Of a DNA stretch of 64,000 nt, positions 1-64,000 are shown one piece after another. Position 1 is the stretch's first letter. The number at the start of each line of letters is the position of its first letter. Where the stretch lies: positions 1-64,000 of the IMG/VR virus record IMGVR_UViG_3300044625_001067. One strand, written 5' to 3'. A program made the position numbers and the translations under genes. The notes below the pieces were generated by a model. It saw only the letters and a list, made by a program, of their open reading frames with translations. It was not told the DNA's origin and did no database searches.

Positions 1-495
1 GGAAGCGCTGCAAAAGTGCAGACCACTGCACAAATGTGCAACGGCTGTTTCAACGCAGACGAGTTTCCGGCGCTGCCCGTTTCAATTGCTGCGCTAACGT
101 CGGCAAATCTTATGTATGCTACAACCAATGCACGGCGGATTCCGCCATTCCCAAGCTCAACAGCAGGGATAACAAATATTAACGGACTGGTGCAAGGTAT
201 GCCTAATTTGCAAGAGCTGCCGGTAATCAATATGGCCGGAGCATCTAGCGCCGGAAACGGCAGTCTTACTGGTGGGCAGTCGGCCCCATCGCTGAAGCGC
301 ATGCGTATTTCAGGGATGCGGTTTTCGTTTAGCGTGGCAAACTTTCAGCTATCAGCGGCGGCTCTAAATGAAATCTTCACGGGGCTGCCAACCGTCGTAG
401 GACAAACAATTACGGTGACGGGTAATTATGGCACTAGCCAGGGCGGGTATAACCCTCTTATTGCAACAATGAAAGGTTGGACGGTGACGACATGA
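1..495 (+). CDS. C-terminal part of tail fibre / receptor-binding protein (runs in from window edge)
   Basis: Leucine-rich-repeat-like 'LQELP' units; C-terminus 'TITVTGNYG...IATMKGWTVT' typical of phage fibre ends. Confidence 0.5.
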   Translation, partial: GSAAKVQTTAQMCNGCFNADEFPALPVSIAALTSANLMYATTNARRIPPFPSSTAGITNINGLVQGMPNLQELPVINMAGASSAGNGSLTGGQSAPSLKRMRISGMRFSFSVANFQLSAAALNEIFTGLPTVVGQTITVTGNYGTSQGGYNPLIATMKGWTVTT

Positions 496-1004
496 CCAAC
501 ACAGCAGGCTTCTACAAATTCGAAAATGACGAGCTAAGGTACGCCAGTACCTCAGTACATGCACCCAACTTCACTTTGGTTGAAGCCAATCACGCCAACT
601 ACAATTATCCGGTCGAAGGTTGGTACTACTTTAACTCCTACGAAGACGCTGAAGCTTATTTTGAATTGAACGGCGCTAGTAACACCGATTGGGCGGGGTT
701 TCGGCACGCTATCCTGACCGAAAACGGCTATGTAGACGCATTGGCACGGGCTCTGGATTCTGAAAACAATAGCGCCAGGCTCGCGGTAACTTTTTCTCAT
801 TCTCGCCTTGACCGATTTCAGGATAAAGGGGACTTTGCCGAATACTTGCAAGGACTGCTTCTGATTGTTTCTGTACAACCTGATGAGTATAAAGCGCCTT
901 TGATTGAGGAATTTTTAGCCCTGTCGCAAAGGTTTAACTTGCCAGCGGCGTTCATGACTGCGCTTTATCAGGCCATAGTTGCTATAACGCCCTCCAGCGC
1001 CTAG
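492..1004 (+). CDS. phage protein downstream of tail fibre (possible fibre chaperone)
   Basis: ATG overlaps the upstream TGA; 'GFYK...YNYPVEGWYYF' motif; position after the fibre gene. Confidence 0.4.
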   Translation: MTNTAGFYKFENDELRYASTSVHAPNFTLVEANHANYNYPVEGWYYFNSYEDAEAYFELNGASNTDWAGFRHAILTENGYVDALARALDSENNSARLAVTFSHSRLDRFQDKGDFAEYLQGLLLIVSVQPDEYKAPLIEEFLALSQRFNLPAAFMTALYQAIVAITPSSA

Positions 1005-1286
1005 ATATGGAACTAAAACTTTTTGTAATAATGACCGTGGCGCACCTGGTTCTGTTCCCCGCAGCGTGGTGGGTACTCACTAAACCTGATGCGATTCGGC
1101 GCTGGATGGCTGAAAGGTTGAAATCGTGAGTACTCAACTAGCCACTAGACCCGAAACAGAGCGACGTCACCGTTGTTCTCGAAAGCGTCCGGGTTACTTA
1201 CAGAAGTAAAGAAAGATCAGTAAACGAAGTTTACTCTTACCCTTAGCCTTGAAACTAAGTTCAAGGCAAGGCAAATTCACCTGAAG

Positions 1287-2363
1287 ATGAAACCTACACT
1301 CCACCTAATCGGAATTTTTCACACACAACCTACTCAGGCGTATAGTCACTGTGCATTCACCGGAAAGGCCATGCGCTTTCCAAGGATGATGATGGCGCAA
1401 GGGTACAACGTAATCGAGTACGCGAATGAAGGTTCTGAGGCGAATGCATCGGAGCACGTTACAATGCTGACGGCAGACGAATTTGACAGACTATACGGCA
1501 ACCGCGACGATCGGGAATTCCATGGAGACGACGCCACAATTGGAACAGAGGGTCACCAACTCTTTGAGTCTCGTATAATTCCTGCGCTTCACGACCGTGT
1601 AAGACCTCGCGACATTATCTGCCACCCGTTTGGTCACGCCCACTCCGCTTTGCTGAGCGAGTTTCCCTCAAGTACACACGTTGAAACCGGTATTGGGTAC
1701 CCTACAACAATGCAGGGAACAAAGAAGATATACGAGTCCTACGCCTGGATGCACTATCACCAGGGGAAAGAGGGGAGGAACGGTGAGAACTACGAGTGGG
1801 TTATTCCCAATTATTTTGACACAAGCGAGTGGGAACCTTCGTTTGAAAACGGCAACTATCTCGCATTCCTGGGAAGAATAACCCCACTGAAAGGTCTTGA
1901 CACAATCAAGGCACTCGCAGACTACAGTCCCTGGAAAATCCGCTTGGCCGGACAAGGAGATCCAACACCTTGGGAACACCCTAACATTGAGTACGTGGGG
2001 CCACTCAAGGGCAAAGAACGTAGTACGTTCCTACGAAACGCACGTGCCTGCTTAATGCCGACCACCTTTACAGAACCGTTCGGGGGGTCTGGGGTTGAAG
2101 GAATGCTCTGCGGAACTCCTTTAATATCCGTAGACTACGGTGCCTTCACAGAGACCGTTGTCGAAGGTGTTACTGGATTCCGGTGTCACACTCTTCAAGA
2201 CTGGGTGAATGCTTTGCATAACGCAGGGGTCCTGGACCGCAAGAGGATACACGAGATTTCGGCAGCAAAGTACAGCCTGGACGTGTGCGGGAAGAAGTAC
2301 GCCAGAGTATTTTCCGACTTGGACAATTTGTGGGATGAAGGTTGGTATACTTTGAGTGTCTAA
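1287..2363 (+). CDS. glycosyltransferase, GT4/GT-B family
   Basis: 'FLGRITPLKG', 'EPFGGSGVEGMLCGTPLI', 'ETVVEGVTGF' GT-B motifs. Confidence 0.9.
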   Translation: MKPTLHLIGIFHTQPTQAYSHCAFTGKAMRFPRMMMAQGYNVIEYANEGSEANASEHVTMLTADEFDRLYGNRDDREFHGDDATIGTEGHQLFESRIIPALHDRVRPRDIICHPFGHAHSALLSEFPSSTHVETGIGYPTTMQGTKKIYESYAWMHYHQGKEGRNGENYEWVIPNYFDTSEWEPSFENGNYLAFLGRITPLKGLDTIKALADYSPWKIRLAGQGDPTPWEHPNIEYVGPLKGKERSTFLRNARACLMPTTFTEPFGGSGVEGMLCGTPLISVDYGAFTETVVEGVTGFRCHTLQDWVNALHNAGVLDRKRIHEISAAKYSLDVCGKKYARVFSDLDNLWDEGWYTLSV

Positions 2364-2402
2364 ATGGGGGTAAAATACCCTGTAAGAAGTGCTCAACCGA
2401 CC

Positions 2403-3023
2403 ATGGTTATGGACCGCAACCCTTCGTTCGCAAGAGACGAAAACTTTGAGATAAGTGCAAGGAAAGTAACAGATATGCTGTGGGAAGCTTCGAGAGGGGA
2501 CCTTGCTTCTATTCCGAACAGCTACGTTGAGGGCCTCTCCCACGACTACTCCGACGGTTCTGTGTCACTCTTGAATCTACTCAACCGTGTCACACTCACT
2601 GAGAAAACCTACGAGGAGTTTTCCGAGGTTGTTGAGCGTCTAATTTACACTCAGGATTCGGATTGGCCCGCGAAAGACAGCATCCTTGAAGTCCAGGCAG
2701 AAAAGCTTCTCCACGACTCTTGCGGCGAGGGTCTCAGCTTCAGCGAACTCGACTTTGATCTCAGCTTTGCCGAAACGGGCAACATGTCAGACAAGATCGA
2801 GCTTTTCCTTAAAAAGGTAATTTCCTCTGTCTACCTCGACGGTGTGTCGAGTGTCACGGACAGGGATGGAAACCCCCCAAACGAAAGTAACAGCTACCTC
2901 CAGTCCCCAGATGGGAAGTCCTTTTCCGGCACCTTCTTTGACAACTCGGACTCTGAAAAACCCAAAAAGTTTGACTTTGAGATAAATAAGGGATCAAAGG
3001 GGGACTGGACAATTAAGTATTAA
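2403..3023 (+). CDS. hypothetical acidic phage protein
   Basis: Open frame; ATG at 2403 follows a GGGTAAAA motif. Confidence 0.6.
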   Translation: MVMDRNPSFARDENFEISARKVTDMLWEASRGDLASIPNSYVEGLSHDYSDGSVSLLNLLNRVTLTEKTYEEFSEVVERLIYTQDSDWPAKDSILEVQAEKLLHDSCGEGLSFSELDFDLSFAETGNMSDKIELFLKKVISSVYLDGVSSVTDRDGNPPNESNSYLQSPDGKSFSGTFFDNSDSEKPKKFDFEINKGSKGDWTIKY

Positions 3024-3088
3024 GTGTCTGGAGAACGGTTCTCACCCCACAGAAAAGGGGTAAAACTCAGTCGAGTCACTGGAACACA

Positions 3089-3526
3089 ATGGAAGAAAAT
3101 TTCACGGTATACGCGAATAAGGCCCTTAAGTCTCTCAATGACGCAATAGTTGTCAGCCGATTGTCGCACTGGAACGTGAGAGGGCCAAATTTCTACGAGT
3201 GCCACCTTCTTTTCGAAAGAATTTACACCGACCTTTCCGAACAAATTGATGGCCTTGTTGAGAGCCTAAGAGCGTTTCAGCACAACCCCGACTTCGCACT
3301 CTTCAGTGGCCCTGGAATCTCGATGCAGAACTACGACTGCCGCTTCTTGGCCGAGCTTTCCCTTGACTTTTTAATGTCCCTGATCGCCACCCTGGCCCTA
3401 TTCTTCGAATTTGTTGAGAGCATCGAGGGTGACCCCCGTCTGGTCGCACTTTCCAATCGCATTCAAGGCATCTCTGACGCGGTTCTTACGGACCAGTACC
3501 TCCTTCAAGCTTACCTTGGAATGTGA
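3089..3526 (+). CDS. Dps/ferritin-like four-helix protein
   Basis: 'HWNVRGPNFYECHLLFERIY...IDGLVE' matches the Dps signature region. Confidence 0.8.
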   Translation: MEENFTVYANKALKSLNDAIVVSRLSHWNVRGPNFYECHLLFERIYTDLSEQIDGLVESLRAFQHNPDFALFSGPGISMQNYDCRFLAELSLDFLMSLIATLALFFEFVESIEGDPRLVALSNRIQGISDAVLTDQYLLQAYLGM

Positions 3527-4031
3527 GCCCTTTACCGACGTGTCGAGGCGCTAAGCTAGTCTCAGCTACTCGAGAACTATTATGTATTTGGTTGTTCGCG
3601 TTGATGGCCGAGTGTGGGATGGCTTCGGATGGAACGTAAAAGGCAAGAAGTTCTTCACAGTGGCCAGTGCAACCCGCTCTCTGCATGAGAATGGCGAAGG
3701 TGTCGAAAAGGCTGAGATTCGGCCTGCAGAGGGAATTCTGCACGAGTGGGCATCGCCTGCAGTACCATCCAATGAGCGCTGGCTGCACGAACCCTCGGCT
3801 GCAGCAGACCTGCAAGCCGCGATGGCCTGGTCCGTCAGCCAAGACTTAAAATGATACCACCAAGAAACTTCCCACCAGGTGTCCTAAAGCTGGTTGAAAT
3901 CGAGGGAAACCAGATAGTGAAGACACATGCAGAGTGGCCGTCAACTTCTCGGTACAGAAGCAAACTACAAAATATGAGAAATGACCTCCTTATGATTAAC
4001 CCTAAGTTGGACCTTCAAATTATCGAAAACA

Positions 4032-4217
4032 ATGCTTGAGCATAATAATGATAACCTTACAACGAAACTTTCTTCCGACGACAATGGTGACCTCATTCTT
4101 GACTTCCCTGAAGAGATCCTTCAAGCAGTTGGTTGGTCGGAAGGTGACACGCTCGGAATCGAGGTGTTCGCCGGACGAATCATTTTCCGAAAGATTGAAC
4201 CCGACGGCGATAGCTAA
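4032..4217 (+). CDS. AbrB/MazE-like DNA-binding protein
   Basis: 'GDLILDFPEEILQAVGWSEGDTL' swapped-hairpin motif. Confidence 0.7.
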   Translation: MLEHNNDNLTTKLSSDDNGDLILDFPEEILQAVGWSEGDTLGIEVFAGRIIFRKIEPDGDS

Positions 4218-4368
4218 GTTGAACATGGACGTTTTGTTAAGGCTTTGCGAGTGTGAGACTGAGATTTCTCTGCGTGAAGCGTCGAAAAACCGTTGCGACG
4301 ATCTCTGATCTCTAGCCCTTGGCTCCTGCGACCTGGGGGCAAGGGGGTGGATTCCCCCCCTCGCTCGG

Positions 4369-4412
4369 GGGCGGTTTCCCGGCTTGTTTCTGCGGCGCAT
4401 AACCGCTATAGT
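4369..4412 (+). promoter_or_regulatory. first copy of the repeated composite phage promoter (about 38 copies in window)
   Basis: GGGCGGTTTCCCGGC-TTGTTT-17 nt-TATAGT. Similar copies at approx. 5553, 7398, 10383, 10709, 11235, 13012, 13906, 15001, 15422, 16320, 17331, 19023, 19998, 20383, 21401, 23218, 23758, 24198, 29025, 29702, 30291, 31442, 32235, 33878, 34855, 38233, 39702, 40528, 40788, 43861 (+) and 49714, 52198, 54336, 57650, 58605, 58963, 61451 (-). Confidence 0.9.
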
Positions 4413-7400
4413 TACTTCAGTCTACGCAACCGACTGTGAAAAAGTCCACCCTTGACCTCTTTGAGGATAAAGCTCAGAAGGAAGACGAGCTTAAATTTGC
4501 ACTCTGCGAAGAGTTTGCATCTGAGATGGAATTGCCTGTAGACTACGTCTACGCTGAGTTTGTGGACCCCAACACCACCTCTTTACAAGAGGTTAAGTCA
4601 GTCCTTGATTCTTTCTAGGCTGCTTCGCAACGCTACCCCAACCAACTTCCCTGCAATGCCTGACACTTTAGACTTTAGTGGAAACCTTGTGACCTTTTTA
4701 GGTCTCATCGGTGTTACATCCACGCTCGTTATCTACGTGGTGGTATCAAGAACTTTCTGGTCTTCACCTTTTCGGCGTTAGCTCTCCGCAGTAACTTCGC
4801 AAAGACACACAACCACTCGGCCATGAGACTCAATTATTTCAACCTTCTAGCCACTCTCTGCATTGGGGCACTCGGCAGCTTAATGTTCCCACACGCCATT
4901 TTCCTGTTTGCCTTTGTTAATGGGTTTTGCGGTAGCACTTTGTACCCCATTGTTGAGTTTGAGTAGCACTAAGGAGCACTGAAGACGCTCGAATGCCTGT
5001 ACAAGGCCCCCACCTAAACACTCCGCACCCTTGTTGCGCCCCAAGCAAAATGGCAAGCTTCACCGACGAACGTTACATGGACCTGGCTACGGAAATTTAC
5101 CTTCACCTTATCCGGGAGAGTGGACCTCATGCACTTCTTGACTTCGAACTGAGGGAACTAGCTAAAAGGGCAGACGATGCTGCAGCTGCTCTGGCGGATC
5201 GATTCCTGGAGGAATGAGCCAACCTTGCATGAAAACATACCAATTTTGGTACGGATCCCCGCACGGTGATGGGTCAGAAGTTCACTATAGATCAAACCAC
5301 CAGCCGGTGTTCGAGTGCTACTGCGAAGGAATTGAAGAAGCAGTGAAGCTATTTGAAGCACAAACACAAAAGTCCTTCATGAGAGGGTACAGCATAAGTG
5401 TTGATTCGGACTTAAGCTTCCCGGAAGTGAACTACTACGATCGCCCGAACTTTGCACCTGTAAAGGGTTTCAGGGGTGTGAGTAGACTACGTTTGAGGTT
5501 AAGCTTTAAGCTATGGTGCGCCTACCGAGAAATTGTACATAGTTGGAGAGCTGGGGCCGGTTTCCCGCCCTTGCTATCTTGAGCAGAAAGCGGTATAGTA
5601 GAGTCAGTTAACCCACCTTTGGCCAACAGCCATGAACACCTCTAAACTGTGTCCCAACGCTCAAGAGCTGTACGACGCCGCAGAATCCACACTTAAGCAA
5701 TTTGGGATCCCCGAGGATACCCTTCGCACAGCGTTGGCCGCTGCCCTACACCGTCTTTCAGACAAGTGGGAGAGGGAAATTGGAATTTTCAATAACAAAC
5801 CAAAAACTGAGTTTATACGTGGGATCACAAACTGTACGACCTCTTTGACAGAGATTGCTGACGACTTAGATGGAAAGTCCTGATAACCATTTATACGGAC
5901 AAACCTGAAGATTACCACATGAAAAACACCACCTCAACCCACTCTGACAACTTGAGTCTTGAAGCTCAGCAAATTATGGACTTCATACAATTACGAGACT
6001 ACCAGAAAAGGCATGCTCAGCTAGTCGTCTCCGCTGCTTTCCAGGCTTTGGCTAACCTAACAAAGAGTGAAGTTTCCCGACTTACCCCTGAGTTACTAGA
6101 GACCCTCTCAAGAGAGTTTCAATGGAAAGCACAACACCTGTAACTACGTTGCATTGATGACCACTCCCAAAATTAAGTATGAGATCACCCCCGAAGACGC
6201 ACGTAGAGTCGCACAAGCTCTTCGTAACGAGGCTCACCAACTCGAAAATGAGAGCGAACGTGCCTGTGAAAAGGGCTTCGACGACTACGGCACCTTGCTC
6301 TGGAAAGAGTGTTCCCTTCACAATAAGCTGGCTGATTACTTCTACCCCTTAGGTTAAACAACTAAAGCCCCTTAACCCTCGAGATTACTATGGAAGTTCC
6401 AGTTTTGTTAGTGATTATCGTGTCCGCCGTTGCCGTTGCAGGTGTGGTGGCAACTTTAGTCCTGTACAATGTTCTTCAAGGTTTGACAAGGAGAAAATGA
6501 CGATTGACCCCTACGGTAACCTTCGTTCTTTACAAGAGGTTAAAGCCGCAACACAAAAGGTAGTGAGTGCGTTTAGCCATCGTCACAACCCTGAAGCTGA
6601 CTCCGGCTTTAGCGCCCTTGCTGAGGCCATCCGTGTTGCAGCCCAGGAAGCTTCACCGGTAGAATACGGCTCACTATACGGTTTTCCTATGGAATACAAA
6701 TGCCATGTACGTGATGCCCTGAACCTAATCGCGTCTGAGCTGGACGCTCTGGCCCTGAAACGCGAATCCTTTCTAAGGCAAGGCTCTGACTGATTACTGT
6801 CGGGTAGTCCCACGCAGCTCTTAAGCGAAATCAGCACACACTTCTCAGGTTAAACACCCCCGTAGCCAAATGTCTGGAAAGTTTTCGTTCAGCAAACTAG
6901 TTTTAGGTTTGACACGCCCCAAGGCGGTAACGTCAGGAGTCGTTGCGTACTACCTTCAACCACTCATACACGGCAACAACACCGCACTGAATATGCTATT
7001 TACAGCATTTTCCGTTCTAGCCTACTTAATTGCCATCCTGATTGTGGTGGTCGGAGATCCTTTTCTGATCCCACCGGGAAGCTGGAGGGTCGCCGAGGTG
7101 TACCGGGAACGTCTCAATAGACGATGGGCTCGCCACCAGGTACTCTTCCTGTCTTACCTTGTTACGCTCGGGCTTATTTTTATATCCGTGCTGGTGTTAA
7201 AAGCTGCTCCCACCCAAAGTATCTGGTTGGAACGAATATACCTGTTCCTTGGCATTCTCGCATTCTCCCATTCGCTGAGTATTCCAAGTGTTTTAATTGC
7301 TGCCCAAAGAGAGCGAATTGATTCTGTTATCGAGTCGAGGAGAAGGCAAGAAGGTATTGCCCCTCGAACCGATCTGGGAGAGGGGGGGACTTGGTTAGGG

Positions 7401-7466
7401 CGGTTTTCCACCCTTGTTTCTGCTCGGCAGTAACGTATACTTAATTCAGTTGAGACACTCGAACCA

Positions 7467-7979
7467 ATGACCCTCGCCCTCGCCCAGCCCCAAACTCTCA
7501 GCACAAAGGAACTTGTAAAGGGCCTAGTCTTCCATAACTACGCAGAGCGCAAACCCGAAGAAGGGTTATGCATCTGGAGGATGGCACACAAGAGCGAAAA
7601 GTTTACAATAGTGTTCACAGCAGAGATGCGGATTCGAGGCGCCGGGTTCAAAAACGTGCTGTCGCCTGAGTTTGACTACTGGGATGGCTACAGAGTGATT
7701 CTTCCCAAGGGGCTGATTGAGTGGGCGGAAATCCCGGCTGGTATGCCCTTGCCCCGAGGACTTGGTAACCACGTGCTTGATATTCCCGGCGTAGAGCACG
7801 AGAATTGCCCCTTTTGCAGGAGCCAACCTAAATGGCGAAGTGGGGGCTTCGGTGGCTATACTCCACTAAACCACACAGACTTTCACCTTGTGTGCTGCAA
7901 GTGGTTCAACGGAGAGCGCAACCGTTCCCACGACCCCGTAGCGTTAGCCGCAGCCAGAAACGCAGCTATAATCGGATAA
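7467..7979 (+). CDS. hypothetical protein with CxxC motif
   Basis: ATG directly after promoter copy at 7398; CPFC...CC. Confidence 0.6.
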   Translation: MTLALAQPQTLSTKELVKGLVFHNYAERKPEEGLCIWRMAHKSEKFTIVFTAEMRIRGAGFKNVLSPEFDYWDGYRVILPKGLIEWAEIPAGMPLPRGLGNHVLDIPGVEHENCPFCRSQPKWRSGGFGGYTPLNHTDFHLVCCKWFNGERNRSHDPVALAAARNAAIIG

Positions 7980-8323
7980 TGGGTCCGTACAACTTATTTC
8001 GGGCAGTTCAAGACCAGTTTCCCCTTCAAAGGGCACTTCGAAACTTTTTCGTCACCGGGTTCGCCTGGGGCCTTTTCTCTCGAAACTCTCACATTTCGCT
8101 CAAGAGTGGGAAGCCAAAAGTTGTATACAGCAGCAAAAGCTCAGCATTGAACGCAGCCGACTCGATGCAAAAGAGACTCGGTGGCACCTTCAGTGCGTAC
8201 AAATGTGCATTTTGCGACGGATACCACGTTGGCCGTAGTCGAACTCGACAAGAGGCGCGAGAGCGTTGCTCTCCCTTTCAGTTTACCATCCAAACTACAA
8301 ACAATGATCAACGTAATCCTTGA
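7979..8323 (+). CDS. small Zn-finger phage protein
   Basis: 'AYKCAFCDGYHVGR' motif; ATG overlaps the upstream stop. Confidence 0.55.
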   Translation: MGPYNLFRAVQDQFPLQRALRNFFVTGFAWGLFSRNSHISLKSGKPKVVYSSKSSALNAADSMQKRLGGTFSAYKCAFCDGYHVGRSRTRQEARERCSPFQFTIQTTNNDQRNP

Positions 8324-8972
8324 TAAAAAGCACTGGTTCATGTGCATGCTGGACACGAGAAAGCACATTGAGAGCTCGCTCGGGAAGCCAATGTCTCTTC
8401 CTCCTTCGATTCAAGAATGCGTGGAAGAAAGCGACTTTTCGGAGGACGCCTATGCGGACCTTGTTTCGGTTTTCAAGTTGATAAAAGGTTGCGAATACGA
8501 ACAAGTTGTACGAGAAAACACTTGCAACTTCGAAAACGACCTGTCTGATTTTTTCGTGTACACTGTATACGCGCCAGTTGGAAGTTCGGACTGGCTCTGG
8601 CAGCGCGATTGTTTCGTCACCGTGCAGATTGGTGATTCGGGTGATCCTCACTACGTTAGCTACGAGACCGCTCAAGTTTACGACATGTGCGACAACCAAC
8701 TCGCTGAGACGGGGTTCCTGAGTGACCGGTTAAGTTGGTACGCTCGCTACTTCCCGCACAGAGAATTTGAAGAAAACAGCGACGAAGCCAAGCTCCTTGA
8801 GAGAACCAACGAAGAACTCGATGCTACTTCTTCAGGCAACCCGACAAGTCGGCTCGGAGAGCTTTTCTACGCTGATCCGATATGGGTTGAAAAGTACCAA
8901 GGGTTCGTCGCAAGAGTAAAAGGGTCAAGGTTCCCAATGGTGTTTGTACCTACGGAGCCGTACTACGGCTAG
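8304..8972 (+). CDS. hypothetical protein
   Basis: Long open frame; probable start MINVILD. Confidence 0.55.
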   Translation: MINVILDKKHWFMCMLDTRKHIESSLGKPMSLPPSIQECVEESDFSEDAYADLVSVFKLIKGCEYEQVVRENTCNFENDLSDFFVYTVYAPVGSSDWLWQRDCFVTVQIGDSGDPHYVSYETAQVYDMCDNQLAETGFLSDRLSWYARYFPHREFEENSDEAKLLERTNEELDATSSGNPTSRLGELFYADPIWVEKYQGFVARVKGSRFPMVFVPTEPYYG

Positions 8973-9247
8973 TCCCCCACGGGTCTCGGTTTCTTTCGCT
9001 TAGGCGGGTCAACGAGTCGAGGAATCGGCCCGTAATACTCTAATGGGCTGCCTTGTGTCGAGTGTCCGCAGCGGAATGTGCGATCGAGTAGAACACAGAT
9101 TTGCTTTCGTGTAAGAGTAACTCCGTTTTGGGTTACTGTCCAATTCTCATTGTTTTCTTCTCTCTTGGGTTCCATAGTCGTCTCCGGAAAGTTTTGTAAC
9201 TTACTGAATAAAGTGTAGTGTGTTCAACAAGGTGGTAAATTTTAAGG

Positions 9248-10198
9248 CTAAGATAGATGGGGCCTCACGACTTCCTCGGGATACTTAGAAATCGCCTCCC
9301 TCGCAGCATCAACAAAGTCAGTGTCCCACTTTGCTTTACCCTCCATCTCCCCTACAGCTGCCATAGCTACAGCTACCCTCTCAAGCTCTAGGCCGTCTTT
9401 CCAGGTGTCTTCCCCAACAATGTAGCCTTCGTCTTTCAAAGCTTGAATCGCGTACTGACTCATTGGAAACCCCGCGTATCGAGACAATAGCTTTTTTACA
9501 ATCCTGTCATAGGAGCAGTCTTCCCAGAACGCTTCATACTCTTCCCTAGTCACAGAGAGACCCGTCTTTGCTGTCCAAGTTGCTAGTTCCCGACGAATAC
9601 TTTCGTTTGTGTAGCTACTTAAAGCGCAACTGTCAACTGCCAGGTCTTCGAGTCGAATCTTGTCGGACGGTAGTCTTTCTTTGACATTGAACATTCGTTC
9701 AACACACCAATTTTTCAAGTCTAAGAGACACTCGGACGTTTCTAGCTCCGCCCACTTATCCAGTAGTTTGTCGGGATCCGAATAAGCAGAGCCAAGATAT
9801 TCTTCAAAAGTCGGGTAGAGACTTTCAACTAAGAACTTGTCTATTCTTGCACCCTCTCTTAAATCACTGGTGACTCTCAGCTTTAAGGGTAAGCTTAGCA
9901 GCTCTGCTGGCAGGGTTTCTTCGTAATATTGCTTTGTTTTCCTCCTCCTTGATTCCGGGGTGGTCATTTTTAACCCCTTCTCCAGGTTACGTATGGAAGA
10001 GTATCCTAAGTCCTTGACAATTTGATCTTGGCGTCTTAATCTACGAAGCTCTGAGTTCACCTTTTGAACGAGTTGCTGAAGGTTCAACCCCTGAACATCT
10101 ACCCCACTTACGGCCAATGTATCCGTCAAAGACTGAATTTGATCCTCTATTTGTGATAGTGCCTTCGTTACAGAAGAGGTGAAGGATGAAGTTGCCAT
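9248..10198 (-). CDS. hypothetical protein (316 aa), minus-strand gene within the plus-strand block
   Basis: Long ORF with N-terminal coiled coil; preceded by CCGGGTAAAA on the minus strand at ~10280. Confidence 0.7.
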   Translation of the reverse strand: MATSSFTSSVTKALSQIEDQIQSLTDTLAVSGVDVQGLNLQQLVQKVNSELRRLRRQDQIVKDLGYSSIRNLEKGLKMTTPESRRRKTKQYYEETLPAELLSLPLKLRVTSDLREGARIDKFLVESLYPTFEEYLGSAYSDPDKLLDKWAELETSECLLDLKNWCVERMFNVKERLPSDKIRLEDLAVDSCALSSYTNESIRRELATWTAKTGLSVTREEYEAFWEDCSYDRIVKKLLSRYAGFPMSQYAIQALKDEGYIVGEDTWKDGLELERVAVAMAAVGEMEGKAKWDTDFVDAAREAISKYPEEVVRPHLS

Positions 10199-11234
10199 AT
10201 AGCGAAAGTAACAATTTGGAGGGGTGGAGGAAGTGCTGCCCCAGGGTTGTTACAGCCCTCAGCACTCCTCCACTATAATTTTACCCGGTAAAGTCAATGT
10301 TAGGGGGGGTACCCCCCCACCCCCCCTCAACATTGAAAACTTTTTTCGAAGAGTGCGAAGCATTATCTTCCCCCTCGCAAACGGACGGTTTCCACCCTTT
10401 GTTTCTGCGTCGCAGAAACGGTATAATAATAGTGTGTAAACGCTGACCCATGGAGAACCCCCTCACTCAGTTTAAATATGCTTTTCAGTTTTGGGCTGCT
10501 GCTGTTTTTGGTGTGTATTCACAACACTTTTACGAGTGGGATGAGTGGTTGTTCCGCGATACAAGGTACACGCAAGAAAATCTTACGGGACGGTTCTGGC
10601 AAGAGATCAATGACGGCTGGGATTGGATGCAACCTTATATGATTGAGCACCTTGCGGAATTTAACTCGTGGGACGAACTCACCCCTTAGTCACCATCAAC
10701 CCCGAAAACGGGCGGTTTCCACCCCCTAGTTTCTGCTTGGCAGAAACGGTATAATAATAGCATACAAACGCCAGACCCAATGCCGAACTACAAAACCGTG
10801 GAAACCAGCCCCGAAGTCTGGGCGGTCATTCGTGCTCGCCACCCTGAGCTTGTGCCGTTCGGTACTGCATCATTTGAAGGCGACATGTTTACAAGTTATG
10901 GATTCCCTGGGTGTGACTTTCCGGTGATGGAAGCTCGAACCACTTGGGACATCAACCCCGAGGAGAGGTGGAAGCGCAACAACGAGCAGCATCGCTACTG
11001 GCTGTGCTTGCCCATTGAGAACCAAGATTGAGAACCCATCCGCATGGAGGCTATACTGCAACTTGAGACCAATGACTGAGGAACAATTCTACCTGCTGTG
11101 GGAGAAATTCGCCTATTCGACCCTGGTGGATTCCCTGCCCGACGATGTCCCACAAGAGTGCGAAAGACTCGGCATTTCCGTTGATTACTTCCTCTTCGAG
11201 TTTATCTAGTAGAAACTTTGTCAAAAGGTTGGAT

Positions 11235-11300
11235 GGGCGGTTAACCGCTCGCTCTGGGGCGGTTTACCGGCTTGTTTCTGCAGGGCAGAAACGGTATAGT
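11235..11300 (+). promoter_or_regulatory. composite promoter with two tandem boxes
   Basis: GGGCGGTTAACCGC and GGGCGGTTTACCGG 22 bp apart; TTGTTT 11272-77; 17-nt spacer; TATAGT 11295-300. Confidence 0.85.
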
Positions 11301-13455
11301 AGTTACAGCGAACTTCACCAGCCATGGCCGTCACCCCTTACGCCCTGCTTCCCACCTTTGAGCGGGACTACATTATGACTGAGATTCTTCGCTACAACGA
11401 CGGCAAGGAGGTCGTCAGCAAAACCGCTGTGTGCCGCCTGACTGTAAACCGCGCCGCAAGCGTTACCCACCTCCCCGGCCACAAGCACGGCAGGGTTAGC
11501 TTCTGGCTCGATCACGACCCACGCATTGTTGCCGTCTCTTACACCTACGCGCTGGCCTGACCCACGGCTCGCCGGGGCTCCCCGGCAGCAATCCACCACC
11601 AATGACACCCTCAGATTTAATCGCCATGCCTGCCACTATTCCCGCCATCACTGGCCAGCCGACCCATGAGTTTAACTTTGATCACTGCGTCTACCGGGAG
11701 TTCTGGGCTGGAGAGTACCCTTACTCTAGTCATTGCCGCGCTCAGTTATTGGGACTAGACGGAACAGTTGTAAGAGAGTTTCATTTCTCAACGACCTTCA
11801 ATCGGCTCCCGACCGATGCCGATTGGTGCAAATGGTGGGCTAGGGATTACATACCAGCCGATGCCACCATTGATACTGTCGTGGACATGTGGACGCGCCG
11901 AGGAAAGACCGCTGAAGAACTGATGGCGACCTTAGGTAAAGCCGTAGAAGCAAAAAGAGCAGCAATATCCAGAGACAAAAGACCGCTGTTTTCGTACAAA
12001 GGCAATGCTTTACGCAATGAATGGCGTAAGATTTACGAAGAAAAGAAAGAGTGCAGAAGGTTTTTGGCACATCAGGGCCATTTGCTACAGCAGTTTTTGA
12101 CAGGTGGCAAGAATTATTTGCCTGGGAGCTTTTGACCCCAACCCCCGGCTAACCCCAACCCGCCAGACGCCGTGAGCTTGGCATCCCATCCCATTGCATC
12201 TCAACCATGGCCCAGCCCATCCCCACCGTTGCCGACATCCTGGCCAGCACGTGGCTTGGCGGCGATCTCCATGAATGGAACACCGACGCTGCCGTGATCC
12301 GCATCACCCGATCCGAACTCCGCTCGGCCCTTGAGAATGCCTACGACTCACTGATGCCCAACTGGCCCGCCATGGTGGAGATTGACGATGCCTGACCCCA
12401 CCATGACCACACCATCCGAACTGTTTACGCACCCACGCCCGCGCTGTGTCGTCACAACTGTCTACAGCGATCCCGCTGTCAGCTTGACCGTTCAGGCATG
12501 GCGCCGCGAGCTATGCTCTTACTACCTGCTATTTCGGATAGCAAATCAGTATTCATTGACCCTTAACGAAACTGCGGTTTTTTATTTTTTCCGCAGATTT
12601 CCAGACTGGTATATTCAGCCTCCAGGAGGCTGGGCCAAGCACACTTGGAACCCCGCCACCGATAAGCGGGTGTCGGCACAAGCGCTCGCCGTCGTAGAGG
12701 CTTGGCTGGCCGAGCAAGAGGCCAATGCCTGACCCCACCTGGCGCGACCACTGCCGCCCAATCATTACCGCCGTGATCCAGCGGGTCGGCACCGAGGACC
12801 GCAAAACACTGCAGCTGGCTCTGGACGCTGCCTACCCCCGCGACCGTGGCCGCGTTTGCTGCTTGACAGGCAGGGACGACGCCTACGATGTCTGGTGCGA
12901 TGAGGTCAGGCGCCAGCAGCTCTCGCTTCTGGGTGCCGAATGACACCTGGTCCTACCGGTGCCGATCTCCAGCGTCGGTGCCACGCCAGGGATTAGTGGG
13001 TCGTGGTCCAAGGGCGGTTTCCCGTTTGCCCTGGGGCGGTTTACCCCTTGTTTCTGCCCCGCAGAAACGGTATAGTAGTTACAGCGAGTCAGTTCAGCAC
13101 TGGCTCAATCGCGATTTCTAACCCGACCCTTTACTCTGAAAATGGCAACCACCTACATCAACAAAGCTCAACGCCAGACCTTGATTGATCAGTTCATGGA
13201 GTGTTGGTTTGACACTGAGAGTTATTCCACCGAAGACGCCGCAGAGGAAGAGGGTCGAGAAATGCGTGCTGAACTAGAATCCCTGAACAACAGCCAACTT
13301 ATGGCTGAAATTAAGAAAAGTGAATGGTCGATCTTCACGTTAAACGGTTGTTCCATCTAAGGCGGATCCCCCGTCTCACCTTTCCCCGTGAAACACCCTA
13401 AAGTAAGTAATGTGAACTTGACCATCCACCCCTCCACCCATACCTATTAAACACC

Positions 13456-13896
13456 ATGCCAGCCAACGACACTCAGGTAACACCAGTTCCTCACCTATGG
13501 GAAGTCAGTCACCCTTACTACTGTAACTTAGGAAACTACTACGCCCCTGGTGGCGCTAAAGGTTACCGAGAGTACAAGTCTATAGCCGACTTCCTGGTTG
13601 AAGAAGGCGATAGCGACATGGACTACAATCTTGTATTTCGATGGGACTGGGTGGAGGATCACGAGGAGGACTCCGAAGGGGCGCCATTTCCGCACGTGGG
13701 CGACGACAACTACCGCAACGGTAAGCTGTTCCTCTTCATTATGCAGCAACGCAGAGGCTTATACGAGTGGATTGAGATTGAAGTTTGTAGGGCTGACGAG
13801 CCCGCTGTTATCGCCTACCTGACTCCCAGGTGGGAACACATGAAAGCACTGTGGGAGCCACTTGGCGGAGCCTGCTCGAACGCACCCCTAAATTGA
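13456..13896 (+). CDS. conserved phage hypothetical protein
   Basis: 'HLWEVSHPYYC...DMDYNLVFRWDW...QQRRG' pattern. Confidence 0.6.
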   Translation: MPANDTQVTPVPHLWEVSHPYYCNLGNYYAPGGAKGYREYKSIADFLVEEGDSDMDYNLVFRWDWVEDHEEDSEGAPFPHVGDDNYRNGKLFLFIMQQRRGLYEWIEIEVCRADEPAVIAYLTPRWEHMKALWEPLGGACSNAPLN

Positions 13897-15497
13897 GTCT
13901 TGTGTGGGGCGGTTTCCCGTTTGCCCTAGGACGGTTTACCTCCCTGTTTCTGCAGGGCAGAAACGGTATAATAAATACAGCGAAACGACCCCGGCAGTGA
14001 CCACCCTCCAAAATCTGAGCCACGACGACACTCACAACCGTCCGACCCAGTACGAAATCGTGGTGGTTATCGACGGTGAACGGATTCTCGCTGGCTACTC
14101 GGCAAAGAAAACAAAGAAGGCTCTGCTCACCGTCGCACTCGACAACGATGATGTCCGCCTCCAAATGCTCGCAGCTCTTCCCGCCGACGACGCCTCAACC
14201 CCAACCTACACCGCTCGCAACGGGTGGGTTCTGGGCAACTCCGTCATTCGTTGGTCCGGTGGAACACTCCGTCACCCTGCCCTTAGTTCTTGACACAACC
14301 GCTTTAACTCGTTAGAACCCATTTCCAACTACCATGATTGAAGAAGCACTAGCCAGTTTAGACTGGGCACCATCCGGTTCCAAGTACATACTGGTCTCAG
14401 ACAACTCTGACGGTAGACGACTGCCGTACATTGGCCCTTTCTCTTCGCTCGCAGCCGCGTCCGACTGGCGCAGCGATGCTGAGAGGCAAGGGGTTATTTA
14501 CGCAAATCGCTACCACTTGAGAGCTCTACAGGAGCCCCAACCCCTGGAAGAATCACCGGCACTGACCAACTCTGCCGTCACTGACCTGCTAGACTATACT
14601 GACATCGGGAACGGTTACCACACTTGGCTCACCGAGGATGGCCCCATCACTGTCACTCGGGAAGAACTGCGCCGAGCTTTCGACAACGCCTACGACCCGA
14701 ACGAGCCGGACTGGGCGATGAGAGTGAAAATTGACGATTCCACTGTCCCCCTACGTTTGCTACCTTGAACTAGCATGGAAATCAACCTGCCCTACGTTCC
14801 CTTTCTGTCCTCCGACGTCCCGTTTAAGGGGAGGGTCTATCGCCCTAGGGGGCACTTTATTCAAATGCAAGTTATCGGCCCCATCTGGTGGGCTGGCGGG
14901 TACTGCTCGTCTCCCGAAATTGCTCGTGTAATTAGTGACCGTTTAAACGCCGCTTCCAAATCGACCCGTACAACATGATTCAAGCGTACGAAGACCTTTG
15001 GGGCGGTTTCCACCCCCTGTTTCTGCTCGGGAGAAACGGTAAACTAAGTGAGTTAAAAGGCATCCCACAATGACAGTCTCTGCTTCCGTGCTACTTTCAA
15101 TACTGTGTAAAGCCAAGGAGCTTGATGTTCGGGTAGTGTTTGATACCCGTGAGGAGTTCGGACGCTACAACGTAAACTTTCACTTCCCGGATCGCTACAC
15201 TGTCGATAAATGCTCCCTGAATCTCTTTAGTGAGAACATAGGGGAGGTAACCTTTGAGCAGGTGGCAGAAAGCCTCCTTTTAAGAGAAGATTCGCTGAGG
15301 CAAATAGAGCTGGACAGACAAGACAGCGAGAGGAAAGAGCTTCTGGAGCGGTTAAACCTATCCGACAAAGACAAGGAGTTACTTGGGTTGCAATCCTTGC
15401 CTGGCCATTAGACGGCAGGGTGGGCGGTTTCCCGGCTTGCCCTTTCCGCCAAACCACGCTATGGTAGTTACGGTGAATCGACCCCATCCTGAATCTT

Positions 15498-16262
15498 ATG
15501 GAAAAACTTTTAGTTGAAGAAATCAGCCTCACCATGGTGAAGATCCCGTCAGGCAGCTTTTTGATGGGCTCTCCTGAGGACGAGCCGGAGCGATCAGACG
15601 ATGAAGGCCCCCAGCATGGAGTGACGCTGGGCGCCTTCTGGATGGCCCAAACACCGATTACCCAGGCCCAGTGGCGGACGGTGGCGGATTGGCAGAAGGT
15701 AGAGCGTGACCTGGAGCCCGATCCATCGAATTTCAAGGGAGCGAACCGTCCGGTGGAGCGGGTGTGCTGGTTTGATGCGCAGGAGTTCTGCCGCCGCCTG
15801 AGCCAGCGCACGGGCCAACGTTACGTGCTGCCGAGCGAGGCGCAGTGGGAATACGCCTGTCGTGCCGGCAGCAGCACGCCGTTTCATTTCGGGGCCACGC
15901 TGACGCCAGATCTGGCCAACTACAACGGCAATCACGTTTATGGAAATGGCCCCAAGGGCACTTATCGCGAGCAGACTGTTGAGGTGGCCAGCTTTGCGGC
16001 CAATGGCTGGGGCCTGCATGACATGCACGGCAATGTCTGGGAGTGGTGCGCAGACCATTGGCATTACAGTTACAACTTCGCCCCTGGTGATGACCAACCC
16101 TGGCATATACCTGCCGCTGCTGATGATGAACCAAGGCTGCTGCGCGGCGGGTCGTGGGTCAACTTCCCCAGGTACTGCCGCTCGGCTTACCGCTTCATCA
16201 ACCACCCGGACTTCCGCGGCCTCAACGTCGGTTTCCGCGTCTGTTGCCTCCCCCAGGACTAA
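15498..16262 (+). CDS. formylglycine-generating enzyme (FGE-sulfatase/SUMF1) domain protein with DGR-type variable region
   Basis: 'FLMGSP', 'LPSEAQWEYACRAG', 'NGWGLHDMHGNVWEWC', 'LLRGGSW...CRSAYR...VGFRV'. Confidence 0.92.
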   Translation: MEKLLVEEISLTMVKIPSGSFLMGSPEDEPERSDDEGPQHGVTLGAFWMAQTPITQAQWRTVADWQKVERDLEPDPSNFKGANRPVERVCWFDAQEFCRRLSQRTGQRYVLPSEAQWEYACRAGSSTPFHFGATLTPDLANYNGNHVYGNGPKGTYREQTVEVASFAANGWGLHDMHGNVWEWCADHWHYSYNFAPGDDQPWHIPAAADDEPRLLRGGSWVNFPRYCRSAYRFINHPDFRGLNVGFRVCCLPQD

Positions 16263-16987
16263 TTCTTTACCCTTAAACCCTTTATATCTTTACACTTCAG
16301 CTGTTGGCTGTGTGAAGTTGGGCGGCTTTCCGCCCCCTGTGAACCGGTTTACCCCCTTGTTTCTGCGGTGCAGAAACGGTATACTAAATGAGTTGAAAGG
16401 CACTCCCCAATGACCTCACCCACAAAGTCTCTCCGCCCAACCATCGCCAACTTGGCCGCAGGTCAAATTGTACGCGCTGGATACAGTTACCATGGCGACA
16501 CATCCGGGGTCGTCAAATACCGTTTCATAGGCTTCAGGTACAACGACACATGGTTCAGCAACTTGAGGGATCTTAAGAATTTCATGGGTGCCACGACTCT
16601 TGCGAGCCTAGAACAAGCAGCCGAACGCAGGGGCACGGAGTCAATACATGCTGGGTTCAAGAGTGAGCAGGGTGAGTACCAGTGGGAAGCCTACCTCTGG
16701 AACGGTGCCTTCCAAGTTGGAACGAGTGCCGATCGCCTTTTGCTCAGGGCTGCCTAACCTCCTTATCTTTGACCTTGGCTATTATGGAACCAACCATTCT
16801 CCCCTACCGTGTGTGCAGCAGCGTTGGCGCCGAGCACGCTATCCTTGCACTGTTTTTGAACCGACGACTGGCCTACCGGTTTCGGGACATTCTCTGGTCA
16901 GACTAACCCGCTTGGGTAGCTAATCCGCCCATCTGGGTCGAGACCCTGACTCCGGAAGGGTGGCTGCGCGACCCTGACTGATAAGTT

Positions 16988-17043
16988 CCCTCAGCAAACC
17001 TCAGCAAACCCTCAGCAAACCCTCAGTAATCACACAGCAAACC
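16988..17043. repeat. short tandem repeat (CCTCAGCAAAC)n
   Basis: Three to four imperfect 10-11-bp copies. Confidence 0.7.
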
Positions 17044-19210
17044 TATGGGCAATTCAGGCAGGTCCGTCTACGGTGATCCCTTTGTACCAAGCACCTATAA
17101 CTGGGTCAGGGAAGGAGAAGTAGCTGTTGTAACTTACGGAGACACCGACGGCACTCGGTTCAGCATTCGCTACACCAAGGGGGCACTCCGACAGGCTCTC
17201 GTAGAGATTGAAAACAACTGGCTTCAGGGCAGTTCGTGGTTCTCCTGTGAACAGTCCTATGAATCCCTCAGAGCTTACTACCTGGCTGGCGGACAACTCT
17301 TTTCCTGGTAGCATCTCCGCTTTGGCTAGGACCGGATAACCGTTTGCTTAAGGGCGGTTTCCCGGCTTGGTTTCTCGAAGGAAAACCGGTATATGTAACT
17401 GTGATTACAGTTCACTTCAACTCTCCTATGCAAAACCCTTTCTCACCTGCAGCGGAAATCCTCCGACTCGACATTAACCCTGTGGACACGATTCACCACG
17501 AGGGGATGGTTTACACAGAGGTTAGTGGGTGCGACATATGGCTCGTACAGGGTTCCGAACCAAACCAGTTCTACGTTTCTAATGCGTTGGGGGTCCGTCG
17601 TTCGCAGATACGAGAGGACCCTACTGACGCGGTTCTCGACTTACTGGAGCTAGACCCAACGTTGTTAGGCCGCTGTAACACTTTCTTCCCCCGTACTAGT
17701 CCTGGCCCTGAAAACTTTCAACTTATCCCATCCGACTATGACTTTCGACTCAAAGACACCCTTTGATATTACGGTAGAGCTCTCAAAGGAGCAGGTTGAG
17801 CATATTGTCCAGGAAGCAATGCTCGAAAAGTTCCGAGACTACAACGTTGCAAAAGTTTCATTTGTGATCGGAACTGAGGAGGATCGAATGGGGTACACCA
17901 CCGGTCACTACCTTCGAACTGCAAAAGTTTCTCTGAGTAATAATCTGGGATCTGCTTCAAATGGACGTTGAACGTCAAACCTTGATGAGGAGCGAAATTA
18001 GCAGCGAAGTGGTACAATGACAATCCTTGCAAATTTCTCTTCGAGAAAACAAGCCGGTAAACCGTCACAGAGCAAGGGGTTGGGCCAGTGAAAGACGTAA
18101 CATACGTGAAGCTAAATGAGATTTGCAACCGTCACGAGATCACCCAATCCGCACGAGCAGAACTCCGAGAACTTTTCCGAGGTGTAATGAGCAGAGCAAA
18201 CTCAGACGAAGCCTTCCTTCGAGATTCCCTTGAAGACCGAGCAGAGCGTCAGCGACACCAAGACACTTCCTACCAGGGAAGTTGGTGAGTTACTCCGAAA
18301 GCCCACTCAACAAACAGTAAGATGGAAACCAAACGAGAAGGACCCCACCTCCACTTAACAGCAGATTGCTACGGGTGCCGATACGTGACTAGCGAGCAAT
18401 ACCGCTGCCAAAGCGACAGCGGGTCCGATGTTTATTGTACGCATCCCTCGTTTGAAACACGGCGCAGCATAGGCGACACTCGCTGGGTTACACCGGACTG
18501 GTGCCCCTTTGCAGCCCCAATGCTTTCCATACGAAAGCAACTTGAATCCCCCAAGTAACTTGAGTCACTCGTTGAGTCACTCGCAAACTCACAACTCAGC
18601 AAAATGACAACTCCCGCCGCAGCTGCCCTCTACCTTGCGCAGCACAACCTTACGATGGAAGGACGCAAAGTCGCAATTTTCAATCCAAACTCAAGAGACC
18701 TTGACCAGCTACCGGTAATCTTTGGTTTCAACAACGGTGGCTCTAGCGGATTCCTCGAAGGTGTTCTAGTGTCTGAAGATGGCACTTTTCTGGGCTCTCA
18801 CGCTTGCAGCAATGAAGCCTACATGTACCACGACCTTGGGATCTTGGAGGGTACTCGACCCGACCGCCACGAAAGGTTCCAAGAGCATTATCCGGTCGGG
18901 TACCGCATGGAGTTTGTCCCTTATGCGGACCTAAAGGAGCATACCGGACTCAATAAAGCCTTAGCTTTGCTCGACGCCAAAGGGGGACTGAATGCGTTTT
19001 CCTCCTATGATCCCTAAGAGGCTGGCTAACCGTTTGTTCTAGGGCGGTTACCCGGCGTGTTTTTCGAAGAGAAAACGGTATACTTAGTTTTTGGAGGAAC
19101 TCCTTCACAATGGCCAAGCTCCCCAGCACCGAGTTCCCTTACCACACGCAAAGCCGCTGGAACAATGCCCAGATACTTGCCCCTTAACAACCACCCTTAC
19201 ACACATTCCG

Positions 19211-19981
19211 ATGGTAACCCCCAAAGAAACACCCGTCCAGTTCACTCTCGACATGGTCAGAGCCACACAGGCTGGCCTAAAGACACAGATGCGGATTGTG
19301 GTAGACCCGCAACCTGACTGTGGGAGTGGGTGGGAGATGCACGAAACGGACGCCACAGGAATGTGGTTTAAACCCCGGTCAGGCCCAGTCTACCCTCTTA
19401 TACCCTGTCCACTCGGAAAGCCGGGGGACCGACTTTGGGTGCAAGAGATATGGGCTGCGCGACATGAGTACGATCACTGCAGCCCTACTGAGATACACCC
19501 CGGCACCCCGATTTGGTACAAGAGCGACAAGCAAGGTGACACCTTAGGAGGAGTCGGTTGCTGGCGACCCGCAACATCTATGCCCCGGTGGGCCAGCCGT
19601 TTAACCCTAGAAGTTTCCTCTGTGAGAGTGGGATTGCTACAGGGCCTCACCGAGGTTGATGCTGCTGCCGAAGGCGTGATTGAAGACTTTAGACCTGTGG
19701 CGGATAAGTGGGATCTGTGTTCCTTATATCGCAACGCTTATCGTGAGCGTTGGGTGTCCCTCCACGGCAAGGAATCGTGGGACGCTAACCCGTTTGTGTG
19801 GGTGGTTGAGTTTTCACCAATCGCGACAAGCAACGAACAACCTGACTTTCGGTCCTTGTGCGCCGAGCTTCTAACTGAGCTTCAGTTTATGAGAAGGGCG
19901 ATAGCGGACGAAGTCGGCTACCCGATCCCCCTTTCTCCCCTTGAAGAAAGAGTCAGTGCGCTCCTCCACAACGAGAACTAA
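19211..19981 (+). CDS. ASCH/PUA-like phage protein with appended C-terminal module
   Basis: 'GLKTQMR', 'CPLGKPGDRLWVQE', 'SMPRWASRLTLEV', 'SWDANPFVWVVEF'. Confidence 0.7.
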   Translation: MVTPKETPVQFTLDMVRATQAGLKTQMRIVVDPQPDCGSGWEMHETDATGMWFKPRSGPVYPLIPCPLGKPGDRLWVQEIWAARHEYDHCSPTEIHPGTPIWYKSDKQGDTLGGVGCWRPATSMPRWASRLTLEVSSVRVGLLQGLTEVDAAAEGVIEDFRPVADKWDLCSLYRNAYRERWVSLHGKESWDANPFVWVVEFSPIATSNEQPDFRSLCAELLTELQFMRRAIADEVGYPIPLSPLEERVSALLHNEN

Positions 19982-20476
19982 GCGTGTTGTCCCATATGGG
20001 CGGATAACCGCTTGCTCTGGGACGGTTTACCGGCTAGTTTCTGCGTCGCAGAAACGTTATAGTAAGGGATGGAAAAGTCCCTAAGAAACTCGTCTTAACA
20101 CAATGAAAAACGTCCAACAACCTAATTTCCGCGATCTGTGCTCCAGACTCGCTGACGAGCTGCATAAAGAGACGTGTCTCTACCCCGGTTACGCTAGAGA
20201 GTCGGTGAGAGAGGCTGATAAGGCCCTCAAACAACCTGCTCTTCAGGTGAGCCGTGGGGAAGTATCTTCCCTATACTATGAACACGGTGGTAATGACTGG
20301 TATGAGGGGTTTTCCTGTGAAGACTTCGAGCGTGCTGTAGGCACTCTTCTGGCTCGTCTCGGTTATGTTGTAGTTTAAGAAGACGGATAACCGCCCCTGA
20401 AGTGGGCGGTTTACACCCTTATTCCACTCAGGCGAAACGGTATAGTAAAGGGGTGGAAAACACCGCCCCCAACCCG

Positions 20477-20731
20477 ATGCAAACTCCTGAAGCCGTTGCC
20501 CTCGCCGCCACCATTCAGCTTCATGGCGAAATGCTCAACGACGAGTGCTTCGCCGGCTAAGATGGTGACAAGGATGCTTTCGACATTCTCTACCAAGAAG
20601 TCTTCGTGATTGCACGCGACGATGTTACTCTTGAAGTTGACCCGGTTAACCAAGTTGTTGACATGTTTTACGAGTACCATTCGGAAATCTGCGACGGCAC
20701 ACGCGAGGTCGACTGGTACCTCTATCGCTGA
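20477..20731 (+). pseudogene. small ORF interrupted by in-frame TAA
   Basis: ATG 20477 follows promoter copy at 20383; TAA at 20558-60; frame stays open and protein-like to TGA 20729-31. Confidence 0.6.
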
Positions 20732-22270
20732 GTTCTCACCGATTTCACTCTCTAGTTAACAATCAACCAACTCTTGAGAAAATGGAAAACCTTTCACCTG
20801 CCCCCGACAACACTCTCGACGACCCTTTCACCTCGTACCTTGAAAACGAGCTGCTAAGCTCTGAGGACGAAGGCGACCGAGACAACGAAGATTGCTGAAC
20901 TTTCCCACCCAAACCCACTCTAGGACTGTTACCATCATGAAACCTTCCGAAACCTACTACATTGGAGACCTTGGATACGTTATTCAGGGTGGCGCATGGG
21001 ACGAGGTTTGTAACCTCACCTTCCCCTGTATCGGTGAAGAACGCGAAGGAAGAATCGTGCTCAAGGATGGCCGAGAGCTTTTCATCTTCAGTACAGCTCA
21101 CGGAGACGGCGAGTTCAAGGACCAGTTTGGTAACACCTACGGTGTAGACTCTGGCACACTCGGGGCAATCCGCGTTGAGGATATTCGGGATGACACTCTG
21201 ATCGAGCTAGGGTGTTTTCACACGTTCGACCAACCACTTTCGGACGCTGAATGCTGCAGCGTAGAAGGCGTTGTCACCTTCGGTCACATACACATTGATA
21301 CCGATCCTCTGCAAGATGACGAGGAGGATTACTTGGATGAAGACTGGTACGTCGAAGACGACGAAGACGAAGACGAAGACTGAGCAATATTCCAAGGTAA
21401 GGGGCGGTTTCCCGGCTTGTCTTTCCCTGGAAAAGGCGCTATACTTAGTTCACTCGCCCCTTTCAGCCATGCTCTACGAAGAAAAGTACCCAGACGGACT
21501 GCAAATGAAGCAGTTCAAATGGGTTGCGGGCAATAAGTATAGTCATAACTACTATTTAGGGTTTGACAATGACCTGCTGCTGGCCGAGAGTGACGATGAC
21601 GATACAACTGAGTGGTTCCTGGCCCACAACGAAACCTTCCGATACTTGGGTGAGAGCAAGTGCTCCCGTGGAGAACTTCTCGAACGACACGAACAACCCT
21701 GCACTTGAACTGCCAACTTAAGTCATTTCAACCCTGAAGCAACCCCCCCCCCCCCGAAGCAACACAATGAGCACCATTTTCAGCAACTCCCCCGTAAGAG
21801 TGAATCTTACGAGAGCTCAGATAGAAGCGCTAATCAAGCAGGAGGTTGGGCGGTCCTTACCAAACTTCTCCGCAGATGTAATCTCATTCAAAGTTTCCAC
21901 TCAAACTGATATGAGACGCGAGATTTCTGGAACCACTTTTGAAGGTGTTGATATAGTTCTGAAGCCTTCACATCTCACACCATGGGATCGATGACTAAAA
22001 TCAAGCACTTTTCAAAAGTTGAACTCGACCTTGCCTCTGTCAAAGATGCCGTGATTTCTTCTCTGGAGACTCAGTTTCCGGGGCAGAAAGTTACGAGTAT
22101 TCTCCCTTTGTACTCAAGCCCTGTAGGATACTACGAGGACCGTTTTCCCTCACAGAGGGACTTTTCCGGGTTTGATGTTACTTTGGAGCCTGAGGGTTAA
22201 CCTGAAAGATTTCCTCAGGATCTCCACTAAAGGATCCTCAGACAAGCAAACAAAGCATCGGAGAAGCTCA

Positions 22271-23188
22271 ATGAGCACAGTTGAAGACATCCTCAAGCTG
22301 AAAGAGCAACGCAATGCCGTAATCCTGGCCCACTACTACCAGGTTCCTGAAATTCAAGAAATTGCGGACTTTGTTGGAGACTCGCTTGAGCTCGCTCGCC
22401 AAGCTGCGGGAACCAACGCAGACACGATCGTTTTCTGCGGAGTTCACTTCATGGCCGAAACCGCCAAAGTTCTCAATCCGTTAAAAACCGTTTTACTCCC
22501 GGACATCAACGCCGGTTGCAGCCTGGCTGATGCATGTTTGCCGGAGGACTTTGAAAAGTTTCGTGCTGATAACCCCGACCACTATGTAATTAGCTACATA
22601 AACTGCTCAGCAGCAATCAAGGCTCAGAGCGACCTGATCTGCACCAGCAGCAATGCCGTGCGCCTTGTTGGACAGGTCCCGAAAGACCGACCTATTTTGT
22701 TCGCACCGGACAAAAACTTGGGACGATGGGTCGCTGAGCAGACTGGTCGAGAGCTAACGCTCTGGAACGGAAGTTGCCAAGTCCATGAAGCTTTCAGCGA
22801 AGAGGCTCTCATGGAGCTATGGGTGAAACACCCCGAGAGCGAGGTTATCGCCCACCCTGAGTGCGAAGAGGCTCTGTTAAATCTGGCGGATTTCGTGGGT
22901 TCCACGAGTGCTTTGCTCCGCAGAGTGCAGGAAAGTACGGCGGAGTCCTTCATCGTCCTGACGGAACCAGGAATCATTCACAAAATGAAGCAGGTTGCGC
23001 CGAACAAGGTGTTTCTGCAGGTTCCTGGACGAGACGGTTGTAGCTGCAACGACTGCCCCTGGATGAAATTAAATACCCTGGAAAAAGTGCGGAATTGTCT
23101 GCGGGACTTGACTCCCGAGATTAACCTTGAAGAGGGACTGAGACTGAAAGCTTTGCAACCTCTTGAGCGAATGCTTTCTCTTTCTTAG
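22271..23188 (+). CDS. nadA: quinolinate synthase A
   Basis: 'AVILAHYYQ', 'GDSLEL', '[10 protein letters not shown]', 'AGCSLAD', 'YINCSA', 'AHPEC', 'CPWMK'. Confidence 0.97.
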
Positions 23189-25553
23189 TACCTCGGCCTG
23201 AAGCCAATGCGGCGAGCGGGGCGGTTTCCCGCCTTGCTCCCACCGCTAAAACACGCTATACTATATTCAGTGAACCGAACGGCCATGTCTCACGCTCAAG
23301 AGCTCCAGGCAATCTTCCAGATCCACGCAATTCCAGAGCAGGCTCAGAACGAGCTGCGCGAACTGTTCAAAAAGAGCAACAGAGACGGTTTTCAGGAAGG
23401 ATGGCGTGAGGGCCACGAAGACGGGTTTTACGAAGCTGTCGACGAGTGAGTCCCTGAACTTTTCTCTTTAATGGCGAGTCTCGCTCGTCTAGCACCTCTG
23501 AAAACCAACCATGGAAACAATTGACAAGTTAGTTCACCTGGTGCGAAGGACGGAGAACTTTGTCCCTCGTCTTTCCTCTGCCGACTTCTACGAAAGAGAA
23601 GGTGTTTCGGTTCTTGAGGAGGACGCAGGGTACTCCATTACCCTTCGAAGCCAAACTGGTGACTTACATGTTATTGACGGGTACGGTCCAGGTGGAAGAT
23701 TCATCGAGTGGCGGAAGGGTGATGAAACTGTTGCTCAAAAGTGGCTGGAGAAGCTAGGGGGTTAACCGCCCCGACTAGGACGGTTCCCCGCCTTGTTTTC
23801 CTATGGAAAAACGGTATAGTAAAAGTATGGAAAACAACCAACGCTTGGAGGGAAGCAGAATGAAAGGGACTCCAGTGAATGCCCCGAAGAGAGACACCCT
23901 GAGAGCCGCAAGTTACAACGCGCTCTGGTTCCTTGGCCCGTTGAACAAACGAGTGAAGCTCTCCCAGGCACTCGCAACTGGCACGGCGGATGACGTTCGC
24001 TTTGCCGCTCAGGCATCCCTGTCTGGCGTAACATGCCCCAAGGCCCACAAGCGCCTTGAACTTGCCCTGCGAGTGCCTCGTATATGACGTGCAGACCCGA
24101 TCCCCGTACCTTCCGGGGCACCAGCCAAGTATTCCTCCCCTGTATCGCATAATTCCTTTGTACGACCGAGTGCCTTCAGAGAAGCAAGCTGAGAGAAGGG
24201 CGGTTAACCGAACCGCCACGGGCGGTTTACCGGCTTGGTTTTCCGAAGGAAAAGCGGTATAGTAAGTGCATGGAAAACACCGCTCCCATGACCGCCACAC
24301 TCACCAAGGTTCTTCACGCCTACGGCAACCTTGAGGTTCAAGAAACGATGCGCTTCGCTAACATGTCAAGCGCAGCACGCTTTCGCCGCGACATGCTCAA
24401 CAAGCGTGTGGGCAGACCATGCGCCGGATCCGCCTACACCATCATTGCCGTTGAGTGGTGAGCATGGACACCTGTAAAGAGCCCGTGTGGGTTAGCCCTG
24501 CCAAGAGCACGCCCGAGCCCTTTGAGGAAGTTCAGGTGAGGGTGGGCGAGGTTGTCAACCCTCGCCGCTTTGCGAGGCAGTCCAGTTACGTTTTATCGGC
24601 CTATATTAACGGGATGGGGGAATGGCGCCAGTTTTGGAGCCCTTCTCGCGAGCCCTTGGTCGGTGTTGTGTCCTGGCGTTACCCTCCTAGAGCCAGGCCA
24701 TGAAGGAGAAAGACCGAAATACAACTCTAATCACCCTGATCGTCGGGGCCTTAGTAACCTTCCTTCTTGAGACCTTTTTCACCGCACCATGAAGTACGAA
24801 TTTCACCTCACCGCTAGAAATCCCCGACTTGTTCGCACTCTTAACTACGGGATTGAAACCTTTGAAGCAGGTACTCCAATTCTCGCGATAACAAACATTG
24901 ACGAAGACGGCTGCTCCCTCGCCACGGACTGGATGACCGCCCAGAAGGCTTCACTCAGTGACGGGCACATTGCGGCTTTACGCTACCTTTTCAACTCTCA
25001 AAACAAGCTCGGGTGGTACTACGGCACAATAAACGAGCCGGACCGCAAAAAGATCGAAGTTGAGTACAGCCCAGAATGCGCCCCGAAGGAATACCTTTAC
25101 ATTGAGACTCACTTTCAAGTAAGTGCAGAGGAAGCGAAAGAGCTAAAAACTGGTATCAGTCGCAATTTGTTCAGCGGAACCCTAATAGCTACAGAGAGGT
25201 GCTACGAATCGGGCAATTTCCACGAGTTTGCCCAGAGGCACGCAGCGTTAGGCCGCAAGGTCGAGTTGTGCTTGCTTGACACGAACGTCCGGCGCGACGC
25301 TGAGGGCCGGTGGATGAAAGTTCCGAAGAAAATTGGCATCATGTCAGAGGCGTCACGTAAGACTCTTTCGGATGAGTACGGCAAGGTGTCACGATCACGT
25401 AAACTTTGGGAGGTTTCCTAACTTTCTCTACCCGCACAAGACGAGCAGCCCTGGCCCATTAAACTACCTCAGCACCCTTGACTCTTGGCTCCCAATGACT
25501 GAAACCACCAAAGTCTTTCAGTATAGGATTCTTGAAGAACTCCTATTGACCAC

Positions 25554-26078
25554 TTGAGCGAGTTTAAGAACCACGACCGTTTAACTGTTTTTTATCACAA
25601 GGGCACAACGTGTGTTCAATGCAGTAGAACCGGGACTCGCCTCATTAAAGGAGAAGGTAGAGGCGGTTGCCATTGGGACATTTACACAGACGATCTATAT
25701 CCTCTTACTGTTGATCACATTATCCCTAAATCTCGTGGTGGTGGTGAGGAACTCGAAAATAAGCAACCAATGTGTGCGGGTTGCAACTTCAACAAAGGGA
25801 ACGGGGATAAGCCGTACAGCCGCACTGACTGGGTACCTGCAGGGTTCTCTAAATGTTCTCTTCTGAAGGACTTGAGCCTATTAGTGGGAAAGCCAGTCTG
25901 GAAGCGTTCCCCCAAACCAAACTCCAATCGAAAGCACAAAAAACTATACCATTTTGGAACTTGTTCTGAAGTTGCAATCAATCCGCTAACCAAGAGAATA
26001 GCCGCAGCTGTTGCAGAAAAGCCTGGCGTCTTATTTGACTTGAGAACTCTTTTTGTTCCACAAGGCGAGTATTCCTAG
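25554..26078 (+). CDS. HNH endonuclease
   Basis: CxxC...'LTVDHIIPKSRGG...NKQPMCAGCNFNKG'. Confidence 0.85.
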   Translation: MSEFKNHDRLTVFYHKGTTCVQCSRTGTRLIKGEGRGGCHWDIYTDDLYPLTVDHIIPKSRGGGEELENKQPMCAGCNFNKGNGDKPYSRTDWVPAGFSKCSLLKDLSLLVGKPVWKRSPKPNSNRKHKKLYHFGTCSEVAINPLTKRIAAAVAEKPGVLFDLRTLFVPQGEYS

Positions 26079-26343
26079 CTCCCTACCACCACTTAACTAA
26101 ACACTCATGAGCACCGCTAACATCAACACTAATCTTCCGGCGATGGCCGTCAAACGTACTTTCTTTTATGCTGGATTTGTCCAAATAGCTGACGGAGTCC
26201 AAGACTTCTTTCATGGATTCTACAGCACCGACAACTTCGACCCCGAGGCTGGGTTTGATCTTGTGCTAACCGAAATTACGCAGCATTTGGGCTCCGATCC
26301 GGGTAAAGTGCACATCTCTACCTTCACACCTTTGTAGTCTTAA

Positions 26344-26964
26344 ATGACGCACCCCATGGAAGACGATGCAACATCCTATAACCCTGCCGACGATAGTTTT
26401 GTCGCCACCGTCAACGAACTTGCGGTACGTACCGGCCAAAGCAAAGCAGAAGTTCTCGCGAATGCTGTGAACTTGTATTACGACTTTGTTGATAAGCAGC
26501 AAAGTACCGACCAAGAAAAAGTTGAGATTCAACCTGGTGCTACAGCGCTAATTCAACAGAAAGGTTCATGGTGGGTTGGATGGGTTGAAGAAGCCACCGG
26601 GGTGAACGCTCAGGAACGCACTCGTGACAGTCTTCTTGCGTCTTTGACAGAAATCCTTAGGGAAGAAGAGACACTTCGACGAAAGAAGAGGGAGAAACTA
26701 CCCTCGGACGAAACCCTGGTGTGGGGTATAGCTGAGCTGTTCTATCAGCTGAATGGTGACTGGCTGAGTGCAAACGATGTAGCAACTGGGCTTGGCATAG
26801 GTGTTAATCATGCGCGGTACATCTTGGAAGAATCCCGGCAGTTTCTCCACACAACGGGCTTCGGTCACCCTCGCCTGTACACCACCAAGAAAAAATACTT
26901 CAGGTGGTCTAACCTAAAGCATATAATCGCGGACTTTCTTTCGCAGCAAATTTCTGTTAAGTAA
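26344..26964 (+). CDS. chimeric protein: RHH/CopG-like + HicB-like segment + HTH-like C-terminus
   Basis: 'VNELAVRTGQSKAEVLANAVNLY' (RHH-like); 'TALIQQKGSWWVGWVEEATGVNAQERTRDSLLASL' (HicB/UPF0150-like). Confidence 0.6.
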   Translation: MTHPMEDDATSYNPADDSFVATVNELAVRTGQSKAEVLANAVNLYYDFVDKQQSTDQEKVEIQPGATALIQQKGSWWVGWVEEATGVNAQERTRDSLLASLTEILREEETLRRKKREKLPSDETLVWGIAELFYQLNGDWLSANDVATGLGIGVNHARYILEESRQFLHTTGFGHPRLYTTKKKYFRWSNLKHIIADFLSQQISVK

Positions 26965-28204
26965 GCAACTCTATGACCAATCTCGAACCAGAAGGTGAAA
27001 GTTATCCGTACAATGTGGGAGTAAGCGAAAAGGGCAAGAAGCACGCTGAAAGAATTGCAGCGTTACTGGAGCTTGACGAGTGGTGGCAAGCTTACGGTAT
27101 TGGTTTTCTTTTTGCGATAGACCACGCTGAAGCCCACGTCAAGGGTAGCACCGAAGTAGTATTTTGCAGGCCAGAAGTTAAGGAGCTGCTGGAGAACAAT
27201 CAGCAGTTTATTGAAGCACTTTGCGAAGAAGGTGTAGTCGAGTGGCTGACGCCGTTTGTCTTAGCCAAGTTGAAAAACAAGAGTACCACGCCAAACTAAC
27301 CAATCATAGATCTAAAATCATGAACATACTTCAGTCTATTTGCCGCGCCATTCGTGCTCCCTTAATAACCTTTCTGTGCCGCATCGGAGTTCATCAGTGG
27401 CACTTCCTGCTATCCGAGGTTGGTTACGTCCCCTTTAAAGGCTGGCCGAGTGGTACGACATGCCTTCACTGTAGAAAGCCACACCCTTGCTCCACCCCTA
27501 GTCTAAGAGACAAGAATGCTAGATGAACGTTTCATCGGGGGCGGCTTCGATGATTTCCTACGTGGAGAAGGATTCATATGCGGCAAAGAGACAGGGCTTA
27601 AGATAGCCGCAGGAAATCCAAACGTTTTCGTAACGAATCTCTGCGACTATTACGGTCCGTACATAATGAGGTATATAGGTATAATTGATCTGGCGGAAGC
27701 CCTTCGCCTCAATGACCTTGATGTAGTATACAAGTGGACAAAAAAGTTTCACCCTGTGCACTACTTCTCTAGCCACCTCCTTACGAACAGACAAAAGTGC
27801 GAGAGTGGGAGTGGGTGCATGAAGTGGGACGTGTGGACTGCCGTTACCGAGGACAACCCAGACTGGCGTGCTATTCCAGGAACACCCTACTACGGGAAAC
27901 TAACCGTCAGGAACCTTAGAAAGAAGTTACTCCCAATTGCCATAGACGAGAAAAAGGTAGAACAGTGGATTTCTGCTTCATCGGAAATTCCAGGGTTATA
28001 CACCGTATTAACCGTTTAACCTCCCGAATTTTGGCTAAACTAGTGCGGTAGGTGCGCTTGGCGCAACCCGCGAGCAAGTTTCATCTACAAATGTACAAGA
28101 GGCTCTCTCCGAGTACTCGTCGTACAAACAAGACTCATCCTAGCGCAAGCTTCAGCGTGCTCTGACTCGTAGGGGTCACACGTGTCGTTTCTTGTAGCAG
28201 AAGG

Positions 28205-28996
28205 GTGCATATAAACCAAACAACTATTCAAACAATGTTTAGAACTGATGGCTCCACACACTACTCCGGTGTGTTGAACGAACTTGAGACCATACGAGTA
28301 ATGCAGCAGTTGAACCTCCTGAGCGAGGAAACTACACGACTCGGGGGCACACGGCATAAGGCCGACTGGGAGGATAGAGGAGTTTCCTACAGTGCCAAAC
28401 ACAAGTCTTGCTTGGGTAAGGGATCCTTTGATTGGATTAATACAACACGCCTAGGACAAAGCGACACAGACATAGTTAAAAACTTTCTCAGAAATGTTCA
28501 CGAACTTTCCTGTAAGGTTGTTCCAGACAAGGCAAACACGGCAGTTGTGAAAACTGCACGGAGCCTTTTCTCGGATACCTCACGGGAACTTTTGGATGAA
28601 TGGACCTCGGACAACCTTTCTGATTTTCTGTCAGAACACCTTGTTGGACCCAACCGAAGTATGCAGTGTGTGATAACAGAGTCCAGCAAGCGAAAGTTGT
28701 ACATTTTTCCAGTGAGCAATCACCCTGCGGTCCGAATGCTGAAACAAGGATACACTCCAAAGTTGAGTGGCACCGCAAAAGGTTCTCGTAAAATCACGTT
28801 TTGCAAGGGGTCGGAAGAAGTAGAATCGGGACTTAGGCTTCGCCTAACGTTGAATAATGGTGTAAAAGCTCTTTTAGGGTTAGCTACGGATAAGGATGGA
28901 AGGAAAAAGCACAGCAGCTTGGTTGCAAAACTTCAGCAGGATAACATAAAGCAGCTTGTTGAAAGGAGCGACGCCGAAGTTTATGACTATGCGTAA
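28205..28996 (+). CDS. hypothetical protein (263 aa)
   Basis: Long ORF; no recognised motif. Confidence 0.6.
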   Translation: MHINQTTIQTMFRTDGSTHYSGVLNELETIRVMQQLNLLSEETTRLGGTRHKADWEDRGVSYSAKHKSCLGKGSFDWINTTRLGQSDTDIVKNFLRNVHELSCKVVPDKANTAVVKTARSLFSDTSRELLDEWTSDNLSDFLSEHLVGPNRSMQCVITESSKRKLYIFPVSNHPAVRMLKQGYTPKLSGTAKGSRKITFCKGSEEVESGLRLRLTLNNGVKALLGLATDKDGRKKHSSLVAKLQQDNIKQLVERSDAEVYDYA

Positions 28997-30376
28997 AAAG
29001 CTTAGCTTAAACGTCCCTTGCCAAGGGCGGTTTACCCCCTTTGCATTTCCGAAAGGAAAGCGGTATAGTTACTTTGTAACAACCTTGTCCCCCTATGACA
29101 ACTTGGCGCTACAGCGACCAAATGAACCCCTACGGGTTTAAAGACCTAGTAGAAGGTGTGAAAACTCCGCAGTCTCACCCGTACAGCTACGACCCTTTCA
29201 CGATCTGGAAGAACCGTGTAAAGTCGACAAATGCCGTCTACTCCGACCGACTTCTGAGTTGGGATCGCAAAAGGCACGACGAACTTTGCAAGAGACACTT
29301 CAAAAATCAAGGGCACGACTGGTCTCATCGCGATCCCCGCAAAATTGAACGCTTTCTGAGAGATTACTTCGACAGTCCCGCACTGGTTCTTTGCGAGGTT
29401 GTCCAGGGTTGCAACTTAAGTAATGGGTACCCCTACTGGGCCTTTCTCTACACTTCACCTGCACTTGAACAATGACCCACATTTCCTTCCTAACTCTCGT
29501 CCCTCTAGCAGAAACTCACTTCGACGTCACATCAGTGCCAAGGGTGGGAGATGAGATTTGCCTGGAAGCTCCTAATGGTGCTCTTGTGATGTTCAAGGTG
29601 AAAAAAGTCACATGGTACGCGGCAAGAGAGCCCTACAAGGGGCTTGAGGCAGAAGTTGATCTTTCGCTGGTGGGGCGCCAAGGGGGTCACCTCTTGCACT
29701 AGGGCGGTTTACCCCCTTGCCCCTGCTGCTAAACCACGCTATAGTAAATACAGCGAACCAACTCACGCACTCCAAAAATGAAGATCAACTTTCGCACCGA
29801 GTCATCGGTCAAACTTCAGAGGAAGTCCTGCAAATCGTCCGTAGTCCCCCGTGTAGGTGAAACGATTGAGTTACCTGCTCGAGACGGGGAGGAGCCTCTT
29901 ACGGCTGCGTACACAGTGAGTAGAGTAGTTTGGGAGATAAACGATTTCTACACGGATACAGATGACCTTCAAGTTACGGTCCACCTGGTTTTTCTCGGGT
30001 TTGAAGGACCCACGACCCAATCGCCATTCCCATTCCCCCTTCCCGCATGAACACCGAAGCCATCGAAGCGGCTTGCAACGAAGCTTGCCGAGACGTTGCA
30101 GGGCTGATACTCTCCCGCAAGGCTTCAGGTAGGCCCTTACCAACATCTGAGGTTTTAGCGGTTGGGCTGGAACGATTGCTTTCTCACGGGGTCACACAGA
30201 AAGACCTGTGGAACTGTGTAGATGCCTTGTTCAGGAGGGCCGAAGACCTGAAATTTCAGAAACTTGTAGAGTTTCGCACCCTAAAGTAGAACGGTAAACC
30301 GTTTGCTCCGGGGCGGTTTCCCCCCTTGTTTCTGCGTCGCAGAAACGGTATAGTTACTTTATTGACCTCCGACCCA

Positions 30377-31111
30377 ATGACCACCTTTCAGTTCTACGAA
30401 GTTGGCGGTTGCGTCCGAGATTCTCTCCTTGGCCTTTCAAGCAAGGACGTTGACTTCTCCGTTGTTGCTCCCGACGGCTTCAACACAGCAGATAGTGCCT
30501 TTCTGGCTATGGAAGCCCAGCTTACCGAGCAAGGCTTTCAAATCTTCGAGTCTCGCCGTGAGTTCCTGACTATTCGGGCGCGGGTCCCGAAGGGCCATGA
30601 ACTGGGAGCCCGCACCGCTGTCGCCGATTTCGTACTGGCCCGCCGAGACGGCCCTTACAGCGATGGCAGGCGGCCAGACTGGGTCGCCCCTGGTACCCTG
30701 GCCGATGACCTGGCTCGGCGTGACTTTTCTGTAAATGCACTCGCCCGAGGCGTGGACGGCACCCTGATAGACCTGTTTGGTGGTGTGGAGGATTTGGGTG
30801 CCAGTCTGCTGCGCTTTGTGGGTGACCCTACGAAGAGAATCGCTGAGGATGGCCTCCGTGTGATGCGTGGACTCCGCTTTCATGTAACCAAGGGGTTTGA
30901 TGTCGAGGCCGAAACTTGGAAAGCCCTTATCTCCGAGTTCGCTGCGGAGAAGCTCTCGAAAGTCTCCGTCGAAAGAGTGCGCGAAGAGCTGAACAAAATG
31001 TTCCGTGCAAACACCTTGCACTCTCTTCGTTTGCTCGGTGAGCTGCCTCAGCACACCCAAGAAGCGATCTTCCGCGACGGTCTCCGCCTCGACGCCACAA
31101 TGGCTCAGTGA
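30377..31111 (+). CDS. cca: tRNA nucleotidyltransferase (CCA-adding/poly(A) polymerase family)
   Basis: 'VGGCVRD.LLG...KDVDF', 'DLARRDFSVNALA', 'EDGLRVMRGLRF', 'VSVERVREEL'. Confidence 0.92.
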   Translation: MTTFQFYEVGGCVRDSLLGLSSKDVDFSVVAPDGFNTADSAFLAMEAQLTEQGFQIFESRREFLTIRARVPKGHELGARTAVADFVLARRDGPYSDGRRPDWVAPGTLADDLARRDFSVNALARGVDGTLIDLFGGVEDLGASLLRFVGDPTKRIAEDGLRVMRGLRFHVTKGFDVEAETWKALISEFAAEKLSKVSVERVREELNKMFRANTLHSLRLLGELPQHTQEAIFRDGLRLDATMAQ

Positions 31112-31688
31112 GGTCCTTGCTGACCTCTCACTCCTCACCTTAAACTAAACTAATGAACCTCTCACGCTGGCCTTCAACAAAAACCAATGGGCTGAAACCT
31201 TGGTATCTCATCCTAAAGTCTAGTCTGGTTTTTCCTTTTTCTTCTTTTTTCGGTATTGGCCTTTACCTGTGCCTTCTTATCGACCGGGGGAATGAAGTCG
31301 CAGTGTCCTTCAGAAAGGACTGGTTGGATATGTGATGTTTACTACACGTTGGCGGGAAACCCCATCTGTAAGTGAACCCCCGGAGTTTGGACCCGAAGAG
31401 GATCCGACTCAGTACCGTAAGGCTCAGTTAAACCCTTCCGTGGGGCGGTTTACCGCCCTTTCTTTTCCGTGAGGAGCACGGTATAGTTAGTGTGCAGCAC
31501 GAACAACCCAAGCCAATGAAAAATCACCCGAACATCAACTCGTTTCTCACGCTGGCTGAGGAGATTCAAGATCTGCAAAAGGCTAAGGATCTTCTTCAAG
31601 AGGTTTGGTTAGCTGATGGGCGAGAAGTGAATCTTTCCTTAGAACTGTCCAGGAAACTTGACGAGTACTTCGAGGTTGACGACAGCGA

Positions 31689-32156
31689 ATGAAGCCCGTT
31701 ATTTTGGGGAGTTGTCTTTATGAAGACCCTGAAGGTTTAGAATGGTTAAGGACTATGGCACATCAAGAGGAAAAGAACGACATACAGGAGACTTATAAGC
31801 TGAACACTTTCCCAAACTGTATTGGTGCCACTCTGAAAGAGTTAGCTCATTCGTGGGGTTACAAGCCACGAGTGTCCAGGATCGATGGAGAGGGTGCGTT
31901 CGTTCCAATTAGTGGGTCAGCAGGGTGGCATACCGACCCTGGTCTTGGCACCTTATTGTCTTGGATTGTTTGGACAACCCCCGCGAAAAATCCACCCCAA
32001 TTGATCACTTCACACGGTGCACTTCTCGTTGATAAAGGAGATATATTCGTCTTCAACGCCAACAAAGGCCACGCATGGTTTTCGAGCACTCGCTGTGTGC
32101 TTGCTCAGATTCCAGTATCAAAACTCCCCACGAAACCCCGAAGTCCCAAACCATGA
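31689..32156 (+). CDS. putative 2OG-Fe(II) oxygenase / cupin
   Basis: HxD ('GWHTDPG') and distal H ('GDIFVFNANKGHAW'). Confidence 0.6.
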   Translation: MKPVILGSCLYEDPEGLEWLRTMAHQEEKNDIQETYKLNTFPNCIGATLKELAHSWGYKPRVSRIDGEGAFVPISGSAGWHTDPGLGTLLSWIVWTTPAKNPPQLITSHGALLVDKGDIFVFNANKGHAWFSSTRCVLAQIPVSKLPTKPRSPKP

Positions 32157-32545
32157 CCATCGTACACAGCACTCCTGTCCTTCAGTCTACCACTCGCACA
32201 GGTAAAGCCAAGTTCTGGCAAGAGTGTGTGGCAAAACGGTTTCCCGACTTGTTTTCCCGAGAGGAAAGCGCTATAATAGGTTTATGCAAACAGGCCTGAG
32301 TACATCCTGATAAAACATGAGAGATACCCAAAGTAGCGTCCATACAACACACTGCTGTCGCAAATGTGGCTGCAAGTACTTTGACCCTGACTGTCCAGTT
32401 GAACTTGGTGTACTGGAAGCTGAGTATGACTGCGAGGATTGTCAGGGGCGAGAAGAAGAGCTACGAGAGCAATTTTCCAAAATGGACTTTCACGAGTTGT
32501 CACAAACTCTACACTTACTCCACAGTTTCATAGATGCTAAGACCA

Positions 32546-32881
32546 ATGAACGAAGATAAACTGGGCGAAGTCTCAGACGGTTACCACACCTTTGACGAAC
32601 TTTACGAGCACAGGCACAGCCTGTTCCTTGCCCTGATGCGTTGCCTGCCTTACTGCTCCTGGCTCAGCCGTTGGCACGATGATGGAACTTTCTTCGAAGG
32701 TATGTTCATTTGCGGCATCGACTTACCCCGCGCAGGCGGCACAGTAACGTACCACCTTCCAGAGAGGCTCTGGGCTACAGCGGTGGCCACAGGTGCGAAG
32801 AAACTAGAAAGAGCGCCTAAATGGGACGGTCACACTTCAGACGATGTCGTCTCACGTTTAATCCACTTTGCAACTTTTTAG
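32546..32881 (+). CDS. conserved phage protein with WDGH motif
   Basis: 'SDGYHTFDELYEHR...WDGHT'. Confidence 0.65.
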   Translation: MNEDKLGEVSDGYHTFDELYEHRHSLFLALMRCLPYCSWLSRWHDDGTFFEGMFICGIDLPRAGGTVTYHLPERLWATAVATGAKKLERAPKWDGHTSDDVVSRLIHFATF

Positions 32882-32957
32882 CTCAGCAGAGTATCCCGAC
32901 GGTTTAGCACAGAAAAAGTTCAGATTAACAAAACCCAAAGCAACACATTAAACAGCA

Positions 32958-33848
32958 ATGAGTCATTTCACAGTTATGGTTATTGGCCCCGACCCCGAGG
33001 CCCAACTTGCACCGTACCACGAGTTTGAGTGCACAGGAGTAGACGATGAATATGTCCAGGATGTTGACACCACAGAGGATGTCCTCAGCCGCTTAACAAT
33101 AGCGGGTGTAGACGGTAAGACGGAAACTTTGCAGGAAGCTCTTGAGTACGAGGGTCTCGAAAATAGGGTTGTTGGGGACTTATCTGAAGTTGAGACGGAG
33201 GGGGACCACAAGTACGGCTGGGTCCTTGTTCAAGGCGGTCAGTTAGTGAAAGCTGTGAGGAGAACCAATCCGAACGCAAAGTGGGACTGGTACCAAGTTG
33301 GCGGGCGATGGACTGGCTTCCTTAAGCTAAAATCCGGTGCAAAAGGAAGAGTCGGTGAACCAGGACTAATGACACAACCTGCCTCGGTTGGTAGGGCAGA
33401 CGCGGCACTTTTCGGCGACATAGACATTGAGGGAATGCGCCATGATGCCGGAGAAGAAGCCTCTGAGCGTTGGATTCGTGCTCGAAAGGTAGCACCGGAA
33501 CCTTGGGAGAGTTGGGAGTCTGTTCGAAACCGATTCGACTCCCTTGACGATGCGCGAGAGTTTTACCACGGTCAAAATGCCGTTAAAGCTTTGACTCGTG
33601 AGCAATTTTGGGACAGAAAGGACCAGTTTCTAACTGATCACGGCACCTACATCGAAGACGCACGAAACGCCGCACTGTCAACTTTTGCAATCATCTACCA
33701 AGGAACCTGGTACGAGCGTGGAGAAATGGGATGGTTTGGGTGTGTCTCCGACGAGAAAGAAAGGGATGTTTGGTTAGAAACCGTTGAGGAAATTCTGAGC
33801 AAGCTAACGCCCACCGATTTAGTCACAATTGTTGACTGCCACATTTAA
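32958..33848 (+). CDS. conserved phage hypothetical protein
   Basis: 'MSHFTVMVIG', 'NPNAKWDWYQVGGRW', 'GEMGWFG', C-terminal 'VDCHI'. Confidence 0.75.
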   Translation: MSHFTVMVIGPDPEAQLAPYHEFECTGVDDEYVQDVDTTEDVLSRLTIAGVDGKTETLQEALEYEGLENRVVGDLSEVETEGDHKYGWVLVQGGQLVKAVRRTNPNAKWDWYQVGGRWTGFLKLKSGAKGRVGEPGLMTQPASVGRADAALFGDIDIEGMRHDAGEEASERWIRARKVAPEPWESWESVRNRFDSLDDAREFYHGQNAVKALTREQFWDRKDQFLTDHGTYIEDARNAALSTFAIIYQGTWYERGEMGWFGCVSDEKERDVWLETVEEILSKLTPTDLVTIVDCHI

Positions 33849-34351
33849 CCCCGCGTCTACCCTATAAAACATAAGCAGGGCGGTTTCCCGAACATAAGCA
33901 GGGCGGTTTCCCGGCTTGTTTCTGCTCAGCAGAAACGGTATAGTAAGTTCATGAAAAGCAAAGCCCCGATGATCTACGCCACCGCCGCTCGCTCCCCAAT
34001 CGCGCACATCCTGGGCGGGTCCCAGTTCACCGCAGAACCTTGCGACTCTCCCGCAAAACAGCGGAGGCAGTGGTGGGACGTGTGTGAGCGCCCAGACCAA
34101 GACATTTGCCTTGAGGACGGCGAGTTTCAGCTTTCCGGACCGCACGGCTTCCGCAGAATCGCACGGTTTACAGGGCGAATGCGCTGGGTCAACTCCCACA
34201 CCTGCGCCCCCACAGTCGAAGTCTTCGATGTGGAAACGGTAGTTGCAATGGTTGGTGACCTGCCTGTGATCCTGGGGTGCCGAGGCGAGCGCATCAAGGG
34301 AACCTGGTGGACTCACTGGAATGCTGTGAACCACGATGTTGTTGCCTTGCA

Positions 34352-34816
34352 GTGAAGAACGTGAAAGTTTTCCTTGACGATGAAAGGCCCACGCCAGACG
34401 GCTGGGTCCGTGCCTTCACAGCTCCTGAAGCCATCGATCTTCTTAAAACCGGAAAGGTTACACAACTTTCCCTTGACCACGACCTTGGGCCGGAAGACGC
34501 AGGAACTGGATACGACGTTTGCCTGTGGGTGGAAGAGAAAGTCTTCTCTCAAGACTTTTGTACTGAGGACCCTTTTACACCTCCAATCATGAGTGTGCAT
34601 TCCGCCAACCCTGTTGGCCGGCAACGAATGGAATTTGCTATTCAAATGATTTACCATCACTTCAAGGTTACTCAGCCTGTGGTGTGGGACTCCTTTAAGG
34701 AAACCCTCCAAGAGAAGCGACGTAGCGGGTCCAGAGAAGCCTTAGATGCCCTTGCAAAGCTTGGCCAGGAGTCTAATGATTACGGTGATGATTACGGACC
34801 AACGACGCGAGACTGA
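34352..34816 (+). CDS. cyclic-phosphate-processing receiver-like domain protein
   Basis: 'VFLDDER', 'LSLDHDLG', 'TGYD', 'VHSANPVG'. Confidence 0.8.
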   Translation: MKNVKVFLDDERPTPDGWVRAFTAPEAIDLLKTGKVTQLSLDHDLGPEDAGTGYDVCLWVEEKVFSQDFCTEDPFTPPIMSVHSANPVGRQRMEFAIQMIYHHFKVTQPVVWDSFKETLQEKRRSGSREALDALAKLGQESNDYGDDYGPTTRD

Positions 34817-35448
34817 ACTCGCTTCAGATTCCAACACGAGGACAGACCGTTGCCGGTACGGTTTTCCGCCCCCTTATTCCCTCCACAAAAGGGGCTATAG
34901 TTAGGGGGTAAGAAACACGAACAAAATGGGCGTCATTGCCGACTCACTCCGCTCCACACTTCGAGAGCTGGCTCAGGCCGATGCCCGGCTCTACCGGGGC
35001 CTGGCCGACGAGCTTGGGTCTCATGCTCCAGCGCTCCCTAGCGCCGTGACTGAGGCGGAACTGGCCGCTGCTGTCGCGCTGCTCAAGGCTAACGGGTACC
35101 GGGTCACGCCGCCCAAAACCTGAGATTCCCTGCCCCCCGCACTCTATCCTCATGGAAAACCCCACCGACGCAGAAATCGAAGCTCTCCTGCAGGAGGTAG
35201 ATGCGGTTATCGCCGCATCGAACGCGCTAGACGAACGCACCGAGCGGCTCCTGCGGGGTGGCAGCGTGGCGGTCCGCATGGCCGATCTGGCCCTTCAGAT
35301 GGACCAGGGCCGGCAGGAGCTGGATGAGATCGAGCGGCAGCAGGCCGCCATCGAAGACGAGATCGAGGCAATGGAAGCAGAGTAGCGGCGCAAAATGATA
35401 CCTGAATTCCTACGCCTGCGAACACAGGAAGACACTTAAATCATCCCA

Positions 35449-35928
35449 ATGAAAACCCTTAGATACACAACTATTAACCGACAAGCCTTGGGTTGGCCAT
35501 CTGGCCCGTGGGACAATGAGCCCGACAAGGTCCAGTGGCCTGACATGGCGACCGGACTCCCTTGCTTAGCAGTTCGCAACCCTCTCTCAGGGCACTGGTG
35601 TGGCTACGTTGGCGTTGCCGACGAGCACCCTTGCTTCGGCAAGTACTGGGATGACGTTCCGGGTATAGATGTCCACGGCGGGCTCACTTTCTCCGACCAC
35701 TGTCAACCAGACTCCGAAGAGACAGGGATATGCCACATTCCGGGTGAGGGACAACCCGACCACGTTTGGTGGTTCGGCTTCGACTGCGCCCACTACGGTG
35801 ATTCTTCACCGCAACTACAAGTTTACTTAGGTACGGAACGCCACCAAGAATACAGAACTCTTGAGTACGTGAAAGAAGAGTGCGGTTTTCTTGCACGCCA
35901 ACTTTCTCACCCTATCCGACTCGCGTAA
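35449..35928 (+). CDS. conserved phage protein
   Basis: 'GHWCGYVGV...VHGGLTF...WWFGFDCAH'. Confidence 0.7.
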   Translation: MKTLRYTTINRQALGWPSGPWDNEPDKVQWPDMATGLPCLAVRNPLSGHWCGYVGVADEHPCFGKYWDDVPGIDVHGGLTFSDHCQPDSEETGICHIPGEGQPDHVWWFGFDCAHYGDSSPQLQVYLGTERHQEYRTLEYVKEECGFLARQLSHPIRLA

Positions 35929-36702
35929 AGTGGAAAAGAATCTTCTCGACGCTTTTAACCTTGAAGAGTACGACTACGAAGTCGCCTTTGAGTTTCGCGA
36001 CTCTAGCTTCTTTCGCCGACTTTTCACTCGCAAAAAAGATTTCTTGGTGTATTACATTCGCCGAGTGCCGAAGATTGCGTCTGACCCGGCGAAAGAGAGT
36101 CAGGGGGAGAAGGTTCTATCGCACAGGTACAGTTCTCAGGATGGCGAGAAGATCTATGCCTTTGGCTCAGTAAATGACAAATGGGATTTTATGTACTGGG
36201 ACACATCAGACGAACCTCAACAGTTACTCATGAGAGTATGCCTGAAGCTTCGGCTCTCAAGCGACAACGTTACATTTTCTACCGCGACTCACTAGAGTTT
36301 GCAGCACACTGAATTAAAACTTTGACAATGGTAAACGTACCACTCAGTAATTTTGATTTCGACCGCTACAACTATGTGGTAGCATTTGAGTTTCGCAATT
36401 CGGGGTTTCTTCGTAGGCTTCTCACTCGAAAGAGTGATCACCTGTTGTACTACATTCGACGGGAATGCAAGCTGAAATCTCAAAACCAAGACGGAGAGGA
36501 AATCCTGTCCAGCTACTTCACTCTTGAGTATCTTGAGAGATACGTTTGTTTCCTGTCGCGAGAGGAGGACAACTACAAACCCCTATACTGGAACAATCCC
36601 ACTGAACCTCAGGAGTTTCTCACTCGACTGTACATGAAACTCAAACCTTCTCAAGACAACGTTACTTTTTCAACCTCAAGCCTCAGTTTCACGGAACAAT
36701 AA
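35929..36702 (+). CDS. two tandem paralogous hypothetical genes (about 35929-36295 and 36322-36702)
   Basis: 'YDYEVAFEFRDSSFFRRLFTRKKDFLVYYIRR' vs 'YNYVVAFEFRNSGFLRRLLTRKSDHLLYYIRR'. Confidence 0.7.
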
Positions 36703-36714
36703 TAGCATAGCAGT

Positions 36715-37497
36715 ATGGCACACACTGACACCCTTGGAGACCTTCTTAAGGCTCAAGAACAGGCGGAAGCGGGGCGAAAAGCCGACCCGTTACTCCCCCT
36801 TATGGCACGTATCGACGGTAGCTGCTTCAGTGCTTTCACCAAGGGGCTAGAGCGACCATTTGACGAGCGATTTGTGCAGTTAATGATTGAAACCACCAAG
36901 TTTCTCGTTGACAAGAGTGAAGCCCAACTCGGTTACTGCCAAAGTGATGAAATTACATTGTTCTGGTACCTCGACAAGGAAAATTACTCGAACAGAGAGC
37001 TGTGGTTCGGTGGCAAGTTTCAAAAGCTGACCTCGATCCTGGCCGGCTCCGCATCGTCATACTTTAGTGCGAACATTCCAAAAGTTCTGCATGAAAAGCA
37101 AGGGTGCTATCCCGTGTTTGACGCGAGAGTGTGGAATGTCCCGGACTTAGAACACGCATACCTAAACTTTGTCTGGAGACAACAAGATGCGCAGAAGAAC
37201 TCCGTATCCATGTACGCTCGCCACTTCTTCTCCCACAAGTCTCTTCAGGGCAAAACCTGCCGAGAAATGAAGGGAATGCTTGCCGAAGTCGGAAAGCCAT
37301 GGGAAGAACTCCCTAAGTTTTTCACTCACGGAACGTTCGTGCGAAGGCAGCGCCGTCTTGTCAACCCCGAGGATCTTGTTGGCATTCCCGAGAAGTACCG
37401 CCCGACCAAGGCAATCGTTCGCACTGTTGTTGAAAAGTGGGAGCCTTATGGGGAACTTTCCTTGAGCGACTTTGCTCCTTGGGCTTTTGCTCGGTAA
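36715..37497 (+). CDS. thg1: tRNA(His) guanylyltransferase Thg1-like 3'-5' polymerase
   Basis: 'RIDGSCFSAFT', 'GYCQSDEITL', 'GKFQKLTS', 'FDAR', 'WRQQDAQKNS'. Confidence 0.93.
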   Translation: MAHTDTLGDLLKAQEQAEAGRKADPLLPLMARIDGSCFSAFTKGLERPFDERFVQLMIETTKFLVDKSEAQLGYCQSDEITLFWYLDKENYSNRELWFGGKFQKLTSILAGSASSYFSANIPKVLHEKQGCYPVFDARVWNVPDLEHAYLNFVWRQQDAQKNSVSMYARHFFSHKSLQGKTCREMKGMLAEVGKPWEELPKFFTHGTFVRRQRRLVNPEDLVGIPEKYRPTKAIVRTVVEKWEPYGELSLSDFAPWAFAR

Positions 37498-37661
37498 CGG
37501 ACTCATATGGGAAATCACCCTGAGCGACTTTGCTCCTTGTGCCATTGCGCTGTAACGGATTCACCCATGAAATGTCCCTAAGCCACTTTACTTCCTGAGT
37601 CCCTTGCGCTATACTGATTTCACCTGGGAATTTACTCCTGAGTCCCTTGCGCTGTAGCGGA
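37445..37661 (+). repeat. degenerate ~58-bp tandem repeat (about 3.7 units)
   Basis: Core TGAGCGACTTTGCTCCTTG...TTGCGCTGTAACGGA repeated from the thg1 3' end to tRNA-Gly. Confidence 0.75.
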
Positions 37662-37678
37662 GGCACCGGCAAACCAAT

Positions 37679-37750
37679 GCGAGTGTAGTTCAGCGGTAGA
37701 ACGTTAGCTTCCCAAGCTAAATGTCGCCGGTTCAAGTCCGGTCACTCGCT
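37679..37750 (+). tRNA. tRNA-Gly(CCC)
   Basis: GCGAGTG/CACTCGC acceptor; anticodon loop TTCCCAA; T loop TTCAAGT; no encoded CCA. Confidence 0.95.
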
Positions 37751-38306
37751 CTCTTTCCCGCACAGCAAATATCTTTATGCAACCTTCAAACGAAGACCCC
37801 AGCTCAGTGGAAAAGATTGAAAAGGAAGTTATTGAGTTCTTGAACACAAAGGGAGGACGTGCAAAGCTTCGTGAAGTTCAAACTAGGTTTGAGCAGGAAA
37901 CAGTGAAGTCCATTCAAAACCTCACAGTCGCACCGGGGTCTGTAGTTCTCGACATGATTGCAAACAACAAGCTTTGTCTCAATTCCGATTGGGAAGTTGG
38001 TGTTAGACCCACTATTCCCATAAGCACGGCATCACCCAGGTACGTAACAACTGGGAGTTTTTCCGTGCGCAACGATATAAACTGCCCACGCTGCGATCTT
38101 CAGCATGTCGACCGGGGCGACTGGGCCAAGAGACTGCACAGGAAGCACCTCTGCGAACGGTGCGGCTGCATCTGGCAGCCTGAGGACGGGTATAGCTTCG
38201 GAATCTGACCCTAAGTGTTCAATTCAGTGAGCAGGGCGGTTACCCGCCTTTACCTTTCCGGGAGAAGGCGGTATGATTATAAGGTAACCAGTTTCGGTCC
38301 GGTCTG

Positions 38307-39008
38307 ATGGCTTCTTCCTCAAAAGTTCTTGACCTTGTTCGTTACGTTGGGCAGACCTTGTCGGTTAAACGAAGGAATGGCAGCATCGTCTCCTTAAGAA
38401 TTTCAGCTTCAACTAGTAACCCCCTTTACCCCTTCCAAGACTCCTCCGGAGGATTTTACACCCCTGAAGGGTGCACCTTCTTTGGCCAAAGGTCTCCCGA
38501 CGATATTGTGAAGATTCTCGGTATCAGGAAACCGGGAATGGGTAGGACTGAGCTTAGAGATTTTATTTCCCAGACCGAAGAGTATGCGAGACAACTTAAA
38601 TTGGAATTGTCTCGCCGGGAGTCTTGCCCAACTTTACAGGAAGCCTCAGAAGGTGATGTACTTGAAGATGACTCCATTGTTCTCCTCAAGTGTGCTAACA
38701 ACGCAATACTCGTATCCCCCTCATATACAGAAACCGAAGCCACATGGAGTGATACTTTTCTGGAGCTGAATGATTCCCTAAAGGAGGGTGGATTTAATCC
38801 TTCTGAGTGGTTTGTACCCTCCAAGAGCCTTCTTCACTTGGCTATGGCGACCCATAGAAGGTTTTTTGAAGAATCATGGTATTGGAGTTCCACTGAGTAT
38901 GACGACACCAGGGCAGAGGCTGTGGACTTTAGGGATGACGGAAGCTACGAGCTTCACCCAAAGACCTATAAAGGTTCCGTTCGTGCCTTTCGCTCCGTCT
39001 ACTTTTAA
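38307..39008 (+). CDS. protein with C-terminal DUF1566/C-type-lectin-like end
   Basis: 'WFVPS...WYWSSTE...VRAFR'. Confidence 0.6.
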   Translation: MASSSKVLDLVRYVGQTLSVKRRNGSIVSLRISASTSNPLYPFQDSSGGFYTPEGCTFFGQRSPDDIVKILGIRKPGMGRTELRDFISQTEEYARQLKLELSRRESCPTLQEASEGDVLEDDSIVLLKCANNAILVSPSYTETEATWSDTFLELNDSLKEGGFNPSEWFVPSKSLLHLAMATHRRFFEESWYWSSTEYDDTRAEAVDFRDDGSYELHPKTYKGSVRAFRSVYF

Positions 39009-40527
39009 CCCCCGAAAGCCCTAAACCAATGGTAGACCCTGCACAAACTGACTTGTTTACTGCCCCGGTGACTTCAGACTATCAAGTAAAGACCCGCTGG
39101 GGTTTCATGGGGTTCGAGAATCAGTATTGGGATAAGACAAAAATAGGGGAGATAATCACACTTTCCGGACCGCGAGTTGATGTAGATCACAAGAGAAAGA
39201 ATACGTTTAGTGGGTATATTCTTGACCTAGAGTTTCTTACTTGCGAGGATTATAGCAGGGTTCAAGGGGAGTGGACAGCGCCGAAACACATGGATTGCGC
39301 TATTGCAACTATGTGGACTTTTAAGGGAACCGCCGCTAGACGTAAAATGACGACACTACTTAAAAGTGGGCTTGGCATTGGCGTCTCAATTGAGCATGGC
39401 GGTAGAAAGCCTAAAAGAACCATAGGTCCTTGCATAACAGTCACCCATTGCCCCCAAAACCACGATGCATGGGTTATAACTGGAGCCATCGCAGGAAAGT
39501 TCTACAGCAATTTGTATCCAAAGAACAAAACACTTCCGGACTCAGTTTTGAACTGTGCACGGGAGCAATACGAGAAGCACGCTAAACAAGTGTTTCATAC
39601 ACGTGGGAATAGAGATTTCATTCGTGCCCAGCTAGAGTGGGAACCTGGCGGGTCTTACTACAAGTTGTTAAATCCACCCTGTCGAGGGTGAGGTTAGTCG
39701 GGTACGGTCAACCGCACCCCTGAAGGCGGTTACCCGCCTTGCCTTTTCCAGGAAAGTAAGGCATAATTAACGAGAAACTGAACGATGGCCCTCGAACAAT
39801 GAAGTCCACATTTTACGTGAAGAACGAAAAGGTTGAGAGCACAAAAGCTCTCGTTCGCCAACACGCAACTCTAAGATTTCTACAAAACCCTTTACAGGTG
39901 GGTTCCTCAACCGAATTCTGCTTAGAAGGCGATGTCAAAGACTTTAATTCTCTCAACGTTATGCTGGAGGAGCTAAACGTCGAAGAAAAACCAGAACCAG
40001 GGAGCTTTGTTGAACATTTCTGGTCAGTTGTAAGGGGTTCCCCTCGCAATCGCAACCTGTGATTGCCGCAGAAACGGTTAGCCGGCCCCATCCGTTAGGT
40101 CCTTTTTCGGCCTTTGCAAGTAAACACGTCATTCTACTAGCATGGACATTAAGTCACCCTTGACTGACATAGGCTTGCGTAACTTGGCTCACGCACCCCG
40201 TCCCACTGCGGCAAGGGCTCGAAAGCAGATTAGAGAGATTAAAAAAGGGTCCGGCGTGTCTGTGAACGATTGGACGTTTAGAGGTAACATGAAGTACTCT
40301 ATAAACTGCGGAAGTCTAGAAGACACTTCTACAGCCGTATCTTGGCTGAAAGAGAAGAGTATTGCTGTTCTTGAGTGCCCTAAGATACTTGACGCCACAG
40401 CATAGGGCGACGGATGGATTGCTTATTTGGTTAGACCTATAGCGTGAAGGCGGTTTCCTGGCTTGTTTGCTTGGGGGACTCCCTCTGACAACCCTGCGGC
40501 ACTCAAGTCGAATTCTCCCGCCCAACG

Positions 40528-40572
40528 GGGCGGTTACCCGCCCTTTTGCCCCTCGGCGAAACGGGCTATAGT
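40528..40572 (+). promoter_or_regulatory. composite promoter 1 of RNA island
   Basis: GGGCGGTTACCCGCC...TATAGT; no plausible ORF follows. Confidence 0.8.
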
Positions 40573-40600
40573 AAAGGAGTGGTTGAGAGCTTCGCTCCTC

Positions 40601-40785
40601 GCCCCCCTTGCGAAACGAACCTCGAAAAGATCGCGTCTTTGTAAAAGACCTAAGTAGCATACCCCACGAATGTACCTCGTTAGTCGTGCTTGGCGGGTTA
40701 AGCGTAAATGCTTCCGTAAGCTGGGGAAAGGGCTAGGACAAATTGCTACTACAATGACGCAATCTTCGAGACTTCGCCAAGGGGC
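40601..40785 (+). ncRNA. ~185-nt rod-shaped structured RNA of unknown class
   Basis: Nested pairings GCCCC/GGGGC, CTCG/CGAG, AAGAT/ATCTT, GCGTC/GACGC, AGTAGCA/TGCTACT, CCCCA/TGGGG; lies between two promoters. Confidence 0.65.
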
Positions 40786-40787
40786 AA

Positions 40788-40831
40788 GGCGGGAAACCGC
40801 CCTTTACTCCCCTAGCCAAACAAGCTATAGT
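40788..40831 (+). promoter_or_regulatory. composite promoter 2 of RNA island
   Basis: GGCGGGAAACCGCC box, TTTACT, TATAGT 40826-31. Confidence 0.8.
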
Positions 40832-40911
40832 AAAGGGGTGGTTGAGAGAGCTTCGCTCCTCACTCTTTCCCCGGTCTCTCCGGGGGCAACTTGAAAATTT
40901 AAGATTTACAC

Positions 40912-41006
40912 ACACTGGTGAGTACACAGGTTGGGGTACGACCAAGTGCTACCGTGGTCGGGCTTTTACCCTGGTAAGGGGTGAAAGAGTTGGTAGCAGC
41001 CAGTGT
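40912..41006 (+). ncRNA. pseudoknotted multi-stem RNA of unknown class
   Basis: ACACTGG/CCAGTGT closing stem; three internal hairpins; loop TGCTACCG complementary to TGGTAGCA. Confidence 0.55.
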
Positions 41007-41017
41007 TAAGACCAAAA

Positions 41018-41140
41018 GGTTAACGAGAGAGAAAGATCACGGTTCGAGTCCGGATCCAGCAGTAATTGAGCCCGTCAAGGGCATTCCTAGCCATGGTTGC
41101 GGGGTAGTTTAAGTGGCCTAAAAACATTCTCTCTTTTACC
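41018..41140 (+). ncRNA. circularly permuted tRNA-like element 1
   Basis: Order: GAGAGAG, T arm (TTCGAGT), acceptor closed by a linker, TA-GTTT..AAAC D arm, TTCTCTC. Confidence 0.65.
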
Positions 41141-41219
41141 CAGGGGACAATGGCGGTCGCGGCTAACGCCAAGTGCGACTAAGCCACGTCTCATGACCCC
41201 GGTTGATCCCGGGGTATAC

Positions 41220-41293
41220 GCTGCAGTAGGCGAATTGGTTAAGCCGCCAGACTTTCAATCTGGAAATTACGGGTTCAAACCCCGTCTGCAGTA
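41220..41293 (+). tRNA. tRNA-Glu(TTC)
   Basis: GCTGCAG/CTGCAGT; CCAGA-CTTTCAA-TCTGG; ACGGG-TTCAAAC-CCCGT. Confidence 0.9.
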
Positions 41294-41422
41294 TGACCCT
41301 GTGGTTTAACCCATGGGGCACCCTGTGGTTCAACCCGTAGGGCAAATCCACCTTGCCTCTACAGATCGGGAGATAGCATCAAAACGAGTCATCGTGGAAG
41401 AGGGAAGAACTCGGTGGGTTCC

Positions 41423-41548
41423 TGACTAAGAGTGTTAGAGGTTAGCATGTTCCTTTGGGCGAAAACAGTAAGATAGAACGAAGGCCAAGTTCCGTATCTG
41501 TGAGTAGTTTTGACAGAGGAGGTTGAGGTTCGAATCCTCGTTAGTCAC
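41423..41548 (+). ncRNA. tRNA-like RNA with ~50-nt hairpin insertion in the anticodon arm (Gln-like)
   Basis: TGACTAA/TTAGTCA acceptor, D arm, TGAGG-TTCGAAT-CCTCG T arm; extended anticodon arm. Confidence 0.7.
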
Positions 41549-41695
41549 TTGCCCCTCGGCAACAGGGTGCTTCGTTATGCCCTGACCATCAAACATAACG
41601 CCGCTTCTCGTGACGGTAAGATCGAGACTCTGCATCCCTGAGTAACGGGACGCTTAATGTTTGTCGGACAAACATCCTTGGCAACTCAACAGGTT

Positions 41696-41790
41696 AAGAC
41701 GTTGCGAGTCACAGCTGGTAACTGTGACAGGGGACAAGTCTGGTTGACGTTCTGTGCACAAGAACCACGGGTTCGATTCCCGGCGTCTTC
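41696..41790 (+). ncRNA. tRNA-like RNA with extra arm (Cys GCA-like loop)
   Basis: AAGACGT/GCGTCTT; GTCACAG/CTGTGAC hairpin; GTTCT-GTGCACA-AGAAC; CGGG-TTCGATT-CCCG. Confidence 0.6.
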
Positions 41791-41816
41791 GTTGGTTTGC
41801 TTTCGCAAACCCTTAC

Positions 41817-41865
41817 TTCCGCTCTTCTGAGGCCGAAAGCCACGGGGTTCGAATCCCGGCGGAAA
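41817..41865 (+). ncRNA. miniature tRNA-like element (acceptor + T arm, GAAA hairpin)
   Basis: TTCCGC/GCGGAA; GGC-CGAAA-GCC; GGG-TTCGAAT-CCC. Confidence 0.55.
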
Positions 41866-42097
41866 CTGCTCTAAGGGGCAATCACAGGCAAACGCGAGAG
41901 AAATTATGGACAATAGAGCCCGAGGATTTCTCGGATACTCACCCGGCTCCCCTTCGGGTCCCTTCAAGGGATAATTCCTTAGCCTCATAATGTGAGGGTC
42001 CTTTGGGCAACAGTTTCGATTGATCGTAAACCCTCGTTTGGAAAGTGCGGCGCATAACTAAGTCCGTGCGGAAGACAGCAGTGGGTGACCGTCGAAG

Positions 42098-42177
42098 TTG
42101 AAACGGAGCTGGACGCTCGTACTCGTACAGGATGGCCTCTGTGCGAGCAATGCAGGTTCGATCCCTGCCGTTTTAAT
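42098..42177 (+). ncRNA. D-stemless tRNA-like element with long anticodon-position stem
   Basis: TTGAAACG/CGTTTTAA; GCTCGTAC/GTGCGAGC; GCAGG-TTCGATC-CCTGC. Confidence 0.6.
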
Positions 42178-42244
42178 TGCCCAAGATAAACCCACTGGCT
42201 AACCCTGGTACGGTTAATCGCAAGGCAATCCCTCCGGAGGGGAA

Positions 42245-42309
42245 GGTGCGTGGCTTAGTGGTAAAGCTGGTCCGAAAGGCTGAACGCAGGTTCGATTCCT
42301 GCCGCACCA
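42245..42309 (+). ncRNA. tRNA-like element with GAAA tetraloop replacing the anticodon loop
   Basis: GGTGCG/CGCACC; canonical D arm GCTT-AGTGGTA-AAGC; GCAGG-TTCGATT-CCTGC. Confidence 0.7.
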
Positions 42310-42310
42310 C

Positions 42311-42951
42311 TTGGAGTGAGATTCGAGAGTTAGTCGCCTCGATACCCGCAGGGGTATAGCTTAAAGACTCCCTAACAGAGCGCACTCAACCCCAGTTATC
42401 CCACGGCGCTGGTCGCATAGCCGAAGGCACTTCCTGAAGAAGGAACAACTACCGCTGGCGGACCTGGGGCGGTTTGTTGTAAAACAATTGGTATTCAGTA
42501 GCGTCTCGCGAGCAACGCTGATACAACCAGGTCCTGCGACCCTAAGTTAATGCCTCCACGTGGCAGGGTTGGTAACTTTCCCTTTAGGAAAGGCCAAATT
42601 AACAGGGAATTTCTCATCCCGTACGTGAGAAACCTCGACCAAGGTGAGAAGTCAGTCGCTCAGGACACTCTGGGAAAACCTGCCAAGGGTTAATTTGGAC
42701 GGAACTTTCATCCGTTACGTGAAAGCTCTCCTTTGGATTTCGAAGGAATCCGGGGTACTTTGACAGCGATTTGCTCTAAAACCTTCAACAGGTCTGGCAA
42801 TTCGGTGAGTTTGATTCCCGCTTACTCCATTGGATTTTCTCAAATCCGACACCCCCAGAAAAGTTTACTACCTTTGGTAGTGACTATAATGGATGAGTCA
42901 CTGCTCTGCTTGGGCGAAAGCTAAACGGATAACCGGACCGTTCAGCTCCAA
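42311..42951 (+). ncRNA. large ornate structured RNA (~640 nt) with several pseudoknots
   Basis: Terminal stem TTGGAGTGA/TCAGCTCCAA and many long-range complementarities (see findings); no credible ORF. Confidence 0.7.
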
Positions 42952-43208
42952 GTATCAGGTTTCCCCTGGGTTAGCACCCAGGGGTTTAACCCATTCTAGA
43001 AACTGGGATCGTAAGGAAAACGTCGTTAAGTTCCCGTCACTGCCCTGTAAACAGACGTTAACATGGGGTGCTTTCTTGAGGGCTGTCTTGCCGCTGGTAT
43101 CGCTAGATGAAACACTCTTACCGGCCAGTTTGCGAGCCCTGCTGAAAGCTTAGTCCCCTCTGTGCGGCATTGGTTCGCCAAGGCCACGGGATTAGCCTCC
43201 CGTGCTAC

Positions 43209-43284
43209 CCAGGTATCGCCTAACTTGGCTATGGCACCTCTTTCGGGAAGAGGAATAGTCCCGGTTCAAATCCGGGTGCCTGGA
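43209..43284 (+). tRNA. tRNA-Pro(CGG)
   Basis: CCAGGTA/TGCCTGG; CCTCT-TTCGGGA-AGAGG; CCCGG-TTCAAAT-CCGGG. Confidence 0.9.
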
Positions 43285-43355
43285 TGTCCCACTAACGTGG
43301 GAGCAAGGAAACTTGATAACTAAGTAACTATTCTGTCGCAAATGCGATAGCATTT

Positions 43356-43429
43356 GGGGTCTTAGCTCATTTTGGTAGAGCATCTCTGTGGCACGGAGAA
43401 GGTGACCGGTTCGATCCCGGTAGATTCCA
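43356..43429 (+). tRNA. tRNA-Ala(GGC)
   Basis: GGGGTCT/AGATTCC with G3:U70; loop GTGGCAC. Confidence 0.92.
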
Positions 43430-43457
43430 CTTTGTGGGCAACCACAAACTAGAGCAA

Positions 43458-43531
43458 GGGCTTACATGTACCAAGGCTGGCGAGATTGCTTTGCAAGCAA
43501 ACTGTGAAGAGTTCGATTCTCTTTGGGTCCA
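43458..43531 (+). tRNA. tRNA-Ala(TGC), atypical D arm
   Basis: GGGCTTA/TGGGTCC with G3:U70; loop TTTGCAA; AAGAG-TTCGATT-CTCTT. Confidence 0.75.
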
Positions 43532-43552
43532 CTTTCGCTAACGCGAAAACAC

Positions 43553-43668
43553 GAGGGAGAAATGCCGGTTCAAGTCCGGCTCTGGGGGTCCTATAACGTG
43601 GGGTCCTGGGTAGTTTAACTGGTGCCAAGGACTTGTTATCAGTACGCACAAGTCCAAAAACTTCTTTC
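43553..43668 (+). ncRNA. circularly permuted tRNA-like element 2, with hairpin inserted in the D loop
   Basis: GAGGGAG, GCCGG-TTCAAGT-CCGGC, closed acceptor hairpin, TA-GTTT-AACTGGT..[GGACTTGT/ACAAGTCC]..AAAC, TTCTTTC. Confidence 0.7.
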
Positions 43669-43674
43669 CCACAA

Positions 43675-43747
43675 CCCCTCATAGTGTAGCGGCCAAGCAC
43701 GCACCTCTGTCTAAGGTGTATCACGGGTTCAAATCCCGTTGAGGGGG
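43675..43747 (+). tRNA. tRNA-Asp(GTC)
   Basis: CCCCTCA/TGAGGGG; CACCT-CTGTCTA-AGGTG; G73. Confidence 0.92.
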
Positions 43748-43783
43748 TTATTCCGAGGGGTGGCCACCCCAATGACGAATAAA

Positions 43784-43843
43784 GCCAGAGTCCCTGGATA
43801 GGGAAGAGTCGCGACAACGGGGTTCGAATCCCCAGCTCTGGTG
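43784..43843 (+). ncRNA. tRNA-like element lacking an anticodon arm
   Basis: GCCAGAG/CTCTGGT; CCCT-GGAT-AGGG; stub GTCGCGAC; GGGG-TTCGAAT-CCCC. Confidence 0.6.
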
Positions 43844-43860
43844 TTGACGCCCTGGATTGA

Positions 43861-43925
43861 GCGGTTAACCGTTTGCTCCGGGACGGTTTCCCGCCCTTTC
43901 ACCTTTCTGCGAAACGGGTTATAGT
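43861..43925 (+). promoter_or_regulatory. composite promoter 3 of RNA island
   Basis: GCGGTTAACCG and ACGGTTTCCCG boxes, TATAGT 43920-25. Confidence 0.8.
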
Positions 43926-44070
43926 AAAAGGGTGGTTACGGGAGTTTCACTCTCGGCCCCGAACGCTGCGGTTAGGTCTCTGCGTTAGTGAGACTGGCAG
44001 GAGCCCGCCTCCCAGGGCGATGCTTAAGAGCTAGACCCCTTTCTCTGGTTCCCGGAGAAAGATTCCCCGA

Positions 44071-44120
44071 TCCAACTGGTGGTTTGCCTCCGGCAAAGCA
44101 GGTTCGAGTCCTGCCTTGGA
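44071..44120 (+). ncRNA. miniature tRNA-like element
   Basis: TCCAA/TTGGA; CTGGTGG D-loop remnant; TTTGCC/GGCAAA; GCAGG-TTCGAGT-CCTGC. Confidence 0.5.
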
Positions 44121-44213
44121 AATTGGTGCGAAGATCCCTAAGTCTTTATGCCATCTCGTCTCAGAATCCAGCTGTTTGCTTAGGGGCGAACGATCTCTGG
44201 TGAAAAGAGCGAG

Positions 44214-44287
44214 TCTCTCATCGACTAATTGGTAATGTCACCGCCGGGTTACTGGTGGGAATCCAGGTTCGAACCCTGGTGAGAGTG
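44214..44287 (+). tRNA. tRNA-Asn(GTT)-like with 8-nt anticodon loop lacking U33
   Basis: CTCTCA/TGAGAG; CCGCC-GGGTTACT-GGTGG; CCAGG-TTCGAAC-CCTGG; G73. Confidence 0.7.
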
Positions 44288-44316
44288 TTTGCTCTAGTGT
44301 GCTAGAGTGATTAAAA

Positions 44317-44390
44317 GCCCGAGTAACCCAGCGGAAGAGGTGCCTGACTTAAAATCAGGAAGTCGTAGGGTTCGAATCCCACCTCGGGTA
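44317..44390 (+). tRNA. tRNA-Leu(TAA), short variable loop
   Basis: GCCCGAG/CTCGGGT; CCTGA-CTTAAAA-TCAGG; A73. Confidence 0.88.
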
Positions 44391-44441
44391 TTGCTCCTTT
44401 GACCTGGGCCTGGAAGCTCAGTGAATAAGGAACAAACAATC

Positions 44442-44516
44442 GCGTATGTACCCCAACCGGAAGAGGGGCAACACTGAGACTGTTGTTATGTGGAGGTTCG
44501 ACCCCTCTCATGCGCA
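44442..44516 (+). tRNA. tRNA-Leu(GAG), short variable loop
   Basis: GCGTATG/CATGCGC; CAACA-CTGAGAC-TGTTG. Confidence 0.85.
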
Positions 44517-44589
44517 TTTTCCTTTTACCACCCTTCACATAGTGGCGGTAGCTTGGAAAGAACCCTGCGGTTGAAAACCATGGGCAAAA

Positions 44590-44660
44590 TCTCGAATCGA
44601 CTAGTGGTAGGTCGCCTGTCTCTGAAACAGGAAACTTTGGTTCGAATCCAAATTTGAGAA
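44590..44660 (+). tRNA. tRNA-Gln(CTG)
   Basis: TCTCGAA/TTTGAGA; CCTGT-CTCTGAA-ACAGG. Confidence 0.9.
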
Positions 44661-44715
44661 TAACGTTTGGGGCACATCTATGTGCCCTTGCGTACGTTTC
44701 TCGTAGAGAAACCTT

Positions 44716-44804
44716 GGAAGAGTGGTCGAGTGGCTGATGACGATTGCTTGGAAAGCAATTGAGGCGCAAAAGCGTCTCCGGAGGTTCGAATCCTCTCTCT
44801 TCCG
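44716..44804 (+). tRNA. tRNA-Ser(GGA)
   Basis: GGAAGAG/CTCTTCC; loop TTGGAAA; long variable arm; G73. Confidence 0.95.
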
Positions 44805-44862
44805 TCTCACCTGAAAGTAGTACAGCAATAGGGTAAATTATAGGAGTCAATACGTATTTACC

Positions 44863-45564
44863 ATGTCGCTAGGATACTTCTCAGACGAGGTAGTTGAGTG
44901 GCTGTACGAGAACTACTCGGAGTTGGCCGGCAGTATTCTCTACGAATTTACAACGTGCCAGCGACCCAACGGAACTGTATACGGCACGGCAGGAACTTGT
45001 CGAAAAGGTTCCGAGATAGAACAACGGCGCCAGGAGTCAATAACTCACCTGAACACTACCCTGGCTTCCTTAAGGAACAAGCGTGATAACTCACCCGAAG
45101 AGAGCAGGAGCAGGATAAATAGATTGATCACCAAGCTGGAAACGGACCTAAAGGCTATTCAGGGTGTTAAGGGGGCGGAAAAGAAAAGTACGGGGGTCGG
45201 TAGTAGAGCAACGGGTCAGGACCCTATTCGAAATCCCGTGGATCATTCTGCGATGACGCCTGAAAAGACTCAAAATGAGACGTATGGGTTTTACGGTACT
45301 ACTCGAGATGCGAAACCCAAGGAAGTGGAAAAGCGCTGGCGTCACGCATCACGAGCGATTCAGTCTCAAGGGGTGCTTCCGATACACGCACGACGCCTGC
45401 TCGACGCGTCGTGGGGTAGGCATTTGGCAAATGAGCTGGGGAAGACACCAACTGACAAGGTATGGAAGACGGTTCAAGAAATGCTTGAGAAACGTGATTC
45501 ACCAGAACGAAGAGACTTCCTGAAGATTTTGAGGATGGTCACAAGAGAGGACTACGAAGACTGA
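44863..45564 (+). CDS. hypothetical protein with N-terminal 'CQRPNGTVYGTAGTCRKG' motif
   Basis: 233-aa ORF preceded by GGGTAAA motif; last plus-strand gene before the strand switch. Confidence 0.7.
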   Translation: MSLGYFSDEVVEWLYENYSELAGSILYEFTTCQRPNGTVYGTAGTCRKGSEIEQRRQESITHLNTTLASLRNKRDNSPEESRSRINRLITKLETDLKAIQGVKGAEKKSTGVGSRATGQDPIRNPVDHSAMTPEKTQNETYGFYGTTRDAKPKEVEKRWRHASRAIQSQGVLPIHARRLLDASWGRHLANELGKTPTDKVWKTVQEMLEKRDSPERRDFLKILRMVTREDYED

Positions 45565-45805
45565 GCCTTAGCCTGCAGGGCTAGCGTCATGACATCGGCA
45601 AGTACGGGTCATGCACTCTAAACGTACACGGATCCCCATCGTTGAAATACGGGGCGTACTGAGACCAATGTACGGCCTTAATGGCAGGGTTCTTTTCCCA
45701 GAACTCAGCAAAGTACTCTTTTAGCCTCTCCTGAGCGACCTTTTGGAATCTCTCTTGTTGCTCTGTAAACTCTTGAATAAGTAAGTCGAGGGATTGTGAC
45801 ATGGT

Positions 45806-46168
45806 TTAGTCTCCGATTGGAATGAATTTGGTTTGTTTGTTGGGTGACTTGTTAGTGCCAGACATCCACGGTTGTGCAACCATGTTGTTTAGGTACTTTT
45901 CGACCGTGGGAATGAACCCGAGGTCTTGACTAATGTGATCTTCGGCGATGTCTCGGGGAGAGTAAGTTATTCCAGCAGAGTTTGTGCGTGTGCGACCGAA
46001 CATCTGCTCAACGACAAAACACCCGAACGACGAGTGAAGCAATGCCCGGTGACGAATGTCGGGAAAGGCAATCTTGCTACTGTCAATAAAGTCGTCGATA
46101 TCGGCGTAGTCGTTGGGGGAGCCTCCATACTTTCTGGCATGTATCCTCCCGTGTAGAAAAGGTTTCAT
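45806..46168 (-). CDS. DUF6915-like His-rich phage protein
   Basis: 'HARKYGG...DFIDSSK...RHRALLHS...IAEDHI..DLGFIP'. Confidence 0.65.
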   Translation of the reverse strand: MKPFLHGRIHARKYGGSPNDYADIDDFIDSSKIAFPDIRHRALLHSSFGCFVVEQMFGRTRTNSAGITYSPRDIAEDHISQDLGFIPTVEKYLNNMVAQPWMSGTNKSPNKQTKFIPIGD

Positions 46169-46184
46169 ATCAAATGTGGAAGTT

Positions 46185-46988
46185 TTAACAAAGTTTTTCG
46201 TCAGTCTTGCAAGATCGTGGCTGACTCCATGAGGTCTCCCGCTCAAGCCGAACTTTGTAGGTTTCTTTAGAAGTGTCGTACCAAAACTCGGGATCTTTTA
46301 CTCGGCACGGTGGCACGTCCGTGAAGTTCGCCTCTCGTGGCAAAAGCTTGGATACTAGTCGTATGCATTCCCGTGTAATCTCGTCAACCGTTTGACACCC
46401 GTCGATTGTAACCACGGGGTAACATTTCAGTCCCAGTTGTTCGTTAGGGGTTTGAAACCCTGTAAGCAAACGGTCGAAAAAAGGTCGTTCTGACCGCTCA
46501 AACCTGTCTCGGACAGTCAGCCCGTCGTTTTCTCGCCTTGAGAGCCGTCTCATGGACTCATCAACGGGAACGTCGAAAAACAGTTCCAAGTCAGGGTACA
46601 AGACTCCGCAGGCAAGTTCGTGGGCTTTCTCTACCACTTCAGGCCCCAAACCTCGTCCCCACCCTTGATAGGCTAAGGTGCTCGCGTAAAATCGGTCGCA
46701 TAACACCCAGTTACCTTTCTCCAGCTCCGGCATTATTACTGTTGCAACGTGTTGAGCCCGGTCGGCCATGAGCAGTAAAAGTTCGGCTTTCGGTGTGATC
46801 GCAGCCTTAGGGTCCTTAAGCAAGTCTCGCACACCTGGTAAACATCCTGGCTCTCGAGTTGTGACAACTTTCACCCCCCCAGGTAATTGACCACTGCTCG
46901 AAAGCCACTCAGAAACAGCCTTAAGCTGAGTTGTTTTTCCGCAGCCGTCAAGACCTTCAAAGGTTATTAACTGTCCTGTGTAACTCAT
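46185..46988 (-). CDS. tmk: thymidylate kinase
   Basis: 'ITFEGLDGCGKTTQ', 'TREPG', 'ADRAQH', 'VLCDRF..STLAYQG', 'DRFE'. Confidence 0.95.
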   Translation of the reverse strand: MSYTGQLITFEGLDGCGKTTQLKAVSEWLSSSGQLPGGVKVVTTREPGCLPGVRDLLKDPKAAITPKAELLLLMADRAQHVATVIMPELEKGNWVLCDRFYASTLAYQGWGRGLGPEVVEKAHELACGVLYPDLELFFDVPVDESMRRLSRRENDGLTVRDRFERSERPFFDRLLTGFQTPNEQLGLKCYPVVTIDGCQTVDEITRECIRLVSKLLPREANFTDVPPCRVKDPEFWYDTSKETYKVRLERETSWSQPRSCKTDEKLC

Positions 46989-47156
46989 AGCGAAATTGTT
47001 TGAATATAGTTTTGGTAACGGGTGAAGCGACCTACAGACGCTTTCACGTTTAAGCTTCGACAAGCTTCACAGTAGGAGAGAAACTCGTACCATGGGGTCG
47101 TGGGATCTAAAGTCTCGAGCTTGGCCTCTGCCCATGTCTCAGAAGTACCATGGCCC

Positions 47157-47465
47157 TTAGTCATGTCTCAGCCACGGAGGCGCCCTGAAAAAGTTTGCAA
47201 GATCGTCTGGGGATTGGGGTCCAACTAAATGAGAGGAAGGATCCGCAAAGCCGAGGTTCATCCCGTCGATAAGTTCGTCGAGAGACCCCGGCTCAGGCTC
47301 CCCCGAGATTGCCCTCCGACGTGCTTTCTGAAGGATCTCGTAGGCGTGGCGATTGTGGTCTGACCATTTCTGAATAAGGGAAATCTCCTTAAGGGAAATC
47401 TCCTCGTGTCTTGAGATACGGTCGGCAATATCTTGTAGCTGGAGTCGTGTGTCAGTGGACAACAT
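47157..47465 (-). CDS. conserved cyanophage hypothetical protein
   Basis: 'MLSTDTRLQL...ARR...LGFADPSSH' resembles a cyanomyophage conserved family as I recall it. Confidence 0.6.
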   Translation of the reverse strand: MLSTDTRLQLQDIADRISRHEEISLKEISLIQKWSDHNRHAYEILQKARRRAISGEPEPGSLDELIDGMNLGFADPSSHLVGPQSPDDLANFFRAPPWLRHD

Positions 47466-47930
47466 TTGACTGAAGGGTTGGGGTACTAACCTGGAAGTTG
47501 AGCTCCGCTCAGCGTCTGTGCTCAAAGGTCGAAAGACGCCAGGGAATGTGCTAAACAGATTTCGTCTGATGCTTGCTTGCATTGCTCGGCGCAATCAATT
47601 AGAACTTGAGCGTAGTCAGCCCTACCGATGTCGTCCACTCGGTCAATGTCACGTTCGAAAGACGCTTGCTTCTCCTTGAGAAGGTCGTTTATGAGCGACC
47701 ATGTCTCGCGAGGAAGTGAAACAGAAATAACGGAATCAATTTTCATGGTTGTTGTTTGGCGTTGAGGGTGTTGTTTTGGCAGGTGGGAAGCACCACGAAG
47801 TTGCTCTACCATAAGGTTTGCAACAAGCTCCTGTCTCTCTGGCACGACATTAGGTAGGTGGAAGCTCATTTCGGCCATGGTAGCCATTATTTCTCTTCTT
47901 TTCCTAGGGGGTGGTGCGAGTGTGTATGAA

Positions 47931-48332
47931 TCATTGCATAACCTGAACACAAGGAATCCCAAGTTCTCTCACAACTTTACAGTTGTCTTGGTTGTCGTCG
48001 TACCAAAGCGAAGGGCGTCCGAAATCTTCAATAATTGCGAGAGCTTGCTCGGTCTTAACGTAGTGGTCGGGGAGATCGTCCCCGTCCTCTCTCATGTATA
48101 AGGCGTCGAACTTAACACCCACACTTTGTAGCCAGTTTTCTGAGCCGGCTCGAAGACGATTTGGGCGAGCAGTGGATATAAGGATTGTAACACCGGATAC
48201 AGCTAGAGATACTGCAAGTTGAACGAGTGGCAAATTGGCTCGAAGCGTTGCAACATTGTCTTCGTAATACCACTCACTCGTGAGTGTCATGTCAATATCA
48301 AACACCACTAAGGGGTTATTTTTAGGCGTCAC
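47931..48332 (-). CDS. HAD-family phosphatase (T4 Pnkp 3'-phosphatase-like)
   Basis: 'VFDIDMTL', 'STAR', 'LYMREDGD..PDHYVK', 'YDDN'. Confidence 0.8.
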   Translation of the reverse strand: MTPKNNPLVVFDIDMTLTSEWYYEDNVATLRANLPLVQLAVSLAVSGVTILISTARPNRLRAGSENWLQSVGVKFDALYMREDGDDLPDHYVKTEQALAIIEDFGRPSLWYDDNQDNCKVVRELGIPCVQVMQ

Positions 48333-50072
48333 GACATAAGGGCAATGTGAATGCTGTCTAGCTGTTGAAGCAATATGTTCATTTTCGCTGCCTCGCTCAC
48401 AGCCAAATCAAGCTGTCCACGTGTCACATAAGTGGCAACTACCTGACTCGCTTGTGCCCTAAAGGTGGAGGAAAAGGCTTCGGCACACTGAGCTAAAACG
48501 AGCCAGTCTGAGTTGGGGAGACTCACCGAACGGTGAATTTCTTCACCTTCACCTTGTGTAAAGACCTGTGTAATCGCGGAAGTATGGCTCATGGGTTAGG
48601 ATTGTGGTTTTTTGGCCATTTCAAGCTGAGCCTTGTAGAGTGCCACCCTCTTCTGGGTACCCTTCTTAACAAGGTTCAGATGGTTGAGTGTTCGAGTGGG
48701 GTTTGTTGGTTTCATTGGGTATGGTGTCGCCTCTTGTGAAGTTGGTTTAGGAAGAGAAAGCCCCCTATCTTAGTGAAAACCTCGATTGGTTGCCACCTTA
48801 GGTACGAAGAGGTAAGATACCACTTTCCTTCGGCATTTTTGTAAACTTTCCCCACGAGTACATCCGTAGTGGGGCACTTGTAGGTTACGAACGATGGGAA
48901 GTTAAACCCAACTCGAAGGGGTGACTTGTACGGGGCAGGTTTATCGTACACGGTTGACCTCCTCCCAGTAGTCTGATCGTGGTTTGCTGGTTTTCGTCAC
49001 ATCTCTGACTCGGACCGTAGCTTTTCGCTTTCTAAGCATTTCAGCCAAGGTGGCCCTGAGTTTAGGGTCCGTGGTGGTATTATAGGCTTGTTCGAGTCTC
49101 TCGTAAACTGCGTCCCGGTTCGGGATCTGCAGGTTTTCCTTGTTCAGTACCTCAGAGCTGAGGTCCAGGGTTCCTAGTTTACCTTGGATTTTGTTCCTTC
49201 CGAAGTTCCCCGAGACTCTGCCGTTCGTTCGCAGTTTCGGCTTAATTTTGCTTAAGTTGCTGTTTTCCATGTCCTACACATGCTCCACAGAAAGATCGCG
49301 AGAAGCTTCGCATGAGTATTGGAAAGCCAAGTCCATGAGGTAGTCCTCTACTTGCCTGAGCTTTTCAAGAGCCGCTTCCCGTTCCTCGCAGAATAACTCC
49401 CATGCTTCCTCATCCCTAGTACCGCGAGATGGGCAGTTCGCTTGGATAAGTTTCTTTCGGGCATCGTGAACAGACGCCCAAACCCCGTTGTACTCAGACG
49501 CAAGGGTAGAAGCATTAGTTTCACTCTTCTCAGTGGCAGGGGTGCAGGTCATTGCTTTGCTTGCGGATGGGACTGAGGGGTCAACTTTTGAAGGAGGCAG
49601 GCGCGGCGAGCTCTCGCTTGGCGAAGAGCTTGGGGCTTGGCCCTGCCTTTTCGTTTTCGGCCCTTTTGGCGGGGTCCAAGTTTGGAGCGGACTGAGTCGT
49701 TTTCCATACATTTACTATACCGTTTCTGCGAGGCAGAAACAAAGGGCGAAAACCGCCCCATGAAGGAGGGTTAACCGCCCACTCTCCCACAAGGACTAGT
49801 TAGGGACTGGACTGTGTATTAACCCAAAGACGTTCAGGGTTATTCCAACTACGATGACAGCTACCACATCCCACTGCTTTTTCTTTACAAAGAAGGGAAG
49901 GCTCAGAGTGCTCCCTGTAATCAGAATTAATAGGCCCACCTTACGGTCCAAGAAAAGCAAAACAAATTGTCCAACTACCAGCGCAATATTTCCAAGGATG
50001 CGGAGGTAAGTGAGTCTGGGGCGGACACGTGGGTATTTCATGGTCCGAAGGTGTGATAGGTAGTTATTCGTC

Positions 50073-50957
50073 CTACGAAACAACCTTGAGTGTTTTCAGA
50101 ATCTTGCTCAACCGTGCTGGCTTCAAGTACGACTTGAACTCTAAACCCTCAAAGAGTGCTTCTACACTCTGTTCAGACGGCGGTGAAGACGCGTACCACG
50201 ACAAATCGGGAACATCGTCCTCAAGAGTGACCAAGCGAAGGTTACTAAAGAATGTGGACGCAGTTGAAACCACCTTAGGATGGAACGCGATTCGATCAGC
50301 GAGCGACAGCTCTGAGTTTGTACCGCTGGTGTGGCACTCTTGGATTATCTTCACAGCGGTCTTCGGGCCAACGCCGGAGACACCTGATATGTTATCTGAG
50401 GAGTCCCCAGACAAAGCCTTGAAGAACTTGACGTCTGAGGGGGGAACACCGAAGTGCCCCTTAACACCCTCAATGTCAACCAGCTCCATTTTCTTAGCTG
50501 AGTTGAAGAGAAGCACCTTTACTCTGTCGTTGACAAGCTGAAGCAGGTCCTTATCGCAAGTCAAAATGTGTACTTCACTGTACCCAGGAGAGTTACGAGA
50601 AATATGAGCTACAACATCGTCCGCCTCAAAACCCTGGGCACCCACTGGCGAAAAACCAAGAGCTGGAAGGACGTCTTCAACCAGGAGGGAAAGGTCGGAG
50701 TAGTGCTCAACGCTGGCTTTTTCTCGATTCGCCTTATAAGTACCGGATTCTTTCTTGCGAAAGTTTCCACCTTTATCTGTACAAGGAACTACGCAATCGT
50801 ACTCGTACTGAGCCATCACGGCAAGTAAGGCGTTGCAAAACCCATAAGTCCCAGTTACTGGAGCTCCATAGCTCGTAACCATTTCACCCATAGCTCGACG
50901 GAGAGCTGAGCGCGAGCGAAAAAATAGCGCGGATGTGTCTACGAGAAGCAGTTTCAT
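50073..50957 (-). CDS. 5'-3' exonuclease / flap endonuclease (PolI N-terminal-like)
   Basis: 'LLVD', 'YKANR', 'EADD', 'DKDLLQL', 'GDSSDNISGVSGVGPKTA'. Confidence 0.93.
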   Translation of the reverse strand: MKLLLVDTSALFFRSRSALRRAMGEMVTSYGAPVTGTYGFCNALLAVMAQYEYDCVVPCTDKGGNFRKKESGTYKANREKASVEHYSDLSLLVEDVLPALGFSPVGAQGFEADDVVAHISRNSPGYSEVHILTCDKDLLQLVNDRVKVLLFNSAKKMELVDIEGVKGHFGVPPSDVKFFKALSGDSSDNISGVSGVGPKTAVKIIQECHTSGTNSELSLADRIAFHPKVVSTASTFFSNLRLVTLEDDVPDLSWYASSPPSEQSVEALFEGLEFKSYLKPARLSKILKTLKVVS

Positions 50958-51002
50958 TGTTTAGGTTCTGGTGTGGTTTTAGTGTCGGAACTTGGCTCCA
51001 GA

Positions 51003-51725
51003 CTAGTCCTTGCGAGGTTGCCGTGAAAATTGGTGAAAAGTATTTTGAGTGACGTTGTAAGCGGTTAGGCGACCCTTCGTCTTAATAAACGCACCCGTAT
51101 CTATATTTACGCGTTGTCCCGTCACAACGGGAAGGTGGTCCTGAGGTGGTTCCTCGAAGTTGGTTGGTGTGTGACCATGAACGACTTTCTTCAGTCGTGG
51201 GTTCCACCCTTCGAACTCCGGCCCGTATCTCAGAAAAGGTTGTCGAATCCACAGGAGTGCCTCGCCTCTCCCATCGACAATGAGCTTTGCAGGGTCGTGG
51301 CCAGGGTACACCCCTGCGTGAATGAAAAGGGTATCTCCAATTGTCATATACAAGGGTAGATTTCGAATCCACTCCTTATGTTCCCTCTCCATGTCACCCA
51401 CTTGGTCATAGTTTCCCCCGTTTCGAATCCACAGAACGTAACTACTTGGGTCGTCAAGGGCGTCAAGAAACATCCTCTCGTGGTTCCCCATCAGGGCATA
51501 AAAGGCTTGAAGCCCCCAACTTTCCGGATCGTAGAGGAGCTTTTTCGTATACTCCAAAACTTTCAGGTCGCCCCTACCACGATCAATCATGTCACCTAAA
51601 AGTATGACGGTGGCTTGAGACCCTTTCACCCAATTTAGAAATTGTTCGAAAAGAGTCCAGGTCGCGTGAATGTCCCCCAGAGCAACTACGTCCCCCGGCT
51701 GTATTTTGTTGTCGTAAGTTATCAT
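51003..51725 (-). CDS. calcineurin-like metallophosphoesterase
   Basis: 'GDIH', 'LGDMIDRG', 'GNHE', 'HAG', 'VHGHTP', 'NIDTGA'. Confidence 0.92.
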   Translation of the reverse strand: MITYDNKIQPGDVVALGDIHATWTLFEQFLNWVKGSQATVILLGDMIDRGRGDLKVLEYTKKLLYDPESWGLQAFYALMGNHERMFLDALDDPSSYVLWIRNGGNYDQVGDMEREHKEWIRNLPLYMTIGDTLFIHAGVYPGHDPAKLIVDGRGEALLWIRQPFLRYGPEFEGWNPRLKKVVHGHTPTNFEEPPQDHLPVVTGQRVNIDTGAFIKTKGRLTAYNVTQNTFHQFSRQPRKD

Positions 51726-51729
51726 CTTG

Positions 51730-52191
51730 TCAGTATATGAAGTCAATACGGTGGAAGGGTTCGTTGATATTCTTAAGGGAAGCTTGTAAGGAGGCGTGCA
51801 TGCGCTCAATCACTTCTTCCGGAACCCTACGCTCGCGAGAAGCATTCTGGCGCAGGCAAACGGTGAGGGGCTTGTCAAGGACAACAGCGGTGATTTTGCA
51901 GTAACCGTACGAGTTTAGCATAGCAACTGCTTCCTTGCGGTAAGCTGCCTTGTAGTGGGTACCATCCATAACTATAGTCCGACCTACACTCTCCTCCAGA
52001 ATCTCAAGCATGCGGTCGTGGATTTCTACGTAATTTCCTTGAATGTCCGCGTTCCCGTAGAGCTCAGCGCGGATTTCATCGCCGGAAATTACAACGGCAT
52101 CTGGGTGAAGCTCTAGTAGCTTAGCCACATGGGTTGACTTTCCGGAGCCAGGGGCACCGACCATCACGTATGCTTCGAGGTTGTTTTCCAT
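51730..52191 (-). CDS. P-loop polynucleotide kinase-like (AAA_33)
   Basis: 'VGAPGSGKST', 'SGDEIR', 'DGTH', 'RNASR.R.VPEEVI'-type motif. Confidence 0.85.
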   Translation of the reverse strand: MENNLEAYVMVGAPGSGKSTHVAKLLELHPDAVVISGDEIRAELYGNADIQGNYVEIHDRMLEILEESVGRTIVMDGTHYKAAYRKEAVAMLNSYGYCKITAVVLDKPLTVCLRQNASRERRVPEEVIERMHASLQASLKNINEPFHRIDFIY

Positions 52192-52441
52192 ATTTATATT
52201 ATACCGTTATTCCTCGTCAGGGCAAGGCGGGAAACCGCCCAAGGACAAGCGGTTTACCGGCCAACTTTAGCTTTTGGTCTCAGACCGGAAAAAGTTATAC
52301 TCTTCAACCCACTCATGAAGAGGGTCCTCATTCACAACGTCCCCACTGTTGTTCACATAGTCTTGAACCACCCAGGCAATCTCTCTAAACTCCAGGTCGT
52401 TCCAGGGCCATGACGCACCCACTTTGACGCCAGGGCAGCCC

Positions 52442-52945
52442 TTAAGCAGACTCCTTAACTTTTCTTTGAGCTTTTCGGAACTTTTCATTGTTTCTCAAGA
52501 GTGTTGCAAGTTTTAAAGCGTACCTGTTCCCCTGAAAAGGTGCAGGGTTTTTGCCTTGGTCTAAAACCTTTCTCAGCGCCGTGCTCGAACCACTTCGTTC
52601 GTTCCCATGAAAAGAGACTCCGAAGGTGTGCGAAAGCTGCAATCCGAGTGAAGCTTGGTCGGACCCCAGAACGAGAACCACCTCGCTTGGCTTCCTGCTT
52701 TTTAGAACATCTGACAACCCCGCATAGGGATCGATGGCCTTTAGAAATGATACCCTACTCAGGTCAATGCTCGCTTGGCGGCACAGCGTCCGCAGAAGTA
52801 AAACTCGAAGGTCCCAGTCGTTGTTCTGTCTCCCTAAGGACACATAAACTTTAGCGGTCGAACCAAGGGTGAGCAACTTTTTAACTAGCTCAACATGGCC
52901 GGGGTGGCCTATGTTAAACCTCCCGAACGTTACAGCGGTTTTCAC
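52442..52945 (-). CDS. cytidylyltransferase-like (HxGH) nucleotidyltransferase
   Basis: 'TFGRFNIGHPGH', 'VLGSD', 'SSTALR'. Confidence 0.75.
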   Translation of the reverse strand: MKTAVTFGRFNIGHPGHVELVKKLLTLGSTAKVYVSLGRQNNDWDLRVLLLRTLCRQASIDLSRVSFLKAIDPYAGLSDVLKSRKPSEVVLVLGSDQASLGLQLSHTFGVSFHGNERSGSSTALRKVLDQGKNPAPFQGNRYALKLATLLRNNEKFRKAQRKVKESA

Positions 52946-52954
52946 AGATGTTTT

Positions 52955-53551
52955 CTAAGTGTCAGGTGTTTTAGGGTCCGGTTGTCCCGTCAGGTCGAGC
53001 AAAGGGGCGTCAGGGTCGTAGTGCACGTATCCCTTTCGAGAACCTTGCCACATTCGACTAGGGTCCATGCTATGCTTGTCCGCCACCCCCTTCCCAGCTA
53101 ACGCGGCAAGTGCTTTGATAAAGCCATGAGTTTCTTCGTAGGAAACATTTAGATTCACGTTAACTTTCCACAGGAGTCGGTATGAGCTTTTTCCGGGGTG
53201 TTGGCCGTCAGAAAACGTTCGGTAAGCGAGCCAAGGCTTGTAGCCTAGCTCAGTGTAAAGCTTGACCATTTTCTCGGGATGAACTTCGCACTTGTCAAAG
53301 TCCACTCCAATGAGAGTTTGCGTATGCCAGCACAAACGCTGATACTGAAGTTCCATGAGGTCGAGTCCTTTGAACAGGCAACCGTAAAAGGTGCAACCTT
53401 TCTCGGTAACTAGCTCAAGGAAGACCCCGTCACTGAGCGACTCCCAGGGCCTTTGAATCATGTAGTCCCGAAGCTTTCCGTACTCCTGAAGTGTTTCAGG
53501 TTTTTGTAGGCGCCCTCGGGGGTCAATTTGGCAGAGAATACTTTTCGGCAC
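52955..53551 (-). CDS. primase/replication-protein-like N-terminal domain
   Basis: 'GVDFD', 'YRTFS', 'YRLLW', 'D.SRMWQG' pattern. Confidence 0.5.
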   Translation of the reverse strand: MPKSILCQIDPRGRLQKPETLQEYGKLRDYMIQRPWESLSDGVFLELVTEKGCTFYGCLFKGLDLMELQYQRLCWHTQTLIGVDFDKCEVHPEKMVKLYTELGYKPWLAYRTFSDGQHPGKSSYRLLWKVNVNLNVSYEETHGFIKALAALAGKGVADKHSMDPSRMWQGSRKGYVHYDPDAPLLDLTGQPDPKTPDT

Positions 53552-53780
53552 CTTTCACTTGTCGGTTGGTTAGTTGAAGATGAATCTTTCGTTAAACTCA
53601 GCTTTTATGTCCTGAAACTTTGCCCTAACCTTCCTTTCTAAATCAACTTCAGGCAAACCGTAGATAATCGCAGGCCAAAATAAGTCCGCAATTCTGCCGT
53701 CTCCGCCACCATCCCAGTTGTTAAAGGAATGTTGTGCAACTTGTTCGACGAAAGAATTAAGTGGGAGAAGTTTTGGCATA

Positions 53781-54305
53781 CTAAACTTTGTTGAGGGGGC
53801 TAACGATAAAGAACCAGCAGCCGTTGGCCATCCAAGAGTGCGTTTCCCTATCGTCAAAAACTAGCGCGTCCCCTGGCCTCATCAATGTCATTTTTCCGCC
53901 AGCGTAAAATTCGCCTTCAGATATGAGCTGGCTGCCGTAGGGTGCCTCGTCGTCAGGGGTGTGCCCCCCGAGAAAAACCAGGAGAGACAAACCAGTCATT
54001 TCGTAGTCTTCGTGCGAACCTACGGACCCTTTCCCGTACACAACCGTGGCGCCCTCGCGACGCATATTTTCAGTCGGGGATGGAAACCTGTATTGCTGTT
54101 CTGCACGATTTAGAAGCGAAAGTGCCTCTTGCAAAGTGGAGCGAAGCCAGTCCGGCACTGGCTTGGACCCGACATCGCCGAGAGTCCACAACCGTGGGTC
54201 GGACCTACGAGTGCCCGCTGCGTCTTCTGACACCGACCGCAGGAGTTTTTCAATAGTGAAATTAGGGACAGTAACCTTGCCGTCAATTTTGATGGCACGC
54301 TTCAT
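53781..54305 (-). CDS. putative 2OG-Fe(II) oxygenase
   Basis: 'GSHED', 'GDALVFDDRETHSW'. Confidence 0.55.
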   Translation of the reverse strand: MKRAIKIDGKVTVPNFTIEKLLRSVSEDAAGTRRSDPRLWTLGDVGSKPVPDWLRSTLQEALSLLNRAEQQYRFPSPTENMRREGATVVYGKGSVGSHEDYEMTGLSLLVFLGGHTPDDEAPYGSQLISEGEFYAGGKMTLMRPGDALVFDDRETHSWMANGCWFFIVSPLNKV

Positions 54306-54972
54306 ACTTGGAGAACTAAGCTCGCTTACACACCCATTATAGCCCCCCTTGATCCGGGAAGGCAAGGGTGGAAACCGTCCCTTTTCACAGGGTTTTAAGT
54401 ATAGTCCGCAGAATCTGCGATTCTTGTTCTTGGAGCTCTACTCTCCTCTGCCTCAGTTTCCGCTTAGTTCGCCTCAGTTCTCTTACGCGACTTTCCAAGG
54501 ATAGTGCGCGCTTCTCTGCTAAAAAGGACGCTTGCCTCAGAGGCAAAAGCCAGTCAGTCTCGTCTAGGAAGGGGAACATTCGTCCGGGCACAGACCAACG
54601 TCAAGGTTAAGCTCGTCAAGAGCACTTTGAACTTCCGACCTTCCTTTGTTCTCGTAGACCACACTTCCCTCACTACCCGAGAAACCCTCAACAAATTCGT
54701 CAAGGTCGTCTAAGTCAGCGTACTTTTCAATCAGGTCTGTGTACCCCGCGTTAAGCACGGCCTGAAAGAAGCCGTCGTCGTCAAGTTCGTCAATTGCCGC
54801 TTTCACGGAGAGAGAGTATACGCGGAGAACTTCGCTTATTGGTGCGTTGTTAATCACCCGTGAAATTACTTCATTCACGAATTCCGGTTTGTCTTTAATT
54901 GTCATTTTGCATGTGTATAACGGTTTCTTTAGCGCCGTTGAATCTCTATGTGTTCAAAGGGGAAACCGTAAA

Positions 54973-55057
54973 CGGAAGAGGGGGGATTTGAACCCCCGGA
55001 GGTTTAACCCTCTACAGTGTTCGAAGCTGCTGCTTTCGGCCGCTCAGCCACTCTTCC
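54973..55057 (-). tRNA. tRNA-Ser(CGA)
   Basis: GGAAGAG/CTCTTCC; loop TTCGAAC; long variable arm. Confidence 0.9.
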
Positions 55058-55147
55058 TTGTCACCGTGGTGGGCCACTCCTGTGTCGTTCACCGGATATG
55101 ACCTGTGGGTGTGTTCTTTAACGAGTTTTCGAGGACTTGAAACTAAG

Positions 55148-55236
55148 TAGGCGTGTAGGGAGTCGAACCCTAACTAGCCGGTAATCTGCCGGAGAGGACT
55201 GTATAAGGGTCCCTGTGCACCGTACACCACACGCCC
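55148..55236 (-). tRNA. tRNA-Ile(TAT) with long variable arm
   Basis: GGGCGTG/CACGCCT; loop CTTATAC; V arm CCGG-CAGATTA-CCGG; TAGGG-TTCGACT-CCCTA. Confidence 0.8.
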
Positions 55237-55484
55237 AGGAAAGGGAACCACCGTGTGGGATGGAACCCAAGGTAAAGCTCAGACAGAGGGAGTTTGAACT
55301 CCGAATGCCAGGTCAAATTCGTCAAGGGCACTTTGAACTTCAGTGCCGGTGCTTGCCTCACTGAGCTTCAGAAGGAGCTTTGCTCCCCTGGGGCTTTTGC
55401 TGCTAATTCGTGCGGCACGATCAACTATAGAAAGATTTGCCATTTTGTATTGTTGTTGTTTAGTGTGGCTGCAAAGGCAACCGA

Positions 55485-55556
55485 CGCCCTGAGAGGGATT
55501 CGAACCCACGACCGGTGTCTTAGAAGGACAGTGCTCTTCCACTGAGCTACCAGGGC
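55485..55556 (-). tRNA. tRNA-Arg(TCT)
   Basis: GCCCTGG/TCAGGGC; loop CTTCTAA. Confidence 0.93.
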
Positions 55557-57746
55557 TTTCATAACTAGAATAGCGTCCCACAGAGGGTAGTAAACCTTAT
55601 CTGCAAGGCACCCCTTACTTAAGCCTTCTCTCCCGCGTCATTAGACTCCCCTCTCACCCACTCAACCCAGTAGTCTCGTGGGCACCGCATGTTTGCCATT
55701 GTTGTCTTAGCGGGAAGAAAGCATCCGCACTCGTCACAGGTTGAACTTTTTTCTTCAAAGGATCCGCACACATTGCTCTCACAAAGTGCGAGTCGGTCCT
55801 TTGCCACTTGGCGAGGGGCAAACGACGGATCTTCCAGCATTCGTTTAGCTGTGTCAATCAAGGATGCGCCGAAACTTCTGCGGCAACATTCTGGCTCTTT
55901 ATTCGTTTGTTCCAACGTTGCTCTCTGCGAAAGGTCTGTATAGTGTAATTTACCCGGATCAGTCCGTAAAGGTGCACAAGACCGAGAGATGCTTGTACAA
56001 AATACTCTCATCGAAAAACCGGTACTCCGACGAAAACTCTTCTCTCTGCTGAAAGTGTTCGAGCTCTTTTAAGGTGGCCCTAACGACCGGGCAGTCTGAA
56101 ACGTAATCCTTGTACCAGAAAGTGTTGAACTTTGGAATGTACTTCCACCTATCTCCGTGCGGAATCCAAACTTTTTCAAATTCTATTTCGAATAGCGAGA
56201 ACGGGTCGTCCCATTCTTCAGGATTTACGACGCTTAACTGCTGAACGATATCTTTCGTATCGTCGAGAAACCACTGAAAGTGCGTGCTGTTGGGGGATAC
56301 TTTCCATGTTAGGTTGACAATAAGATAGGGGATGTCGGGAAAGTCCCCTGACTGCACCGAAACCTTCTCGGCCACCCTTAAGCTAGTGATTGCCGTTTTC
56401 ATCTTCCTCCGAAATGTTTGAAACTTCCGGGGTTCCCCTCAAAAGAAGCGTCTCAAAGAATTCGACCACGTCTATGCGATTAGTCGTATCAACTCCCGCC
56501 GTGCGGCAGAACTCGATTGCTTCGTACTCAAAGGGGAAGAACGGGTTGGACAAGCCGAAAGATTTAAGTCTCTGCAGGAAACAGTCTCGGATTGCGCCAT
56601 AAAGGGGCGGGAAATCGGACTCGTTAAGTTCGACGGTGCGTTCAACTTTCGACGGTGCGTTATACGTGATTTTCATACTACTCAGTGGGGTGTACTGAAT
56701 GGGAATTACGTTCAATAACTTGTTCCAGGAAAACAAGTGCTTGTTCGTCAGTGTCGAAGAAGTGGCCTGCTGCATTCGATCCGAGAAGCACCTCTCCCGC
56801 TTCTTTAGGTGTGAGAGTAAAAGCACCAACCCCTCCCATAACCTGCGCGAAGCCCGCCAGACAGTGAGTGGTCCCGCACGTGTGAAAACCTGCTTCGTTC
56901 GATGGTTCCTTCCAGAAGGACCAATCTTCGTAAGTTGTTCTGTCAGTGTCAAACCAGAGCTTGTGCCACCTCTCCATGTGGAGGTTTTTCCGGTCGCGCT
57001 CAACAATCCATAGTGCGACATGGAGGAGATTGGCTTCCTGTTGTTCGGGTGTCAACCCTCCCAAGTCTTCTACGTTTCTGTACGTGCACTCCTCTAAGGC
57101 GTCAAGGGCGAGTAGGAAATTCGCCGGGATATGCGGGAGCGGAGGGAGCCCTTGTGATGTGCACATCCGGTGAGCAACCCGAGTGGCTTCAGCTGGCGTC
57201 AGTGCTTCGGTGCAAGTTGCTGTGGTCATTGTTTCGTTCGAAAATACGTTGGTTTGTTTGGAAAAGGTGAACGGTGCGTGGTTTTCCTCGCCCAGCAAAC
57301 CTAGGGGAAAGGTTTACGCGTTACAAAGTAAGTTGAGACCCCTTGGTCGTTGCAAATGTGGAGGCTTAGGGGCCTCTCGGTTATGTACGGGTCTGCACGA
57401 ACTGAGTTACTCACCAGCTTGCACTTTTCGGCTAAGACCTTCGCTTCTTCCCTCTCAATCTCAGCGGTGCTCTCTTCGAGTCTACGACTGGCCACGCTAA
57501 CCGCACCGACCCCTAAAAGAAGTAGGCCGACTATGAAGGCTATGATCACAAAGCCAGCGACAATACCAATATACGGATTCTCAGTTTTCATACTTCGTGT
57601 CGAATGCGAAACTTCATTGAGAGGTTGGCGGTGGAAGGTAAGCTGATTAACTTTAGCGTGTGCCCGGTAAGGGATGGGGGCGGAAAACCGCCCATTCCCC
57701 TTGGTAAGATCTTGGGAGCGGGACCCTTGGGCCCGGTGCCCTAGGG

Positions 57747-58574
57747 CTAGACAGTAGCCATATCAAGGGCTACTTCCATGGCCCGCTGGTTGATGGTTGC
57801 GCCTTGGCCGAAGTTTGCGTAGCCAAAGCGTCCGGTCTCGCTCTTTCGACTACGATTGGAACTAAAGTCCGTAACCGCATTCATGGCATCGTAAAAGGTG
57901 CGACCTTCGTTACCAGCGCCGTTGTAAAACAGGTCGTTGAGAACGTTGACATTGCGCATTTTGTCCGCTTCTTTCTTGTAAGTCGCCTCAAGGAAGGCAC
58001 GGAATTGGGCGGAAGTGCAAGTTGCCGAGGCGATGACTTCAACTCTTTTAGAATACATCTTCATGGCGCTATTCACAAAGTCAAGCACTGCGGTGCTCTC
58101 AAGAATGCGCTCGTTCACTCCGGAAGAGTGGCGGAATTTTTCTCCGATGTTAGAGTAAGCCATCGAAAAAGTGTTGCCGCAAATTACGCGAGTGGCAACC
58201 GGACCGATGGCCACGGAGGCGTTTCCCGTGTGCCCATTCAGAAGAGTAATGTAGGCGTTGTAGTCCTCGCCAACTACACGAAACTCCTGGTTGATTTTCG
58301 CCTGTGCAAACACCTTGGCCCCGTGAGCCAAGTATCCCATGTTTTCCACTACCAGAAGCCCCTCTTCAACCATAGGGTTGATCATCTGGAGAAGCTGGGC
58401 ATTTTGCACCACCTCGTACCCGGTGGAAACATATCCGAGGCGTTCGTCGGTGTCGTCTCGGTGTATCGCTTTGCGGTCTGGGTCCGCAACCCAGACTCCC
58501 TGGGAGTTAAGCGATGCCGTGGGCCTTGGGGAGACGGTCCAGTTAAGGTCGTTGGTGATGGCGAAAGCGGGCAT
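57747..58574 (-). CDS. DUF932 family phage/plasmid protein
   Basis: 'LGYVSTGYEVVQN', 'LLNGHTG', 'RVICGNT', 'T.YDAMNAVTDF'. Confidence 0.85.
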   Translation of the reverse strand: MPAFAITNDLNWTVSPRPTASLNSQGVWVADPDRKAIHRDDTDERLGYVSTGYEVVQNAQLLQMINPMVEEGLLVVENMGYLAHGAKVFAQAKINQEFRVVGEDYNAYITLLNGHTGNASVAIGPVATRVICGNTFSMAYSNIGEKFRHSSGVNERILESTAVLDFVNSAMKMYSKRVEVIASATCTSAQFRAFLEATYKKEADKMRNVNVLNDLFYNGAGNEGRTFYDAMNAVTDFSSNRSRKSETGRFGYANFGQGATINQRAMEVALDMATV

Positions 58575-59296
58575 GGTTTGTGAGGGGTTGCTTGGACTGA
58601 AATAACTATACCGCTTTCCTGTCGGAAAGGAAAGGGGGGTGAACCGCCCGAGGAAAACGGTTTACCGCTCTTGGATCGAGCTAGTGAATCGACTCTCTAG
58701 CTCAGCGGCAATACCAAGGAGGGACTCACGGACGGAGTCGTTCCTTGCTTCTAGACCATTGTCCCACTCAACGTGCCCGGTGAAAGACGCGTAGTCCTCG
58801 GGAACAATCGAGTCAGCAGCAGCGCGAAGAGTGGCTGCTACAATCAGGTCAATTTCGGTCGTAGCTCTGCTCCGATACGCATTGATGGCTTGAGCACGAA
58901 TTGCTTGTGCTTTGGGGGAGAGATTTGTGAGCTGCTCCATTGGACTTTCTCGGCTACCCTATAATCATACCACCTTTCTCTCAGACAGGCAAGGCGGTAA
59001 ACCGCCCTTCCTCTGGGGCTAAGACCCGAACCTCAGTCTCTTTCCCACAATTGAGAGCACCGTTGACTACATTTCACCGGTCTGAGCGGGTAGCTCATTT
59101 TGGTTTTGAACGCATTTCTTTGTACTTCTTCTGCGTTCCTACCTGTAATCACTACTTGGGTCTTGCACAATGCCTCGTTGCCAGATAAAGCGGTGCAAAG
59201 CGCCAAGATCGCAATTGAAACTCTGTTCATTTTTCGTGTGAAAAGGGAAGCGGCGGGACTCGAACCTGAAACCGAGCCTTAGACCTCCGAAGTACC

Positions 59297-59839
59297 TTAA
59301 CTTGCGGGCTTTTCCGGCGAAGAGCCAAGTTCCTGGGATGCGGCTAGATAGTCTTCGATGGCTGCATGAAAGTTGGATTCAAATTCAGCTATCGTTTCGC
59401 CGTGAAACGAGATAATGTCGTCGATGTCTAGGACACGACCAACAATAATCTTGTCTTCAGTATCGAAGACCATACTGGCTGTGTAGTCTTTGTAGGCCAT
59501 GGAATTGATCATGGCTTTCCGCACCCATGTAGAAGAATACGGTTCAGTAAGCATGTACAAACCTTCCTCAAACTTCCCAGTAGAGAGAATGATTTGGAGG
59601 GCTGTTTGAGTTTGTTCGTGAAGTTGCCTGTACTCCTCTTCCTGTGACTCGGTCAATTCTTCTAGGTCTTCTCCAGTCAGAATTTCGTGTATGTCTCCGA
59701 TAACCCAACTGTTACCATACGGTCTTTTCGGGTCTATTTCCGGAGCACCGAATTCACAGTTTCTCCACCCAACGTGCATTCTTCTCAGCAGTTTCAGGTG
59801 GTTTTGAGTTAGGAGAAAGAAGGTCTTGCTGTTAGTCAT
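59297..59839 (-). CDS. phage domain fused to truncated HicB antitoxin domain
   Basis: C-terminal 'YKDYTASMVFDTEDKIIVGRVLDIDDIISFHGETIAEFESNFHAAIEDYL...PEKPAS*' is HicB N-domain-like and ends before the DNA-binding domain. Confidence 0.75.
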   Translation of the reverse strand: MTNSKTFFLLTQNHLKLLRRMHVGWRNCEFGAPEIDPKRPYGNSWVIGDIHEILTGEDLEELTESQEEEYRQLHEQTQTALQIILSTGKFEEGLYMLTEPYSSTWVRKAMINSMAYKDYTASMVFDTEDKIIVGRVLDIDDIISFHGETIAEFESNFHAAIEDYLAASQELGSSPEKPAS

Positions 59840-59853
59840 AACAAAAATGGGAA

Positions 59854-59965
59854 TGGGACCGGCAGGACTCGAACCTGCAACCGCGCCTTTAAAAGAGGTA
59901 ATTTAATTGCTGATGTATCTTTGTCAAGATAACTTTTCGTGCTCTACCAGTTGAGCTACGGTCCC
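59854..59965 (-). tRNA. tRNA-Lys(TTT) with 39-nt insertion in the anticodon stem
   Basis: GGGACCG/CGGTCCC; CG[39 nt]CCT-CTTTTAA-AGGCG; GCAGG-TTCGAGT-CCTGC. Confidence 0.8.
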
Positions 59966-60696
59966 GTATTTGATCCGAAAACTACCTGGAGCGATATTGA
60001 AAGTTTTTTCTCAGCCCCCTGAGCTACTCTCCAATGTTAATGGGTTCAAAGGTTAAGTTAAACCACTCCCCGTCAGAGTTACAGAACAAGAGCTTAGAGT
60101 CGCTATCGTCGGGGTAATACCAGATCAGCATGTTCTTTAACGATTTGTTTTGGGAGTTTTTGGGCAGGGTCTCACCTCGCTTCAGTCGATACAATACGTC
60201 ATGCCCTATCCCTTTACTCGGCACGTCTAACCGTATGCCCTTGTCACCGTCAAAACCTGCTTCAGTGGGTGTCATATCTTTTTGTTAGGTCTACGTTCGC
60301 TTGGCAAATTACTTGGATCGATAATAAAGGTGTTTAGCCCCCAAGTTCTAGAGCCTATATGAGTCCACACAAACATTCAGCATCAACACTTTTCTTTTGG
60401 GCAGGTTTTCACCGGGAAAAGAGTAAGGATGTAACTTCACACCCGTTTGATTTTCAGGGTTAGCATAGAAACAATTGTCATAGTAGTAGCTCGGAAGATC
60501 ATACTCGTCTTCGGGGTCGAGAACTGCTACAATGTCTTCCTTAATGCGAACTCTCCCTTCTACCTTAGTGAGGGGTATGTGATCGGGAGGTAAAGATAAG
60601 AGTACACCAACAACAACTTCCATGTTATCCGGGAAGTCGCTCAGTCTTTCCTTCAGGTCTTTTACTTTCATTCTGTTTACAAAGTCTGAGTTTAAC

Positions 60697-60746
60697 TAGA
60701 TAGTTGTTTTTCCCAAGAGAGTTAGGGTAAATCGCTGAACTATCTA
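60697..60746 (-). ncRNA. hairpin with TCAGC/AAAAACA internal-loop motif
   Basis: TAGATAGT-TCAGCGA...AAAAACA-ACTATCTA. Confidence 0.65.
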
Positions 60747-60764
60747 TGTTTGCCGAAGGCAAAG

Positions 60765-60886
60765 TCGAAGAGGCAAGATTCGAACTTGCGTATGGCGGTT
60801 CCTTTTGCGTATTGGGTAATTGCTGAATTACCTAAGCTAGGTAATCTTTTTGCATTACCACTGCCTAACCACTTGGCTACTCTTCG
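60765..60886 (-). ncRNA. tRNA scaffold whose anticodon loop is replaced by an AAAAAG-hairpin-TCAGCAATT module
   Basis: CGAAGAG/CTCTTCG; GCC-AAGTGGTTA-GGC; GTGGT/ACCGC; GCAAG-TTCGAAT-CTTGC. Confidence 0.8.
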
Positions 60887-61759
60887 GTTTTTCGCACCGC
60901 TTTGCTGGGTGGAGGTTAAGGGGCGAGGAGTGGAACCTTGAGCTCCACATCCGTATCATAGGTTGAGGGTGCTAGGGGTAAACGGACTCAAGCAGAGACC
61001 CTCACTCGGGGCCTATCGCGGGGCACCACTCATATACTCTCGAAAGGCGTTCATAAAGTACCTTACGTCCTCCTCGTAAGATGTGTCAGGGTCGTACCAC
61101 GAGAAGGGGACTTTTTGCGATATCTTCTTGGAGAAAATAAGGTCATACTTGGCTTCATCGGAGAGCTTAGACTCGTAGATTGAGTTGGCCTCCCTGTACA
61201 CTTTGCTTAACTCCTCAAAGCCCTCTACCTCCTCGTTCGAGTCCAAGGCACCTTCATACCACTCTTCGAGGGACTCCACAATTTCTCCAAGCCTTGCGGC
61301 GTAGGTGTGTTGGTCGTCCCTCAGTAAACTGTCACGAAAAAAGCGCAATTGACTCAGGGGTTTGTTAAACTTCCACATTGCTTTAGGGCTAACTGAGAAA
61401 GGAGGTATCCCCGAGAAGATGCTGTATACTGGGGTGTTTTCCATACGTGAACTATAGCGGTTTTGCTGAGCGAAGGAAAGGGTGAAAACCGAACCGCTAG
61501 GGGCGGTTAACCGCCCTGGCTCAAATTTGTTACTCGTCGAGTCCCCTTATACAACTCGATAACTTCACCATCTTCCGACACTCTTACGTCGTAATGGCGG
61601 TACTCGGTTGGTATTTCGTGTCCAACTAAGGGTGTGAAGTCTCTTAGAAAGTTCTCCCAAGAAATAACATTGTCTAGGCCACGACTTCGTAAGTTTTCTA
61701 CAAGACTGTCGTACTCCTCCCGCAAAGAAGAGGAAAAGGGAGCCCACTCGCTATGCGAT

Positions 61760-62137
61760 TCACTTGGTTGACCTTGCATACAAATTCGACAGTAGCAGAA
61801 GCAGAATGAGTGACAAAATGGACACAGAGCCTAAGATTACGATTGGGCTAAACACTGAGAGCCATGGCCAGGTTATTTGCCCCGTTAATTTCAACCCGAG
61901 GAGGAGACCCTGGGCTGTCATTAACGAAACTGCGAGATTCTCAAACATTAGTTATTTCTCATGCGAAAGTAGTTGAAGAATCATCCAAAGGGCTCCCAAC
62001 CCAAGTAGAAAAATTGGCACAAGGGTTGGTGAAAGCACTGTGAGCCAGGGCCAGGAAACCTGACCCGTTACTTTCATAGTCATGAATACGGTTTGCAGAA
62101 CGATGCAGAGGGCACCCGGCAATTTGATCCAGATCAT
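61760..62137 (-). CDS. two tandem paralogous small membrane proteins (61952-62137 and 61760-61948)
   Basis: 'KVTGQVSWPWLTVLSP' vs 'KLTGQITWPWLSVFSP'; first overlaps the DUF2828 stop. Confidence 0.7.
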
Positions 62138-63612
62138 GCTCCTTCAGCAAATACGGCACCGACAGCGTCGTACCTTTCAGTGTAAACAGCGTCACGCATA
62201 GCCCCTACAGGCGTAATTACCCCGCCAGTAAGCACAGCTTTCAGGATTGAAGGGCTGCACCCGGAGACCAGGCAAGTTCCCGTGTCGTGCATTTTCATAG
62301 GTACGTTGCCGCTAGAGTTAACATTCCAGAAGACAAGTTCCGGCAAGGAATACCCAGCTTGAGCGTACTTGATTCGCACCGCCTCAAAGTTTGTCACTGA
62401 GTTGTTTCTGCAGCAGGAATCAAACTGCATGTCTGAGACAATGATGAGCTTGCGCGGCATTTCCCCCTCAGGAATATGGTTCATCGTGGCGGTAGCCAAC
62501 ACAAGATTGAAGACTGCTTGCAGGTCTGTATTCGCACCCCAGTCGGCCCGGCTAAGGTTACGAACACGCTCAGCAACGTTTCTCCCTGTAACCGACTGCA
62601 ACTGCGGTCTTCCGGAGAAGGTTAGGAACTTATCCTTCCATGCCCCGGTGTTACGCTCAGCGATGTACATCGCCAGCGAGATTGAAACCGCCATGGGCAT
62701 GCCGCCGTTATTTCCCATTGATCCTGAGACGTCGGCAATTACCAGGCCGTTCAGCTGCTCTCCTTCCATGTAGTTGGGTAGAGCCTCCCACATTAAGTTT
62801 AGAGTCTGATCGCTCCTCTCACCCCCGTAAAGGTACTTGTGCACGATCTCGTAAGGGTAGATCGTACCGGCATTGATTTTTGCCTCACCTTTCTCTACCG
62901 AGTCAAGGTAGGATTGGTAGCGGTCGCCGTCGCGCTTGGCGAAAGCTTTACGATACATGAAGCCTGCCCGAGAAGGCAACTTGCTATAGTCAATGCTTTC
63001 CCACTCACGGGCACACATTGGCTGCTCAACAATCTTGACTTGTGACCTGAGGGCAGTCAGTGCCTTGCGGTACTGCCTCTCGGTCCAACCCATTGCTTCG
63101 GCAATTTTTCGGCCAATCCTCTTAGAGTCCTGGCTGGAAGCGTTAATGGAAGGCAGCCACTTTGCCAGAAGTGAAACTGACTTTCCAACTTCCGTATTTA
63201 GGTCGGCGTTCAGTTGTGCCTTAATTGCTTCGAGTGCGATGCCCCAAACTAAGGTACCGTCAAGGGCTACCACATCATCCCAGCGACCGTACTGTGGAAT
63301 CAGGCTAACTAGCCTGGCACCAATTGCAGCATCATTTCGAACCAGCTCCTTGAAAACTTCTCGAAAGATCTTTCGCTCTCCCTGGCCCCCACGAATGTCG
63401 CGTGCCCAAAACAAGATTCGAGTTGCGGTCTCAGGGTCTTCTGCGTAGGCAAGGTTGAACAGTCGAGTTGCTTCGCTGATTTTGTCACGGCAAGCTGCAA
63501 TCTTTCCAAAAAGGTCCAGGCACTTAGACTCGGTGGACTTGTATGCCTTTGCACCGTTTGCAGTGGTAGTTTGGTTAAACTCGTTTTCGAGTGCGTTTAA
63601 AAAGGTTGTCAT
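62134..63612 (-). CDS. DUF2828 family protein (TROVE/Ro60-like helical domain + vWA)
   Basis: 'TANGA...ST..CLDLF', 'RDIRGGQGER', 'YGRWDD', 'AKWLPS', MIDAS 'DVSGSM', 'SDMQFD', 'VFWNV', 'VSGCSP'. Confidence 0.88.
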   Translation of the reverse strand: MTTFLNALENEFNQTTTANGAKAYKSTESKCLDLFGKIAACRDKISEATRLFNLAYAEDPETATRILFWARDIRGGQGERKIFREVFKELVRNDAAIGARLVSLIPQYGRWDDVVALDGTLVWGIALEAIKAQLNADLNTEVGKSVSLLAKWLPSINASSQDSKRIGRKIAEAMGWTERQYRKALTALRSQVKIVEQPMCAREWESIDYSKLPSRAGFMYRKAFAKRDGDRYQSYLDSVEKGEAKINAGTIYPYEIVHKYLYGGERSDQTLNLMWEALPNYMEGEQLNGLVIADVSGSMGNNGGMPMAVSISLAMYIAERNTGAWKDKFLTFSGRPQLQSVTGRNVAERVRNLSRADWGANTDLQAVFNLVLATATMNHIPEGEMPRKLIIVSDMQFDSCCRNNSVTNFEAVRIKYAQAGYSLPELVFWNVNSSGNVPMKMHDTGTCLVSGCSPSILKAVLTGGVITPVGAMRDAVYTERYDAVGAVFAEGA

Positions 63613-63618
63613 TTTCTC

Positions 63619-63662
63619 AAGTTGATTGTTTGTTAAGATACAAATTAAAGCTGTATCAACTT
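63619..63662 (-). promoter_or_regulatory. 5' leader hairpin of the DUF2828 gene with ACAGC/AAACA motif
   Basis: AAGTTGAT-ACAGC...AACAAACA-ATCAACTT ending 6 nt before the ATG. Confidence 0.65.
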
Positions 63663-64000
63663 TGCGCTATGGGTAAGGACTCGATGGTCGAATGGTGGAG
63701 GAAATCCTCAAGGGTTTCTGAGCCATCGACACCCAAGCATAGTTAAAACCTAATGCAGTAAATCCTGGGAACTACCAGGAGGCCCGGTACACGAACCTCC
63801 AGCTATAGTCCTCCTCAGGAATCGCGGGGTGGTTGAGGACTTTCTCCAGGACTTTGACTGTGTGTTCAAGGTCGGCGTAGTAATTCTCACCGTAGTCTGT
63901 CGAGCCGAAGAAGAATCCCCCTTCGGTGGGTAGGATCTCCGCAGGGTTTACTGTGTTTGTTTCCGCAGGGGTGTCCCTACTTTCGAGGAGTTTTTTGCAC

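What the first reader, a model, noticed from the sequence alone, without database searches (positions are those of the whole stretch)
59854..59965. tRNA-Lys(UUU) with a 39-nt insertion between positions 28 and 29
Seen: removing 59899-59937 restores a canonical 73-nt tRNA-Lys (CGCCT/AGGCG stem, CUUUUAA loop). The insertion is far too short for a group I/II intron and is not at the usual 37/38 intron site. Its 5' AAAAG is also exactly complementary to the anticodon-loop CUUUU, so an alternative fold would hide the anticodon. Established: tRNA-Lys(UUU) is the target of the anticodon nuclease PrrC. Inference: a masked tRNA, a nuclease decoy or a conditionally spliced tRNA.
Basis: partly seen in the sequence, partly recalled or inferred. 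Interest (0 to 1): 0.78.

Follow-up and report, generated by a model that had tools for sequence, protein, structure and literature searches.

The report
Phage tRNA carrying a Y-RNA module
The 39-base insertion in this phage tRNA-Lys is real, but it is most likely not an intron or an anticodon mask: it is one copy of a conserved RNA module that marks the small RNAs encoded next to a Ro60-like protein gene in many phages, so this is probably a tRNA-shaped "Y RNA".

Summary
Observation confirmed. A 112-nt tRNA lies on the minus strand at 59854-59965. Deleting 59899-59937 gives a canonical 73-nt tRNA-Lys(UUU), and the junction is unambiguously 28/29.

The same module sits in the anticodon arm of many other tRNAs (Arg, Gly, Asp, Asn, Thr, Pro and others). 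It is also in the neighbouring tRNA-like gene (60765-60886). In circularly permuted form it occurs as free-standing stem-loops, one of them at 60696-60746.

All of these cluster just downstream of a DUF2828/DUF7788 gene (62134-63612), whose predicted fold matches Ro60 over its full length. Across 80 phage loci, the motif with its stem is about 67 times denser downstream of that gene than on the opposite strand. The pattern extends to Synechococcus phage B3, Mycobacterium phage Aegeus and Bacillus phage Tsamsa.

No spliced or insert-free form was found in any assembly or RNA library. Anticodon loops vary between relatives while the module stays fixed.

Best reading: a Y-RNA-like, Ro-binding module grafted into a real tRNA, a new variant of tRNA-mimicking Y RNAs. 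A protein-spliced intron remains the main rival. Binding and splicing are untested.

The parts
59854..59965 (-). tRNA-Lys(UUU)-type gene carrying the module (tRNA*), 112 nt
   Evidence: Rfam tRNA 48.5 bits; sequence read; deletion test
59938..59965 (-). 5' part of the tRNA, positions 1-28 (acceptor 5' strand, D arm, A26, C27, G28)
59899..59937 (-). 39-nt inserted module: A-rich tail AAAAG (59933-59937), hairpin TATCTT-GACA-AAGATA (59916-59931), tail TCAGCAATTA (59904-59913) and AATTA (59899-59903)
   Evidence: the same architecture is seen in 17 or more other copies
59854..59898 (-). 3' part of the tRNA, positions 29-73 (CCT, loop CTTTTAA, AGGCG, variable loop, T arm, acceptor 3' strand, A73; no encoded CCA)
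60765..60886 (-). Second module-bearing tRNA-like gene ('X2'). The body resembles tRNA-Gln. The module sits in the anticodon loop, and no canonical 7-nt loop is left after removal. Hairpin ATTACCTA-GCT-TAGGTAAT, then TCAGCAATTA at 60817-60826.
   Evidence: Rfam tRNA 41.9 bits; orthologue alignment with a compensatory hairpin change and a U.G -> C-G change in the stem
60696..60746 (-). Free-standing 'E-element': stem TAGATAGT/ACTATCTA enclosing a loop that starts TCAGCGAT and ends AAAAACA. It has a Y-RNA-like architecture and is a circular permutation of the tRNA insert.
   Evidence: homologous elements in L084, L082, phage B3, Aegeus and Tsamsa
62134..63612 (-). Ro60-like protein gene (492 aa; DUF2828 + DUF7788; helical-repeat N-terminal part plus vWA-like C-terminal part)
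   Evidence: Pfam and PHROG hits. The AlphaFold model matches phage phiLo Ro60, Xenopus, human and Deinococcus Ro60 over the full length, probability 1.00. Homologues are annotated 'Ro-like RNA binding protein'.

Best explanation
The 39-nt insert is a copy of a conserved RNA module: an A-rich tail, a 5-9 bp helix, then a (U/A)CAGC(A/G)A(U/C) tail. This module defines a family of small RNAs encoded next to a Ro60-like (TROVE/vWA-type, DUF2828) gene in many phages. The family includes free-standing stem-loops in which the two tails face into the loop, versions with an internal T arm, an acceptor/T-arm minihelix, and complete tRNAs with the module inserted in the 5' strand of the anticodon stem or in the anticodon loop. 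By analogy with Ro60 and its Y RNAs, whose genes also sit next to Ro60 and which in bacteria mimic tRNA, the module is most likely the binding site for the phage Ro-like protein. On this view the tRNA-Lys body is the second, effector-facing half of a bipartite Y-like RNA. The RNA would then act unspliced, as a ribonucleoprotein, within an RNA-repair or quality-control cassette (phosphoesterase, Band-7 protein, Ro-like protein, with RNA ligases elsewhere or nearby). Shown here: the family, its covariation, its synteny with the Ro-like gene, and the Ro60-like fold. Inferred: that the protein binds the module, that the RNA is not spliced, and what the tRNA half recruits.
For: (1) The same module occurs in other tRNAs of other phages.
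(2) The helix is kept through many compensatory changes: 27 distinct E stems and 20 distinct hairpin stems. 72% of distinct CAGC[AG]A sites downstream of the gene have an adjoining stem, against 6% on the opposite strand.
(3) Synteny: in 80 loci holding the protein gene, motif-plus-stem density is 1.6/kb in the 1.5 kb downstream on the same strand, against 0.024/kb on the opposite strand. 50 of 70 loci with at least 600 nt of sequence downstream of the gene have at least one copy there, down to 41% protein identity. The same holds in isolates: Synechococcus phage B3, Mycobacterium phage Aegeus and Bacillus phage Tsamsa.
(4) The protein's model matches Ro60 structures over the full length, and its relatives are annotated Ro-like.
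(5) A sigma70-type promoter sits so that transcription would start at the 5' strand of the first E-element. The 5'-3' stem plus a loop motif close to the published Y-RNA 'CGAA / GNCGAA' motif fits Y-RNA architecture (PMC4201824, PMC12135203).
(6) Variants without any anticodon arm (minihelix plus module; E-element with T arm) show that the module, not decoding, is the common denominator.
(7) Anticodon loops differ between relatives on one scaffold: six loops on the ACGGC/GCCGT stem, G33 in two Lys copies, and an 8-nt loop in one Gly copy. The module is nearly invariant.
(8) Only the interrupted form is found in assemblies and RNA libraries.
Against: No binding data exist, and the complex prediction was not run by the tool. 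The motif is CAGC(A/G)A, not the published GNCGAA, and no Rfam Y-RNA family matched. In known Y RNAs the Ro-binding helix is formed by the RNA's own 5' and 3' ends; here it is an internal hairpin. Conceptual removal restores a perfect anticodon stem-loop in several tRNAs, and the 28:42 pair co-varies across the insert, which is what a spliced intron would also predict. The phage has RNA ligases that could reseal exons. The related loci are not independent samples. The RNA evidence comes from assembled contigs of libraries that capture mature tRNAs poorly.
Confidence: 0.55

Rival explanations
1. A protein-dependent tRNA intron of a new type. An endonuclease, from the phage or the host, recognises the helix with its two tails and cuts both tails. 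The phosphoesterase heals the ends and a phage RNA ligase joins the exons, giving a working 73-nt tRNA-Lys(UUU). The excised hairpin might itself be the small Y-like RNA.
For: Removal restores a canonical stem and loop in Lys, Arg, Gly, Asn, Thr, Pro and Asp copies. There is a compensatory 28:42 change across the insert. An Rnl1-like ligase lies at G000 85670-86896. In a relative, an RNA ligase, a Macro domain protein and a metallophosphatase sit directly upstream of the Ro-like gene. Huge-phage tRNAs with conserved 'enigmatic introns' have been reported (bioRxiv 10.1101/356790).
Against: No spliced junction is found in viral or metagenome assemblies, while the interrupted form is. RNA-library contigs show only the unspliced form. 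The phage has no splicing endonuclease or RtcB. Insertion sites differ (28/29, 29/30, loop). Several copies leave no usable anticodon loop (X2, G33, 8-nt loop) or have no anticodon arm at all. The same module occurs outside tRNAs as E-elements, where there is nothing to splice.
Confidence: 0.27
2. One reading: the insert's AAAAG pairs with the anticodon loop CUUUU, hiding the anticodon of a masked or conditionally active tRNA-Lys.
For: The 5-nt complementarity exists in the window copy.
Against: AAAAG-type A-rich tails occur in modules in tRNAs with unrelated anticodons and in free-standing elements. The G:C pair is lost in L013. The predicted fold does not use the pairing.
Confidence: 0.05
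3. A tRNA pseudogene disrupted by a small selfish DNA insertion (miniature mobile element) with no function.
For: GenBank annotates the homologous gene in Synechococcus phage B3 as a pseudo-tRNA. Some copies have odd loops.
Against: The tRNA body and module are conserved across relatives whose Ro-like or adjacent proteins are as little as ~66% identical, with compensatory changes. There are no terminal repeats or target duplications. Placement next to the Ro-like gene is strict and strand-specific. The region is present in RNA libraries.
Confidence: 0.06

Closest known systems
Bacterial and phage Y RNAs, especially YrlA, bound by Ro60/Rsr (Chen et al. 2014, PMC4201824)
   Same: The genes lie next to a Ro60-type gene. 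The RNA is bipartite, with a helix-plus-motif part and a tRNA-like part. The loop motif is close to the CGAA / GNCGAA motif. The setting is an RNA-repair neighbourhood.
   Different: Here the tRNA part is a complete tRNA with free acceptor ends and, in many copies, a canonical anticodon arm. The helix module is an internal hairpin inserted at 28/29, not the paired 5'/3' ends. The motif is CAGC(A/G)A. The protein belongs to the divergent DUF2828 branch. No Rfam Y-RNA model matches.
Thermus phage phiLo Ro60 with Yrl1/Yrl2 (PMC12135203; PDB 9kop, 9l5y)
   Same: It is a phage-encoded Ro60 with adjacent small stem-loop RNAs carrying a conserved motif. It is the best structural match of the window's protein.
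   Different: Protein identity is only 16-17% over the structural alignment. Its Yrl RNAs are free-standing and not embedded in tRNAs.
Conserved 'enigmatic introns' in tRNAs of Lak and other huge phages (Devoto et al., bioRxiv 10.1101/356790)
   Same: Short, highly conserved insertions in tRNA genes of very large phages, with unknown processing.
   Different: Those were placed by a eukaryote-mode tRNA predictor. No shared module, no Ro-like neighbour and no anticodon-stem position were reported. Whether they are related was not tested here.
Archaeal tRNA introns at non-canonical positions (bulge-helix-bulge, EndA; PMC4090602)
   Same: Short protein-spliced insertions can lie in the anticodon stem, and removal restores the tRNA.
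   Different: No bulge-helix-bulge can be drawn, the phage has no EndA, and the host is bacterial.

Membership tests
Y RNA / YrlA-type Ro60-associated RNA | Gene lies next to a Ro60 (TROVE + vWA) gene | tested here: met
   The Ro60-like fold is shown. The tRNA* lies 2.2 kb, and X2 1.2 kb, downstream on the same strand. Enrichment across 80 loci is shown, and in isolates.
Y RNA / YrlA-type Ro60-associated RNA | Long stem formed by the RNA's 5' and 3' ends, carrying the Ro-binding motif (GNCGAAN0-1G / CGAA) | tested here: not met
   In the tRNA-Lys copy the helix is an internal hairpin and the motif is TCAGCAAT. The free-standing E-elements do have a 5'-3' stem, with CAGCGAT / CAGCAAT at the start of the loop.
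Y RNA / YrlA-type Ro60-associated RNA | tRNA-like domain (T arm, D arm, acceptor-like stem) | tested here: met
   Full Rfam tRNA match, 48.5 bits
Y RNA / YrlA-type Ro60-associated RNA | Physical binding to the Ro60 protein | not testable with these tools
Y RNA / YrlA-type Ro60-associated RNA | Match to a curated Y-RNA covariance model | tested here: not met
   Only tRNA hits at E <= 1 in the window, in phage B3 and in the Aegeus locus
Archaeal/eukaryal protein-spliced tRNA intron | Bulge-helix-bulge at the exon-intron borders, and a splicing endonuclease available | tested here: not met
   No such fold (inspection). PF01974 is absent from the 98%-complete phage genome, while the same search did detect it in the four archaeal control genomes.
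Archaeal/eukaryal protein-spliced tRNA intron | A spliced product exists | tested here: inconclusive
   There was no 39-nt skip in four metatranscriptome assemblies and no spliced junction in assemblies. These data capture mature tRNAs poorly.
Group I / group II self-splicing intron | Catalytic core of at least ~200 nt | tested here: not met
   The insert is 39 nt, and no Rfam intron family matched
Ro60 / TROVE protein family (for the neighbouring gene) | Helical-repeat ring closed by a vWA domain | tested here: met
   Model at pLDDT 65. The eleven best PDB matches are all Ro60 structures, full length, probability 1.00, E 3.5e-7 to 7e-4. No sequence-level PDB or TROVE Pfam hit.

The most novel reading that the evidence does not exclude
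The module-bearing tRNAs are baits or sensors for host anticodon nucleases. They present real anticodon loops (Lys UUU, Arg, Asn, Asp and others) that diversify quickly in an arms race. Through the module they are tethered to a Ro-like RNA-repair machine (phosphoesterase, Band-7 protein, RNA ligase), which would capture the nuclease or repair the cut tRNAs. This would be a phage counter-defence built from a Y RNA fused to a tRNA.
Probability: 0.2. Interest if true: 0.9.

Novelty: new variant of a known kind. Interest (0 to 1): 0.72.

Why it matters
This reading would explain a class of "pseudo-tRNAs" and oversized tRNAs that annotation pipelines discard in large cyanophages and other phages. 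It may also bear on the unexplained conserved "introns" of huge-phage tRNAs.

It links the widespread DUF2828 phage protein to Ro60 and gives it candidate RNA partners with a simple, testable motif.

It would show that Y RNAs can be built directly on genuine tRNAs. That makes the long-open question of what the tRNA-like half of bacterial Y RNAs does directly testable, in cultivable phage-host pairs such as Synechococcus phage B3/B23, mycobacteriophages and Bacillus phage Tsamsa.

Tried and rejected
- **Archaeal-type splicing:** no bulge-helix-bulge, no EndA and no RtcB in the phage.
- **Self-cleaving ribozyme:** the opposite strand has CTGATG, but the hammerhead core is not met (inspection). 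Rfam gives no ribozyme hit at the insert.
- **Internal promoter:** the insert holds TTGACA-N16-TAAATT, matching 10 of 12 consensus positions. The TTGACA lies in the hairpin loop, which differs in other copies, so this was judged coincidental.
- **Isolate search:** DNA searches of isolated phages with the two tRNAs found no insert-bearing relatives. Relatives came from protein-anchored and pattern searches instead.
- **Alternative pairing in X2** (GGTAAT with ATTACC): not conserved in orthologues.
- **Complex prediction (protein + RNA):** not folded, so it gives no evidence either way.
- **MAFFT alignment of modules (A4):** not structure-consistent, so covariation was tallied with my own script rather than with the count of structure pairs.
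- **First ARAGORN deletion scan:** too permissive. It was replaced by a strict version.
- **Literature:** searches found no description of this module.

Full report
**What is there.** The window is the first 64 kb of a 277-kb, 98%-complete virus record with 55 tRNA matches. Its large terminase is 60% identical to that of Synechococcus phage S-CBWM1, and the DNA is found in lake-water metagenomes. It is therefore a freshwater jumbo cyanophage relative.

On the minus strand, 59854-59965 matches the Rfam tRNA model end to end at 48.5 bits, with 52 nt where the model expects 13. Reading the strand gives a normal acceptor stem, D arm and T arm. The anticodon arm reads C27 G28, then 39 nt, then CCT, CTTTTAA, AGGCG. 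A strict deletion scan required a fully paired 5-bp stem, U33 and R37. It leaves a single solution: remove 39 nt after position 28, giving a 73-nt tRNA-Lys(UUU).

**It is conserved, and the tRNA structure is selected across the insert.** More than 15 related contigs carry the identical interrupted gene. In a diverged relative (L013, where the neighbouring protein is 84% identical) the exons carry six substitutions. These include the compensatory G28:C42 -> U28:A42 change. The 36-nt core of the insert is unchanged there; only its ends differ in length.

**The insert is one copy of a module.** A second tRNA-like gene 0.8 kb upstream (60765-60886, 41.9 bits) has an insert with the same plan: A-rich run, perfect hairpin, then TCAGCAATTA. 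I scanned viral contigs for AAAAG-N19-TCAGCAA followed by a T loop, and then followed up the hits. This found the module in tRNAs of other phages:
- Arg(UCG), Gly(UCC), Asp(GUC), Asn(GUU), Thr(UGU), Pro(UGG) and further Lys copies;
- several copies where the module sits in the anticodon loop and no clean anticodon remains.

In the stem-inserted copies the junction is 28/29 (Lys), 29/30 (the ACGGC/GCCGT scaffold), or ambiguous within 27-29.

The hairpin sequence differs between copies but always pairs. The A-rich 5' tail and the (U/A)CAGC(A/G)A(U/C) 3' tail are constant. It occurs next to unrelated anticodons, the predicted fold does not use the pairing, and L013 loses its G:C pair.

**The same motif exists outside tRNAs, circularly permuted.** Intergenic elements of about 50 nt, which I call E-elements, have a stem such as TAGATGAT/ATCATCTA. 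Their loop begins with TCAGC(A/G)AT and ends with an A-rich run. This is the same helix with the same two tails, but the tails are joined by a loop instead of leading into a tRNA.
- One lies in the window at 60696-60746, directly after the second tRNA-like gene.
- Another lies in the main tRNA cluster of the genome at 137542-137590.
- Their stems co-vary, for example GAT/ATC against GGT/ACC.
- In phage B3, in L084/L112/L120 and in Bacillus phage Tsamsa, a near-consensus sigma70-type promoter is placed so that transcription would start at the 5' strand of the first element.
- Arrays alternate E-element, module-bearing tRNA, E-element. They include E-elements with an internal T arm and an acceptor/T-arm minihelix that carries the module but has no anticodon arm at all.

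**The neighbour is a Ro60-like protein.** The 492-aa gene at 62134-63612, on the same strand and 1.2-2.2 kb upstream, has Pfam domains DUF2828 and DUF7788 and matches a PHROG called 'RNA-binding protein'. Its AlphaFold model is of moderate quality (pLDDT 65): a helical-repeat N-terminal part plus an alpha/beta C-terminal part. The eleven best PDB matches are all Ro60 proteins, aligned over the full length with probability 1.00. They are Thermus phage phiLo Ro60 and Xenopus, human and Deinococcus Ro60. Homologues are annotated 'Ro-like RNA binding protein' in mycobacteriophages.

The gene order phosphoesterase, Band-7, Ro-like is shared between this cyanophage and Mycobacterium phage Aegeus. 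A relative adds an RNA ligase and a Macro domain protein just upstream. This is an RNA-repair-type neighbourhood.

**The association is strong and strand-specific.** In 80 viral loci holding the protein gene (40-99% identity):
- The motif with an adjoining stem occurs at 1.6 per kb in the 1.5 kb downstream on the gene's strand. It occurs at 0.024 per kb on the opposite strand and 0.066 per kb inside the gene.
- 50 of the 70 loci with at least 600 nt of sequence downstream of the gene have at least one copy within 1.5 kb.
- Counting each distinct sequence once, 72% of CAGC[AG]A sites downstream have a stem, against 6% on the opposite strand.
- The loci are related to each other, so these are not independent trials. 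However, the pattern recurs in three isolates from very different hosts. In Synechococcus phage B3 the tRNA copy is annotated as a pseudo-tRNA. The other two are Mycobacterium phage Aegeus and Bacillus phage Tsamsa.

**How it most likely works.** Ro60 proteins are known to partner with Y RNAs:
- Y RNA genes lie next to Ro60.
- They have a 5'-3' stem and a large loop with a conserved CGAA-type motif.
- In bacteria and phages they carry a tRNA-like domain (PMC4201824).
- A phage Ro60 binds two adjacent Y-like RNAs (PMC12135203).

The E-elements fit that description with a variant motif. The module-bearing tRNAs carry the same helix and tails grafted into the anticodon arm, which is roughly where the Ro-binding stem emerges in YrlA. 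I therefore read the 112-nt RNA as a tRNA-built Y RNA. The module would bind the Ro-like protein, and the tRNA half would face some tRNA-recognising partner.

Two further points favour a non-decoding role. First, anticodon loops change between relatives on one scaffold while the module is fixed: six different loops on the ACGGC/GCCGT stem, G33 in two Lys copies, and an 8-nt loop in one Gly copy. Second, only the interrupted form is seen. Four lake metatranscriptome assemblies hold unspliced contigs and show no 39-nt skip. The spliced 26-mer junction is absent from viral and metagenome assemblies, whereas the interrupted 65-mer is present.

Binding, lack of splicing and the partner of the tRNA half are all inferences.

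**The main rival.** This is a new kind of protein-spliced intron. An enzyme would cut both tails at the base of the helix and a phage ligase would join the exons. It is favoured by:
- the exact restoration of canonical anticodon arms;
- the covariation across the insert;
- the ligases: an Rnl1-like gene at 85670-86896 in this genome, and a ligase next to the Ro-like gene in a relative.

It is weakened by:
- the absence of any spliced form;
- the absence of EndA and RtcB;
- the copies with no usable anticodon or no anticodon arm;
- the occurrence of the module outside tRNAs.

The two readings could coexist if the excised hairpin were itself the small RNA. The available RNA data are contigs from libraries that under-represent mature tRNAs, so they cannot settle this.

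**Novelty.** tRNA-mimicking Y RNAs and phage Ro60 proteins are known. A Ro-type module inserted into genuine tRNAs, the CAGC(A/G)A motif, the link to DUF2828 proteins and the variable anticodon loops were not found in the literature searched. The nearest report is of unexplained conserved tRNA 'introns' in Lak megaphages. I rate this a new variant of a known kind.

Noticed in passing
window 42244-42310 (+) and 42539-42604 (+): A 67-nt tRNA match (40.4 bits) that ARAGORN misses. About 230 nt downstream there is a weak match to an HDV-like ribozyme family (25.6 bits, E 0.62). This could be a tRNA-linked self-cleaving ribozyme.
   Followed up: no
G000 137882-138000 (-) and G003 76958-77075 (L075): A 119-nt tRNA-like gene with a different conserved insert: a co-varying hairpin followed by CCTCGGTAAAGGACCGTAA, inside a CCTCC/GGAGG stem. 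It is conserved between two phages and looks like a second type of tRNA-embedded module.
   Followed up: partly
G000 138412-138570 (-): A 159-nt tRNA match with an intact-looking CTGGG/CCCAG arm (loop CACATTA) and an ~88-nt structured insertion in the variable region.
   Followed up: no
window 55147-55236 (-); G000 137217-137298 and 141377-141459 (-): tRNA-Ile(UAU) of 90 nt with a long variable arm. Also tRNA-Gly(UCC) of 82 nt and tRNA-Lys(UUU) of 83 nt, each with a ~14-nt variable region. These are unusual for their isotypes.
   Followed up: no
window 41423-41548 (+): A 126-nt element with a perfect 7-bp acceptor stem and a T arm but an aberrant middle. ARAGORN calls it Ser(tga) with a 53-nt intron. 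The Rfam tRNA model does not report it.
   Followed up: no
window 60336-60680: In three lake metatranscriptome assemblies a strain variant replaces 345 nt with 18 other letters. The replaced stretch covers all but the first 9 nt (60672-60680) of the 107-aa ORF at 60348-60671, between the two module-bearing tRNAs.
   Followed up: no
G000 191852-194541 (-): Five copies of CCCAGCAATTCACCC-like sequence with similar upstream context within 2.7 kb, on the strand opposite to the local genes. This is a separate repeat family that shares the CAGCAATT core by chance or by descent.
   Followed up: no
window 59297-59839 (-): The 180-aa ORF directly downstream of the tRNA-Lys copy has a HicB-like antitoxin C-terminal domain (PHROG 9151, E 1.3e-21).
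   Followed up: no
G000 64001-68000 (L023 1040-1858 and 2689-3426, -): A Band-7/SPFH protein and a calcineurin-like phosphoesterase lie upstream of the Ro-like gene. The order is the same as gp55-gp57-gp60 of Mycobacterium phage Aegeus, so this is a conserved cassette across very distant phages.
   Followed up: partly
L168 (Bacillus phage Tsamsa) 965-1137: Two 83-nt genes annotated tRNA-OTHER (pseudo) lie inside the tRNA cluster that ends about 600 nt upstream of the Ro-like gene. An E-like element with a T arm lies at about 735-800.
   Followed up: no

What the first reader, a model, noticed from the sequence alone, without database searches (positions are those of the whole stretch)
60765..60886. 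tRNA body with the anticodon loop fully replaced by a structured module
Seen: intact acceptor, D and T arms and a GTGGT/ACCGC anticodon stem. The loop is AA-TGC-AAAAAG-ATTACCTA-GCT-TAGGTAAT-TCAGCAATTACCCAATAC-GCA-AAAGGA, with no assignable anticodon. Inference: a non-decoding RNA that uses the tRNA fold for RNase P/Z processing and stability while displaying a binding site, like a natural version of engineered tRNA-scaffold constructs.
Basis: partly seen in the sequence, partly recalled or inferred. Interest (0 to 1): 0.72.

Follow-up and report, generated by a model that had tools for sequence, protein, structure and literature searches.

The report
Phage tRNA-shaped partner RNA of Ro60-like protein
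This is a real, conserved, non-decoding tRNA-shaped RNA gene of a freshwater jumbo phage whose anticodon loop is replaced by a hairpin plus an invariant CAGCAA motif, and it most likely is the RNA partner (a "Y RNA" equivalent) of a divergent Ro60-like protein encoded 1.2 kb upstream, a pairing that recurs in many phages and seems undescribed.

Summary
Window 60765-60886 (-) has intact acceptor, D and T arms and a GUGGU/ACCGC stem. A 57-nt insert stands where the 7-nt anticodon loop should be (Rfam tRNA 41.9 bits).

It is not a one-off. A paralog lies at 59854-59965 (-). A covariance model finds 103 members (90 distinct) in related phage contigs. The insert hairpin covaries at 6 of 6 pairs, and ACAGCAA(U) after it is almost invariant.

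No conserved anticodon, splicing motif or spliced contig was found.

All members lie beside, and on the same strand as, a DUF2828+DUF7788 gene (window 62134-63612, -). Its predicted structure matches Ro60/TROVE proteins over the full length.

Relatives of that gene without tRNA-embedded RNAs carry stand-alone RNAs instead: a terminal stem plus ACAGCAA. Some of these match the Rfam YrlA tRNA-like core at E about 1e-10.

Best reading: a Y-RNA-like partner of a phage Ro60-like protein in the unpermuted tRNA topology. Binding itself is inferred, not shown. I rate it a new variant of a known kind.

A speculative lead: the same stem+ACAGCAAU module defines Dictyostelium Class I RNAs.

The parts
60765..60886 (-). 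tRNA-shaped ncRNA 'B' (122 nt): the finding
   Evidence: Rfam tRNA 41.9 bits with a 57-nt insert. Family model R1 scores 92.4 bits.
60857..60861 (-). 5' strand of the anticodon-position stem (GUGGU). It pairs with 60795-60799 (ACCGC).
   Evidence: Read from the sequence. Orthologs have GCGGU/ACCGC, so the window's U is a G.U wobble at a conserved pair.
60800..60856 (-). 57-nt insert replacing the 7-nt anticodon loop: A-rich linker, hairpin, UCAGCAAU, variable tail, AAAGGA
   Evidence: The same layout occurs in paralog A (AAAAG, N19 hairpin, UCAGCAAUUA, N11-13, AAAGG).
60827..60845 (-). Module hairpin AUUACCUA-GCU-UAGGUAAU
   Evidence: MFE fold. Across the family, all 6 modelled pairs show compensatory changes and 97.4% of cells are paired, against about 45% in slid controls. 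G.U pairs point to an RNA-level structure on this strand.
60819..60826 (-). Conserved single-stranded motif UCAGCAAU (family consensus aCAGCAAu)
   Evidence: C-A-G-C-A is invariant in the 45-sequence alignment. C 90, A 85, G 90, C 89, A 87, A 86 of 90 distinct sequences.
60773..60789 (-). T arm GCAAG-UUCGAAU-CUUGC
   Evidence: G53, U54, U55, C56, A58 and C61 are invariant in the family.
60749..60763 (-). Small trailer hairpin (UUUGCC-UUC-GGCAAA) directly after the discriminator
   Evidence: Read from the sequence. Similar hairpins follow each family member in L031. Its function was not tested.
60955..60982 (-). Sigma-70-like promoter match (TTTACC-N16-TATGAT) about 70 nt upstream of B
   Evidence: 9 of 12 matches. 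The count is not above shuffles, so this is weak.
59854..59965 (-). Paralog 'A' (112 nt): another tRNA body carrying the same module (hairpin UAUCUU-GACA-AAGAUA, then UCAGCAAUUA)
   Evidence: Rfam tRNA 48.5 bits with a 52-nt insert. R1 scores 90.2 bits.
62134..63612 (-). Ro60-like protein gene (492 aa; DUF2828 + DUF7788/vWA with an intact MIDAS DxSxS motif)
   Evidence: Pfam and PHROG 850 'RNA-binding protein'. AF2 model pLDDT 94.9. The top 13 PDB hits and the top 5 Swiss-Prot hits are all Ro60/TROVE proteins, aligned over the full length. D294, S296 and S298 are invariant.

Best explanation
B (and its paralog A) is a non-decoding, tRNA-derived small RNA that most likely serves as the cognate RNA partner of the phage's Ro60-like protein, that is, a Y-RNA-like RNA.

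The tRNA body (acceptor, D and T arms with all tertiary-contact nucleotides) folds into an L shape with a free acceptor end. It is probably matured like a tRNA and can mimic tRNA towards tRNA-handling proteins. The anticodon end carries, instead of a loop, the probable binding site for the DUF2828/vWA Ro60-like ring encoded 1.25 kb upstream on the same strand: a short helix capped by a loop whose first nucleotide is G, followed by single-stranded ACAGCAAU.

By analogy with Ro60-Y RNA particles, the RNA would tether or gate the ring protein and bring it to tRNA-recognising factors. Possible roles are quality control or repair of the phage's about 55 tRNAs, or sequestering host tRNA-directed enzymes.

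Topologically it is the unpermuted counterpart of bacterial YrlA. In YrlA the tRNA-like domain is circularly permuted and the protein-binding stem holds the RNA ends.

Shown here: the structure, conservation and covariation of the RNA, the Ro60 fold of the neighbouring protein, and the gene-RNA linkage. Inferred: binding, processing and function.
For: 1. Real, selected RNA. Model R1 finds 103 hits (90 distinct) at 47-103 bits, all on the gene's strand. Overall 98.9% of cells are paired and there are 647 double-sided changes against 172 in shuffles. All 6 hairpin pairs are compensatory. U8, G10, A14, G18 and the T-loop are invariant.

2. The module is the most conserved part. ACAGCAA holds in 85-90 of 90 sequences and the first loop nucleotide is G in 88 of 90. 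CAGCA occurs in 79 of 94 insert-bearing tRNA-likes but only 19 of 383 ordinary tRNAs of the same loci.

3. The neighbour is Ro60-like. The AF2 model has pLDDT 94.9. Foldseek's top hits are Thermus phage phiLo Ro60, Xenopus and human Ro60 and D. radiodurans Rsr, over the full length, with TM 0.54-0.59 and probability 1.0. The MIDAS motif is intact. Mycobacteriophage homologs are annotated 'Ro-like RNA binding protein'.

4. Linkage.
- In the own 277-kb genome only A and B score about 90 bits, and both lie 1.2-2.2 kb downstream of the gene, while the main tRNA cluster sits at 121-142 kb.
- In cultured Synechococcus phage B3 the single family member in 245 kb lies 393 nt after the homologous gene.
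- All 79 CAGCA-bearing inserts in 33 of 80 diverse loci are co-oriented with the gene, at a median distance of 637 nt.
- In the other 46 loci there are 85 same-strand against 5 opposite-strand stand-alone 'stem + ACAGCAA' elements. Of these, 57 lie within 600 nt of the gene, and 32 of the 46 loci have at least one.
- In the reverse direction, 17 of 25 pattern-found tRNA-embedded modules have the gene in the fetched flank.

5. Bridge to Y RNAs. Stand-alone ACAGCAA elements with an internal T arm, closed acceptor hairpin and D arm match Rfam YrlA over the full model length: L076, 50.3 bits, E = 8.8e-11 locally. Vetrix gives 21.4 bits. Known YrlA genes lie within 4 kb of Ro60 on the same strand, and YrlA resembles a circularly permuted tRNA (PMC4201824; 10.1101/312249).

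6. tRNA-like 3' end. CCA is encoded after the discriminator in 11 of 90 distinct members, where about 1.4 would be expected by chance.
Against: - No binding experiment exists, and the complex prediction was not run by the tool.
- The Ro60-like gene usually sits inside or beside phage tRNA clusters, so part of the proximity could reflect general clustering of tRNA-related genes.
- 14 of 80 loci showed no ACAGCAA element by my criteria.
- At least 3 pattern-found RNAs had 3 kb or more of flank without the gene.
- The motif differs from the GNCGAA motif of canonical YrlA, and Rfam YrlA does not hit A or B themselves.
- Expression evidence is only low-depth metatranscriptome contigs, which may contain DNA.
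Confidence: 0.65

Rival explanations
1. An intron-containing tRNA gene. The 50-nt insert would be removed by a host or phage enzyme to give a normal decoding tRNA.
For: The insert sits in the anticodon region, where tRNA introns usually lie. ARAGORN's intron mode calls it tRNA-Leu(cag) with a 29-nt intron. The same genome has other insert-bearing tRNAs, including one with a 709-nt insert.
Against: - No register gives a U33-NNN-R37 loop.
- The 'anticodons' that ARAGORN assigns to orthologs disagree.
- The insert is more conserved than the flanking stem, which varies from 2 to 7 bp.
- I found no bulge-helix-bulge motif by inspection.
- 50 nt is too short for a group I or II intron, and no Rfam intron or ribozyme matches at E <= 10.
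- The same module exists outside tRNA bodies, as stand-alone RNAs.
- Metatranscriptome contigs span B and A unspliced, with no joint inside them.
- The phage already encodes ordinary tRNAs for all 20 amino acids.
Confidence: 0.04
2. A functional tRNA mimic whose module binds something other than the Ro60-like protein, or acts by base pairing. Examples: a decoy or inhibitor for host tRNA-targeting defence nucleases or tRNA-modifying enzymes, or a regulatory sRNA. The Ro60-like gene would be only a neighbour within a tRNA-metabolism gene cluster.
For: The conservation and covariation do not say which partner is bound. DUF2828 genes sit in tRNA clusters anyway. Some module RNAs lack the gene in their flank. 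In Dictyostelium, RNAs with the same motif were reported to bind an RRM protein directly (PMC7919456).
Against: The module RNAs are the elements closest to the gene, and they switch sides together with it: downstream in L042-L052, upstream in L092-L115. The module follows the gene across three RNA topologies and down to 40% protein identity. One genome-wide hit next to the gene in phage B3 is hard to explain by loose clustering.
Confidence: 0.22
3. A decaying pseudo-tRNA disrupted by a small insertion or mobile element. GenBank annotation implies this for the homolog in phage B3, labelled 'tRNA-Pseudo-GCA'.
For: The homolog is annotated as tRNA-OTHER/pseudo in MN695334. The RNA cannot decode.
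Against: Selection is evident. There are 90 distinct sequences with compensatory changes in all four helices, invariant tertiary nucleotides and an invariant motif. Several paralogs per genome keep the same architecture.
Confidence: 0.03
4. A DNA-level signal (promoter, terminator, recombination or homing site) embedded in a tRNA gene.
For: Paralog A contains TTGACA-N16-TAAATT, 10 of 12 matches to the sigma-70 consensus.
Against: That promoter match is absent from B and from most members. The hairpin keeps pairing through G.U wobbles, which would be A.C mismatches on the other strand. All 103 hits share one strand with the gene.
Confidence: 0.02

Closest known systems
YrlA / bacterial and phage Y RNA-like RNAs bound by Ro60 (Rsr) (Rfam RF02553; Chen et al. 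2014, PMC4201824; Wang et al. 2018, 10.1101/312249; phiLo Yrl1/2, PMC12135203)
   Same: Encoded within a few kb of, and co-oriented with, a Ro60-fold ring protein with a vWA/MIDAS domain. Modular: one protein-binding helix+motif plus one tRNA-like domain with authentic D/T tertiary nucleotides. No anticodon loop. Several RNAs per locus. Stand-alone relatives in other phages match the YrlA tRNA-like core at 50.3 bits.
   Different: Topology is inverted. Here the RNA ends are in a normal acceptor stem (free, sometimes with encoded CCA) and the module is a capped hairpin at the anticodon end. In YrlA the acceptor stem is a closed loop and the ends form the Ro-binding stem. The conserved motif is ACAGCAAU, not GNCGAA. 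The protein is DUF2828, not Pfam TROVE. Rfam YrlA does not hit A or B. Phage ET08, which has canonical YrlA, has no DUF2828 homolog.
Canonical tRNA (RF00005) and intron-containing pre-tRNAs
   Same: Full cloverleaf body, invariant U8/A14/G18/T-loop nucleotides, a discriminator, CCA in some members. Passes the Rfam tRNA gathering score.
   Different: No anticodon loop and no conserved anticodon. The insert is conserved rather than the exon-like flanks. No BHB motif or group I core.
Engineered tRNA-scaffold RNAs (an insert placed in the anticodon stem of a tRNA; recalled from memory: Ponchon and Dardel)
   Same: Same design: a foreign structured RNA replaces the anticodon loop while the tRNA body gives folding and processing signals.
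   Different: This one is natural, conserved and paired with a specific protein gene. The tRNA body here is probably itself functional.
Dictyostelium Class I RNAs (RF01414; Kjellin et al. 2021, PMC7919456)
   Same: A short helix whose sequence varies while pairing is kept, followed after 2-3 nt by ACAGCAAU and A/U-rich sequence. Compare the Rfam consensus ...CCUUACAGCAAUuaAA... with the phage consensus ...cgaACAGCAAUuauuaAA.... The stand-alone phage forms are also about 66 nt, against 42-65 nt.
   Different: These are eukaryotic, with no tRNA body. Only sub-threshold CM hits were seen (20.9 and 16.2 bits against a gathering score of 41.5, in phage Vetrix). There was no hit to A, B or the stand-alone element of this genome. 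Their reported direct binder is an RRM protein. Homology is untested.
tmRNA
   Same: A tRNA-like domain joined to a non-tRNA module. Phage-encoded examples exist, and this genome has a tmRNA-like call at 104340-104723.
   Different: tmRNA lacks a D arm, carries a tag ORF and is far larger. B has no ORF ending in a stop codon.

Membership tests
tRNA (RF00005), decoding | Cloverleaf with acceptor, D and T arms and conserved tertiary nucleotides | tested here: met
   Rfam 41.9 bits against a gathering score of 29. Invariant T8, G10, A14, G18 and T-loop.
tRNA (RF00005), decoding | 7-nt anticodon loop with U33, an anticodon and a purine at 37, conserved among orthologs | tested here: not met
   A 57-nt insert stands in its place, and no register gives U33/R37. 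Ortholog 'anticodons' disagree.
Intron-containing tRNA (archaeal/eukaryal BHB type) | Bulge-helix-bulge motif at the exon-intron junctions, and a mature anticodon arm after excision | tested here: not met
   Inspection of A, B and variants finds no 3-4-3 BHB and no excision that restores a canonical loop. The host appears bacterial: the nearest cultured relative infects Synechococcus.
Intron-containing tRNA (bacterial group I type) | Group I catalytic core (about 200 nt or more; Rfam Intron_gpI) | tested here: not met
   The insert is 50-57 nt. No Rfam intron or ribozyme match at E <= 10.
Intron-containing tRNA (any) | A spliced product exists | tested here: inconclusive
   Four lake metatranscriptomes give contigs spanning B and A unspliced, with no joint inside them. 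These are low-depth contigs, and small RNAs are under-sampled.
YrlA / Y RNA-like (RF02553) | Encoded within about 4 kb of a Ro60 ortholog on the same strand | tested here: met
   B lies 1,248 nt and A 2,169 nt downstream of the Ro60-fold gene on the same strand. The arrangement recurs in relatives. The protein is DUF2828, a structural rather than Pfam-TROVE homolog.
YrlA / Y RNA-like (RF02553) | Contains a tRNA-like domain (T and D arms with tertiary nucleotides) and no anticodon loop | tested here: met
YrlA / Y RNA-like (RF02553) | 5' and 3' ends form the Ro-binding stem, the acceptor-like stem is closed by a loop, and the GNCGAA motif is present | tested here: not met
   The ends of B are in the acceptor stem, the module is a capped hairpin and the motif is CAGCAAU.
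YrlA / Y RNA-like (RF02553) | Scores at or above the Rfam gathering threshold (69 bits) | tested here: not met
   No YrlA hit on A or B at E <= 10. Stand-alone relatives reach 50.3, 36.9 and 32.3 bits.
YrlA / Y RNA-like (RF02553) | Bound by the Ro60 protein | not testable with these tools
This needs EMSA or co-IP.
Ro60/TROVE protein family (for the neighbouring gene) | HEAT-repeat ring plus a C-terminal vWA domain with MIDAS | tested here: met
   AF2 pLDDT 94.9. Full-length Foldseek matches to Ro60 structures with TM 0.54-0.59. DxSxS is invariant.
Ro60/TROVE protein family (for the neighbouring gene) | Matches Pfam TROVE (PF05731) | tested here: not met
   No TROVE hit even at E <= 10. The profile search against PDB sequences gives only E = 1.8 to a TROVE protein.
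Dictyostelium Class I RNA (RF01414) | Short terminal stem plus the adjacent 11-nt motif CCUUACAGCAA, at or above the gathering score of 41.5 bits | tested here: not met
   B has the helix+CAGCAAU arrangement but as a capped hairpin, and gives no CM hit. Stand-alone phage elements reach 20.9 bits at best or do not hit.

The most novel reading that the evidence does not exclude
The helix+ACAGCAAU module may be an ancient, cross-kingdom recognition element for DUF2828-type Ro60-like proteins. It appears in three topologies in phages: minimal RNAs of about 66 nt, YrlA-like permuted tRNA mimics, and full tRNAs with the module in the anticodon arm, such as B. On this reading the abundant Dictyostelium Class I RNAs, reported as unique to dictyostelids and of unknown mechanism, would be the same kind of RNA, that is, Y-RNA equivalents of a DUF2828 protein. 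DUF2828 is known from eukaryotes as well as phages.
Probability: 0.2. Interest if true: 0.85.

Novelty: new variant of a known kind. Interest (0 to 1): 0.72.

Why it matters
Ro60-Y RNA particles are a conserved but poorly understood RNA quality-control system, and how the tRNA-like part of bacterial Y RNAs works is an open question.

This finding suggests a second, large branch of the system. DUF2828-type Ro60-like proteins occur in at least 702 cultured phage records (Felix O1-like, Listeria A511-like, Staphylococcus, Vibrio, Campylobacter, mycobacteriophages, cyanophages). They appear to have their own RNA partners, defined by a simple module: a helix plus ACAGCAAU. No matching model exists in Rfam 15, and I found no description in the paper library I searched.

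The tRNA-embedded form is a natural unpermuted Y RNA with a free acceptor end. That makes it testable whether such RNAs receive CCA, are aminoacylated, or engage tRNA enzymes and defence nucleases.

Several hosts are laboratory strains, so binding, knock-out and structural tests are straightforward. The finding also corrects annotation: these genes are currently labelled pseudo-tRNAs, intron-containing tRNAs, or nothing at all.

Tried and rejected
- **Archaeal-type or group I intron.** No BHB motif, the insert is too short, no Rfam hit, and orthologs have no conserved anticodon.
- **Suppressor tRNA.** I read UCA inside UCAGCAAU as an opal-suppressor anticodon. Rejected because the motif does not sit in a 7-nt loop. 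The longest ORFs do not lengthen when TGA is read through (1591 to 1594 aa), so the code is standard.
- **Removing the 3' AAAGG to restore an anticodon stem.** This works for family A (CGAAA/UUUCG, CUAAA/UUUAG), but the resulting loops still lack U33/R37.
- **Promoter hypothesis.** This applies to A only.
- **C/D-box or snoRNA-like hits.** SNORD59 at 59780-59847 (23.6 bits) and snoU54 are sub-threshold chance matches.
- **blastn of 59000-62000 against cultured phages.** No match.
- **Single-sequence AF2 of the protein.** Useless at pLDDT 39; redone with 104 sequences.
- **Complex prediction of protein + B.** Not folded by the tool, so no evidence either way.
- **GGUAAU/AUUACC long-range pairing seen in B's MFE fold.** Not kept in orthologs (ACUACC variant, uncompensated).
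- **Rfam Dicty_Class_I on this genome's stand-alone element (137.5 kb) and on seven DUF2828 loci.** No hit.
- **Whether Dictyostelium has a DUF2828 protein.** I could not determine this because AFDB organism names are masked.

Full report
**What is there**

The window is the first 64 kb of a 277,244-bp IMG/VR phage record, estimated 98% complete. The genome uses the standard genetic code. It carries about 55 tRNA genes, most of them at 121-142 kb, and a tmRNA-like gene.

On the minus strand, 60765-60886 reads as a tRNA body:
- acceptor CGAAGAG/CUCUUCG
- U8 A9
- D stem GCC/GGC with a GG-containing loop
- stem GUGGU/ACCGC
- variable CAUAC
- T arm GCAAG-UUCGAAU-CUUGC
- discriminator A

A 57-nt insert stands where the 7-nt anticodon loop should be. 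The Rfam tRNA model matches end to end with that insertion (41.9 bits, E = 4.8e-7). The 8-bp hairpin forms in the MFE fold, which is more stable than all 200 shuffles.

**It is one of a family**

A paralog, A (59854-59965, minus strand), has a different tRNA body but the same insert layout: AAAAG, a 19-nt hairpin of different sequence, UCAGCAAUUA, 11-13 nt, then AAAGG.

A pattern scan of IMG/VR recovered A-like and B-like genes in about 14 contigs. These include variants with compensatory changes in the short anticodon-position stem (CG/CG to CU/AG) and in the hairpin (AUUACCUA/UAGGUAAU to AUCACCUA/UAGGUGAU). More distant contigs added further paralog types.

An alignment of 45 diverse members shows these positions invariant: U8, G10, A14, G18, the T-loop, and C-A-G-C-A in the insert.

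A covariance model built from that alignment (R1) finds 103 hits at E <= 1e-6 in 83 sources, 90 of them distinct, all on one strand. On that alignment:
- 98.9% of cells pair.
- 647 cells carry double-sided changes, against 172 in shuffles.
- Slid controls fall to about 45% paired.
- All six hairpin pairs are compensatory, with many G.U pairs, which places the structure in the RNA of this strand.

In the insert, ACAGCAA holds in 85-90 of 90 sequences and the first hairpin-loop base is G in 88 of 90. The flanking anticodon-position stem varies in length and sequence.

**Not a decoding or spliced tRNA**

- No register of B or A gives a loop with U33 and a purine at 37.
- ARAGORN's intron mode assigns orthologs unrelated anticodons.
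- There is no bulge-helix-bulge motif.
- The insert is far too short for a group I intron.
- No Rfam intron or ribozyme matches at E <= 10.
- The same module also occurs outside tRNA bodies (see below).
- Contigs from four lake-water metatranscriptomes cover B and A unspliced. The only joint in the region (60335 to 60681) is a strain variant that replaces ORF 60348-60671. This is weak evidence, because the contigs are low-depth and small RNAs are under-sampled.
- CCA is encoded right after the discriminator in 11 of 90 distinct members, where about 1.4 would be expected by chance. The 3' end therefore behaves like a tRNA end.

**The neighbour**

The 492-aa ORF at 62134-63612 (minus strand) is 1,248 nt upstream of B on the same strand. 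It matches Pfam DUF2828 + DUF7788 and PHROG 850 'RNA-binding protein', but not Pfam TROVE.

With an alignment of 104 homologs, AlphaFold gives a confident model with pLDDT 94.9. Its 13 best PDB matches are all Ro60/TROVE proteins, aligned over their full length at TM 0.54-0.59: Thermus phage phiLo Ro60, Xenopus and human Ro60, and D. radiodurans Rsr. The best Swiss-Prot matches are Ro60 from five species, followed by telomerase p80 and, lower in the list, TEP1. The vWA MIDAS residues are invariant. Mycobacteriophage homologs are annotated 'Ro-like RNA binding protein'. The protein is therefore a divergent Ro60-like ring protein.

**Linkage**

In the own genome only A and B score about 90 bits with R1. 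Other insert-bearing tRNAs reach at most 50 bits and ordinary tRNAs at most 41.

In the cultured Synechococcus phage B3 (protein 62.8% identical), the only family member in 245 kb lies 393 nt after the gene. It is annotated 'tRNA-OTHER / tRNA-Pseudo-GCA'.

In 80 loci fetched with the protein profile (40-97% identity):
- 79 CAGCA-bearing tRNA-likes lie in 33 loci. All are co-oriented with the gene, at a median distance of 637 nt, against 1,944 nt for ordinary tRNAs.
- They sit downstream of the gene in one clade and directly upstream in another.
- The 46 remaining loci hold 85 same-strand and only 5 opposite-strand stand-alone elements: a 7-bp terminal stem, at most 3 nt, then ACAGCAA, with a median length of 66 nt. 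Of these, 57 lie within 600 nt of the gene, and 32 of the 46 loci have at least one.

Together roughly four fifths of the loci have a module RNA beside the gene. In the reverse direction, 17 of 25 pattern-found tRNA-embedded modules have the gene in the fetched flank, and several of the rest are very short loci.

**Bridge to Y RNAs**

Known bacterial and phage Y RNA-like RNAs (YrlA) lie within 4 kb of Ro60 on the same strand. They consist of a Ro-binding terminal stem with a GNCGAA motif plus a tRNA-like domain that resembles a circularly permuted tRNA, with a closed acceptor stem and no anticodon loop (PMC4201824; 10.1101/312249; PMC12135203).

Some stand-alone ACAGCAA elements have the same layout: terminal stem, ACAGCAAU, then T arm, closed acceptor hairpin and D arm. 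The Rfam YrlA model matches them over its full length:
- L076: 50.3 bits, E = 8.8e-11 in a local search.
- L066: 36.9 and 32.3 bits.
- Mycobacteriophage Vetrix: 21.4 bits for the core.

All of these are below the gathering score of 69.

Phage ET08, which carries canonical YrlA, has no DUF2828 homolog. The two protein types therefore appear to have their own RNA types. B and A are the unpermuted version: the RNA ends are in the acceptor stem and the presumed protein-binding module caps the anticodon stem.

**Mechanism (inferred)**

The RNA is probably transcribed with a short leader. A weak promoter match lies at 60982-60955. It is probably processed like a tRNA and receives CCA. The Ro60-like ring would then bind the helix+ACAGCAAU module, leaving the tRNA-shaped end free to engage tRNA-recognising proteins.

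By analogy with Ro60-Y RNA-PNPase particles, the particle could direct RNA quality control or repair towards the phage's large tRNA set. In Listeria phage A511 the homologous gene lies near an RtcB ligase gene. Alternatively it could occupy host tRNA-directed enzymes. None of this was tested, and the complex-prediction tool did not run the protein-RNA job.

**Comparison and novelty**

The finding works like YrlA/Y RNAs but fails two of their defining features, topology/motif and the Rfam score. The protein fails Pfam TROVE while sharing the fold. Rfam 15 has no model for these RNAs. My searches of the paper library found no description of them or of RNA partners for DUF2828 proteins. I rate it a new variant of a known kind.

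**A further lead**

The Rfam model of Dictyostelium Class I RNAs has the consensus terminal stem + CCUUACAGCAAUuaAA. It gave sub-threshold hits (20.9 and 16.2 bits) on the Vetrix elements. Those RNAs are described as a 6-bp stem of variable sequence plus an adjacent, unstructured 11-nt motif. They are 42-65 nt long, are reported as unique to dictyostelids, and their mechanism is unknown (PMC7919456).

The resemblance to the phage stand-alone form is close. However, the CM evidence is weak, other phage elements do not hit, and I could not check whether dictyostelids encode a DUF2828 protein. I give this about a one in five chance.

Noticed in passing
genome (G000) 137540-137600, minus strand; outside the window: A stand-alone element of about 50 nt in the main tRNA cluster, directly after a tRNA-like 3' end. 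It has an 8-bp stem UAGAUGAU/AUCAUCUA enclosing UCAGCAAUUA plus about 23 nt, which is the same module as in A and B without a tRNA body. It gave no Rfam hit.
   Followed up: partly
genome (G000) 191860, 192151, 193329, 193621 and 194542, minus strand; outside the window: Five copies of a repeat of about 75 nt: GGCUGCUGAUUGCC, then a variable hairpin, then (U/C)CCCAGCAAUUCACC. They lie in a 3-kb stretch with few ORFs. This may be another small-RNA array that also carries CAGCAAUU after a hairpin.
   Followed up: partly
window 60893-60913, minus strand: The leader just upstream of B contains CACC-CAGCAAAGC-GGUG, a 4-bp stem around CAGCAAA. This may be chance or a minimal module.
   Followed up: no
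window 41423-41548 (+), 42046-42176 (+), 42244-42310 (+), 55147-55236 (-): More odd tRNA-like genes: a 126-nt one with a 53-nt insert of unrelated sequence, T-arm plus acceptor pairs that tRNA finders do not call, a 67-nt short tRNA, and a 90-nt 'tRNA-Ile(tat)' with an unusual extra arm. None carries the CAGCAA module.
   Followed up: no
genome (G000) 137882-138000, 138412-138570 and 141493-142298, minus strand; outside the window: Three tRNA genes in the main cluster with inserts of different kinds (about 45 nt, about 85 nt and 709 nt). R1 scores the first two below 50 bits, so they are not family members. The 709-nt insert may be a group I intron.
   Followed up: no
window 60336-60680: In three of four lake metatranscriptomes, contigs replace this stretch (ORF 60348-60671, 107 aa) with 18 other letters. 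This is a strain-level indel between B and A, not splicing.
   Followed up: partly
window 59297-59839, minus strand: The ORF directly downstream of A has a C-terminal HicB-like antitoxin domain (PHROG 9151, E = 1.3e-21).
   Followed up: no
L237 (Listeria phage A511, NC_009811.2 19736-29253): The DUF2828 'RNA-binding protein' gp178 lies in a block with tRNA genes, an RtcB-type 'tRNA splicing ligase', a metal-dependent phosphohydrolase and a ribosome-associated inhibitor. This recalls the Salmonella rsr-yrlBA-rtcBA operon. No CAGCAA element was seen by eye in the 660-nt unannotated gap upstream.
   Followed up: partly
L071 8294-8890: A ROOL RNA (Rfam 207.7 bits) lies in the tRNA cluster about 2.8 kb downstream of a DUF2828 gene in another phage contig.
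   Followed up: no
genome (G000) 104340-104723, minus strand; outside the window: ARAGORN calls a permuted tmRNA with the tag ANNIVKFERIAVAV. By my recollection that tag resembles cyanobacterial tags. It fits a cyanobacterial host, as does the nearest cultured relative, Synechococcus phage B3.
   Followed up: no

What the first reader, a model, noticed from the sequence alone, without database searches (positions are those of the whole stretch)
63613..63665. Two competing folds in the DUF2828 translation-initiation region
Seen: the long stem AAGTTGAT/ATCAACTT displays the CAGC motif and abuts the ribosome-binding region. An alternative hairpin GATACA/TGTATC uses the same 5' strand and would free the region before the ATG. 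Inference: a protein-dependent translational switch.
Basis: inference. Interest (0 to 1): 0.6.

Follow-up and report, generated by a model that had tools for sequence, protein, structure and literature searches.

The report
Ro-like phage gene's conserved RNA hairpin
The small hairpin just before this phage gene's start codon is one copy of a widespread, apparently uncatalogued RNA element that accompanies phage Ro60-like genes and tRNA clusters, and is probably the RNA this protein binds rather than a two-fold RNA switch.

Summary
Alone they are not better than chance (z -0.78). Comparison shows the long stem is real. Its arms, CAGC and the trailing G are invariant in 15 relatives down to 63% protein identity. 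It belongs to a strand-specific hairpin family found upstream of DUF2828 genes in 71 of 87 loci. The family has a covarying closing stem with an invariant AG/CU base and 3' G, CAGCAA after the 5' arm, an anticodon-arm-like inner hairpin and an A-rich linker. Folding energies give no two-state switch, and the spacer before AUG is unpaired in every fold. The protein models as a Ro60 fold. The hairpin predicts a nearby DUF2828 gene (12/22 against 1/58 control loci). The same module, circularly permuted, interrupts anticodon stems of phage tRNA genes, two of them in this window. Best reading: a Y-RNA-like ligand of the Ro60-like protein; this copy abuts the ribosome-binding site and probably allows autogenous repression. 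Binding and regulation are inferred, not shown. No Rfam family or paper matched.

The parts
63618..63663 (-). Whole CAGC hairpin, the gene-proximal copy: one flanking A, the 8-bp closing stem, the interior, and the invariant 3' G
   Evidence: Covariance-model hit of 32.6 bits, E 3e-4 with R1. With the leave-clade-out model R2 it scores 18.8 bits, E 0.06, second-best hit in the window on either strand. Invariant in 15 orthologous leaders.
63655..63662 (-). 5' arm of the closing stem, AAGUUGAU
   Evidence: In sister lineages GUUGAU/AUCAAC becomes GUUAAU/AUUAAC, a compensatory change.
63619..63626 (-). 3' arm of the closing stem, AUCAACUU
63650..63653 (-). CAGC motif, one base after the 5' arm. 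It is followed here by UUU instead of the family's usual AA(U).
   Evidence: CAGC is invariant in all 81 aligned family members.
63637..63657 (-). It overlaps the closing stem by GAU.
   Evidence: Family-wide, inner hairpins have 7-nt loops in 32 of 81 copies (8.2 expected) and an anticodon-loop-like U33/R37 pattern in 19 (0.9 expected).
63627..63636 (-). A/C-rich single-stranded 3' linker (UUAACAAACA) between the inner hairpin and the 3' arm
   Evidence: An A-rich 3' linker is a consensus feature of the family alignment.
63613..63618 (-). Spacer GAGAAA holding the weak Shine-Dalgarno-like GAG. Its first G is the family's invariant 3' G.
   Evidence: In the B3-like clade the same position reads GGAG directly after the stem.
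62134..63612 (-). DUF2828/DUF7788 gene (492 aa), a Ro60-like protein with a vWA MIDAS motif (D294-x-S296-x-S298)
   Evidence: Pfam and PHROG hits; invariant DxSxS; AlphaFold model pLDDT 91.6; the top 12 PDB fold matches are all Ro60/TROVE proteins.
60696..60747 (-). Second stand-alone copy of the same hairpin family (9-bp stem), between an intron-bearing tRNA and a small ORF
   Evidence: R1 39.2 bits, E 1.5e-5. R2, trained without any window sequence, gives 33.5 bits, E 2.7e-5.
59854..59965 (-). tRNA gene interrupted in the 5' strand of the anticodon stem by a 39-nt insert (59937-59899). The insert carries the same module in permuted order: AUCUUG-loop-AAGAU, then CAGCAAU.
   Evidence: Rfam tRNA 48.5 bits with a 52-nt insertion; ARAGORN intron call. 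Deleting the insert restores a canonical Lys-UUU anticodon arm (local script only). Module scan.
60765..60886 (-). Second interrupted tRNA gene (long-arm type) carrying the permuted module (hairpin 60846-60826, then CAGCAAU)
   Evidence: Rfam tRNA 41.9 bits with a 57-nt insertion.

Best explanation
SHOWN: window 63663-63618 (minus strand) is the gene-proximal copy of a strand-specific family of RNA hairpins, called here the CAGC hairpin. The family has a 7-10 bp closing stem whose sequence covaries between lineages but keeps an invariant A-G/C-U base and a 3' G. CAGC(AA) follows 0-3 nt after the 5' arm. Inside are a small hairpin that often looks like an anticodon arm and an A-rich 3' linker. 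The family accompanies phage genes for a Ro60-fold protein (DUF2828/DUF7788) and phage tRNA arrays. The same module also occurs, circularly permuted, as an insert in anticodon stems of phage tRNA genes. INFERRED: the module is the RNA ligand of the Ro60-like protein, a functional analogue of Y RNAs. In this cyanophage clade one copy is fixed directly against the Shine-Dalgarno region of the protein's own gene. Binding of the roughly 55-kDa ring protein there would block 30S loading and give autogenous repression once the other sites (tRNA-array hairpins and tRNA inserts) are occupied. The RNA's two helices are parts of one nested architecture and not a two-state switch.
For: Conservation: the arms, CAGC and the trailing G are invariant in 15 leaders down to 63% protein identity, while the flanks and the loop length vary. 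Family: 71 of 87 DUF2828 loci have 1-3 copies within 300 nt upstream. Structure: the 9 terminal pairs are 91.9% paired against 33-39% when slid, 6 pairs change on both sides, and U-G wobbles fit only the sense strand. Unbiased test: the 5' seed occurs 282 times on the gene strand against 18 on the other, and 62% have a perfect 7/7 complement downstream against 1% in controls. Membership: a model trained without the window's copies or their orthologues ranks this hairpin second in the window, 18.8 bits, E 0.06. Link to the gene: in B3 (245 kb) all 5 hits lie within about 2 kb of the gene, and in Tsamsa all 3 lie within 2.7 kb. 21 of 33 loci with no tRNA nearby still have a copy within 100 nt upstream of the start. 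Five phages lacking the gene have no copy. Reverse test: 12 of 22 pattern-found hairpin loci hold DUF2828 on the same strand, against 1 of 58 chance matches, p 1e-7. Protein: Ro60 fold with MIDAS. Precedent: Thermus phage phiLo Ro60 binds two Y-like RNAs encoded directly upstream of its gene (PMC12135203). Position: in the window and B3-like clades the stem ends 6-12 nt before the AUG, with the SD starting at the invariant G.
Against: The copies also sit before tRNAs (47 of 199, median 6 nt) and other ORFs, so the position before DUF2828 could reflect a general leader role and not autoregulation. Three of this genome's 5 copies lie 70 kb from the gene. In Bacillus-phage relatives the nearest copy is about 90-100 nt upstream with a possible promoter in between, so the operator arrangement is clade-specific. 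The window copy departs from the consensus (CAGCUUU instead of CAGCAAU; U-A at the fourth pair), and its leave-clade-out E-value is only 0.06. KVP40 and a Felix O1-like phage carry the gene but gave no model hit.
Confidence: 0.45

Rival explanations
1. The hairpin is a Y-RNA-like partner or scaffold RNA of the Ro60-like protein, but it does not regulate translation. It lies upstream of the gene only because partner RNAs are co-transcribed with Ro genes, as for YrlA/YrlB and phiLo Yrl1/Yrl2.
For: Y-like RNAs sit directly upstream of Ro60 genes in bacteria and phages. Many relatives carry 2-3 tandem copies upstream. In Bacillus-phage relatives the copy is about 90-100 nt from the start. No fold sequesters the SD or AUG.
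Against: In more than 30 cyanophage loci the 3' arm is fixed 6-12 nt from the AUG with the SD starting at the invariant G. That is tighter than co-transcription alone requires. A structure bound by a 55-kDa protein at -7 to -50 lies within the ribosome's footprint on mRNA (established knowledge).
Confidence: 0.25
2. The element is a general processing or stability signal of phage tRNA-array transcripts, read by some other factor (a host RNase or another phage protein). It would mark cleavage sites before tRNAs and the inserts inside tRNAs. DUF2828 is linked only because it is part of the same tRNA-maturation gene neighbourhood.
For: 47 of 199 copies end a median of 6 nt before a tRNA 5' end, and 40 begin about 5 nt after a tRNA 3' end. 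The same module lies inside 38 ARAGORN intron-tRNA calls. Three of this genome's 5 copies are in a 24-tRNA array far from the gene. In Tsamsa a copy starts at about +1 of a sigma-A-type promoter, which looks like a 5'-terminal stabiliser.
Against: 21 of 33 loci without any nearby tRNA still have the hairpin directly before DUF2828, often as the only copy in the locus. The window's plus-strand tRNA cluster (37.6-44.8 kb) has no copy. tRNA-bearing phages without the gene (T4, T5, S-PM2, phiKZ, Bxz1) have none. A motif kept across phages of cyanobacteria, Firmicutes and Actinobacteria points to a phage-encoded reader, and DUF2828 is the one conserved neighbour found.
Confidence: 0.2
3. One reading: two mutually exclusive RNA folds form a switch, and a protein selects between them to open or close the translation-initiation region.
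For: The two helices share GAU, so the full 8-bp outer stem and the full 7-bp inner stem cannot coexist in the window's copy. The folds are close in energy, which is what a switch needs.
Against: The overlap is peculiar to the window's close clade; in other members the inner hairpin is nested. Changes in L011 and B3 break inner pairs without compensation. The spacer and AUG are unpaired in all folds, and P(unpaired) barely differs. A truncated 5-bp outer stem plus the inner hairpin can coexist.
Confidence: 0.07
4. It is a DNA-level element: an operator for a dimeric DNA-binding protein, a promoter embedded in a stem-loop, or a recombination site.
For: The arms are a perfect inverted repeat. 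A Felix O1-like relative has promoters embedded in stem-loops near its DUF2828 gene.
Against: The distance between the arms varies from 18 to over 100 nt, which does not suit a dimer operator. No sigma-70-like hexamers are present, and the spacing to any -10-like hexamer is not constant. There is a strong strand bias (282 against 18) and U-G wobbles that would be C-A on the other strand. The same module occurs inside tRNA genes.
Confidence: 0.03

Closest known systems
Yrl1/Yrl2 of Thermus phage phiLo with its Ro60 (PMC12135203)
   Same: A phage-encoded Ro60-fold protein has one or more small structured RNAs encoded directly upstream on the same strand. Each RNA has a 5'-3' closing stem around a large interior and a short conserved single-stranded motif next to the stem. 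phiLo Ro60 is among the top fold matches of the window's protein (9kop and 9l5y).
   Different: The protein here is a different sequence family: Pfam DUF2828/DUF7788 with no TROVE hit and no sequence-level PDB match. The RNA motif is CAGCAA, not CGAA. The RNA is shorter (about 45-65 nt). Copies are dispersed in tRNA arrays and inside tRNA genes. One copy abuts the gene's ribosome-binding site. Binding is untested.
Bacterial Y RNAs YrlA/YrlB with Rsr (PMC4201824)
   Same: They are encoded next to the Ro gene and have a conserved 5'-strand motif near the closing stem. They mimic tRNA: here the inner hairpin resembles an anticodon arm, and a subclass carries a T-arm-like GGUUCGAUUCC hairpin.
   Different: YrlA is defined by GNCGAAN0-1G and by near-invariant T and D arms. 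The window's copy has neither, and no Rfam Y RNA model matches. The part of tRNA that is mimicked differs: anticodon arm here, T/D elbow in YrlA.
Autogenous translational operators that mimic the protein's normal RNA ligand (E. coli thrS operator, ribosomal-protein operators, phage MS2 coat-protein operator); recalled from established knowledge
   Same: A hairpin resembling the protein's natural RNA substrate sits just 5' of the SD of the protein's own mRNA, so bound protein competes with the 30S subunit. The window copy departs from the consensus as lower-affinity operator copies often do (inference).
   Different: No binding or repression data exist. Similar hairpins also precede tRNAs and other ORFs, so the operator role is one reading of the position.
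Archaeal tRNA introns at non-canonical positions (bulge-helix-bulge substrates) and permuted or split tRNA genes; recalled from established knowledge
   Same: These are short (about 40-50 nt) protein-dependent-looking inserts at non-canonical places in the anticodon stem. The permuted topology of one module recalls permuted tRNA genes.
   Different: The setting is a bacteriophage. I did not identify a bulge-helix-bulge motif. No RtcB ligase is encoded in this genome. Splicing is not shown.

Membership tests
CAGC hairpin family (defined here) | Closing stem of at least 7 bp with a W-A-G ... C-U-W base followed by G | tested here: met
   AAGUUGAU/AUCAACUU followed by G. A-G/C-U and the 3' G are invariant in 81 of 81 members.
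CAGC hairpin family (defined here) | CAGC 0-3 nt after the 5' arm, usually continued as CAGCAA(U) | tested here: inconclusive
   CAGC is present one base after the arm, but it continues as CAGCUUU, and the model aligns a deletion at AAU. Orthologous copies in the B3-like clade read CAGCAAU or CAGCAUA.
CAGC hairpin family (defined here) | Inner hairpin with a roughly 7-nt anticodon-like loop, then an A-rich 3' linker | tested here: met
   GAUACAG / CUUUAAU / UUGUAUC, then UUAACAAACA.
CAGC hairpin family (defined here) | Detected by a covariance model trained without it or its orthologues | tested here: inconclusive
   R2 gives 18.8 bits, E 0.06 over 128 kb of search space. It is rank 2, aligned end to end, and the next hit scores 11.8 bits. 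It is significant only if the search space is limited to the gene's leader.
CAGC hairpin family (defined here) | Same strand as, and close to, a DUF2828/DUF7788 gene or a phage tRNA array | tested here: met
   It lies 6 nt upstream of the DUF2828 ATG on the same strand. Family-wide association is shown.
Y RNA / YrlA (Rfam; Chen et al. 2014) | Encoded adjacent to a Ro60 orthologue | tested here: met
   It is adjacent to a gene whose product models as a Ro60 fold. That gene is not a Pfam TROVE member.
Y RNA / YrlA (Rfam; Chen et al. 2014) | Conserved 5'-strand motif GNCGAAN0-1G (GGUCCGA in animals; CGAA in phiLo) | tested here: not met
   The motif here is (A)CAGC(AA), and no CGAA occurs in the element.
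Y RNA / YrlA (Rfam; Chen et al. 2014) | tRNA-like T and D arms; a match to the Rfam models | tested here: not met
   No Rfam hit at E up to 10 in the leader, and none in the relatives. T-arm-like hairpins occur only in a subclass of other copies.
Y RNA / YrlA (Rfam; Chen et al. 2014) | Bound by the Ro protein | not testable with these tools
   This needs EMSA or RIP. The complex-prediction tool handles proteins only.
Ro60/TROVE proteins (for the downstream gene) | Helical-repeat TROVE-type domain plus a C-terminal vWA domain with a MIDAS motif | tested here: met
   Model pLDDT 91.6. The 12 best PDB matches are all Ro60/TROVE proteins, aligned over the full length, TM 0.50-0.59. DxSxS is invariant in 55 sequences.
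Ro60/TROVE proteins (for the downstream gene) | Sequence-level membership (Pfam TROVE; phmmer to solved Ro60 structures) | tested here: not met
   Pfam gives DUF2828 and DUF7788 only. phmmer against PDB finds no Ro60.
Two-state RNA switch (riboswitch-like) | Two mutually exclusive helices, both conserved, one of which sequesters the SD or AUG | tested here: not met
   Exclusivity is not conserved, inner pairs break without compensation, and the SD and AUG are unpaired in all folds.
Autogenous translational operator | Structured protein-binding site within the 30S footprint at a conserved distance from the SD | tested here: met
   The stem ends 6-12 nt before the AUG in all window-clade and B3-like loci, and the SD starts at the invariant G.
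Autogenous translational operator | The gene's own product binds the site and represses translation | not testable with these tools
   This needs binding assays, toeprinting or reporter assays.
Intrinsic terminator or promoter-in-stem-loop cassette | G+C-rich stem with a U tract, or -35/-10 hexamers at fixed spacing | tested here: not met
   No promoter-like or minus-strand terminator-like site in 63400-64000. The stem is A/U-rich and lacks a U tract.

The most novel reading that the evidence does not exclude
Many tailed phages carry a Ro60-like ribonucleoprotein system in which one RNA module (a WAGAU/AUCUW helix, a G, and CAGCAAU) marks three kinds of target: short introns at a non-canonical site in the anticodon stem of phage tRNA genes, spacers in tRNA arrays, and the protein's own mRNA leader. 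That would mean protein-guided tRNA splicing or processing in bacteriophages, a kind of tRNA intron not described for bacterial viruses, with the window's hairpin as the feedback operator of the system.
Probability: 0.3. Interest if true: 0.9.

Novelty: new variant of a known kind. Interest (0 to 1): 0.72.

Why it matters
DUF2828 proteins are encoded by at least 702 phage records in the collection searched, including Listeria, Staphylococcus, Bacillus, Vibrio, Salmonella and mycobacterial phages used in research and therapy, and their function is unknown. Two results make that function directly testable. The protein has a Ro60 fold, and it travels with a specific, easily synthesised 45-65 nt RNA hairpin, so binding assays, RIP-seq and knockouts in culturable relatives such as Synechococcus phage B3 or Bacillus phage Tsamsa are feasible. 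The work extends the Ro60/Y RNA partnership to a second, much larger phage protein family with its own RNA code. It ties that family to phage tRNA arrays, whose biology (codon supply or escape from host anticodon nucleases) is under active debate. It also points to dozens of phage tRNA genes, some currently annotated as pseudogenes or missed, that carry a stereotyped insert and may need an unknown splicing activity.

Tried and rejected
1. Genome-wide repeat or phage promoter: the arm and motif strings occur once in the window, and a covariance model finds only 5 copies in the 277-kb genome. 2. Sigma-70 promoter or intrinsic terminator at the site: none found, and the spacing to any -10-like hexamer varies from 8 to 15 nt among relatives. 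3. Known RNA family: Rfam 15 gave only tRNAs (plus one permuted tmRNA in L025) at gathering or permissive thresholds. 4. Literature: searches on DUF2828, phage tRNA introns, phage Ro60/Y RNA and intervening sequences found no description of this motif. 5. Thermodynamic switch: rejected. 6. Phage-encoded RtcB ligase as a splicing partner: absent from this genome. Other ligase and endonuclease families were not searched. 7. A second Ro-like paralogue near the distant tRNA array: none. 9. The script-based hairpin scan has a background of about 12 hits per 64 kb on both strands, so most of its weak window hits were discarded and only hits confirmed by the covariance model are reported. 10. KVP40 and a Felix O1-like phage gave no model hit. 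By eye KVP40 has ACAGCAAU in its leader, but I did not test its conservation.

Full report
WHAT IS AT THE COORDINATES. The DUF2828 gene is on the minus strand (ORF 62134-63612, 492 aa; Pfam DUF7788 3.6e-50 and DUF2828 2.5e-37; PHROG 850 'RNA-binding protein'). Its leader is therefore 63613 upward, read on the minus strand. On the mRNA the order is AAGUUGAU (63662-63655), A, CAGC (63653-63650), a U/A-rich stretch, UGUAUC, the linker UUAACAAACA, AUCAACUU (63626-63619), GAGAAA and AUG (63612). The inner one is really GAUACAG / CUUUAAU / UUGUAUC and overlaps the outer 5' arm by GAU. Taken alone the fold is unremarkable (z = -0.78).

THE LONG STEM IS UNDER STRONG SELECTION. The window comes from a 277,244-bp virus record, about 98% complete, with about 55 tRNA genes. 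Its nearest published relatives are the jumbo cyanophages Synechococcus phage B3 and B23 (63% protein identity). I fetched 15 orthologous loci (63-99% identity) and aligned their leaders. The two arms, CAGC, UGUA and the G after the 3' arm are invariant. The sequence just upstream is unalignable, and the interior varies in length. The strings occur once in the window, so this is not a phage-wide promoter or repeat.

IT IS ONE MEMBER OF A LARGE HAIRPIN FAMILY. Eighty more DUF2828 loci at 40-97% identity show the same architecture with different stem sequences. The base of the stem is W-A-G and it closes C-U-W followed by G. (A)CAGCAA(U) sits 0-3 nt after the 5' arm. Then come a small inner hairpin and an A-rich linker. 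Within the cyanophage clade GUUGAU/AUCAAC becomes GUUAAU/AUUAAC, a compensatory change at an orthologous site. In an 81-sequence alignment the 9 terminal pairs are 91.9% paired, against 33-39% with the partner slid. Six pairs change on both sides and the W:W pair splits 41 A-U to 40 U-A. My scan had required pairing, so I ran an unbiased test seeded only on the 5' side. The seed occurs 282 times on the gene strand and 18 times on the other (p 4e-62). A perfect 7/7 complement follows within 125 nt for 62% of gene-strand seeds, against about 1% in reversed, shuffled or upstream controls. U-G wobbles, including 41 of 81 at the outermost pair, fit only the sense strand, which argues for RNA. A covariance model trained without the window's copies or any orthologue of the gene-proximal copy still finds the window's second copy (60747-60696; 33.5 bits, E 2.7e-5). 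It ranks the finding second in the whole window (18.8 bits, E 0.06; the next hit is 11.8 bits).

THE 'ALTERNATIVE HAIRPIN' IS THE FAMILY'S INNER HAIRPIN. Inner hairpins have 7-nt loops in 32 of 81 members (8.2 expected from shuffles). Nineteen have the U33/R37 pattern of an anticodon loop (0.9 +/- 1.0 expected). The window's CUUUAAU loop fits this pattern. In other members the inner hairpin lies downstream of CAGCAAU and nests inside the closing stem; only in the window's close clade is it compressed onto the stem. Single changes in L011 and B3 break inner pairs without compensation. On energy, the outer stem alone is worth about -5 kcal/mol. In the window P(outer) is 0.33. The fold with the outer stem enforced (-10.4), the fold with the 3' arm free (-10.2) and a third fold that pairs the 5' arm with CAGCUUU (-11.4, the MFE) are all close. 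Among relatives P(outer) ranges from about 0 to 0.95. The spacer and AUG are unpaired in all folds. I therefore reject a thermodynamic two-state switch.

LINK TO THE Ro-LIKE GENE. The protein models confidently (pLDDT 91.6, pTM 0.91). Its 12 best PDB matches are all Ro60/TROVE proteins aligned over the full length, including Thermus phage phiLo Ro60 (TM 0.50-0.59). D294-x-S296-x-S298 (MIDAS) is invariant in 55 homologues. Sequence methods do not place it in TROVE. Genome-wide model searches give 5 hits in B3 (245 kb), all within about 2 kb of the gene (chance about 1e-7). They give 3 hits in Bacillus phage Tsamsa, all within 2.7 kb upstream of the gene, and one weak hit in Mycobacterium phage Aegeus, 41 nt downstream of the gene. 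KVP40 and a Felix O1-like phage gave none. T4, T5, S-PM2, phiKZ and Bxz1 have neither the hairpin nor DUF7788 (positive control for the family search). In 33 loci with no tRNA in the fetched flank, 21 still have a hairpin within 100 nt upstream of the start, often as the only copy in the locus. For the reverse test I scanned the viral collection with a 5'-arm-plus-CAGCAA pattern. Of 22 loci where the complementary arm follows, 12 hold DUF2828 on the same strand and 16 hold tRNAs. Of 58 loci without the arm (chance matches), 1 holds DUF2828 and 3 hold tRNAs (p 1.2e-7 and 2e-9).

LINK TO tRNA ARRAYS AND tRNA INSERTS. Of 199 stand-alone copies, 47 end a median of 6 nt before a tRNA 5' end. Forty-one end within 60 nt of the DUF2828 start, 44 are followed by another copy, and 40 begin about 5 nt after a tRNA 3' end. 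In this genome three copies lie in a 24-tRNA array at 132-139 kb, and there is only one Ro-like gene. Many tRNA genes in these phages are 110-125 nt long. They carry an insert of the form A-rich, N-AUCUWG, a 2-4 nt loop, WAGAU-N, then CAGCAAU. That is the same helix, the same G and the same motif in circularly permuted order. Forty-five of 48 such modules are on the gene strand and 38 lie inside ARAGORN intron-tRNA calls. For four genes, deleting a 38-49 nt insert from the 5' strand of the anticodon stem restores a canonical arm. These are window 59965-59854 (Lys-UUU), B3's annotated pseudo-tRNA (Arg-UCG), L031 (Asn-GUU) and L025 (CAU). That joining was done only as base-pair counting in a local script. 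Whether the inserts are spliced is unknown, and no RtcB is encoded.

MECHANISM. Shown: an RNA-level, strand-specific, covarying hairpin family that is associated in both directions with a Ro60-fold gene and with tRNA arrays, and one copy fixed 6-12 nt before that gene's AUG in the window and B3-like clades. Inferred: the module is the protein's RNA ligand, as Y RNAs are for Ro60. The closest precedent is phage phiLo, where two Y-like RNAs directly upstream of the Ro60 gene bind the protein (PMC12135203). Bacterial YrlA RNAs likewise lie next to rsr and mimic tRNA (PMC4201824). Further inferred: the copy at the ribosome-binding site lets the protein repress its own translation by occlusion. This follows the logic of operators that mimic a protein's normal RNA ligand (the thrS, ribosomal-protein and MS2 coat operators; from established knowledge). 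The window copy's departures from consensus would suit a weaker competitor site, but that is speculation. The rivals are a partner RNA without a regulatory role, a general processing or stability signal read by another factor, the literal two-fold switch, and a DNA element. They are weighed in their own sections.

COMPARISON AND NOVELTY. The element works like a Y RNA but fails the membership tests for Y RNA/YrlA. The motif is CAGCAA and not GNCGAA/CGAA, there are no T/D arms in this copy, and no Rfam model matches. The protein works like Ro60 but belongs to a separate sequence family. No Rfam family and no paper found in five relevant searches describes the hairpin or the inserts. I rate it a new variant of a known kind (a Ro60-type protein with an adjacent tRNA-mimicking RNA). 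The tRNA-insert aspect may be more novel still.

LIMITS. All evidence is computational. E-values from the short-calibrated models are rough. The loci were mostly chosen through DUF2828; only searches test the association independently.

Noticed in passing
window 59854-59965 (-) and 60765-60886 (-); also L031 3089-3208, L023 3190-3309, L011 4692-5437, L025 3113-3411, L001 (B3) 4866-4975: tRNA genes of 110-125 nt carry a stereotyped 38-55 nt insert in the 5' strand of the anticodon stem. The insert holds the same helix, G and CAGCAAU module in permuted order. ARAGORN's default run misses both window genes, and B3's copy is annotated as a pseudo-tRNA. They may be a new kind of phage tRNA intron.
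   Followed up: partly
L011 4833-4915, L023 3101-3184, L025 3023-3106, L033 3023-3098, L031 3499-3551, L028 3652-3734: A subclass of stand-alone hairpins (stem AAGAUGAG/CUCAUCUU, GCAGCAAC) encloses a T-arm-like hairpin (GGUUCGAUUCC) flanked by two other small hairpins. The order recalls the V, T and AS arms of YrlA. They usually sit just before a tRNA gene.
   Followed up: partly
G000 133554-133607, 134343-134396, 137541-137591 (-) (locus L099): Three near-identical hairpin copies lie in a 24-tRNA array 70 kb from the Ro-like gene. Each is preceded by a small hairpin of the type UUUUGC-GAA-UGCAAAA placed right after a tRNA 3' end.
   Followed up: partly
window 63680-63745 (-): A much stronger hairpin (core UCGAUGG/CCAUCGA) fills the upstream half of the same intergenic region. 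The 186-nt region folds at -40.4 kcal/mol, z -2.0. It is present only in the closest relatives (90-99% identity) and is replaced by unrelated sequence in L007/L008 and beyond. It has no U tract.
   Followed up: partly
window 37679-44806 (+): A plus-strand cluster of about 10 tRNA genes has no CAGC hairpin and no insert-bearing tRNA, unlike the minus-strand tRNAs near the Ro-like gene. So the element is not a universal feature of this phage's tRNA genes.
   Followed up: partly
L101 (Vibrio phage KVP40) 2420-2510: The KVP40 DUF2828 leader has a sigma-70-type promoter (TTTACA / TATAAT) wrapped around a T-arm-like hairpin. It then has ACAGCAAU 25 nt before the ATG, inside a GACAUU...AAUGUC stem whose 3' arm contains the start codon. 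The covariance model did not detect it.
   Followed up: no
L102 (Bacillus phage Tsamsa) 1915-2010: A textbook TTGACA-17-TATAAT promoter lies about 9 nt before a CAGC hairpin, so that copy would form the 5' end of a primary transcript.
   Followed up: no
L103 (Mycobacterium phage Aegeus) 3984-4127: The weak model hit just downstream of the Ro-like gene overlaps an annotated 47-aa hypothetical CDS (gp61). Two further CAGC-containing hairpin-like stretches follow. The small CDS may be a mis-annotated RNA element.
   Followed up: no
window 61760-61948 (-) and 61952-62137 (-): Two adjacent small ORFs (62 and 61 aa) immediately downstream of the Ro-like gene are paralogues with hydrophobic sequences, and both match phrog_1374 (unknown function).
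   Followed up: no
L025 4127-4283 (+): Rfam match to permuted tmRNA (49.7 bits; gathering score 47) in a cyanophage contig, about 1.2 kb downstream of its DUF2828 gene.
   Followed up: no
L104 (Felix O1-like phage Ro111lw), around its DUF2828 gene: Promoter-like TTGACA...-10 pairs are embedded in perfect 7-9 bp stem-loops before the DUF2828 gene and before tRNAs, without any CAGC motif. This is a different solution at the equivalent positions.
   Followed up: no
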